From Octopus bimaculoides (taxonomy: Eukaryota): DNA of 46,400 nucleotides. Made by a program: the position numbers and the translations under genes. Below are positions 1 to 46,400 of the stretch, piece after piece. Below the pieces are notes generated by a model, which worked only from the letters and a program-made list of their open reading frames with translations, ran no database searches and was not told where the DNA came from. The first letter of the stretch is position 1, and the number at the start of each line of letters is the position of its first letter. The stretch lies in assembly GCF_001194135.2 (NCBI RefSeq), contig NC_068985.1, forward strand, positions 8,747,238 to 8,793,637. The letters run 5' to 3'.

Positions 1-37
1 ACGCTTGTACCTCTTAAAAAAATAAATAAATATAGTC

Positions 38-196
38 GCAGGAGTGGGTGTGGGATAAGTAGCTTGCTTACCAACGACATTGTCCCGGGTTCAGTCCCAC
101 TGCGTAGGAGCTTCGGCAAGTGTCTTTTACGATAGTCTCGGGCCGACCAAAACCTTGTGAGTGGATTTGGTATACGGAAACTGAAAGAAGCTTGTC

Positions 197-228
<32 letters not shown>

Positions 229-460
229 GCGTGTGCGTGCGTGTGTGTGTGTGTGTTTGTGTGTCTATTTTTGTTCCCCCAATGTCGCTTGACAACAGAT
301 GCTGGTATGTTTACCTCCCCGTAACTTAGTGGTTCGGCAAAAGAGACGGTGGAATAAGTACTAGGCTCACAGAAAATAAGTCCTGGGTTCGACTTGCTCG
401 ACTAAAGGCGTTGCTCCAGCAAGGACGCAGTCAAATGACTGCAACAATTAAAAGAGTAAA
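38..460 (+). mobile_element. tRNA-headed SINE, local family A, full length with internal (TG)n
   Basis: Pol III-like head (box B-like GGGTTCAGTCCC), body GGCCGACCAAA..GTGAGTGGATTTGG..CGGAAACTGAAAGAAGC, internal TG tract and tail CCAGCA.GG.CGCAGTCAAATGACTG..AAAAGA. Same layout recurs at 4525, 10548, 11526, 20891 and 24079. Confidence 0.85.
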
Positions 461-764
461 TTTACACCTACCCTATGTTTCGAAAGATAATCGTCAACAT
501 ATGTCTTAATTCGTACCTTTGTACATAAAAACCTGATTATATAACAAAAATTCTTTCGAATCCAGAAATAGTAACACTTTGAAACCCTGAGATTAATAAA
601 GGCTGTATAATGCGCAATTTACTTTTATCAGCAATTTTTCAGTAAAAAGCGCTATGAGAATATGTTGTGTGATAAAGCGATGCGCTTTCTGAAGGGTCCT
701 ACCAATTTTCTCTGTTGTATCATTGGTCTTCGTACCATATATCTTTTACTTGTGGCAGTCATTT

Positions 765-830
765 TGTGTGTCTGTGTGTCTGTGTGTGTGTATGTGTGTG
801 TGTATGTGTGTGTGTACGTGTGTGTGCGTG
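765..830. repeat. (TG)n-rich microsatellite
   Basis: Directly visible imperfect TG tract. Confidence 0.95.
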
Positions 831-841
831 TAAAGAAACAT

Positions 842-1068
842 TAATCGTTGGATGGAATTTATAAACATTTAATTCATCGCTACGCGCGTTTCCACAAATC
901 ACATATCTCTTAATATCCCATACCGTATTCCCGGGCTGATTGCAGTGTAGTCCGTAGTATCCGTGGGTATCCGGTAGATCATCTTCGTGGATCCATTTCT
1001 TCAGGCGATATAACATTAATGGATACACAGAGGGTGGTTTATCCTAAGTGATCAATGCGAAGGTTGAT
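842..1068 (-). mobile_element. Unclassified ~230 bp dispersed element carrying a hammerhead-like motif (copy 1)
   Basis: The reverse complement aligns co-linearly with 33951-34221 (TCAACC..CCATTAA.GTTA.ATCGCCT.AAGAAATG..GAAGATGAT..GGATAC..ACTACACTG.AATCA..AAGAGA..GTGATT..GGAAACGCGCGTAGCGATG.ATTAAATGTTT..TCCATCCAA.GATT). Confidence 0.8.
876..1009 (-). ncRNA. Type I hammerhead-ribozyme-like motif with a 105-nt insert in place of stem II
   Basis: Minus strand reads AUCGC-CUGAAGA-(105 nt)-GAAACGCGCGUA^GCGAU: perfect 5-bp stem I, canonical CUGANGA and GAAA, palindromic ACGCGCGU stem III, GUA cleavage triplet. No clear canonical stem II. Confidence 0.6.
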
Positions 1069-1095
1069 CCCAACCACGATAACAACCAACGAGGC

Positions 1096-1128
<33 letters not shown>

Positions 1129-1146
1129 GCACACGCACGCACGCAT

Positions 1147-1183
<37 letters not shown>

Positions 1184-1216
1184 AACACACTCACAAACAC
1201 ACACAAACACACACAC
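1096..1216. repeat. (CA)n-rich microsatellite
   Basis: Directly visible imperfect CA tract. Confidence 0.95.
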
Positions 1217-1289
1217 ATATCCAGACGCGTGGAGCTGTTCTTAGTACTTTGAATATCAATTTCAGAAATATATAGCGTAGATATCTCTT

Positions 1290-1850
1290 GGGATGTTCTA
1301 GCAGGCTACTTGGTGTACAATCTTACTGAAATTGTCATAATGCTTACTGCTCGCTGGAAGATAGACGCTCTCGCTCTTCCTTTGTAGATCTTCTTGGAAG
1401 ACTAACTAATTTGAAGTCCTGTAGCATTGACTCTAATGCTGGCGTGACGCGCTTATGGTCTTCCCAGTAGCTTCAAGTTCAGTTTCTTGTTTAGTCCCAT
1501 GATCATTTCGCTGACAAACACATTATATGATTGTAGATCAATTTGCATCGTCCACTGTAGAAGGAACTTGTCATCAGGGATCACATTAAGCTAGTTGTTT
1601 TCATCCTATTCTTCTACGACAATTCATCTATTTTGCTATTGGCCTATACCCGTCATATGTTGTATTTGAAATCTCCTATCACAAATTTCGGTTTTTCAGA
1701 TGATTATTTCACGCATTAAAAGATGCATTTGCGCTTTGTAACCTTTGTAACTCCTCAGATCTCCACTATTTGTACTTCAATGTTAGTTTTCTCGTTCATT
1801 GATGTTGATTTGGCAAATTTCTCGTTTTTAGCTATGATAAGGCTTCTGTA
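1290..1850 (-). mobile_element. Possible decayed RTE-type LINE endonuclease (APE) remnant
   Basis: Minus strand gives FVIGDF (1668-1685; APE GDFN-like) and later SSFYSG (cf. PSFxSGSDHR), with many stops and frameshifts. Confidence 0.35.
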
Positions 1851-1863
1851 TTTTTCGTATGGT

Positions 1864-2237
1864 GGAGGCGCAATGGCCCAGTGGTTAGGGCAGCGGACTC
1901 GCGGTTTCGATTCCCAGACCGGGCGTTGTGAGTGTTTATTGAGCGAAAACACCTAAAGCTCCACGAGGCTCCGGCAGGAGATGGTGGCGAGCCCGGCTGT
2001 ACTCTTCCACCACAACTTTCTCTCACTCTTTCTTCCTGTTTCTGTTTTACCTATATTTCAAAGGACCGGCCTTGTTACACTGTGTCACGCTGAATATCCC
2101 CGAGAACTACGTTAAGGGTACGCGTGTCTGTGGAATGCTCAGCCACTTGCACGTTAATTTCACGAGCAGGCTGTTCCGTTGATCGGATCGACTGGAATGC
2201 TCGACGTCGTAAGCGACGGAATGCCAACACACACACA
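1864..2237 (+). mobile_element. tRNA-headed SINE, local family B, near full length
   Basis: Box A TGGCCCAGTGG and box B GGTTTCGATTCC. Aligns end to end with 19295-19685; lacks a short head segment between two CGCGGT repeats; ends GCGACGGAATGCC(AC)n. Confidence 0.9.
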
Positions 2238-3471
2238 TTTTTCGTATGACACTTTTATGAAGATTATTTTACCTCTGCACAAGGGCGAGAGTATTTTCAA
2301 CCCCGTTTTCAACCACAGTTGGTTTCTTGTTGCACAAAATATCATAATCATAATCTTTGCATAAATTTGAAACAAATCCTTCTTTAACTGCAGGCAGCCC
2401 TTCAAATGTTCAGCGATATAATTTCAACTGCTGGTCTTCGAAACTGGCAGTAGTCTCTCTCACCTTGCTCCAGTCTGAAGATCTTCTAGCACTTGTTGAG
2501 TTTCTTTATATTGTAATCTTTCTATGCAGCTTGAGTTGTTTAGTGGTAGAATCCGCAAGTAATAGCAGGTGTTACTTAGTAGGGATCGTGACATGGACGC
2601 TTGGTCCCCAAACCAGCAACAGAACACAAGTCTGATATTGCCTTTCATAATTCAATGACTTGCTAATCAGTCTCTCGTCTTGCTGTAAACCACACAAAGC
2701 GTGACCGACGCCGTACGCACTACGCACACTCATATGTATATTCACTAGCAGGAAAGCTGCCCTCCGGGGGGTTTTCTGCTGGCATATGTGTGGGGCTCAT
2801 ATTGATATTATATATACACATAGATATGATACATAAATTATAGAGTATATTGACAATATATTCATGAATTGAACAAAGACTCTGTTATAGCTTATTCTGT
2901 AATCAGTAAAATAATCCATGATACATTAAAAAAAGACGATAATGGAAATTGGAAAAGAGATGGGACTCTCAAGGGAAAATGTTCATGAATCTTCAGTTGA
3001 GTGAATTTGAAAATAGATTCTCTGGTGGGAATTAATGAATTACATTTACCAATACGAAGAAATGAGTTTTGCTATATTGTTGTTTCATTGTATTCACTTA
3101 TAGACGTCTTAAGTGTTTCTAGCGTCCCTTTCATAGCAATTAAAAAGAAACTTAAATACATTTCAATTAAAAGAGAGCAATTAATGTCTCATATCACTGT
3201 AAAATTGTTTGGCAGACACAACTGTCAGCAAATGGACCTTTTTCATTTATCTAGATTAATATTTTTATATTTTCTTTTCTTGACACTCTTCATAATGCCA
3301 CATACAACTGACCATTTGCGAAGAATTGTATTGGGAGATGATATTATTGACTAAATAATTGCAAGATGGTATCCCAGCATGACCGCAGTCGAACACAATT
3401 TGAAAACTTAATTCTATTAGATAAGGATTATTGTTTTTACACTACGCAATACTTTTGAAGATAATTTACTA

Positions 3472-3648
3472 ACTAGGTTTACAAAAAATAAGTCCTGTGT
3501 TCGACTTGCTCGATTAAAGGCATTGCTCCAGCATGGACGCAGTCAAATGACTGCAGCAATTAAAAGAGTAAATTTACACCTACACTATGTTACGAAGGAC
3601 AATCGTCAACATATGTCTTATTCGTACCTTTGTACATAACACCTGATT
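3472..3648 (+). repeat. Duplicate of 360-538 (3' end of SINE A plus ~78 bp of downstream flank)
   Basis: Near-identical to 360-538, including the non-SINE flank TTTACACCTAC..AATCGTCAACATATGTCTTA.TTCGTACCTTTGTACATAA.ACCTGATT. Confidence 0.9.
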
Positions 3649-4064
3649 GTTGTGGATTTTTCACTTTATTACAATTTTACGAACGCTATTTGTTTACAAA
3701 TAGAATTCAAACGGAAGTTGACATTTAAAATAGAAGCAAATCTTGTAATATTAAGCATTATAATTCATGTTTAATATACAAATAAACTTTATAGTTTAAA
3801 AATATTTTAATATTCATTTATAATTTCTTCAAAGTAATATGACTTTTTTAACGACGTGGGGAGAAAATAAACTAGACACAGCCCCGCAATTCTTCATTCA
3901 TTATGATATTGATAGACATACATGTTTGCATATACATACATATATGAAAGCATACGTATTTATCTAAATATGCAGGCAGTGTAGAAACGATCCTGAGTAT
4001 GGAGAAAAGAAATGTATTTCCACACAGGAAAGATTACAGTATGGGGGTTATGGGGGTTCAAAAT

Positions 4065-4290
4065 GCCTTAAAATGATTGTAGCTTTTAAATTTTGTAGAA
4101 AATTTCTGAAGATACGAAACCGGCTGCAAAAATGTTTTTGTTTTTCAATGGTAAATAGAAAAATTTTTTGCGATAGATTGAATGTATAAGGGAAAATTCG
4201 GAAAAACATCTTTAAAAAAAAATCAATTGTTCATACGAATCCCAATAATCCATAAATTTCACAGAGACAGACGATAATAGAAGTTCAAAT
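4065..4290 (+). repeat. Unclassified AT-rich repeat, left member of an inverted pair
   Basis: Aligns with the reverse complement of 5516-5745 (TTTCAATGGTA..AGATTGA..GAAAATTCGGAAAAA..TGTTCATAC..GATAATAGAAGTTCAAAT). Confidence 0.8.
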
Positions 4291-4524
4291 ATTCGATGAA
4301 TTTCATATCAGTTATATGTAATTGAAAATTCAGTAACATTGAGTTGTGTTAACGATTACACACAATGAATTTTTAAAAGTGTAAGGGAAAAAAAAAAGCA
4401 GAAAGATTTTTTTTTCTTTTTGACGCTTTCGGTCGTAGTGTATGAAGGAAGATCCTTCGGATTTATCGTTGCTGGTTTTGCTGGTGAGAGTTCGAAAGGC
4501 TTTAAGATGAGATTGCTTCAGATA

Positions 4525-4735
4525 TTCTTTTATTCTTTTACATGTTTAAGTCATTTGATTGCGGCCATGCTGGAGCACTGCCTTAAAGTGATTTTAGTCG
4601 AAGAAATCGACCCCAGGACTTATTCGTTGTAAGCCTAGTATTTATCCTATCGGTCACTTTTGCCGAAAGACTAGGTCACGGAGGTCTTCAACATCGGTTG
4701 TCAACCGATAGTTGGGAGGCAAACACAGTCATACA

Positions 4736-4767
<32 letters not shown>

Positions 4768-4875
4768 CATACACACACACACACATATAAACATACATGC
4801 ACCCATACATCGGTATACATACATATATGTATATATATGTATATATATAACAAAGATGTACTGGTTTCAATTCGT

Positions 4876-4913
<38 letters not shown>

Positions 4914-5116
4914 ACATACCCATACATATATATACGACAGNNNNNNNNNNACACAGATACCCATACATATATATACGACAGATTTCTTTCAGTTTCCGTC
5001 TACCAAATAAACTCACAAGGCTTTGGTCGGCCCGAAGCTATAGTAGAAGGTGGCACGCAGTGGGAATTGAACCCGGAACCATGTGGTTGGAAAGCAAGTT
5101 TTTTTATGATATAGGC
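4525..5116 (-). mobile_element. SINE family A with expanded internal microsatellite and a 10-N gap
   Basis: Reverse complement carries the family A head, body and tail motifs seen at 38-460. Confidence 0.85.
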
Positions 5117-5515
5117 TGGAGTTTTATGATACAGGTTCAACTTTGAATTGGTTATAAATTCAATTATGTCACTTGCTTTGTCCGCCTGTGGTCTAGGATT
5201 TCGGTTGGCCGACTGTCTGATTATGTCAATTGTTTTTTGGATGTTCTGGTCTCAAATTTTGATTTGGCAGTAGTCTAGCCTTCTGGTTGGCGGACTTACT
5301 AGTGACGTCATTTGTTTATCGAGTGTTTTTTTTTTGTTTTACAAGTAGGGATCCAGTACTCTAGTTGATTGAATTCCTGATTACTTCATTTGTTCGTTGA
5401 AGGTGTTCATAACTTGTTTTTGTCCGACGGTGGTGCACCGTTCCGTTTGGTTGATCCCCTTAAGAAGCGACTGGTCTTCGTCAGCTCAATGTTTAAGCAT
5501 TCAGTTGACCGAGAC

Positions 5516-5745
5516 ATTTGAACTTCTATTATCCTCTATCGCTGAAGAATTTATTGAATATTGGAATTTGTATGAACATTTGACTTTTTAAACATTTTTT
5601 TTTCCGAATTTTCACTTGTGTCGTCAATCTTTCCAAAACTTATTCATCTACCATTGAAACACCCCAAAAAGTTTCAAACTGGTTTGCTATTGTAATATTT
5701 TTGTACAAAGCTTTAAAACTACAACTTATTTTATGACTCACTGCG
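5516..5745 (-). repeat. Unclassified AT-rich repeat, right member of an inverted pair
   Basis: See 4065-4290. Confidence 0.8.
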
Positions 5746-5975
5746 TTTCAAATCCTAAAAGGAATTCTACTATATATATNNNNNNNNNNNNNNNNNNNNN
5801 NNNNNNNNNNNNNNNNNNNNNNNNNNNNNNNNNNNNNNNNNNNNNNNNNNNNNNNNNNNNNNNNNNNNNNNNNNNNNNNNNNNNNNNNNNNNNNNNNNNN
5901 NNNNNNNNNNNNNNNNNNNNNNNNNNNNNNNNNNNNNNNNNNNNNNNNNNNNNNNNNNNNNNNATATATATATAT

Positions 5976-6037
5976 ATTTAAATAAGAGCTAAAACGCAAA
6001 GTTTTACGATGGATCGCGTTTTAGCTCTTATTTAAAT
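5976..6037. repeat. Perfect 22-bp inverted repeat, 18-nt loop
   Basis: ATTTAAATAAGAGCTAAAACGC (5976-5997) and GCGTTTTAGCTCTTATTTAAAT (6016-6037). Confidence 0.95.
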
Positions 6038-6173
6038 TGATATGCACACAAAATTGTATGATAAACAACCTTTCATTTGAGAATTTTGCTACGTTGATAA
6101 CAGGTACAATATTTTTACCAAATATTTGGTAGAGATCTAAAAATACATATATATTTTTTTTTTTTTTATATAC

Positions 6174-6470
6174 GAGAGGACACATGGCTTACTGGTTAGG
6201 ATGCTGCAGTTACGATCGTGAGATCGTGGTTTCAATCCCTAGACCAGGTGGTGCGTTGTGATCTTGAGAAAAACACGCCATCTTACGTTGCTCTTGGATC
6301 TCTTCGACACCTGACGTGTGGTACACTGTGCACCTGTTCATGTAACGTCGATTTGAGGGAGAGATTGAGCTAATGTACGACACATACATTTGATTGCAAT
6401 AAACAAATCATAGTTGCAGGTCATTCGGGAGAAGCTGAACGCGTGTCGTCTTCGACGGGAGAATCCGTCA
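6174..6470 (+). mobile_element. tRNA-headed SINE, local family F (B/E-like head, different body)
   Basis: Head ATGGCTTACTGGTTAGG..GATCGTGGTTTCAATCCCTAGACC..GCGTTGTG resembles 19295 and 45159. The body has no second copy here. Ends in a small hairpin GACGG-GAGAAT-CCGTC before (TA)n. Confidence 0.65.
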
Positions 6471-6519
6471 TATATATATATATATGATTGACCGTATATT
6501 ATGATTGACCGTTGACTGA

Positions 6520-6587
6520 ACACTATTCAATTTTTTTTCTCCGTGTTTTTCTCCTTGTCTCCGTATTCTTTCTGTTGAAGAGCGTAG
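6520..6587 (+). mobile_element. Penelope-like terminal fragment with CTGTTGAAGAGCGTAG motif, cut by a gap
   Basis: Pyrimidine-rich run followed by TTCTTTCTGTTGAAGAGCGTAG, the same family as 34788-35000 and 11725-11895. Ns at 6588-6597. Confidence 0.6.
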
Positions 6588-6597
6588 NNNNNNNNNN

Positions 6598-6636
6598 ATA
6601 TATATATATATATATATATGTAAGTATGTGCGTATG

Positions 6637-6697
<61 letters not shown>
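6598..6697. repeat. Compound (TA)n/(TG)n microsatellite
   Basis: Directly visible. Confidence 0.95.
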
Positions 6698-6699
<2 letters not shown>

Positions 6700-7739
6700 C
6701 AAAAGGGTGTGTTATAATATTATTCCACATATACAAAAACAACCATACCAACAATCCAACATACCTCCGTCATCAGCTGCCCCACGGATATCATTATGGT
6801 TCCGACACCTGGGCAGTACCATTCAATACGGCGGTATCAACAACTCTAAAATAAGTGTTGCTTGGGAACAAATATACCAAAGAAACTACACCTTTCAAAC
6901 ACATTTGCATTATGTACAACAGTATCGGTAAATAAAATCAATAAGTAAATCTATAACTAACCCCTAAATACGTAACTCAACAGCGACCTATCCTTTAAGT
7001 CTTACAAAAAATATTCCCTACAGTCTTCCATAGTATAATATAAAATTGAAAGCTTAATAACCACATTCATTCAATCTAAATATAGAGATTAAACAATAAC
7101 CTTAAAATTAAACTACAACAAAGAAATACATAAACCTATGTACATCTGTATCGGTATTAACAGTAAACCTGCAATAACTAAATTATATACGAAATAGCGA
7201 CCAGTCTTTAAGACTATACAAATAATAATCCCACCAGTCTTCCATAGTTACTACTATAATAAAAAGAAAATGTGAAAGCATTATATAATTCTTTCCAAAA
7301 CAAAACAAACACGATCAAATCTAATTTAACGAATAATCAAATAATTATGAGTGAAATACATTATTTCATAATTCAAAAGTTAATAATAAAACACTACATA
7401 CTCATTAATATATATTTTACCCTTACAATCTTTAATGTTGAATTACCAGTAACTAACAGAAACATTAAATTTTATTAATTAGGAACTAATACAGGTATAC
7501 TTGTAATTAAGTATTATTATAAAACTTTGCTACGTTTAAAGCTAAAATAAAACTATTTAAAAGATTATAAAACTACAAAGTACTACATGTTTTCTCAGAC
7601 ATGCGGTTCCGTCACGTAGAACTTAAAAGATTATCTTAACTATTGATGACGTAGAGCGTAATTACTACGTCCCCAATTGTCTCAAACAATATAAGTGACG
7701 TAGTAAGCAAGTAACTTGAATCGTAAACATTCCAAATCT

Positions 7740-8826
7740 TTACAAATATTTGCTGAGTTGAAGATTAGATACTACCCCATATTTATTTAAAATTTCAAGT
7801 CTCCTACCTAAACGGTGATTAAAGGTTTTAACCAATTTACCATATCTATACCCTTGTTTTACCAAATGTCTTAGCAGCTTATTTATTCTTTCCAATATTT
7901 ATTAGCATCATTAATAATAGTACTATATCTGATAATTTGCCTTGCAAAAACACCATAACCTATAAAAAAAGGAATTCTACTATTTAACAATGGCACTGAA
8001 GCCACTTGGAAACCAAAATCTTCTGTTTTATTATGAATGTCAGTCCATATTTCATTATTATCGTTAATTATTAAATTGACATCTAAATAATTAATATTTC
8101 TTATATTGTTACCATTTCTCGTGGCTATAATCTCACTAGGGTATATATTTCTAAGTGAAAATTCAGATAAACGATAATTAGGTATAAATATATCATCCAT
8201 GCATCTGCAGCATCCATTAAATTGTTTAAGTAAACCAATCTGTTTCCTCGCACATAGGTCCTTAGGAAGAAAGATAATGGTCCGCCAACAGAAGGCTATA
8301 ATTTCCACTCATTGGAATTCCCCCAACCTGCTCAAACACCCTACGCGCAAACATTACAAACGAATTATTAATAATAAAACTAACCAATTGTTTCATCTTT
8401 TTTTTTTTATTATATTGGTATATCCCTTTTAACAACAAGTAAACAAGAAACCTTTACCATTCTTTAAAGATATACATTTATATCCTTTATTAAAATTAAT
8501 ATCTAATATTCTAAAAATACCGTCCACACGTTTAAGATTTAAGTTTGTATATAGTCTCGAAAATCAAACACATACATAATCTTAACTTTCTCAGTCTATC
8601 CAGGAATTCTTTAGCTGATCTAATACTCCAAAAATAATTAATTCCTGAACTGTTATAAATTTTATCACAATATTTTTTTAAAGTATGTTCTAACAGCTTT
8701 TAAAGCATCATTAACCAATATAGATAGCCGTTTATTTGTACAATTACTACTTCTTGCTAGGAATCTACTTTAAAAGGAACTTTATGTAATTTAGGAATCC
8801 CAAAAAGTTTAAGAATATTTTTATCC
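7740..8826 (-). mobile_element. Decayed Penelope-like retroelement reverse transcriptase (Naiad/Chlamys-type motifs), frameshifted
   Basis: Minus-strand motifs in correct order across frames: GIPKLHKVPFK; SSNCTNKRLS..KYCDKIYNSSGINYFWSI..EFL; VFDF.TLYT; FIINNSFVMF..VFEQVGGIPMSGN; CMDDIF; YLD; HNKTEDFGFQVASVPLLNSRIP..YGVFARQIIRY; LVKQGY..LVKTF..KY; stop at 7740-7742. Confidence 0.85.
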
Positions 8827-10094
8827 TTTTCTTTATATACATACATAGATATACATATAAATACATATACATACATTATTGTTGATTTATATATAAACGT
8901 ATGTAAACAATACTGATCAACAATAATGGTAATTGCCCGTGGGAATTCTACGAGCTCATTATGAACGTAGAGAAGGAATTGAAAATACATTGAGATAAAA
9001 ATCCAATAGCGTACAATAAGAAACGGCTGACAAGTGAAACCATCATTTAATACTTGACGTACAAGTCTGGTGATTACCAAATGTTGTTCACTGGCTATCG
9101 CTGCTATACACTTCCCCATCAACACCATCAACAGATGTGTCGACTAAATAAACAAACAAGGACATTAATTTGAAGGTGAACAAGCAGAAGGACTCCACCC
9201 GATAAATATCTGATTTTCGTAAAAGAAATAAATTTTTTGCATTATTAAGTGTAATTGGCTGATTCTTGTTTCTTGAGTCTGTGTAGAATGTGTGTGAGGG
9301 TGGGGGGTGTCGCTTCCGCACAGTAAGAAATAAAACATGGCCAGAAATTTATCAGGTTGAAAAGTTCTCTCAACTTCCGTAGAAAATGAAGAAAGAGGAA
9401 AATCAAGCATAGCTTTCACTTTATCGTTGACATGAGGATTTCTTTATTATCTAAGATGTTTCGGAGAATCGATAAGGTTTAACCTCCAAACAAACAGTTA
9501 ATAAGAAAATCTTTGTTAAGTCAGTCGTTCAAATAGTGAGCGAAGATGTCCTTCGTGGTCATCTTCAGATTTGCTACCGACTAATAGATCTTCCACGTAA
9601 GCGTAAAAGAAAGGCAAACCGCACTACGGAACATATCGATGAGACGTTGGAGAGTTTGTGCAGCGTAAACACATTTAAGTAGTGTCATGTCTGCGTTATT
9701 GAAGCCGGAAGTAGGTCTGCCTATATACATATATGCATACATATATATACATACATATTCATACATGTATATCCAAAGATGCCTATATGTCCAGATATAT
9801 ACGTACATGCACTCTCTCTCTCTCGCTCTCTCCCTCTCACTGTCTCTCTATCTTTCTCTCAAACACACACTCATTTACGTAGATGGTTTTCTGTGTATGT
9901 ATGAATAATTGTGTGTGTATGAGAGAGAGAGAGAGAGAGAGGGGGGGTTGAGTGCGTGTGTTTTGTTTGCGTGTAGTTGTGCGTGTATTTACGCTCATAC
10001 AAAGATTTCCTATTTACATTTGAAGTATATCCCAATGACTTTTATAATTTTTCCCAAGATACTTCCACACGTACATATATATGTATACCAGAAG

Positions 10095-10170
<76 letters not shown>
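10095..10170. repeat. (GATA)19 tetranucleotide microsatellite
   Basis: Perfect tract. Confidence 0.97.
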
Positions 10171-10172
<2 letters not shown>

Positions 10173-10547
10173 TGAGTTGGAGACAGGCATATAGACTATA
10201 AGTGAGGTACAGTAGTATTCATACTGTAACCAAGCTTCCTTAATGAAGTTAACGAACAGTGACATTTTGCTTGTCTGAATTTCAGTAATGAGACGAGACA
10301 GTGTCTAGAATGTCAGTGAAATGTTGGTCGTTTGCCAGTGTTAAATAGGAGAAAATCAGACTATGGTTTATAGTAAACAATAACTCCGTTTTATCGTCAT
10401 TATTCCAATTATGTAGAAGTCTATAGAAATGGACAGATGAGACACCGAACTGCACTGTGGGTATTTTGGTATATCCCAGAGGAAAAATTGATTCGTATGA
10501 ATTAAAATCCTTTGCTTTGGTCAGTTTTTTATAAACATTCATGAAAT

Positions 10548-10912
10548 GCGCAAATGTGACTGTGTAGCAAAAAGCTTGGTTTCCAAACCACAGGGTTCCG
10601 GGTTCAGTCCCACTGCATGGTAATTTGAGTAAGTATCTTCTGGTATAGTTGGGCCGACCAAAGCTTCGTGAATGGTTTTTGTTGAAAGTATGTATGTGTG
10701 TGTCTTTGTGTCTGTGTTTGACCCCACTACTGCTTAACGATCGGTATTGGTGTGGATACGTCTTCGTAACTTAGAAGTTCGGCAAAAGGCCGATGGAAAA
10801 AGTACCGGGCTTAAAAAAAAGTAATGGGGGTTAATTCATTCGACTAAAAAATTCTTCAAGTTGGTGCCCCAGCAAGGCTGTAGTCTAATGAATAAACCAA
10901 TTAAAAGATAAA
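10548..10912 (+). mobile_element. SINE family A
   Basis: Head GGTTCCGGGTTCAGTCCCACTGC, GGCCGACCAAAGC, short TG tract, GTTCGGCAAAAG, CCCCAGCA tail. Confidence 0.8.
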
Positions 10913-10973
10913 CGAGAATTGATAAACTGAATTTAATCTTACGACTTTGAATCTCTAGAAGTAAGAATGAATT

Positions 10974-11279
10974 GAAGTAAGAATTGAAATTCTCTCAAAT
11001 TCCACTGAATTCTTAGAAAAAGCCAAACGCTTTTGGAAACGGATACAGGTGGTCTAAGAATCTTTGATTCCCAACCAACATGAAGTAAGAATTGAAATTC
11101 TTTCAAATTTCACTGAATTCCTAGAAAAAAGCCAAAGGCTTTAGGAGACGGATACAGGTCGTCCGAGAATCTTGGGCGCCCAACCAACATGAAGCATGAA
11201 TTAAACTTTTCTCAAATTCCGCTGAATTTCTAGAAAACGCCAAAGGCTTTAGGAGACGGATACAGGTGTTCCGAGAATC
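10974..11279 (+). repeat. 108-bp-unit minisatellite, ~2.8 copies
   Basis: Units start at 10974, 11082 and 11191 (GAAG.A.GAATT.AA..TT.TCAAATT.C.CTGAATT..TAGAAAA.GCCAAA.GCTTT.GGA.ACGGATACAGGT..TC..AGAATC..CCCAACCAACAT). Confidence 0.95.
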
Positions 11280-11525
11280 GCGAAACTTCGGCACGAAGAA
11301 ACAAGTCTGTGGAAGGTATAGTGTGGATGATCAGCAGATATAATGTGATCAGCAGGTAGAGTGTGGAGGATCCATTGAATTCTCTACTCCTTCCACGCTA
11401 CTGATGCTGTCCAAGGGAAAGGCGAAACTGATACAGCTTGACGTCTGTGTCGTCAGTTGATTTGCCTTCAGAAATCAGAGAGGTGGAAACACTATCACAG
11501 GGTTAGCGGTCAGAGATTCTAACAA

Positions 11526-12127
11526 TTCCGTTACAGCATGGGTATGTGGTAAGAAGTTCACTTCCCAACCACATGGTTGCTGGTGAGGTTTTGTTTCTTC
11601 AACCGCAGCCATCAACAGCAGCAACAACAACATCAACAACAACAAAAACAGGAGGAGGAACAACGAATTATTGTTTTTTACGTTATCACTGCGTGGCACC
11701 TTGGGTAAGTGTTCCTACTATAGGTTCATATTTGCAATTTGCAGAAAATAAAAGCCAAACACATGTGTAGGAACAACAAGTAGTTGTATTAGCTTAACTC
11801 TCGGGCATTTTGGAAAATCTTTCGAACCTACGCTCTTCGACAGAAAGGAATAAGAGGGGAAAAATGCAGAGAGAATGAAAACGACACAGAGAGAAAAATG
11901 TGTGTGTGTGTGTGTGTGTGTCACACCACCTCTGAATAACCGGTGCTATTGCGCTTCCGTTCTCGTAATGTAGCGTTTGGGTAACTGTTCTGATAGAATA
12001 AGCGCCATGCTTAAAAAGTATATAAGTACCGGAGTCGGTTCGTCCGACTAAAATATTCCTAGGAGTCTCCCCAGCATGGCCACAGTATCATGACTGAAAC
12101 AAGTAAAAAGTAAAAGATAAAAGAATA
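11526..12127 (+). mobile_element. SINE family A, interrupted by two insertions
   Basis: Head at ~11526-11575, continuation CACTGCGTGGCACCTTGGGTAAGTGT at ~11687-11725, 3' half at 11899-12127. Split by a CAG/CAA-rich tract and the PLE-like fragment. Confidence 0.7.
11725..11895 (-). mobile_element. Penelope-like terminal fragment with degenerate hammerhead-like motif
   Basis: Minus strand CTTT-CTGTCGAA-GAGC-GTAG-GTTC-GAAA, then co-linear with 34788-34880 (CCCGAG.GTTAA.CTAATAC..TTGTTGTT..ACAC.TGT). Confidence 0.7.
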
Positions 12128-12419
12128 TCTCATAATGGAACGGTCTCTTTGATGTTGAATGAAAGAAAAGACTGACTTCATTGGGAGTTTTAGAGAACGC
12201 AGAAAGCAGGAACGCACAAAACATAGTCTATCCGATGCACTGACAAATACTGGTTTTCTTTACAAATACCAAGAATATATACATTTATTCGTTTAATTTA
12301 CGCTATGGGACTCTAAAGACGGTTACCAGGGTTACATGGCGTATAAGTGACCGTGATAATAACATTCCACTTGAATGTGATGCTGGTCGTTGCAATGCCA
12401 TGAATTCAGGAGGGAAGGC

Positions 12420-12505
12420 AACAGGTCGATTACCACTACTTGTCTGGTACTTTATTTTATCGAACCCGAAGATATGAAGGGCAAAGGTGACCTTGGTGGG
12501 ATCCA
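12420..12505 (-). mobile_element. SINE family C internal fragment
   Basis: CTGGTACTTTATTTTATCGAACCCGAAGATATGAAGGGCAAAGGTGACCTTGGTGG matches the C copies at 31660-32469. Confidence 0.6.
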
Positions 12506-13020
12506 ACACACAGTGCAGTAACAAACTCTACATGGTATTCTACCCAAGGTTCCGACAATTCTATGATAAATCTGTTTTGTCTTTAAACATAGCAAGAATA
12601 TATTGGATAATGTAATCGGTGATGCTGTCGGGAGTTTTAGGAAATTAGTGATGCTCTGCGTCGTCAATAATTGATACACAACGGATTTACTGTGAGAATG
12701 TGTTACGTTAACGCTTGTGCTGACGTATTTTTGCTGAAATTTTGTTGAAATTAAATTTGGGAATCATTGAAGAATATTGAAGATAATGAAGAATAACTTT
12801 TAAAGTGGTATTTCTAACATAAAATAGCATTTTCATAGAATGTTGTAACTGAAATCACTCTAAAACGGAAAATTTGTATTATTGCATAGAAACCATTTCT
12901 GAATTAACTTACCATGAGGAGAGACAAATTCAACGCTTTGATAACTTGCCTTTTGTTGTAAAGAAAACGGAGAAAATGGTGTTGATAAAGCAAAAAAAAA
13001 AAAGAAAAAACAATAATCTG

Positions 13021-13043
13021 TTGTAGTTGTTGTTGCTATTGTT

Positions 13044-13097
<54 letters not shown>

Positions 13098-13098
13098 G
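13021..13098. repeat. (GTT)n microsatellite
   Basis: Directly visible. Confidence 0.95.
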
Positions 13099-14004
13099 AA
13101 GAAGCAAAACATTCCCTATTTAATTTACTCACAAATGGAGGGCAATAACCAAAACTGTTAGATTCTCGAACTCTTATGGCAGCTGAACTCATTTGTGAAT
13201 ATTCCGAACTTTCCTGTCTGAAGACTGTGAATTATAACTACCGGATGATTTTGGTTTAGTTTTTGGGTGGCCAGGACTCATCTGGGGTCGACAACGAAAT
13301 GAATCCTTCCCAAAAGCATTGAAGAAATGTTAACGTTGCTACCTCATCGCTGTGTGTGAGGTTAAACTTAAGGCAATAGTTCTCATATCTATGACATTCC
13401 ATCTAGTACTGTAGTTTCTAACGTGTCATTCCTAAGATACGGAACAACTTAAGCGAGGTTTCGTCGTTATTTCTAGCTTATGCAATAACCTTGTAGGTCT
13501 TCTCTTTCGTACACTTTCCCTCTTTGGTTAAAGTTATGTAATTTTATTGTTGTTTTTCTTTTAATTCATTCTGAAGTTACATACAAAAATATATTCAGAG
13601 AGCGAACCATTTTTGAAAATATGAGCAATTGTTAACCTTTCTCCCCGTTTTTGCTTTATAGCAATTTATTATTGTGAAGAAATGCAGTAAATCACACTAA
13701 ATGATTGCCAAATACATTTAGTAATTCATGTTCGATTATCGATTGGAACAGCTTCACTTACTTACAGATATTAAATTAGTAGTAAAATATTTAATGCATT
13801 ACGTACGTAGAGGTTAATTAGTAATAAATATAAGGCGAACACAGAGCAAAAATGCAATTCAATGATAATAATATATTGATTTCTTAGACAGTAAAGGAAA
13901 TAACAGCGGACTCGTTTTGGGCTCCTAAACTTCATAAGCACGGCTCTTCAGTATACTTGCCGATATAAAAGCATATATGAATAAGAAAATGTAAGAAATT
14001 GTAC

Positions 14005-14340
14005 ATTTATTCATCCATTAATACATACATACATTCTCCTCCGCCCATTTCTCTTGGAGAGTCGTGGGAATAGAATATCCAAGCATCTCCCTCATAAAGT
14101 TCTATCAGTAGAAAACCGCCATTACATTTTCCGGTTGGGTTCTCAAGCGTAGCCAACTGAGACTATGGATATCATCCAACTACCTCGTCCTTAATCAACC
14201 CCTACGTCTCCTGCCAGTTGGCTCGGCTCCTAGAATCCATCACAGTAGTACCAGGGCTGTGACCTCTCGATAACGAAAAGCAGTGGCTCGACCTGGTCAG
14301 ATTTCTTCATCTCCGAATTACACTACCTATCGCATAAAGT
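14005..14340 (-). mobile_element. 3' end of an RTE-clade (Rex3/Expander-like) LINE
   Basis: Minus strand: VEPLLFVIERS.., EPTGRRRRG*LRTR*LDDIHSLSWLRL.., RTL*..LFPRLSKRNG, followed by an ATGT/GATG-type simple tail. Confidence 0.7.
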
Positions 14341-14576
14341 TATTACAAAGAAGTTTCAGAGGAGCCACATTTATTGATGTTGCAAATTATTTATACGAAT
14401 TATACCTAGATATGATACAACTATTTCCATTCTAACTCGACATTTGAGGGCTTCTTATATAAATGACAACTTCTTAATTCTGGTTTCAATTGATTCTCTG
14501 GCAGAATAGCATTCTATTTATGCCATTAATACAATGCACGTAGAGATGCACTTAGTAGGAATAAGAACTCGAGGGT

Positions 14577-14599
14577 TTTATATATATATATATATTTAT

Positions 14600-14664
<65 letters not shown>

Positions 14665-14670
14665 TATACT
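14577..14670. repeat. (TA)n microsatellite
   Basis: Directly visible. Confidence 0.95.
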
Positions 14671-14802
14671 GTATATAAAAGTTAAATAATGAGGGTAGAG
14701 AAGAATATTAATTAATTAATATCAATTTAAAACAGTGGCCTCGCATATTTAAAAGATCCGAAAATTAAGAAGTTATATTACGTACATATATAAGAGGAAT
14801 AG

Positions 14803-14925
14803 CCACCAAGGTGGATTCCTAATATGCTAGAAAAAGACACTAAATCGTCTTACCATAAAGAACAAATTCTTCGGGTAAGACGATTTAGCACCTTCTTCTA
14901 GCATATTAGGAATCCACTTTGGTGG
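14803..14925. repeat. Long palindrome, 52-bp arms, 19-nt loop
   Basis: 14803-14854 versus reverse complement of 14874-14925: 5 mismatches in 52. The loop holds a further AAGAA/TTCTT pair. Confidence 0.95.
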
Positions 14926-15165
14926 TTGTATAAGGATTGTTTAATGATGATGAACAAAACAGCCATGATTCTTGAGGTGAATTATTCAAACCCCAAAAGA
15001 TTTCTTCTCAAAACATGGCTACAATGCTTCCCCACTACTTCTGCTCGTGATCAGAGATACACATATCGTCAGTCACTAAGGGACATGTCAAACAACTGAC
15101 AAGCAAATCTATGGTTTTCAGCAGAATATTTGTTGTAGCCCGTTTTTTTTTTCTACCAAAACGTC

Positions 15166-16620
15166 TTATTTTTATATAGTGCTTTCACTGCACTACCGAG
15201 CGCAGCTCTGAGTGCCTTCGGTAAATGCTGTGGTTGGTTTTTGAGCTGTTGTTTTCACTGTATTGAAAGTGCTTTACGCAGTACGTGCGCGGTGCTATTT
15301 TCCGTATGTTATATACATTCACAAGTCCTGCTGTTTTGGTTATGTAGTTGTCTGAAAGTTTTTTAATCATACCTAATCATCTATTATCATAGGGAGTGTT
15401 TCTGATTTTAGGCTCCACATTCAAGTTGCTTCTATTTCCAGGTCTTTATATTTTGAGAGTTTCTCCGTTTGTTTTAGCGATAAATTTTCATCTGTTTGCA
15501 TTGATACATCGATTAGAAGGCATTTTTTTGTGGTGATCTTTGACAACTATATCGGGTCAATTAACCTTGATCTCCCTATCTGTATGTATTGGTATATCTC
15601 AGAGTATGGTTGCTTTGCTATTTTTTGAGATCTTTTTAAGAGTGTATTTATACCATCTTTTTTCCGTTCCCATTTCATAGCTTCCTGTGTATATAGGTAA
15701 AAAAATCTGTCATGTCTGTGGATATATTCCTTCTCCGCCAAGACTGAGCAGCCAGAGAGAATATAATTTATTGTTTCTTTTCCATCACTACATATTCTGG
15801 AGTTACTTGAATTTTTCTTCATTATGTGTTTCCGATGATTTCTGGTGAGGAAGCTTTGATCTTGTGTTGTAATTAAAAATCCTTCAGTCTCTACTTTGAG
15901 TCCTGAGCTTCTTCAGGCATTGTTGGGATTTTACTTTGTCTATTTATTTTCTGTTTAGCTCATACCAATATTTACCATGTAATAGCTTTTCATCCCACCG
16001 TTTTATCATGATATTGTTTATTTAGTTTATTTTACTGCTGTTTTTTTTTTGTTTCCTCTTTTTCTTCATAGTTGTCAGGTACTCTAACTTGTATTTTATA
16101 CTATGACTTGTTTCTTGTATTTTTCAGCTTCATTAAACACAGAAAACAGTATTTTTTCTTTTGTTCGTGTCTTGTGACTATTTATATCAGCTTTCTTTGC
16201 TTCTGAATTAGGTATTTTTGTAGTCCTATGGTGGTTATTTTGTAATAGTTTTCTAGTTGTATAAGACCTCTACCACCTTCCATGCGTTGTATATATATAA
16301 CCTTTCTATGTCAGAATTTCGTTGGTGCATCCTAAATTCTGTAATTATTTTTCTTCTTTCCCCGTCTATTTTGTTAAGTTCATTTAGGATCCAGTTAAGA
16401 TTATTGCAGCTGTAACTTATAACTGGGACGGCTAGAGTTTTTATACCTATTATCGTGTTCTTTTGCACTCACCTCTGTTTTAAGTATTAATCTAACTCAT
16501 CTATAGTATTCCTTTCTCATCTTCTCTTTAATTTGTGTGTGTAGTATTGTATTTAGTTCATTGATTCTTAAGTGTTTGCATGTCTGGCTTTCGTCTAATT
16601 CTCTGATTTCATTTGTTTTA
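15166..16620 (-). mobile_element. 5'-truncated, decayed R4/Dong-like (RLE) non-LTR retrotransposon, local family 1
   Basis: Minus strand: KEKMRKEYYR.VRLILKTE; KTLAVPVISYS..WILNELNKID..RKII..SDIERLY; zinc-knuckle region ETINYILSGCSVLAEKEYIHRHD; GMIKK..AHVLRKALSIQ* (stop 15255-15257); then 3' UTR. Confidence 0.9.
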
Positions 16621-16701
16621 TCTAGTGTGATATTATTTCAATTTTAAGGAATTGTATTTTTCTTGTTTTGTTTTTCGTCCTCTTTCTTTACGATTCTGGA
16701 A

Positions 16702-16850
16702 TTATTTATTATTATTATTGTTCAGTAGTTTTATTTTTATAACGTGCTTTCACTTCACTACGGAGCGCAGCTCTGTGCGCCTTGGGTATGTGCTGTGGTT
16801 TGCTGTGATGCTCTTATGGTTACTGTATTGAAAGTGTTTTGCGTAGGATG
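16702..16850 (-). mobile_element. Extreme 3' end of the family 1 RLE LINE with (AAT)n tail
   Basis: Last codons ILRKTLSIQ*, a 3' UTR matching 15166-15281, then AATAATAAT. Confidence 0.88.
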
Positions 16851-16962
16851 GGAGTAAGAGTGAGAGAAAGTTGTGGTGGAAGAGTACAGCAGGGTTCTCC
16901 ACCATCCCCTGTCGGAGCCTTGTGGAGCTTTAGGTGATTTCGCTCAATAAACACTCACAACG
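16851..16962 (-). mobile_element. SINE family B middle segment (head and tail missing)
   Basis: Near-identical to part of 19295-19685 (CGTTGTGAGTGTTTATTGAGCG..CTTTCTCTCACTCTTACT). Confidence 0.92.
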
Positions 16963-17105
16963 AGGTCGATTTTGCCTTTCGTTCTTTCTGGATCGATAAA
17001 ATAAGTACCAGTGAAATCCTAGGGTCGATGTAATCGACTAGTCCCCTCCCCATAAAGTTTGAGGCCGTAAGCCTCCGGTAGATTAGATTATTATTATTAT
17101 TATTA
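16963..17105 (+). mobile_element. SINE family C, headless 3' part with (ATT)n tail
   Basis: AGGTCGATTTTGCCTTTC..GATAAAATAAGTACCAGT..GGGTCGATGTAATCGACTAGTCCCCTCCCC, then ATT repeats. Confidence 0.8.
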
Positions 17106-17352
17106 TTATCATCATAATTACCATCAACATAATTAATTGTCGTCGTCGTCGCCATCGTCGTCGTCGTCGTCATCGTTGTTGTAGTTTTGTTTTCCATGGC
17201 GGTTGGTGAACTGTGGATTCTCTCGGGTCTGACATTCGAATACTGGATTTCTGACAATTTCAATATACCAAGTGATTTTGTTCGAAAAGCACGCGCCTTT
17301 TGGTTCCGTTACCAATGTGGATACTCTTCAGCAATTTAAATTGATACACGCA

Positions 17353-17395
<43 letters not shown>

Positions 17396-17959
17396 ACGTA
17401 ATTTCATTCTGTAATATTTTGATTAGTTCCAGAGATAATTCTGTTTGTTATTTTCAGAAGAAATCTCTTCACAACTAATTAGTTGTAACAGGTTCAGTTA
17501 CATGAACTGAACCATTACGAAAGAAAAGAATATAACACACAGTAATTCCTAAAATCTTCCAAGTATTCAATAATTTACTCTGTAAGTGTGAGAACAATAT
17601 ATGTGCGCATATGTCTGTGTGCGCGCACATGTGCGTGGGCGTATGTCTCTGTGTGCGGGCGTGCATACATAAGTCGATACACATGCATTACACATATGCA
17701 CATAATCTCTCGAAGTTTCGAAATTCTTCTATACATATATATATAAATATAATATACAGACTGTTCTCGTTAATAAGGACGAAATTCTAAAATGAATGCA
17801 GAAAAAATTGTGGTATTTGCTTCCTATTATGGTAACGTATGTTTTATATTACACAAAACCTGTGTTGGAATCCCAAACCAAGGGTAGTCTTCAAATGTGT
17901 TTTTATCTAATGACATTCAATCCAATAGTCTGCATGCTATCAGTTGTAGCTTTATTTAC

Positions 17960-18660
17960 TTCGCTTTCCACTGCAATCTCTAGGTGCAACCGCATGTGTT
18001 TGTTATGTTTCTGTGGAAGACATCACGCATGTCATTAGCAGCTGTGCTCAAATGTCGTCACGGTGCTACCTCCCTATACGATACGATGTTGTCGCTAAAA
18101 CAATTTACATTGCCATCCGCAAAAAAGACTGTCCTGGAATAAATTTAGAAAATACCTCTGTTATGGAATACATATATAAACACCAACTCAAAGAATACTA
18201 GTGGAATATTATGATCAAAACGTCTGTCAAATGTAAGCTTAGCAGGCCGGATATTGTTGTTTGGGACAGAAAGGGCAAATGTACGTACCGTCATACAGGT
18301 CAGCTGCCCTACAGGTATAAATATCTCTTTGAAAATCAAAGAAAAAGAGGATATCTATGGACAACGGCTTCGAAACTTCCAGCTTCTATATCCAGACTAT
18401 GAATTCATATTCATATCAATAATAATTGGAGCATTAGGTTTTGTTAGTAAATGATTTTCAGAAAGAGAAACTGTCCGGCTGATTCGTACATTACAAATCG
18501 ATTCTGTGGGTGGAACAGTAAAAATATGCAAGACTTTTCTCAAGTTTCAAATGTGAATTTGTCTGAGTTGACTGCATCCCAAAGATAGAACCTTGCATTT
18601 TGTTGGAAACCGGCGCCCTCTTCAGTGGAAGACTTATAATAATTAAAAATAGAAGAGACT
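17960..18660 (+). mobile_element. 3' part of an RLE non-LTR retrotransposon, local family 2
   Basis: C..C..EDITHVISSC..MSSRCYLPIRYDVVAK; RPDIVVWDR; VSCP..NISLKIKEKEDIY; IIIGALGFVSK; GTVKICKTFLKFQM*; 3' UTR shared with 38114-38366. Confidence 0.9.
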
Positions 18661-18688
18661 TACATACATACATACATACATACATACA
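18661..18688. repeat. (TACA)7 at the LINE 3' end
   Basis: Perfect tract directly after the 3' UTR. Confidence 0.95.
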
Positions 18689-18838
18689 TGTTCTCCTTTT
18701 AAATTTGACCAGTCACCCATTTGGTAGCAAGGCTGTGGAGTAAAAAACCTTGTTTTAATCATCATACTTTAAATCTTAAGGTCTTGCGGGTTTTTATAGT
18801 CCCAGATGTGATCAGTTGCAGCATATAGATTAAGTATT

Positions 18839-18840
<2 letters not shown>

Positions 18841-18895
<55 letters not shown>
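18841..18895. repeat. (CT)n microsatellite
   Basis: Directly visible. Confidence 0.97.
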
Positions 18896-18897
<2 letters not shown>

Positions 18898-19294
18898 AAG
18901 ATCCCAAATTCAGCCATACTTTGTTCCAGACGGATTGGTATGTATCCCGTTGCTCCGATAATGATAGATATGAAACTGAAAGTATATCTTGGTAAATGGA
19001 TTTACAAACACCTTATCAATGGGCCATAAATGTCTTCTTTCTCTTGTATTTCTCTAATTACAAAGGTGCCTGGGGGTTGGGAAGATCATTTCCACAAAAG
19101 AGCGTGTGCTTTTCTTTTGGGTCCACTAGGTTGCGCTTTAACTTAATGGTTATTTTAATTTTTAAAGATCAAATCTTTAACTAATATTACGGATTTAACG
19201 TTTGTATATCGCTGAAAGGTCAGAGACTGCAGATTTGTCTCGGAATTGGTGTTGGTGATGATTCTGTTGTTTAGCATCCTCTACAATCTAAATT

Positions 19295-19685
19295 GGAGGT
19301 GCAATGGCCCAGTGGTTAGGGCAGCGGACTCGCGGTCATACGATCGCGGTTACGATTCGCAGACCGGGGGCGTTGTGAGTGTTTATTGAGCGAAAACACC
19401 TAAAGCTCCACGAGGCTCCGACAGGGGATGGTGGCGAACCCTGCTGTACTCTTTCACCACAACTTTCTCTCACTCTTACTTCCTGTTTCTATTGTGCCTG
19501 TAATTCAAAGGGTCAGCCTTGTCACACTATGTGTCACGCTGAATATCCCCGAGAACTACGTTAAGGGTACACGTGTCTGTGGAGTGCTCAGCCACTGGCT
19601 CGTTAATTTCACGAGCAGGCTGTTCCGTTGATCGGATCAACTGGAACCTTCGGCGTCGTAAGCGACGGAGTGCCAACAACAACAA
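19295..19685 (+). mobile_element. SINE family B, full length, (AAC)n tail
   Basis: Box A TGGCCCAGTGG, box B-like GGTTACGATTCG; co-linear with 1864-2237. Confidence 0.92.
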
Positions 19686-20890
19686 TGCCCATCTCGTATT
19701 TTGTTTCTTCAAGTATAATTTGGTCTGCACTACATTATCCATTGCGTTCTTTTCTTTTCAAACAAATTGTATCTTAAAGGAAATTGGCTGATATTTCAAG
19801 CGACCACATCGAGATCAGCGTCCTGTTTCATAAACCTGTTAGTAGAGCAAAACACGAAGGGAAACGTAATAGACTAATATTGTTCAAGAGGGTTGATATT
19901 TGTCAGAGTCTGTCAAGTTTGGTTCTGGAAGGTTATAGAAATAATGAGAGAACGAGACAATGTTGTTTTGAATGGGTTTCACTATTGTCATTTTGTTCTT
20001 AGGAAAATGAAGGAAGACATGTTTGAAATATAAGAGCATATTAAAAGGAAAATGGAGCAGTGTTATAAATTCTTCCACCTCATGAATAATTTATCTTTGG
20101 TTCGGCTTTTGCTATTATGACGAGATCGTTTATTCAAGCTTATTCATTTTATGGCGCAGTCTGTCATCTTTTGTATCTACTGCTCCTGAAATCTTCCTAA
20201 CGCACATTTAGGATCCATATTAACCAGCAAGCTTCGTAATTTGTCACCGAATATAAACTATAAAGAACTGAATCTATAATTGCCTGATATAGAAAATCTC
20301 TAAATTCAAGATAAAAAAATCCGATTACTTTCAAATCAATCACATTATTTCACTCCTGAAGAGAATTTTTTTTTTCTTTAACTTTTTAAGTCACGTTAGT
20401 AAATCAGGGTTTTTTGGCTATCTGGATAATAAATTAAAATCCCTGACATTAACTCAATAAGACGCATACCATGAAACAACTTTCGCATTTATCTTACTTA
20501 ACGAATATCAACGTAAAGCATTAGCACACATTTCATGGCTTAAGTTCTTCATTACTCTAAACCAAATGACGTCGTGGAAGCATTACCGCAACTATTACAG
20601 AATATACAAAAATGGTTACACTCACTTTTCATTTATTTCTTAATCGTATAGTTACGAAGCGCCAATAACGTTTCGCCGCAGTACAGCAATCTGGTGATTG
20701 ACATCTTTCAGCTCCAGCTGTGCTCAGATCCAAGAAGAAAAATGCAATGTTTTGTGAGAGTATTAAATGTATCAGAGTTTGTGAATTTTGTTGAATGTAA
20801 TAAAATTATTGTTCCGTGAAGAAATTCTTTCATTTTCTACTTATAATTTCAGGTGAAATCACTTGCGAAAAATATTACCTTCGTTATAAC

Positions 20891-21138
20891 TTTACCTTTT
20901 ACCTTTAATTGCTACAGTCATTAGACTGCGATCATGCTGGAATGCTACTTTAAGGAATTTTTAGTCGAACGAACCGACAGCAACATTTTTTAAGCCTGTT
21001 GCTTATTCTATTGGTCTCTTTCGCCGAATTGCTAGGTTACAGAGACGTAGACAAACAGCGTTTGTCAAGCAGTAGTGGGGACAAACACAGACACAAAGAC
21101 ACACGCATACATAGATATATACATACATACATACATGC

Positions 21139-21179
<41 letters not shown>

Positions 21180-21367
21180 CTTACATATGTATACATATAT
21201 GTACGATAGTACGACGGGCTTCCTACAGTTTCCGTTACCAAATCCACTGACAAGGTTTTAGTCGGCCCGAGGTTATAGTAAAAGACACTTGCTGAAGATG
21301 CCACGCAGTGTGACTGAGCTCGGATCCATGTGGTGAGGACATGGTTTCTTTCTGCATAGTCACACCT
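20891..21367 (-). mobile_element. SINE family A with internal TACA/TA tract
   Basis: Reverse complement carries the family A head, body and tail. Confidence 0.85.
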
Positions 21368-21884
21368 AGAAGTGGAGAATAGTGCCATATGTGTTAGAAT
21401 GGTTAAATGGCCTCTTCTGTCGTTGTCCTGCGGAGTGCTAATCGCCTCTCCTTCTACCATAAATATCATTTTAGCTGAGGATGAATAGTGCTGGGTAGTA
21501 AATATATTATATTGTATTTTGTTAAGGAGCTACATATTTAGTAGAAGTTTTGTGTAAATTTTGACTTCTATTTTGACTTCCAAATGTTGTTGGAAATTTG
21601 CAGTGAAACCTGATACATACATGTATGCTCTTTTCAATCTTTCATAATAATTTCTCAACATAAGAAAAAAAAGAGCACTCAGGTGTCGCAAACATCCGCC
21701 AGGGCAACACCAACGTCCTCTCAACGATTAGCTGGAGATGATCTTTTTAAAATGAGAATATCTGAAATGAACTCGACTGTTTTCACAAAGGGGAATACTA
21801 AGAATGAAACCGTTTGCTCTCAAAAATTAAGTAAAAAAACAGGAAAAATCATCCAGAATCCTTGTCCAGTACTGAATTGATCTC

Positions 21885-22032
21885 AAAATCGAGTCAGTCC
21901 GTGCCAGTCACGAGGCCAAACATCCTTGAAAATTTCATCCGAATCCATCCAGCGGTTCTTGAGATATTTTATCCACAGACAAACAAACACGACTGAAAAT
22001 TATACCTCCGCCTTCGCTAAGGTGAAGGTAAT
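21885..22032 (-). mobile_element. Possible non-autonomous Helentron-type (HINE/DINE-1-like) terminus
   Basis: Hairpin TACCTCCGCCTT-CGCT-AAGGTGAAGGTA (22003-22030) next to TT, followed on the minus strand by GTTTGTTTGTCTGT..ATCTCAAGAACCGCTGGATGGATTCGGATGAAATTTTC. Resemblance is from recalled architecture only. Confidence 0.5.
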
Positions 22033-23239
22033 TAACTTAGAAGTGATTCTCGACCTTACGTAGCACCCTCTCCTTATAAGTAGCAACTCCCAGTTATCCC
22101 TGCGCGTGGAAAATAGTATTTTATGAAGTATTTGATTCTACCAATTCACACTTCACGTTTTAGTTTGTTAGAAAGAAGTTGGTGGAGTAAGACAGAGGAA
22201 GAGGGAATGTGAGAGCGAGTGAGAGAGCAGATAGCCAGCCGATACATTATGCTGTCACTCATGTGGTTAGTGGAAGTGAGAGGTGAAGAGAAAGAGAGAA
22301 GTGTTAAAGCCATGAAGAGGAGATTTACATGGTTACAAAGAATGTTGAAGCGGTAGAGAGAAGGAGAGAAATATAAAGTGATTAGCAGAGAGAAATTTTA
22401 AAATCATTAATTATCGTGAGTGGAATTGAAATAACTTAGCAAAATAAAAATAAAAATTCAAATCATACTTTCTTTTTTAAATAGCTTTTCTTAATCTTTA
22501 TCGTTCTATGCAATTTCCAAGGAACCTAGTAGTAATACTTAATAATATATATACTGTGTCTATAATAGATTTTATCCTCGTTCCGATCCGTAATTTTATG
22601 TCGATCGTCTTATGTATAAGATAAATATTGTGCTTATTTTTTATGACTATACGATTTCCTTCCATAGTTGAAGCATTACATACGTTGACCGTTGCAGAAT
22701 AATAAGATAGACAAATTTAAATACTGTTTGACGCTCATTCCAGTCAAAAGAGAATAGACAATATATTCCCAGAAAGAAATAGTGTGGATTGTCTTTCAGT
22801 CTAAATAGCATTACTAGAATCTTTTTGTCAACCGTTAAATAACCGAAAGAACTTTACTGAGAGACACAATATCGTGTAGTGGTGGTGGTTACTATTTTAT
22901 TTTATTCCATTTTATTTCATTCTCTGGTTAAATTGCTTGTATTAATCTCCAGCCAAAGCTAAATTTTGATAGTGGCTGTGACCACAATGTACAGAAGTCA
23001 GTTTATTAGGAAGACAATTTCAAATTAATTTAACTTTATTTAATTATCATATTTTAATTCTATTTAATATTAAACTCCGGTTATAAACAGACGTTATAAT
23101 ACATGGTGAGTATAAAATTATTGTTATATTAGAAACGCTTAATTCTTATAAATTGGTTTAGTCTAATTACTGTGCTTGTGATCTTCAAGTTGACATCAAC
23201 GCAGTTAAAATTATCTGTTGCTAACCAATGTCTACATGC

Positions 23240-23560
23240 AAACCATACATCACAGCCTGTTAGGTATATTGTTACGCGAGCATATTCGAAATAAGACAAT
23301 TCGCGAACGGAGCAGAGTGGAAGATCTGATCGCAGAATACCGAAAGCGCATGCCCCGCTGGGCCGGACATGTCGCAAGGTTTACAGACAACAGCTGGACC
23401 CGTGCAGTTGCCGAATGGCATCTAAGGGATCGGAAAATGCTTATTGGAAGAATTCTACAAAGATAGGCAAACGTTCTAGTTAAACCGTTAGGGTCGAGAT
23501 GGAAAAGAATGGCGCAGTCAAGACAGAATTGGAAGTGCATTGTGACCAGCGGTGTTTCAG
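23240..23560 (+). mobile_element. 3' end of an RTE-clade LINE
   Basis: LLGILLREHIRNKTIRERSRVEDLI..RWAGHVARFTDNSWTRAVAEWHLRDRK..GR; then WKRMAQSRQNWK. Confidence 0.85.
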
Positions 23561-23599
23561 AGCATCTGATTGTCTGTCGATATTTATGATATTTATGTG

Positions 23600-24030
23600 T
23601 GTATCTGTAGCACCGTCCTAAATCTAAGAAAAATATTTCAGTATGAGTAACCTCTGAGTTTTGTAGAAAGTTACTATTTACCGGTGCTTGAAGAATTTTC
23701 TGGATCTTAGGTGTATTGATGTAGTATTAAAGACGTACTTTCTCCAGGAGAGATTTCATTGATGGTGAGGCTTTGCGGCTTTAGTGAATTTGAAGTTTTG
23801 AGTTATGCGCAATGAGAACGATAAGAGTTTCCTCATGTACATTGATTACATCTTTGTGATATTGAATTAGAAATCGTTGGCATGATTCTAAGAACGCATG
23901 CACTTTTTTACCTAAGCAGTCATGCCTGTGTTTATGCACTTTTTGTGCTACAATAAAGCACTCCTGCAATACGTGATTGATACTTTCGTCTCCTTTCCTT
24001 GCGGATTTAACATTTGCTATCTGAGTGAGC
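23600..24030 (-). mobile_element. Decayed RLE (R4/Dong-like) LINE C-terminal fragment
   Basis: GDESINHVLQECFIVAQKVHKHRHDCLGKKVH matches the zinc-knuckle/RHD motif; downstream part is degenerate. Confidence 0.6.
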
Positions 24031-24078
24031 TTTGACGATCTGTGCATTTATCAGGTTTGCTCTTGAACGGCTATAGCA

Positions 24079-24123
24079 GTGGGAGTGGATTTGGCTGACG
24101 GAAAGTGAAAGTGGCCCGTCGTG

Positions 24124-24164
<41 letters not shown>

Positions 24165-24664
24165 CTATAGAGTAGTTGTACAACAAGGTGCCAATAATTA
24201 CTGGAAATAGCAGTTGATACATCTACGACGCTATAGTAAAGCTTCACTGCGTATATACGGTGCCTTATTTTACTGGAAAATAATACATTTGTATTGCAAT
24301 ATTTTATATATATATATACATCTAATCAATATATATCGATAAGAATATATACATATTCAATAGGATATAGATATTTTTGTGTGTTTGTGCGTGTGCGTGT
24401 TGTGTGTGTGTGTGTGTGCGCGAGAGAGAGAGAGAGTGTGTGTGTGTGTGTGTGTGTATCAGTTTTTATCCTCCAGCATCGCTAGACAAGCGGTGTTAGT
24501 GTATTTACCTCCTCCTTCAAACTTAGCGGTTCCGCAAAGGATACTGATGGATTAAGTAGCGGACTTTGAAAAAAATATGTTCTGGCATCGATTTATTCGA
24601 CTAAAAAGTTTTCACAGCGGTGCCCCAGCATGACCGCCGTTTAATGACTGGAATAAATAGAAGA
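24079..24664 (+). mobile_element. SINE family A pieces (mid-body at 24079-24160, 3' half at 24379-24664)
   Basis: GAGTGGATTTGG..CGGAAAGTGAAAG.GGCCCGTCG and AACTTAGCGGTTC.GCAAAG..TTCGACTAAA..CCCCAGCATGACCGC. Confidence 0.7.
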
Positions 24665-25393
24665 CAAACGATAATTTTCGGGTAAGAGTGAAGCGTCGGC
24701 AGTGAAGTAGTGGGACATTTTGGTAAGCGGCGACAAGAATGATGTAGGCGTAGTCCATGTAAAATTGGGGAGACATCAGTGAACGTCGGAGAACTAAAGA
24801 AAGTTATCAAATTAAAATATTAGACTTTAGGTCAGATAGAAATCAAACAGTTTGCGATGTGAGATTGCCAACAGCGCTGTCAGGAGATTCGCGTTAAGAT
24901 TGCGTACCCTATTTAAGTTATACTATGTGTGATGTGCATAGTATCGATATTAAAAGACGTATTTATTCTTTATAGTGTCATTTTATAACTTCTGGTGAAA
25001 CAGGTAAATAGAGTGAGATTTTGAAAAATCAGGCAAATTGGCAAATTTGTATTGACACTGTGATTGAAATATATTCGAGATGTGATAGCGTGTCGTCTGA
25101 AGCGAAGAACCGGATTATATTTTATAAAATAATAAATCAGAAAAAGCATTTTTATAACATAATGACATTTTCTTCCACCAGACATTTGAAGAGAATTAGA
25201 AGCTGATTTATTGTAGAGTTCAGAGGTTAACATAATCGTATCGGAACTCGGGGAAAAAGCAAACAATCGATGAATTTTGTAATAATCTCTCTCTCCTTCT
25301 TTCTCTTCCTTACTCTCCCGCTCTCTCTTCCTCACTCTCCCTCTCTCCCATCACTCTCTGCATATATGCATATACATATATATGCATAAGTAC

Positions 25394-25426
<33 letters not shown>

Positions 25427-25914
25427 CATGGGCACTCACAAACAAACACACATATATACTCACACACAAACGCACGTATAAAAAATGACGAAAATAATAC
25501 CGATGTTACACGAAATCTCGGTCGCGTATGAAGGGATTGTGTACAAGAGCAACATAGAAATAACATTCTAATTATTTTCTTTCAATTCGCATCCGATTTT
25601 TATTTTTGTATGTTTTCTATTTGTCATCTACGTAACAACATCATGCAAGCTTGATATAGTGTAGGTGTCGTGGAAACGAACACACAAACCAAGAAAATCT
25701 GAAATCACTGTGCTAGTAATCATCTTCGAACTAATGTGTATGGATATATATAAATATGTGTATGTGTGCCTGTGTGTGTGTGAGAGAGAGAGAGTAAACA
25801 AAAATCTACGATGACACAATGGGCTCAAGAGATTAATTGTTCAGGAACGAAATAGAATAGCTCGTTTTATAGTTAGTTAACATTATTGTGTACTGACACA
25901 CACATACACAAATA

Positions 25915-26487
<573 letters not shown>

Positions 26488-28065
26488 TACCATAGCTAAA
26501 ATAATATCTTATTTCCTGGAAATAAAATGCTATTAGACAATCGTTTAATACCGTTTTTCTTTCGCATATATCTATTATTTCTATTTAGCGTTTTGATGCT
26601 CCATACATTTAACCTGTTAAAACAAACTTATTCCTAATGATTCCGTCTTTTTAGAAATGTCCAGTACTACATTACGTAAGGTGCTCTTTTTCTTTTAAGA
26701 GGCAAGTTTCTTTGTGAAGATTGTTTGGTTAATATTTCCGGTAGCACTGGCAAATACGTGAATGCTCCTTTCCTATTCTGACCTCTTCCTTTGAGTTCGT
26801 AATGATAAAACCCAAGGTCTCTGCTTTTAAAGCCAAGAAGAGCCCAAACACGGTTGTTGGATAAAGTAATGAAATACCCTAAATAATCTTTTTGCTACCA
26901 TAATAAGCATAACGTAACATATAAGAGTATAGACTTCAGCCTATTTCCCGATATAGAGATCTCTGAAACACTACACAATACTGTACATTTTTTCATGTAG
27001 GAAAATAGAATTGTTTGGAGATCAAATAATTCAGTCAGCTTTATAACTGCATCGCCACTACAGAAGAGAACATGTCCTACCTTTACTTTATATTTGGTGC
27101 GTAACGTCAACGGGATATATTGTGGATGCGAAGAGAACAGTAGCTTTTTTGAAATATATTGCACCACCAATATCCGGTGTTTTACACCGGTGAATGAAAT
27201 GACACAAAATAAATACCTACCCAGCTACTCTAACTATCCAATATAGTTGTAATTTCCTAGCCTGTTCATACAATACACTTAGGATATTGATGTATGAGTG
27301 AGCGAATGTGTAGGGAAAATAAAGCTGTAGAGGAAAAGAATGAGAAAGACGGCGGGAGAGAAATAGATATAGAGACGAGAATTAAACAGACTGAGAGAAA
27401 TAGTGAAAGGAGAGAGATAAGGAAATATATGCGTTTGTATATGTTCAAATTGAAACAAACCTCATTTCCCGTTAGTTACTTGTATTTGAATGTAAACTTA
27501 CCGAAGCTATTATATGTATCTTAGAGACGATGCTTGTTTAGCCTGCAAGTCAGTTATGACCGATCCGATTTATGCTCACAGGCATTTATGCTCCTGCCTT
27601 TTATTGTTCCAGGTTTATGGATCTAACTATGTATTATCAAACATATACTTCTTTTAAAGTTGGCTACGTTCAGGGATATTTAGCTGCTAAATAGTAAGTG
27701 TACTATAGCTTGTTTGTAGAGAACTTGTAATTGTTGTTGTTATTGGTCGACGTGATGGTGATGTCAGCGTTGGTGGTTACATTTAACCCGCAAACCTCTA
27801 ATCTAAATAGATCTTATAAACTTATAGTACTTTTCCAAGTAAAATCTACAAAGCAATGCATTTCGGAACGTGTCCTTCTCTTTACAAAATAGATTGCTTC
27901 GAAAGCTGTTTGGGTGGTATGTCCAGCAGTTTCAATAATCGTTTCAAGCCTGCCGTTCGGTTTTCATAGATCTGTTGCAATTTAGCTTCACTTCACACAT
28001 CCTTTGACTGACCTGTAATCAAAAACAATAAAATGACTACCTCGTCTTTGTTTTTCAGAAAGAAA

Positions 28066-28376
28066 CTGCTATTCCGTCGGTTACGACGACAAGACTTCCT
28101 GTTGATCCGATCAGCGGAACAGCCTCCTCATCGAATTAACGTCCAAGTGGCTGAACACTCCACTGACACGTGTAACCATAATGTAGTTCTCGGGAGATTC
28201 AGCATGACACAGAATGTGACAAGGATGAACCTTTGAATTACAGTTACAACTCGTTTTTCCACATGATATTACTGGAGTAATGTGCCTTGCTTAAGGACAC
28301 AGCGCGACACCGGGCATCGAACTCAGGATCTTGTAATTGTATGGCGAATACCCTCACCACGAAGACACATTGCTTC
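28066..28376 (-). mobile_element. tRNA-headed SINE, local family E (shares its 3' half with B)
   Basis: Box B GAGTTCGATGCC, GTGTCCTTAAGCAAGGCAC segment, then the B-type 3' half (CCTTGTCACA..GCTGAAT.TCCCGAGAACTAC..GATCGGATCAAC..GTCGTAACCGACGG). Confidence 0.85.
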
Positions 28377-30439
28377 ATGAATACTTTTAGAAATAATTTA
28401 TTTTCAATTACATTATGACGTGCGTTCTTTTATTAAGTCAGTAGTGTGTTATTAAAGGGAAATCTATTATTGTTCCCGGGTGTCCGACGTGTTATTTTCA
28501 GGCTCCGTCATTGGTTCGTTATAGAGACATTATTTGAACTAAAGACTATGAATTGGCTGGAGTGTTTGAGCGTCTAAATGAAGGTCTTGCGTCATTTGGT
28601 GTTGATATGTATAAAAACACTTCTTACATACACGTAACAGATATACATATATAAATATGTACAGTATTTAGAAATGATTGTTTTCCCGATATAAGTAAAA
28701 TTTATGTTTATAGTTTATATCCGTTAAATTTTTCCTGTTTTCTTTTATGCACCTCATTATAAGCCATCTTCTGAATTGTTTGGAAGCTGCCGTTCTGAGA
28801 GGCCAAATGTTCCGAAAGCAATTGAATATTAACAGTAACATATTGAAGTAATTCCCACCAACATATTGAACTAATTCTATACCGAAAATTAGAAAATTTA
28901 TGCCATTCTATTTATTTTAGATATTAATATATATGGATAAATCCGGTGACTTCTACTACTAATTAACAAAGGATTTAAATATGTAAATCAGTTGTTAGTC
29001 AAATTTATGTATTTTGTATTGTTTCAGTGTCTGTCAGATATTTTAGTCGATCAGAGATTATCGGAAAACATTACCTATCAAATTTAGTAAAAACAGCTGC
29101 CTGATATTCTTCAATTGGAAGAAGGAAATTTGCTGTTATTATTTCCTGGTAGTTCATAGTAGAATCCTGATATATCGTCGATTTACAACTTCCTAATGGA
29201 ATTGTCTCGATTTCCATCGCCATTATCTTTGACTCTTGATATCCGATTCAACTTCCTAAAATTTAACCTTAACAAGTATCTTACGCCGGAACGAGAAAAC
29301 ACAATTGAATTGTCGATGAAAGTGAAAGAAAAATAAACAAGAATAACACGATTATATTTCAATAAAGCTGGAGAGGAAGAAAGATGAGCATTATTGATCG
29401 ATTGGAAATATAATAGAGTTTTTGTCAATGAAACAAAACGATTAGTTATTAACAGAGAGACGTTAAGATTTTAAACGGCGAGTAACAGAGAAGAAGGGTT
29501 ATATTTACAAGAAAATGTCGTTGTGAAGTACATTAGTTGAAAGACGTTTTTCACATTTTCTAACATATCAGCGTAATGCATCATTTCTGACAAGATAAAT
29601 TTGATCGGGAAAAGAAATGTAAATTTAAGAAAACCAAGATAGATTATATCAAGAAAACGTTCTCCATGCTATAAATAGTATAAGTTGAGTGATTAACTGA
29701 AGACAGAAGGAAAAATTAGAGTATATACGATTATATATTGTAGTACGGAATTTATATCTTCCAGTTGAGTCGCTATATCATCAACTAGAGACATTACGAA
29801 ATATTATTTCTAAGTAAAAATAATATTAGCTTGCTGCCCGCTTATATAAAAAAAAAGGCATTTTAATTAGAATACAGTCAAAATGTTATGCATTTCTAAG
29901 GAAGAAATAATAGAATTGGGACTGATGAGACACTTCTGGCTTCTTTCAAGGTGAACATGTAATTTTAAATTGTGTATTTTTAAGGGTCTCATTATGAATA
30001 ACTTACACACTCTTAGTTCTCGACGATAGGGCTGCACGCGAAATGATACATATAAACACATGTAAACACGCGCGGGCGCACACAGCCAAAGAATGTCACC
30101 TGAGATCTGAAAACACATTATTTAGTTGTATTTAGAAACTTTGATACCAACATAAATGTGTGTGCCTGCGTTTGTATGTGTTTGTGCATGTGCTAGTTTG
30201 ATGAAATAGAATTCCTCTGTACGCCTATTTTAAGTGCGCGCGGTTCTCCACCCAGATTTCTAAAGCCACCTTACTTTTATGCATTCCTTTCACGCACTTG
30301 TTAACCTTGTTTGTATTATCTTAATACTATCATATTGAAACACACTCAGATATTTACCAATTTCATGCTCCATGAAATACCGACATACATATACTGTATG
30401 CATATACAGTCATACGTACTTACATATGCACACATACAC

Positions 30440-30654
30440 ACACAGGCACATGTATATTAATATATATATATATATATANNNNNNNNNNNNNNNNNNNNNN
30501 NNNNNNNNNNNNNNNNNNNNNNNNNNNNNNNNNNNNNNNNNNNNNNNNNNNNNNNNNNNNNNNNNNNNNNNNNNNNNNNNNNNNNNNNNNNNNNNNNNNN
30601 NNNNNNNNNNNNNNNNNNNNNNATATACATATATATATATACATATATATATAC

Positions 30655-30685
<31 letters not shown>

Positions 30686-30835
30686 CATATATATATGCAT
30701 ACATATATATATGCGTGTATGTATGTGTTTGTATATAAAATGTATACACATATATACATACATAAATGAGTGTATATATACATACACATACACAAATGAG
30801 TATATATATATATATATATACTCATATATATATGC
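30440..30835. repeat. TA/TACA-rich simple repeat with gap (N 30479-30622)
   Basis: Directly visible. Confidence 0.9.
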
Positions 30836-31325
30836 ATGTGTATTTGTATCTGGTTGTATATAGATGAAAGAGGTACTTGCGTATAGTCTTCTATTTGTAG
30901 TCATACGCATTGACGCCATAATTCTTTGACGTTTTCGAAAACTCCTAACCAAATTTAACTGTAGTAATATCAATGTAATGGACACCAGTCTACGTAACGG
31001 ACAAGAGAGTAATGAAACTATTTCTTGATTAATAAAGATTCACGCAAACGCCGGTTCGCCTATATTTAATACCCTTTGAACTGTTGTGATATTTTGAATA
31101 TATATGCATAAATAATAAACATTTTTGGCATGGTACTCTAAATAAGGAACCTATATCAAACCCAAAGAACAAAATGTCTAATCATAAGGAATGCATTCAC
31201 ATTTATTTGATAATGTTAATGTTTAATCGATGGAAAATATTTTCCAGAGAGTTTGTGTCGTCGGTGACTTGTAGAATTTAGTAGCGAATATGGAAGTATA
31301 CGTTACGTATCCATACTTCAAGGAA

Positions 31326-31408
31326 AAAGATAGAAGCTACATTGTAAAGATAGAAGCTACATTGTAAAGATAGAAGCTACATTGTAAAGATAGAAGCTAC
31401 ATTGTAAA
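31326..31408 (+). repeat. Perfect 20-bp tandem repeat x4 (AAAGATAGAAGCTACATTGT)
   Basis: Four identical units at 31326, 31346, 31366 and 31386. Confidence 0.98.
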
Positions 31409-31659
31409 TCATTTGGTCCATTGATTAGAAAATAAGAATATTTTCTCAATATTGGTTCGTGGGAAGAAATTGTGTTCAAAATATTGATTTGTTTTCAATG
31501 TTTTGCTTTAGAGGAGAAAGTTTATAAATTCTCCCATTAGAGATTTTCTCAATTTTTATCGCATTAGCAACGGCAATTGCAACAAAATCTGAAAAATAAT
31601 CACGGTGTCAGAACAACAACAGGAATAACAACAACAACAACAATAATAATAATAATAAT

Positions 31660-31872
31660 TTTTTTCTACAAAAGGTTCGAGGCTTGAAATTTTGGGGAAG
31701 GGGCTAGACGATTACGTCGACCCCAGTACACAACTTTTGCTTATTTAATCGACCCCGAAAGGATGGAAGGCAAAGTCGACCTCGGTGGAATTTGAACCCA
31801 GATCGTAAAGACGGACGAAATAGTGTTAAGCATTTTGCCCGGCGTGCTAACGATTCTGCTAGCTCACTGTCT
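31660..31872 (-). mobile_element. SINE family C (stack copy a)
   Basis: Reverse complement: GAGCTAGCAGAATCGTTAGCACGCCGGGC (box A region), GGGTTCAAATTCC (box B), GAGGTCGACTTTGCCTTCCATCC. Confidence 0.9.
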
Positions 31873-31884
31873 TAATAATAATAA

Positions 31885-32091
31885 TGGTTTCAAATTTTGC
31901 CACAAATTTTGGGGGTAGGGATGAATCGATGGCATCAACCCCACTTCTCATCTGGTACTTATTTCATCGACCCCGAAAGGATGAAAGGCAAAGTCTACCT
32001 CGGCGGAATTTGAACTCAGAATGGAGCGACGGACGAAATACCGCTAAGCATTTCGTCCAGCCTGCTAAAGATTCTGCCTGTTCGATGCCTT
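31885..32091 (-). mobile_element. SINE family C (stack copy b)
   Basis: Same head and core, different 3' end. Confidence 0.88.
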
Positions 32092-32106
32092 AACAACAAT
32101 AATAAT

Positions 32107-32308
32107 ATTTTCTACTATAGGCAGAACGCCTGGAATTTGAAGGGAGGGGGACAGTTGACCACATGGATCCCAGTACTTGACTGGTACTTATTTTATCAGC
32201 CCTGAAAAGATGAAAGACAAAACCGACACCCGCTAAATTTGAATTCAGAACAAGTTTGAACTAAGCATTTCGTCCGACGTGCTAATGATTCTGTTAGCTC
32301 ACCGTCTT
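32107..32308 (-). mobile_element. SINE family C (stack copy c)
   Basis: Same head and core, with an internal deletion. Confidence 0.85.
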
Positions 32309-32345
32309 GAATAATAATAGTAATAATAACAATAATAATAATAAT

Positions 32346-32469
32346 CTTTTCTACTCTGGGCACAAGGCACAACATTTTGGGAGAGGGGGCCAGTCGATTA
32401 GATCAACCCCAGTACGCAACTGGTACTTAATTTATCGACCCCGAAAGGATGAAAGGCAAAGTCGACCTC
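32346..32469 (-). mobile_element. SINE family C (stack copy d, headless)
   Basis: 3' part only; stops at GTCGACCTC, followed by (AAT)n. Confidence 0.88.
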
Positions 32470-32499
32470 AATAATAATAATAATGTTTGGCCTCTACAG

Positions 32500-32775
32500 C
32501 CAAGGACACGTTTTCTTTGGATAATGGTTCATGAAGGTGCATCTCCCGAAGGCAAATTGCATTTTTTCTTCACTGAATTCAGCTGTTAGGTACCTTCATG
32601 TTTCAGAACGCGGTAGACTGCATACAAGCAGAAAGACCTATGCTTGTAATTTTCAGTGAGAGTTGAGATTGCGTTAACTGAAAACCGCCTCCATTTCGCG
32701 GAGGATAAATTCGATTTACACCTAACTTTGGCGCATACGACGCATAGTCACCAGCTCTCGGATTTTCACATCAAT
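32500..32775 (-). mobile_element. R4/Dong-like LINE fragment (post-RT region)
   Basis: IDVKIRELVTMRRM / KLGVNRIYPPRNGGGFQL..LSLKITSIGL..KHE resembles the IDRKTRKLLTM..SDIDRLYLPRKEGGRGL segment also seen at ~16300-16400. Confidence 0.65.
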
Positions 32776-33379
32776 TTTATTATATCATATTTTATTATAT
32801 CAATTTTATTATATCATAGACGGATTTAGATAATAACGTTGAACTTGCATATTATTATGAAATTAGTAAATGAGTTTAGTGACTCGAATTTTTTCTGGCA
32901 TTGAACTCGTTTTTCGGAATAGTTCTTATTTTATGGCAGCATTCCTTTCTTATCTCTCATTAGTGATCATTGGTGATCGCTTAACGCCACCTCCTACAGA
33001 AACATTTAGGTATTTACAAATATTTTCAGGTTTTTATTCATATATTTTGGCTTCCCTATCTAGGTTTTTGCAAGTATTGATAGTTTTCCTTTGACAGCAA
33101 CAGCCTCAGTGCATTTGGTTTAAATCCAATAAGACCAAAAATAACTAAAATAGCTAGCCTATCCTAGACCTACATAAAACATTCTTGTATACCACCAAAA
33201 AACAAAAAACGATCCCATGACGTGAAGGGATTACACCTAAACATACACAACTGTGGCTTTTTAATTTTTTAAACTCTTCTTTCTAGCAATAGTGGTGCTA
33301 GTCAGTACCGTCTGTCGCTTTTGTGACCTCTATTAACTTTGCCTTTAGGTTCAAATTGCTAATAAACCANNNNNNNNNN

Positions 33380-33611
33380 GTTTATAAGTTATTTAAAGAC
33401 ACAAAAAAAACAGTGAGATTCACTTCAACATTTAAATTTATTATGCCAAAATATTTTCGTCTCTTTCAGACCGCGACCTGTTCACTGACAAAATTCCGTG
33501 CTGCATCAGTGAAAAGGTCACTGTCTCAAAGGGACAAAAATGTTTTGGCAAATTAAATTTAAATGTTGAAGTGAATCTAACGGTTTGTGTGTTTTAAAAT
33601 GGTTTATAAAC
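33380..33611. repeat. Long imperfect palindrome (~107-bp arms, 17-nt loop), MITE-like or fold-back element
   Basis: 33380-33488 versus reverse complement of 33506-33611 (GTTTATAA..AGATTCACTTCAACATTTAAATTTA..TGCCAAAA.ATTTT.GTC.CTTT.AGAC.G.GACCT.TTCACTGA). The left end abuts a gap. Confidence 0.92.
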
Positions 33612-33845
33612 ATAAGCATCTTCCTCAGCTGCAATTGTTTTTGTTTCAGCACACGATCTCAGATCAGGTCATTTGCTACGCAAGTACATCTCCGTAATAT
33701 ATATATATATATATATGTTTGTTTACAGGAAAAGTTTTGAGTATATGAATAAAGCTCCTATTCTAATATGTCAGCCATAGTCTAATGATGCTAACTGGTG
33801 GACCAGTTTTTTGGGGTTGCATCGAGCTGTACCTATATAATAAGA

Positions 33846-34221
<376 letters not shown>

Positions 34222-34290
<69 letters not shown>
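34222..34290. repeat. (ATT)n microsatellite
   Basis: Directly visible. Confidence 0.97.
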
Positions 34291-34291
<1 letters not shown>

Positions 34292-34303
34292 GTTTTATTA
34301 TCA

Positions 34304-34513
34304 AAAGCGACGAGCTGGCAGAAACGTCAGCATGCCGCGCGAAATGCCTAGCGGTATATCGTTTGTCTTAACGTTCTAAGTTCAAATTCCGCCGAGATCA
34401 ATTTTACCTTTCATCCTTTCGGGGTCGATCGGGTTGCGAACTGGGGTCGATCTAATGGAATGGTCCCCTCCCGCAAAATTTTAGACCTGGTACTTAGAGC
34501 AGAAAAGATTATT
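34304..34513 (+). mobile_element. SINE family C
   Basis: GCGACGAGCTGGCAGAAACG head, AAGTTCAAATTCC box B, CCTTTCATCCTTTCGGGGTCGAT core, AGAAAAGATTATT tail. Confidence 0.85.
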
Positions 34514-34682
34514 AGTAATATCATATATACACATACATATACACACAAACGTTAATAGGAATAGCAGAAAGTACAAAAAAAGTTCAGAAAATTTCAAATG
34601 GTTCAAAGGTCGTGGTGTATTGGAACGATTTCTAATCAACGGAAGAGTCCAGTGTAATCGATTGGTATGTAGGAGAGTTGCA

Positions 34683-34753
34683 GAAAATCCAGGTAGAAGT
34701 CCGAAGTGTAGGAGGTGTCGAAAATCCAGGAATATGTCCGAAGTGTAGGAGGA
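34683..34753 (+). repeat. 37-bp tandem duplication (2 copies)
   Basis: GAAAATCCAGG.A.A.GTCCGAAGTGTAGGAGG at 34683 and 34720. Confidence 0.85.
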
Positions 34754-34787
34754 TAAAACTGGTGCGACCACGTGAGCGGGCAATATA

Positions 34788-35000
34788 CTGTTGGAAATTA
34801 CAAAAAGACAAAAGACGAATACAGGTGTGTAAACAACAAACAAGTGTATCAGTTTAACGCTCAGGAAGCTGAGAAAGCCTTTTACGTTTCGAGCCTACGC
34901 TCTTCAACAGAAAAGAACACGAGAAAATAAACAGAGAGGGACAAAAAAAGCTTTAGTAAGAACAAACGACAATAGGAAAAAGTAGAAAGTACAAAAAAGT
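34788..35000 (-). mobile_element. Penelope-like terminal (pLTR-like) fragment
   Basis: Pyrimidine-rich run, hammerhead-like motif, then a ~95-nt tail shared with 11725-11895. The PLE assignment is inferred from the minimal hammerhead architecture. Confidence 0.7.
34878..34915 (-). ncRNA. Minimal type I hammerhead-like motif (core variant CUGUUGA+A)
   Basis: CUUUU-CUGUUGAA-GAGC(GUAG)GCUC-GAAACGUA^AAAGG: stem I 5 bp, stem II 4 bp, palindromic ACGU stem III, GUA site. Confidence 0.6.
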
Positions 35001-35074
35001 TACAGATAGATAGATACTATAGATATGCATATAAATTCTGTGTACCAATTTTACATACAGAACACTGACCGGAC

Positions 35075-35170
35075 CGATACTATAACAGCAAACATTTTCC
35101 AGGGTTTCACTCACTGCGATCGAACCTGAAACCACATATCAGTAAAGCGAAGTTCTTAACCACAAAGCTA
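35075..35170 (-). mobile_element. SINE family A head fragment
   Basis: CACTGCGATCGAACCTGAAACCAC..AAGTTCTTAACCAC resembles the reverse-complemented A head. Confidence 0.5.
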
Positions 35171-35879
35171 TTTATGGTGAACCATTTTCATTGCATATCA
35201 TACTTCCGTGTGTTTATCTCCAGAAACTAAAAAGACAGTCGATATTAATTAGTGCATGAGAAGTCTTAGAATGTAAACAGTAACATTAGCCGAATTTGGT
35301 GAATATATTATTCAAACAAACGTTCATAAAAGCTTGGTATATCAAATAGATATATTCCTATTCTGTACCTGAAATAAATCACATTACATACATATCTCAC
35401 TCAGATATAATCCATTAATATGAGTAAAGTTAGGGTTAGATATTAAAAAAAAGGAACAAATACATCTATTTCTTCCTATAATACTATGAATATCTATGGT
35501 TTTAGCGCTTTTATTACAATCTTTACTTCCTTTTATCCGTTTATATGCAATACATGAAAATAATATCTGTTTATCGATATGTTTATATTAATAAAACAGA
35601 AGTATCTTATTGGCTACGCTCACCTATGAATCTGTTTACTTCAATACAGTCTATTTTCTTGTTTTACACATCCATAATCCTTTAACCAGTAATAATACTT
35701 GGTTACAAATAATCTACAGATACACTTTTATGCGTTCGTTTATCTATTCAACTGTAGTTCTTTGTTTCTTTTAATCTCATAACAACAGTTGTTTCGGATT
35801 ATTTTAAATCCATTCCTATATTATATTTGAGAATTTATGCATTTCTATCCATCTGTCTGTCGAAACGCATACACACATG

Positions 35880-35994
35880 CATGTATATATATATAGAGAG
35901 AGAGAGATACATACACGCATGCACGCACACACACGCACACACACACACACACACGCGCAAACACACACACACAGACACACATGCACACACAATG

Positions 35995-36036
<42 letters not shown>

Positions 36037-36058
36037 TACATACAAACATATATATATA

Positions 36059-36100
<42 letters not shown>

Positions 36101-36224
36101 NNNNNNNNNNNNNNNNNNNNNNNNNNNNNNNNNNNNNNNNNNNNNNNNNNNNNNNNNNNNNNNNNNNNNNNNNNNNNNNNNNNNNNNNNNNNNNNNNNNN
36201 NNNNNNNNNNNNNNNNNNNNNNNN

Positions 36225-36278
<54 letters not shown>
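35880..36278. repeat. Compound CA/TA/TG microsatellite cluster with gap (N 36101-36224)
   Basis: Directly visible. Confidence 0.95.
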
Positions 36279-37815
36279 CTTTTAATATACAGGTAAAGAC
36301 GCGCAGCCAAACACAGAGGAACAGAATACAGCGCCAGTGAATGGTAAGAAAACGCTGGGAGCAAATAATTATTTTTATTGTATCTGTTGATACACAAACC
36401 TAATGGCTTCTTAAAACTGTCCTCATTTGATCTCCTCTATAACTAATAGGCAAAGTTCTTAGGTCATTTTCAATCTAGTTGAATTAGTAGAAAACACCCA
36501 GCACACTGAATGATTAAGTGTACCATGATTTATTAGTCATTTGAAAACAATCAATAAGAAATGTTTTGAATTTAAAAAATATTTTCACTTTACTGATGTG
36601 ATTTGTACATTAATTTAGAAGTAAAAATAAAATGGAACATTTTAAAGCAAGACGCGAATCCAAAACAACAAATAAATTCGACACATATGGAAGACGCTGT
36701 CTAATAAAACCAAATGTAATTTATGGCCGAGGTGTGCGTATATCTACCTTAATGTCTGTGTAAGCTGTTAGTTCCTAGAGTATTGATTAACTTTTGCTTG
36801 TGCAGTGGAATACTTGCTTGCTGCATAGGACGTTAGTTTGTGAGTTGGCAAGAATCAATGAAGCATTGTGTTATTGTATGGCTTAGAAACAGCACAAGTG
36901 GAAGGGAAAGGGGAAGAAAAGTTCATGTCGAGTTAACCTGTTACAGCACCTGATATGTCAGTGGACACGGCTAAATTCGTTTCTAATATAACACATACCA
37001 TCAGACGCAATCACTCCATGTGCAGATAGGCATTAATTAAATAAGCACCTGTGCAAAGTTGATTAAGTGTTCAGCTCCAAAGGTGTCGATTATCTACCTG
37101 TTTTGCTTGCAGTATGTCCATAATTCTATTAAGGAAAGCATGAAGCTCAAAAGTCAGATTTTATTTCTTAAACCCTATTAACTGTATCCACCATAGCTTA
37201 AAATTTAAATTACAAATATTTCATGGGGAAACTGATTCAGTTAGAGCAGGAGAAAAGAAAGACGGGGAGGAAGGAGTGCTGAATGAGAGGAGAGGAATAT
37301 GGCAGAGGAACTCTAATATTGACTGTGGTGTTCTAGAAGCTGCAAGCTGGATGACGTCCAATATGACAAAAGGGCAGTGAGGAAGAGACAATTCGGGGTT
37401 GACTTAGTAGCAGCAGCAGGGCCAAAAAGAGAGGCTGGGAAAATAAGGTAAAAAGAGAAAAACAAAAACAAAAGAGGGTAAAGATAGTTATGTACAGTGA
37501 GAGCAGGTAACAAAAGAGAGAAATAAAAAACAGAGAAAAAATGAATGGGGGGGGGGAAGAAAGAAAGAGAAGAGAGAAAACACAGAGCGCTTATTACTTA
37601 CGAATGGAGGATTCAATCGCTGGAAAATTCATCCCGAATTGAATACAAATTTACTCACAGATCTCACTTTTGTGTCTACAAAGTGTGTTTAAATACCTGT
37701 CTATAGATAAACTATGTATACAACATAAAAAAGAAAGCACTGTAAATGCATTAATTATTTGTATACACTCACTCGCACACACTCATACGCACACAAACGA
37801 ACGTGTACTTACATG

Positions 37816-37861
<46 letters not shown>

Positions 37862-38035
37862 GATGTATGTATCTGGGAGACTATTCGTGTCTATGTATCA
37901 GAATGTTTTAATGTATCGTGGTAAAATGATACTTTGCGCTTTGAAGTTTGATAAAAACGGATACTTAGCCAGTCGCAAAATATAGATATGTATAAACAAG
38001 CTACCTTATTTAAATAAGTATTGCTTTGTTCACAA

Positions 38036-38075
<40 letters not shown>

Positions 38076-38113
38076 ACAGACTCACAGACACAAATACATA
38101 CATACATACATAC

Positions 38114-38366
38114 ATAACTGAAGCACTAGGTTTTGTTAGTAAACGCTTAAATGAGAATCTGGATAAACTGGGATTTTCAGAAAGAGAAATTGACCGGCTA
38201 ATTCGTACATTACAAGTGAGTGGAACAGTAAAAATATGCAAGACTTTTCTCAAGTTCCAAATGTGAATTTGTCTGTGTTAACTACATCCCAAAGATGGAG
38301 CCTTGTATCTTTATTGGAAACCGGCACCCACCTCAGTGGAAGATTTCTAATAATTAAAATTAGAAG
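38114..38366 (+). mobile_element. Extreme 3' end of the family 2 RLE LINE
   Basis: ALGFVSKRLNENLDKLGFSEREIDRLIRTLQVSGTVKICKTFLKFQM* plus 3' UTR; aligns with ~18420-18655. Confidence 0.92.
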
Positions 38367-38384
38367 ATACATAGCAATGTTACT

Positions 38385-40025
38385 ATATGGATGTGAAAAG
38401 ATGGAAAACTGTATACCAGACGGGCAACACCTCTATCAATGACTTTTCTGATTCTCCTATATTTGATGAGGAATGTTACAGGTATCTAGTGGTGGATGAA
38501 AATATATCTTGCAATGGCACCTGAATAAAACACGTGTCATTAAAGAATATTACAGTCGAATACAGAAACTTTGGACCTCAGAACTCTCTGCATTCAGTAA
38601 AACAGTGGCCCGCAATGTGTTTGTAATGCCAGTACTCATAGCAAAATTTGGGCTACTTGATTGGACGCTTGATGGGAACCGAGGCATTGATGTGAAAACC
38701 CAGAAGCACACATAATTTCCACATAAACAATGACGTAGGCCGTCTCTACCTAAAACGAAAACAAGGCAACAGAAGCTTAATATCGATCCAAAATGACTTT
38801 GAATGTCGAATCATATCCCCTTAGCGACATCTTTTAACCAGCAAGTGTCAAAATGCATCCCTTGACCAAATTTGCATACATGAGACTGATAACATCATAA
38901 GACTTGGAAAGCAGCTCCTTGAGCAACATTCCTTGTCTGATAACCTTAAATACATGACCAAAGAAGTCACACAACTCTACTGCAACGTATCATCAGATGA
39001 CCGGATGAGCCTTATATGAGTAGAAGAACATTCATTGATATGTTAATAGAAACCTCCGAGGTGATAGTAAAATTGATCATCAAAGCAGTCTATCATGGAC
39101 CAACAACCGGATTACTACCTCCCGCTCTGTAGGGTATGCATTTGCAATCCAGGAAGAGGAAATATCAATCAGACCCTTGATGCACAAATGGGAGAGGGAT
39201 GCAGGAAAAAGCAGTAAAATGTGACAACCGATGCAGATTTTGTGGGGTTAACACCGAAGATATCACCCACATCATAAACAGGGGTCCGAAGATCTCATCA
39301 CAGTATTATCTACCGATGAGGGGTAATGCTGTGGCAAGGACACTGTATAACGAGGTCTGTCAGAAGGATAACGCTGAGGACAAAGAAATAAGAAACCTCA
39401 GTATGATGGAAGTCATAGCCACTCATAATAATAAAAAGGAATATTGCTGGAATGTTCCAGTGAAAACCTCAGTAAAGTATAAACACAATAGGTCTGACAT
39501 TATTATTTGGGATAGATAAGAGAAACTGTGTAACGTTGTGGCAACCGGCTGCCCGGCGGATGTTAACATAATGCTGAAGATTAGTGTAAACGAGAACACC
39601 TATGCTCAACTACTGAGGAGTTTACAGCTACTCTCTCCAGATTACAAGTTCCGGTTTATACCTGTAATAATTGGAGCACTGGGATATTTAACACACTGCC
39701 TAAATACCTTGAGAAATTAGGCTTCTCAAAACCAGAAAGGAGAAAGCTGATTCGAAAACTACAGATCCAAGCTATCACTGGAACTAGAAATCTGTAAAAC
39801 ATTTCAGAAGTTTATTATTTAAGTATATACGAGCATGTCTAGATATGCGAGTATATGCATGAAAATACATACATAAAACAAAACATACAAATCTACACGA
39901 ATACATACATACATTTATACTAAATTAGCCTGTTGATGTTGAAATTCCACTGAAGGAACCTTGGCGCTAGGTTAGAAACCGGCTCTTTCTTTATTAGCAA
40001 GAAATCCTAAAATAAAATTGAATAA
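38385..40025 (+). mobile_element. 5'-truncated RLE non-LTR retrotransposon related to family 2
   Basis: CYRYL.VDENI..NKTRVIKEYYSRIQKLWTSELS..FVMPVL..FGLLDWT; CDNRCRFCGVNTEDITHII..YYLPMR; HNRSDIIIWDR; GCPADVNI; PVIIGALG; EKLGFSK..KLIRKLQIQAITGT; then 3' UTR. Confidence 0.92.
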
Positions 40026-40828
40026 TATACACATTAGCATGGGCCCTCAGGAATTCTGGAGGGTGCTCTCCAGCATGCTGGAAAACCACTGCTTTGTCAA
40101 AGGATGTCCCTAGGAGACATGAATCTATTTCATTTAATCTAGGGACTAATTCATATCAAACTATAAAAAGGATGGAAAATAAATTCAAGGAAACATGATA
40201 TAATAGTTAAGGCAAATTAATATGCAGGTAATTCAGTTGACTAAACGGAATCCATTTTACTCACACTGGGGACTACATCATTACAAATAGAGGATGGATG
40301 GAAATCATTTAGAGCAAAACACCAAATAGATTTTAGGAAACACAAATTAATTATAAGAGATAATGCACTGGTTATGTCTATGCATGAACAAGCTAATTTA
40401 GTAATTCAGTTAAAACATATCGCACTTTCGTCGAATACCAGTCAGCCATGTTTATTAACTAATTTAGCGATGCAGAAGCAGGTTGAGGAACAGCTGAATC
40501 AGCCTTTCTGGCATTGTTAGTGTTGTTTGGTCCATCGTGAGCGCTAATAAAAGATGGTGGTGATCAAAAGTTTTCTAACAAAAGCCATCTTTACCTATTG
40601 TACGTCAAGAAGAACTGTATTGTCTTTATATAAGGTAAAAGTGTGATTTGTAAGGGGCGGATTTAGCTGTCATTTCTGCCAGTTCACGTGGTCCTATAAA
40701 GGTTCCATAGGTTAGCGTTTTCTAGGTTGGCGTTCTTAATTCGTAATTCATAATTCGATATTGGCGTTCGTAATTCGTTCGTAATTCGATAAAATGCAGT
40801 AACGTACACATGCGCGTGCATATTCATT

Positions 40829-40831
<3 letters not shown>

Positions 40832-40880
<49 letters not shown>

Positions 40881-40910
40881 GAAACGCACCTACATACATA
40901 CATACATACA

Positions 40911-40944
<34 letters not shown>

Positions 40945-40960
40945 CATACATAAATACATA
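40832..40960. repeat. (CA)n plus (TACA)n microsatellites
   Basis: Directly visible. Confidence 0.95.
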
Positions 40961-41152
40961 CATACAAGCACGAGCTCGTAATATATATATATAGTATATA
41001 TTAATAAGCAATCAGGAAAGCGAAAACATGAATCTCCGAAGTTTTGAATAAATTGAATACATATAAACATACATACATACATTTACACACACACATATAT
41101 ACATACATACTTGCATATCTACGCGCACAAAAATGCATATAGGCTAGGGCTT

Positions 41153-41203
41153 GGCTGCCTGCATTGACAAGGGGCAACACCCTGAAACTAGTCTGCAGAT
41201 GCC
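41153..41203 (+). ncRNA. Decayed minimal type I hammerhead-like motif with GUC cleavage triplet
   Basis: CUGCA-UUGACAA-GGGG(CAACA)CCCU-GAAACUAGUC^UGCAG. Perfect 5-bp stem I extended by GGC/GCC, palindromic ACUAGU stem III; the core deviates from CUGANGA at two positions. Confidence 0.65.
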
Positions 41204-41439
41204 AAACCAGCAGGGGGACACTGCTGACCTCCCCTGTTTGAAGGTTATAAAGGACACAGGTTTCGTGTGTCACATAGCTAGCTAGAGGCGATGGCTTCAT
41301 GGAGCTAATTCACGGCAGCTTTCGTCCTAATTTTGGGACTGCCATNNNNNNNNNNTATATATATATATATATATACATGCTTGAATATATGTGTATGCAT
41401 ATATGAATACATATATACATTTATAACTGTGTATATATA

Positions 41440-41477
<38 letters not shown>

Positions 41478-42283
41478 TGTGCCTATGTATGTATGTAGGC
41501 ATGTATGTATATATGTACGTATGTTAGTATGTACGTACGTACATATGCTTGCAAGCGGAAAGAGTCGAAGACATTTGATTTGTAATGGAAGAATGATTGA
41601 GAAAAACTTGTTACACATTTCATAAATTCTACCCATGAGACAAACAGAACTAAATGTTATTTATTATTTCATGTCGCATTGTGTTTTCTTCAGAACATCA
41701 ACCATGTTTTACTTAACTGTCAAAAGAGGAGCTCTAAAGTGGATTAGATTGAATGTTGAGCTTTGATATGGAAACTAAGAAGTGCCTGTTAAGCCATGCT
41801 GCACGCAATCATAATTTATCTACTAAATGTTCATTGAACATAAAAAGAAACATAAAAATATTTCTATTCAATTAATTTGAATTATACTCTTTTGCTACTC
41901 ACGGTAAATGGAATTCTGTTCCAAGATTTTAGACGTTACATAACGTCTTGAAAATCACACGGGAATTCAAACCCACTAAGCTATAATTTTATAGAATAAT
42001 AAATACAAAATGTGTCACGGATCAAAGTAGTTTTTTTGCATTTTCTTTTATGGGATATTGATCGCCAGAACAGTAATGGGTCAAGTGAAAAGGCGTTGGT
42101 TCACATTCAGTTACCGACTTTGTAACATCTATAACCAAAATACTAATAAATCACTTCATACCGCTAAGATTTAAACAACGGTACTATGACTCGATGTGTG
42201 CTTACCTCAACTTCATTTTGTGTATATAGCTTCAAGCGCAATGATCTCTCCAAAAGTAGTTTATATGTTTATATATAAATATT

Positions 42284-42499
42284 CTTTTCTACTTTAGGTA
42301 CAAAGCCAGAATTTTTTTAGTGGTGGGGGCAGTCGATCAGATCGACCCCAGTGCGCAACTAATACTTAATTTGTCGACTCCGAAAGGATGAAAGGCAAAG
42401 TCGACCTCAGTGGAATTTGAACTCAGAACGTAAAGACAGACGAAATATCGCTAAGCATTTCGCCCGGCGTGCTAATGTTTCTGCTAGCTCGCCGCTTTG
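42284..42499 (-). mobile_element. SINE family C, full length, with 17-bp target-site duplication
   Basis: GTTTATATATAAATATT at 42267-42283 and 42500-42516; intact head and core. Confidence 0.93.
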
Positions 42500-42529
42500 G
42501 TTTATATATAAATATTATATGTAGATCTC

Positions 42530-42747
42530 AGGCGTCGATCTGGTAGAGCCGTTAACACACCGGGCAAAAGGCTTACCAGCATTTCGTCCATCTTTACAGT
42601 CTGAGTTCAAACTCCCCCATGGTCGATTTTGCCTTTCATCCTTCGAGGACGATAGAATAAATACCAGTTGAGCACGGGAGTCAATCTAATCGATTTAGCT
42701 CCTCCCCGCAAAATGTTTTGTCTTGTACCAAAATTTGGAACTAATAC
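42530..42747 (+). mobile_element. SINE family C, full length, older copy
   Basis: Head AGGCGTCGATCTGGTAGAGCCGTTA.., GAGTTCAAACTCC; probable TSD TATATGTAGA at 42516-42525 and 42748-42757. Confidence 0.85.
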
Positions 42748-45158
42748 TATATGTAGACTAAATCTCCAGTAATATATCTCCTGCTATAGAGCAATGACGT
42801 TTAGAAACCGTCATATTATACTGATTTATCATATTATAAGTATATCTTATAAACAGATGCTTTCATTGTGGCAGACAACATTGCATGATGATACAAGAGA
42901 TCATTTCAAAATGCTTTCTCAAATCGAAATGAGTGTAAGATTACTGTTGACTTGTATTTTACAAACGTAAGGCATCGAAGTTATCGTGTTTCTTCATCAG
43001 AGCTGTTTTTCATTTGGTGTTTCTTTACTAATGCAGAAGCCATGTTAGCATTTATAGAGGCATTAGGTTGGTATTTGTTGTTCTCAAACGATTATTGTCT
43101 TATATTAGCATTACAAATAGTAATTTCTTTTTATTCTTGCTACTGATGCTGACAAAAACCATGAAACCTGAAGATGCAGGAAAAGTTTCCATTTTATCAT
43201 TAATTCGACATAATTCTTACACGCAAAAATTGATCAACCTGAAAGTGATGGATGCGTTTCCATTTTTTAAAAACAATAGAGTTAATTTTCAAGGATACAA
43301 AACAAAGACTTTAGAGAAGATATGTCACCTTATTTGATTAGTTCTGCTTTTAGATTTTCGGAGGTGTTGAATTTGTTTTCTGTTGGGCTTTACAGGTATA
43401 TGTGATATCATTTACATGTATATATTCTTTATAGAAGATATATCTTGTGGGTTTTCTGTTTAAGCAGGTTCACGTGTGTTTAGGACTGATTTCCTTGGAG
43501 TGTTTATTATATATAGCAAGCTTGTATTTTCATTAAAGAAAACCGCTGTGCAGCATCAACGATTATGAGTGTGATAAGAAGCTTCAAGATTTGTCATACA
43601 ACATTGCAAAAAGCGAAGTTTGGATACTCATTTTGAGTTAAAACCTTGGCGTTCAGGATATGTTTTCTGTTGCGCCAAGGGCATACGTATTTCTACTATG
43701 CTCTGTCGTACCAAGAAGACATATCTATCGCTCCTTCTCCACTGACTTCGAAAGAATAAAATCAATAAAATCAATCCTTCGAGGCATAAAGATTACTAAT
43801 AATGGAGTCTATTTTCTGTTTCATAAATCCAAGTCTCGGCCTTAGAATTAAACTAATTTGTTAATTAGCTAGAAGGGAAGACGCAGTACTCTTGACATTT
43901 GCAGGTAATTATTGATCTTTGATATCGATTCAGTTTGATGTTCAGCTTTAACATCCACATACGACACCTTCCGTAATAATTAGACACAGAAAGACACTCT
44001 ACAGATAGGTTTATATCAGGAGGAGACGTAACATGAAGCAAAGAAATTAAGAGATTAATGTTGGTTCTAAGGTCAAGTATTTAATAAAGGATCACAACAG
44101 TGATGAAATGATAATAGGAGACCGGGGTGTCGGGTTGAACTAGGCTTAGAATTTATGCTGGAGCCTTATTTCGAAGAAGAGACACGCTGCAGAAGAGGAA
44201 AATAATACAGTAAGAATGATGCCTAAATATAGAATTGATTCATGGATGTTGGTGTTGAATAGACTTTTTTCCAAATTTATGACCAGTGCCCGTCGGCGCC
44301 TAAACCTGCAACACTACCCATGCCTGCTTAGTAAGGAAGATGAGTTTTGTCGGTTGACTTGCAAGAGGGAAAAACAACGGTCAAAGAACTAAAAAAAAAA
44401 AGCAATAGTCAACGGTCAAACAACAGCAGGCCGTGAGAAATTCCTAATCTTTACTTAGACATCTCTCTAGAAGAAGGAAATTGCCATATGAATCTTATGA
44501 CTGGCATTGGATATACACTCCTAAAGAGGCACAAACTGTTAGCTTCTGAGCATTTTTGAATCTTGTGATTCATGCATTCACCTGATGAAACCGTTTTCCT
44601 AATGATGTAATGCCTCCCCAAAATTTCGGGCCTTGTGCCAAGAGTAGAAAAGAATAATTCTCGTAAACGCAAATAATATTTAGTGAATTTTCAGATGATC
44701 CTCAGTCTATTTGCTTGGCGTTCTAGAAATATCTTAACCGACACACTTCCGACCTTAAAAACAAGGGAAGGATATTGAATAAGCTCGTCTAACATAAACT
44801 TCGTCTGAAATGAGTAGACGGTTTCGACTGGAATTCTTTTGATCGTAAATCTACTCAGTCAGATCTGAACAAAACAACAACAACAACAAGATAATCAATT
44901 GTGTTATATATTATCTACTCACTAATTAATCGCCATAGACAAGTAACCAAGCATTATCTACTTAAGTGAAGGAAATATATTGGTTTCTGCTTCAGTAAGT
45001 TGTGTGAAGATTTAGATCATCCGCAGAAGGAATTACTTTTCAAATACTGTTTCAGCTCTCTGCATCAGTTACTTGTATCTCATTCGGCAACACCTTTACA
45101 TTTGTGCCAACTAGGCTGCTAGTAGTCAACGAAATGGCCTGCATATGATGTTGATTGT

Positions 45159-45471
45159 GAAGTTGCATGGCTTTAGTGGTTACGGTATTCGTCTCACGGT
45201 CGTGAGTTCGACTCCAGGTGGTGCGTTGTGTCCTTGAGCAAGACACTTTATTTCACGTTGCTCCAGTCCCCTCAGCTGGCAAAGATGAGTAGTACCTCGG
45301 TATTTGAATGAGCCAGCCTTGTCACATTCCATATCACGCTGAATCTTTCTGAGAAATGCGTTAAGGATACGTGTGTCTGTCTGTGGAGTGCTCAGCCACT
45401 AGCACGCTAATTCCTCGAGATGGCTGTTCCGTTGAGTGGATCGACTGGGTTGCTTGTAATCGTAATCGACG
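45159..45471 (+). mobile_element. SINE family E
   Basis: GAGTTCGACTCC box B, GCGTTGTGTCCTTGAGCAAGACACTTTA segment, B-type 3' half. Confidence 0.85.
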
Positions 45472-45859
45472 TATATGAATTTGATTGATATGCTATAAAC
45501 AGAAGACACAAGTTCCACAAATCAAGCAATACAATTGGAAAAAAAAGATAGAATTTGAGAGATACGAAGTTCGATCCTCTGTAACAGCTACTGGCTACAT
45601 TTCCATGTGTTGGGGCATTTTACCCAATTTTCTGAAACTCTTTTCACAGCTGCCATCCTGCTTTCGAGATTTCCTTCGTTTGTAAATGTAGTATATATAG
45701 AACGACGTAGTCCTAAATATTGTACACTTGAATAAAATTTGGAGCATATCTGATCATATATCTGCAGGATGAGAATTGATCTGGGGCAAACAACTAAAGC
45801 CTAGAGTTCTTATAATGCTGCTCAACAGAATTCAGAAACCCAATTTCTGCGGGATGCAG

Positions 45860-46230
45860 CGATCTGTTCGTTCATTGTTTTTACACTGGCTGCTTCCCCA
45901 AAACAGAAAGACATGACTAAATATGGCTATGCATGAAAGGCTTTCTTCACTTCCTCAAAAGAACAGGTGAACACCCATGAGTCTTTTCAAGGAAACCTAG
46001 GCTTATACGAAGAAGCGCATAAGTCCTCAACAGTCTGGAAATTTGATCCATATTCTTGTTGTGGAGTAGATACTGCTAAAACCCGCCCAGGAGTATGTTA
46101 CTAATGATACTCAAACAAGCAGGAACTTAGCTGTTGAACAATGTCAGAAGGAATCATTCACAAGGGTCTAAATGAATTGAGGCTCTGACAGAAGAACTTG
46201 CGCCGAGAAACAACTTGCAGCAAGATTATG
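45860..46230 (+). mobile_element. Possible heavily decayed RTE C-terminal remnant
   Basis: GGAAACCTAGGCTT.. (GKPRL-like) and KFDPYS..AKTRP weakly resemble GRPxLRYKD..IDPxxWExxAxDR. Confidence 0.3.
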
Positions 46231-46400
46231 CTCAATGCTGTGGCGCTGAGAAACGTGCTTCTAAAAACAACATACGGCAGTTATTGCTCAAGATTGTATA
46301 GCACACATGCATGAATACGACATACGTATGCATGTATGTATGTTCGTATGTAAATGTGTATCTATGTATACGCGCGCCAGTGTGTGTGTGTGTCTGTATA

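Follow-up and report, generated by a model that had tools for sequence, protein, structure and literature searches.

Two loci in a 46,400-nt stretch of the Octopus bimaculoides genome (hereafter the window, meaning the whole of the DNA analysed) carry copies of a short dispersed element. What they contain is not a proven new ribozyme but probably a decayed relative of known retroelements that carry ribozymes. The reading that we favour, with a probability of about 0.5, is that a hammerhead-derived motif sits in a short non-autonomous element that is related to Penelope-like elements (PLEs) or retrozymes and is now decaying. We lean towards a hammerhead origin because the strict hammerhead skeleton, a helix that closes the insert in register with the core, a conserved CpG-containing palindrome and the PLE/retrozyme architecture all fit it.

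BLASTN and nhmmer searches of the window recovered two copies of the element only, and a pattern search allowing three mismatches likewise found no others. The two copies are 80% identical across 163 nt by BLASTN, and copy 1 scores E=5e-75 with nhmmer, in agreement with the sequence-only reading that both loci are copies of one dispersed unit, here about 225 nt. The units are 229 nt (copy 1) and 269 nt (copy 2) long, with GC contents of 0.42 and 0.41. Their parts are as follows.

842-1070, minus strand: copy 1 of the ~225-nt dispersed element, with a complete hammerhead core
1009-1005, minus strand: copy 1, helix I 5′ arm AUCGC
1004-998, minus strand: copy 1, core box CUGAAGA (C3-A9)
997-893, minus strand: copy 1, spacer at the helix II position, exactly 105 nt
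892-889, minus strand: copy 1, GAAA
889-882, minus strand: copy 1, helix III ACGCGCGU
881, minus strand: copy 1, A17, with the predicted cut between 881 and 880
880-876, minus strand: copy 1, helix I 3′ arm GCGAU
33953-34221, plus strand: copy 2 of the element, with core G5 changed to A
34014-34018, plus strand: copy 2, helix I 5′ arm AUCGC
34019-34025, plus strand: copy 2, core CUAAAGA (G5 to A)
34026-34130, plus strand: copy 2, spacer, 105 nt
34131-34134, plus strand: copy 2, GAAA
34134-34141, plus strand: copy 2, helix III ACGCGCGU
34142, plus strand: copy 2, A17
34143-34147, plus strand: copy 2, helix I 3′ arm GCGAU
34136-34209, plus strand: direct duplication of 45 nt inside copy 2, GCGCGTAGCGATGC[A/C]TTAAATG at 34136 and again at 34181

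Both window copies read AUCGC-CU(G/A)AAGA-105 nt-GAAA-CGCGCG-UA-GCGAU, and all that had been said of their letters at first reading holds, including the many substitutions (28 of 105 positions) and zero indels that separate the two inserts. Helix I (AUCGC/GCGAU) has five Watson-Crick pairs in both copies. In copy 1 its 5′ arm has ensemble pair probabilities of 0.6-0.9 within a 134-nt segment, and U1010 could contribute an extra U-G pair. Copy 1 allows the proposed extension of this stem, CAUUAAU/AUUAAAUG, at a cofold energy of -9.6 kcal/mol, but the extension is absent from the minimum-energy structure of copy 2. Helix III, correctly described as a self-complementary octamer present in both window copies, consists of an A-U and a C-G pair with a GCGC loop and is invariant in the three copies now available (see below); an 8-bp intermolecular duplex of two such octamers is feasible at -17.5 kcal/mol. 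The duplication in copy 2 starts at the GCGCG of the palindrome, so that the predicted cut site and the 3′ arm of helix I are doubled and GAAA is not.

A third copy of the element lies outside the window. A full HMMER search of 1.84 billion representative proteins with the single open frame of copy 1 gave one match, a 51-residue protein (E=4.5e-7) that is the translation of a third element copy on 2.16-kb Logan contigs of 36% GC. These contigs, L011 and L012, come from runs SRR11869390 and SRR11869391 and are identical. Since nothing but a further copy turned up at protein level, the element is no fragment of known coding sequence. We also rejected a coding origin of the element itself: copy 1 has one open frame, but the substitutions show no codon-position bias by our own count.

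L011 reads AUCGU-CUGAAAA (G8 to A)-102 nt-GAAA-CGCGCG-UA-GUAUU. Its spacer is 73-76% identical to that of each window copy, the same distance as separates the window copies from each other. With 102 nt in L011, spacer length is not fixed in the family, and the idea of an insert held at 105 nt has to be given up. Helix I of L011 is broken, with two G-U pairs and two mismatches; GAAA-CGCGCG-UA is intact. MAFFT alignment places an 11-nt insertion, TATTTTTGTTC, in L011 (1683-1695), one nucleotide past the predicted cut site, and homology resumes beyond it.

Other searches yielded no further relatives. A 27-mer pattern scan of viral and metagenome contigs gave no match. Shorter patterns, a 19-mer in metagenome contigs and a 17-mer in viral contigs, gave 10 matches, nine of them at 54-70% GC and one at 45%, which we attribute to chance because the contigs are unrelated and have no CUGANGA upstream. 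Word-indexed protein searches with an RT-like fragment (7886-8308), the element ORF and a LINE zinc-knuckle ORF returned nothing, exact look-ups found none of the window ORFs on record, and literature searches with the motif strings and SINE strings found nothing.

The invariant hammerhead core in type I order (C3-A9, G12-A14, A15.1/U16.1, H17 not G) is complete in copy 1 and in the majority consensus of the three copies. The two core changes, G5A in copy 2 and G8A in L011, each occur in a single copy, leaving CUGAAGA as the majority consensus, in which CUGANGA is retained. The majority sequence, taken as ancestral, thus has every invariant hammerhead nucleotide in the type I order. An alternative placement of the core nearer GAAA (UUAAGAG...) has no helix II and a mismatched core and was rejected by inspection. 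The element falls outside the canonical hammerheads on two counts, the 10.1-11.1 pair and the Rfam models. The Rfam hammerhead models had no match on the window at gathering score, and at E up to 10 neither a hammerhead nor any other credible family was found on copy 1, copy 2 or L011.

At the helix II position, each of the three copies has an A following A9 and an extra G preceding G12 as the bases that adjoin the core, and the canonical G10.1-C11.1 pair is therefore absent. The sequence-only reading, which saw no canonical stem II pairing, was right about this pair but overlooked a helix of 7-8 bp that closes the insert in two of the three copies. In copy 1 and L011 a single nucleotide separates the closing helix from the core at either end of the insert.

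996-990 and 900-894, minus strand: copy 1, candidate helix II, AUGGAUC/GAUUUGU, 7 bp including three G-U pairs

The copy 1 helix is flanked by the unpaired A997 and G893. Its counterpart in L011, AUUAAUCA/UGAUUGGU, has 8 bp with two G-U pairs, and four of the seven pairs remain in copy 2. Between copy 1 and L011, one pair is altered on both sides (G-U to U-G) and one on one side only. When the spacers were shuffled, with offsets of up to 2 allowed, a terminal helix this long arose in 0.6% of shuffles for copy 1 (at least 7 bp) and in 0.4% for L011; the two P values (0.006 and 0.004) are not independent because the copies are homologous. Across the alignment 88% of cells pair in the hammerhead structure, which was itself derived from one of the sequences, compared with 13-48% when the partners are slid. 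Covariation among the three sequences is not significant (329 of 500 shuffles do as well), and no compensatory change is seen in helix I. We found no description of a helix II domain of such size in the literature searched.

The 5′ and 3′ ends of the element are common to all three copies. The unit is thus a linear element of about 225 nt, and its copies are not permuted versions of a circle. There are no tandem arrays: the window copies and L011 are all single, and the only repeat is the 45-nt duplication within copy 2. Earlier described as a retrozyme/pLTR-like unit of ~230-270 nt, the element is indeed a dispersed unit of that size, but its copies are solitary, and ORF listing and Pfam found no Penelope-like reading frame (RT + GIY-YIG) in the window.

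The window is about 64% A+T, contains assembly gaps and is crowded with microsatellites (50 TRF rows), and arrays flank both copies.

765-831, plus-strand motif (TG)n: directly 3′ of copy 1, (CA)n on the element strand
1096-1217, plus-strand motif (CA)n: 5′ of copy 1, (TG)n on the element strand
33846-33951: (ATG)n(ATA)n array immediately 5′ of copy 2
34222-34301: (ATT)n array immediately 3′ of copy 2, inverted complement of the (AAT)n on its 5′ side; a SINE-like repeat head comes next

Each window copy therefore sits between inverted arrays of one motif, which on the element strand read (TG)n/copy 1/(CA)n and (AAT)n/copy 2/(ATT)n. A spacer of ~25-30 nt (1071-1095) separates copy 1 from its array on the 5′ side only; the best local match of this spacer to an inverted 3′ end of the element lies at the 3′ terminus, but its score is not significant (P=0.15) and the match was discarded. 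Judging roughly by how dense the arrays are, chance is very unlikely to have placed all four ends within 30 nt of one. L011 is not flanked by microsatellites. Inverted microsatellite pairs also occur elsewhere in the window, as a compound microsatellite with inverted symmetry, (CA)n(TA)n(TG)n, at 35922-36100 and as (AC)n(TACA)n ... (TG)n(TATG)n enclosing ~470 bp of unrelated sequence at 40832-41541. No element-related sequence was found in other such pairs (for example, 40832-41541), and inverted pairs may be a general feature of the genome.

Several SINE-like and LINE-like repeat fragments share the window with the element. A SINE-like family of tRNA-derived type (…ttcaaattccgccgagatc…ttcatcctttcggggtcgat…) with (ATT)n-type ends is present at 34303-34524 and also at 31623-32470 and 42267-42758. 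We take the sequence at 34303-34524 to resemble the tRNA-derived SINEs of octopus; ARAGORN calls no tRNA gene in this family, and no tRNA genes were found in the window as a whole. Decayed LINE-type C-terminal fragments with a CxxC...H...C zinc knuckle lie at 39181-39516 (+), 17950-18198 (+), 15550-15912 (-) and 23784-24047 (-), and 39199-39516 has a weak Pfam zf-RVT match (E=0.07). At 7886-8308 (-) a 141-residue open frame shows, by eye, RT-like motifs (CMDDIF, YLDV) reminiscent of Penelope-like elements; Pfam gave it no match at E up to 0.1, and the protein search no homologue. Other repeats comprise a 109-bp tandem repeat of 2.8 copies with 86% matches (10973-11279), a perfect 20-bp tandem repeat of 4.2 copies (31326-31408) and self-reverse-complement stretches at 33380-33611 (77%), 14803-14925 (84%) and 42267-42758 (71% identity), which could be foldback/MITE-like units or head-to-head repeat pairs.

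Could the hammerhead likeness be a coincidence? The element might be an ordinary SINE-like repeat or LINE 3′ tail that generates or targets microsatellites, in which the boxes, the 5-bp complement and the CG palindrome were amplified from a chance consensus. We consider this unlikely, but a serious contender. A loose descriptor (5 bp or more in helix I, G-U pairs included, a spacer of 4-200 nt, 2 bp or more in helix III and no helix II required) matches the window once, at copy 1, against a mean of 0.17 (order 1) to 0.38 (order 3) in Markov-simulated windows, and 15-30% of windows contain such a skeleton by chance; the bare skeleton is therefore not significant. The lack of an Rfam match and of a canonical helix II, the want of thermodynamic or covariation support and the inactivating core changes in two of the three copies (G5A and G8A) all agree with coincidence, as does the CUGANGA box, which with five of seven positions invariant is no better conserved than the spacer (63% of columns invariant; leader 45%). 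The element also has defined ends like those of a SINE, and nearby SINE-like repeats in the window likewise adjoin (ATT)n arrays.

Several observations nevertheless speak against coincidence. The strict descriptor asks for a helix I of five Watson-Crick pairs and for self-complementarity in helix III, as published for metazoan hammerheads; it had no match at order 1 and three at order 3 in 40 Mb of simulated sequence, or at most 0.0035 per window, a generous figure because the descriptor was fixed after the data had been seen. The closing helix of 7-8 bp is in register with the core (P about 0.005), and the palindromic 2-bp helix III with its tetraloop is the exact architecture of metazoan retroelement hammerheads (PMC4209133, PMC7229834). 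The GGAAACGCGCGUAG block is invariant in the three copies, including its three CpGs, against a background of CpG decay in which only 1 of ~9-15 other CpG sites is kept in all three; our own Fisher calculation for this contrast gives P about 0.005-0.02. Nor does the element have a recognizable SINE head: no tRNA was found and no 5S or 7SL-like match, and a SINE origin of its 5′ end was set aside. In the two window copies the core and helix I differ at 1 of 29 positions compared with 28 of 105 in the spacer (Fisher P=0.005); across all three copies the departures from the majority (2/57 in the core, 35/303 in the spacer) show a trend only (P=0.09).

The pattern of conservation could instead point to some other signal in the block GUGAUU.G.GGAAACGCGCGUAG, to which the hammerhead would be incidental; the palindromic ACGCGCGT, for example, might bind a protein, act as a promoter element or form a 3′ recognition hairpin for the reverse transcriptase that mobilizes the element. 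All 12 positions of GAAA+CGCGCGUA and the whole 14-nt run GGAAACGCGCGTAG are invariant with the three CpGs kept, while the 5′ core box has changed twice and helix I of L011 is broken. The distance of the block from the 3′ end varies with the copy over ~40-90 nt, a region in which retroelement recognition signals usually lie, and copy 2 duplicates the segment from GCGCG onward. However, the two halves of the motif do not differ significantly in conservation (2/21 versus 0/42 departures), and a signal of this kind leaves unexplained both the perfect upstream CUGANGA, preceded by the exact complement of the five nucleotides after the UA site, and the closing helix in register with it. We regard this explanation as very unlikely.

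The folding results bear on whether the motif could be a working ribozyme. For copy 1, adopting the hammerhead fold costs 10.9 kcal/mol relative to the minimum-energy fold, and the ensemble probability of helix II is about zero; in L011 that probability is about 0.27-0.29 and constraining the fold costs no more than 0.5 kcal/mol. The full element of copy 1 folds no better than its shuffles (z=+0.77), and RNAalifold returned a weak and different consensus, recovering neither the hammerhead nor a conserved distal structure. That the element represents a novel hammerhead class fully active today, with a functional ~90-nt helix II domain and efficient self-cleavage of copy 1 as found, is highly improbable: the intact core, helix I and helix III of copy 1 and its 7-bp helix II candidate speak for it, but the better competing fold, the A/G at 10.1/11.1, the distal domain without conserved structure, the decay of the other copies and the poor cleavage of PLE-type minimal hammerheads even as dimers (PMC4209133) speak against it.

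A hammerhead-derived motif in a decaying PLE- or retrozyme-related element, the reading that we prefer, finds its closest parallels in the minimal type I hammerheads of PLEs. These have a helix I of 4-5 bp, a helix II of 6-8 bp, an extra base between nucleotides 9 and 10.1 and a palindrome formed by 15.2-16.2 and loop 3 (PMC4209133). The octopus element shares with them the type I order, the short helix I, an unpaired extra base after A9, a long helix II and a very short palindromic helix III that implies dimeric action, as well as a distribution as scattered single copies in invertebrate genomes. PLEs insert into microsatellites, adopt inverted arrangements and have tails of 30-40 bp at one end (PMC8557442), and the octopus element may share this habit: both window copies lie between inverted arrays of one motif and copy 1 has its ~25-30 nt spacer, while L011 lacks such flanks. 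It differs from PLE hammerheads in having A/G instead of G10.1-C11.1 plus the extra G before G12, in a helix II capped by ~86-89 nt and not by a small loop, and in that neither a PLE frame nor a second flanking repeat was found in the window, nor any Rfam match.

The animal non-LTR retrozymes (PMC7229834; Li et al. 2026 preprint) offer a second comparison. The unit size falls within their range of 170-400 nt and its GC content of 41-42% is below their limit of 45%. In invertebrate retrozymes, too, a type I hammerhead has a 2-bp helix III with a palindromic tetraloop. Animal retrozymes appear to be derived from the flanking repeats of PLEs, and dispersed monomers of them are common (bioRxiv 10.64898/2026.07.22.740005). 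The typical animal retrozyme is nevertheless a head-to-tail tandem array of 150-450 bp units, each with a hammerhead, that is cut into circles, whereas the octopus units are single, have shared ends and carry a hammerhead interrupted by ~100 nt.

Two other systems parallel the unusual features of the motif, its long insert and its non-canonical helix II. Martick and colleagues are said to have described in 2008 a discontinuous hammerhead in the 3′ UTR of rodent Clec2 genes, with a long stretch in the helix I loop and with cleavage reportedly shown. There, as would be required here, the core halves are separated by long unrelated RNA and can still assemble; the insert of Clec2 is in the loop of helix I, whereas that of the octopus element is in helix II. 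Among natural type I hammerheads of viruses, cores with little or no canonical helix II still cut slowly in vitro, and infected hosts contain the cleaved RNAs (bioRxiv 10.1101/2024.05.16.594327). The viral motifs differ from the octopus element in their long stable helix III, the absence of a large insert and their location in viral 5′ UTRs.

Taken with these parallels, the three copies suggest the following history. Both window loci would be single copies, old and in decay, of a non-autonomous interspersed element that is short (~225 nt), low in GC and bounded by defined ends. The ancestral sequence would have contained a type I hammerhead like those of PLEs and animal retrozymes, with a 5-bp helix I, the full CUGANGA / GAAA / UH core and an extra A after A9. 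Its helix III of 2 bp with a palindromic GCGC loop would have been stable in an active form only when two RNAs paired through the 8-bp ACGCGCGU duplex, and its helix II of 7-8 weak pairs would have carried a distal domain of ~86-89 nt in place of a small loop. Descent from a PLE or retrozyme hammerhead is what the shared architecture suggests, and the flanking arrays are consistent with mobilization by a PLE-type enzyme that favours microsatellites. Any self-cleavage in the source copies would have been slow and dimer-dependent at best. Where the motif was intact it may have occurred; it would have been lost in copy 2 through G5A and in L011 through G8A and the broken helix I.

A more specific version of this history holds that the motif is a type I hammerhead with a weak helix II of 7-8 bp, a variable domain of ~90 nt and A/G in place of G10.1-C11.1, which cleaves as a dimer via ACGCGCGU and processes the RNA of an undescribed family of Penelope-dependent, microsatellite-landing short elements in cephalopods. 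With all these parts taken together, we judge it decidedly unlikely.

Since animal retroelements already supply hammerheads in huge numbers, a further family would not in itself be news, and the element would be no more than an ordinary repeat in decay if its motif proved to be a relic or a coincidence. It is possible, though, that the element carries a variant hammerhead. If that motif is real and active, the hammerhead core tolerates a helix II domain of ~90 nt and non-canonical bases at 10.1/11.1, and current descriptors and Rfam models would miss split motifs of this kind, such that genome censuses undercount them. The octopus would then harbour a cephalopod family of short, microsatellite-associated repeats linked to Penelope-type mobilization.
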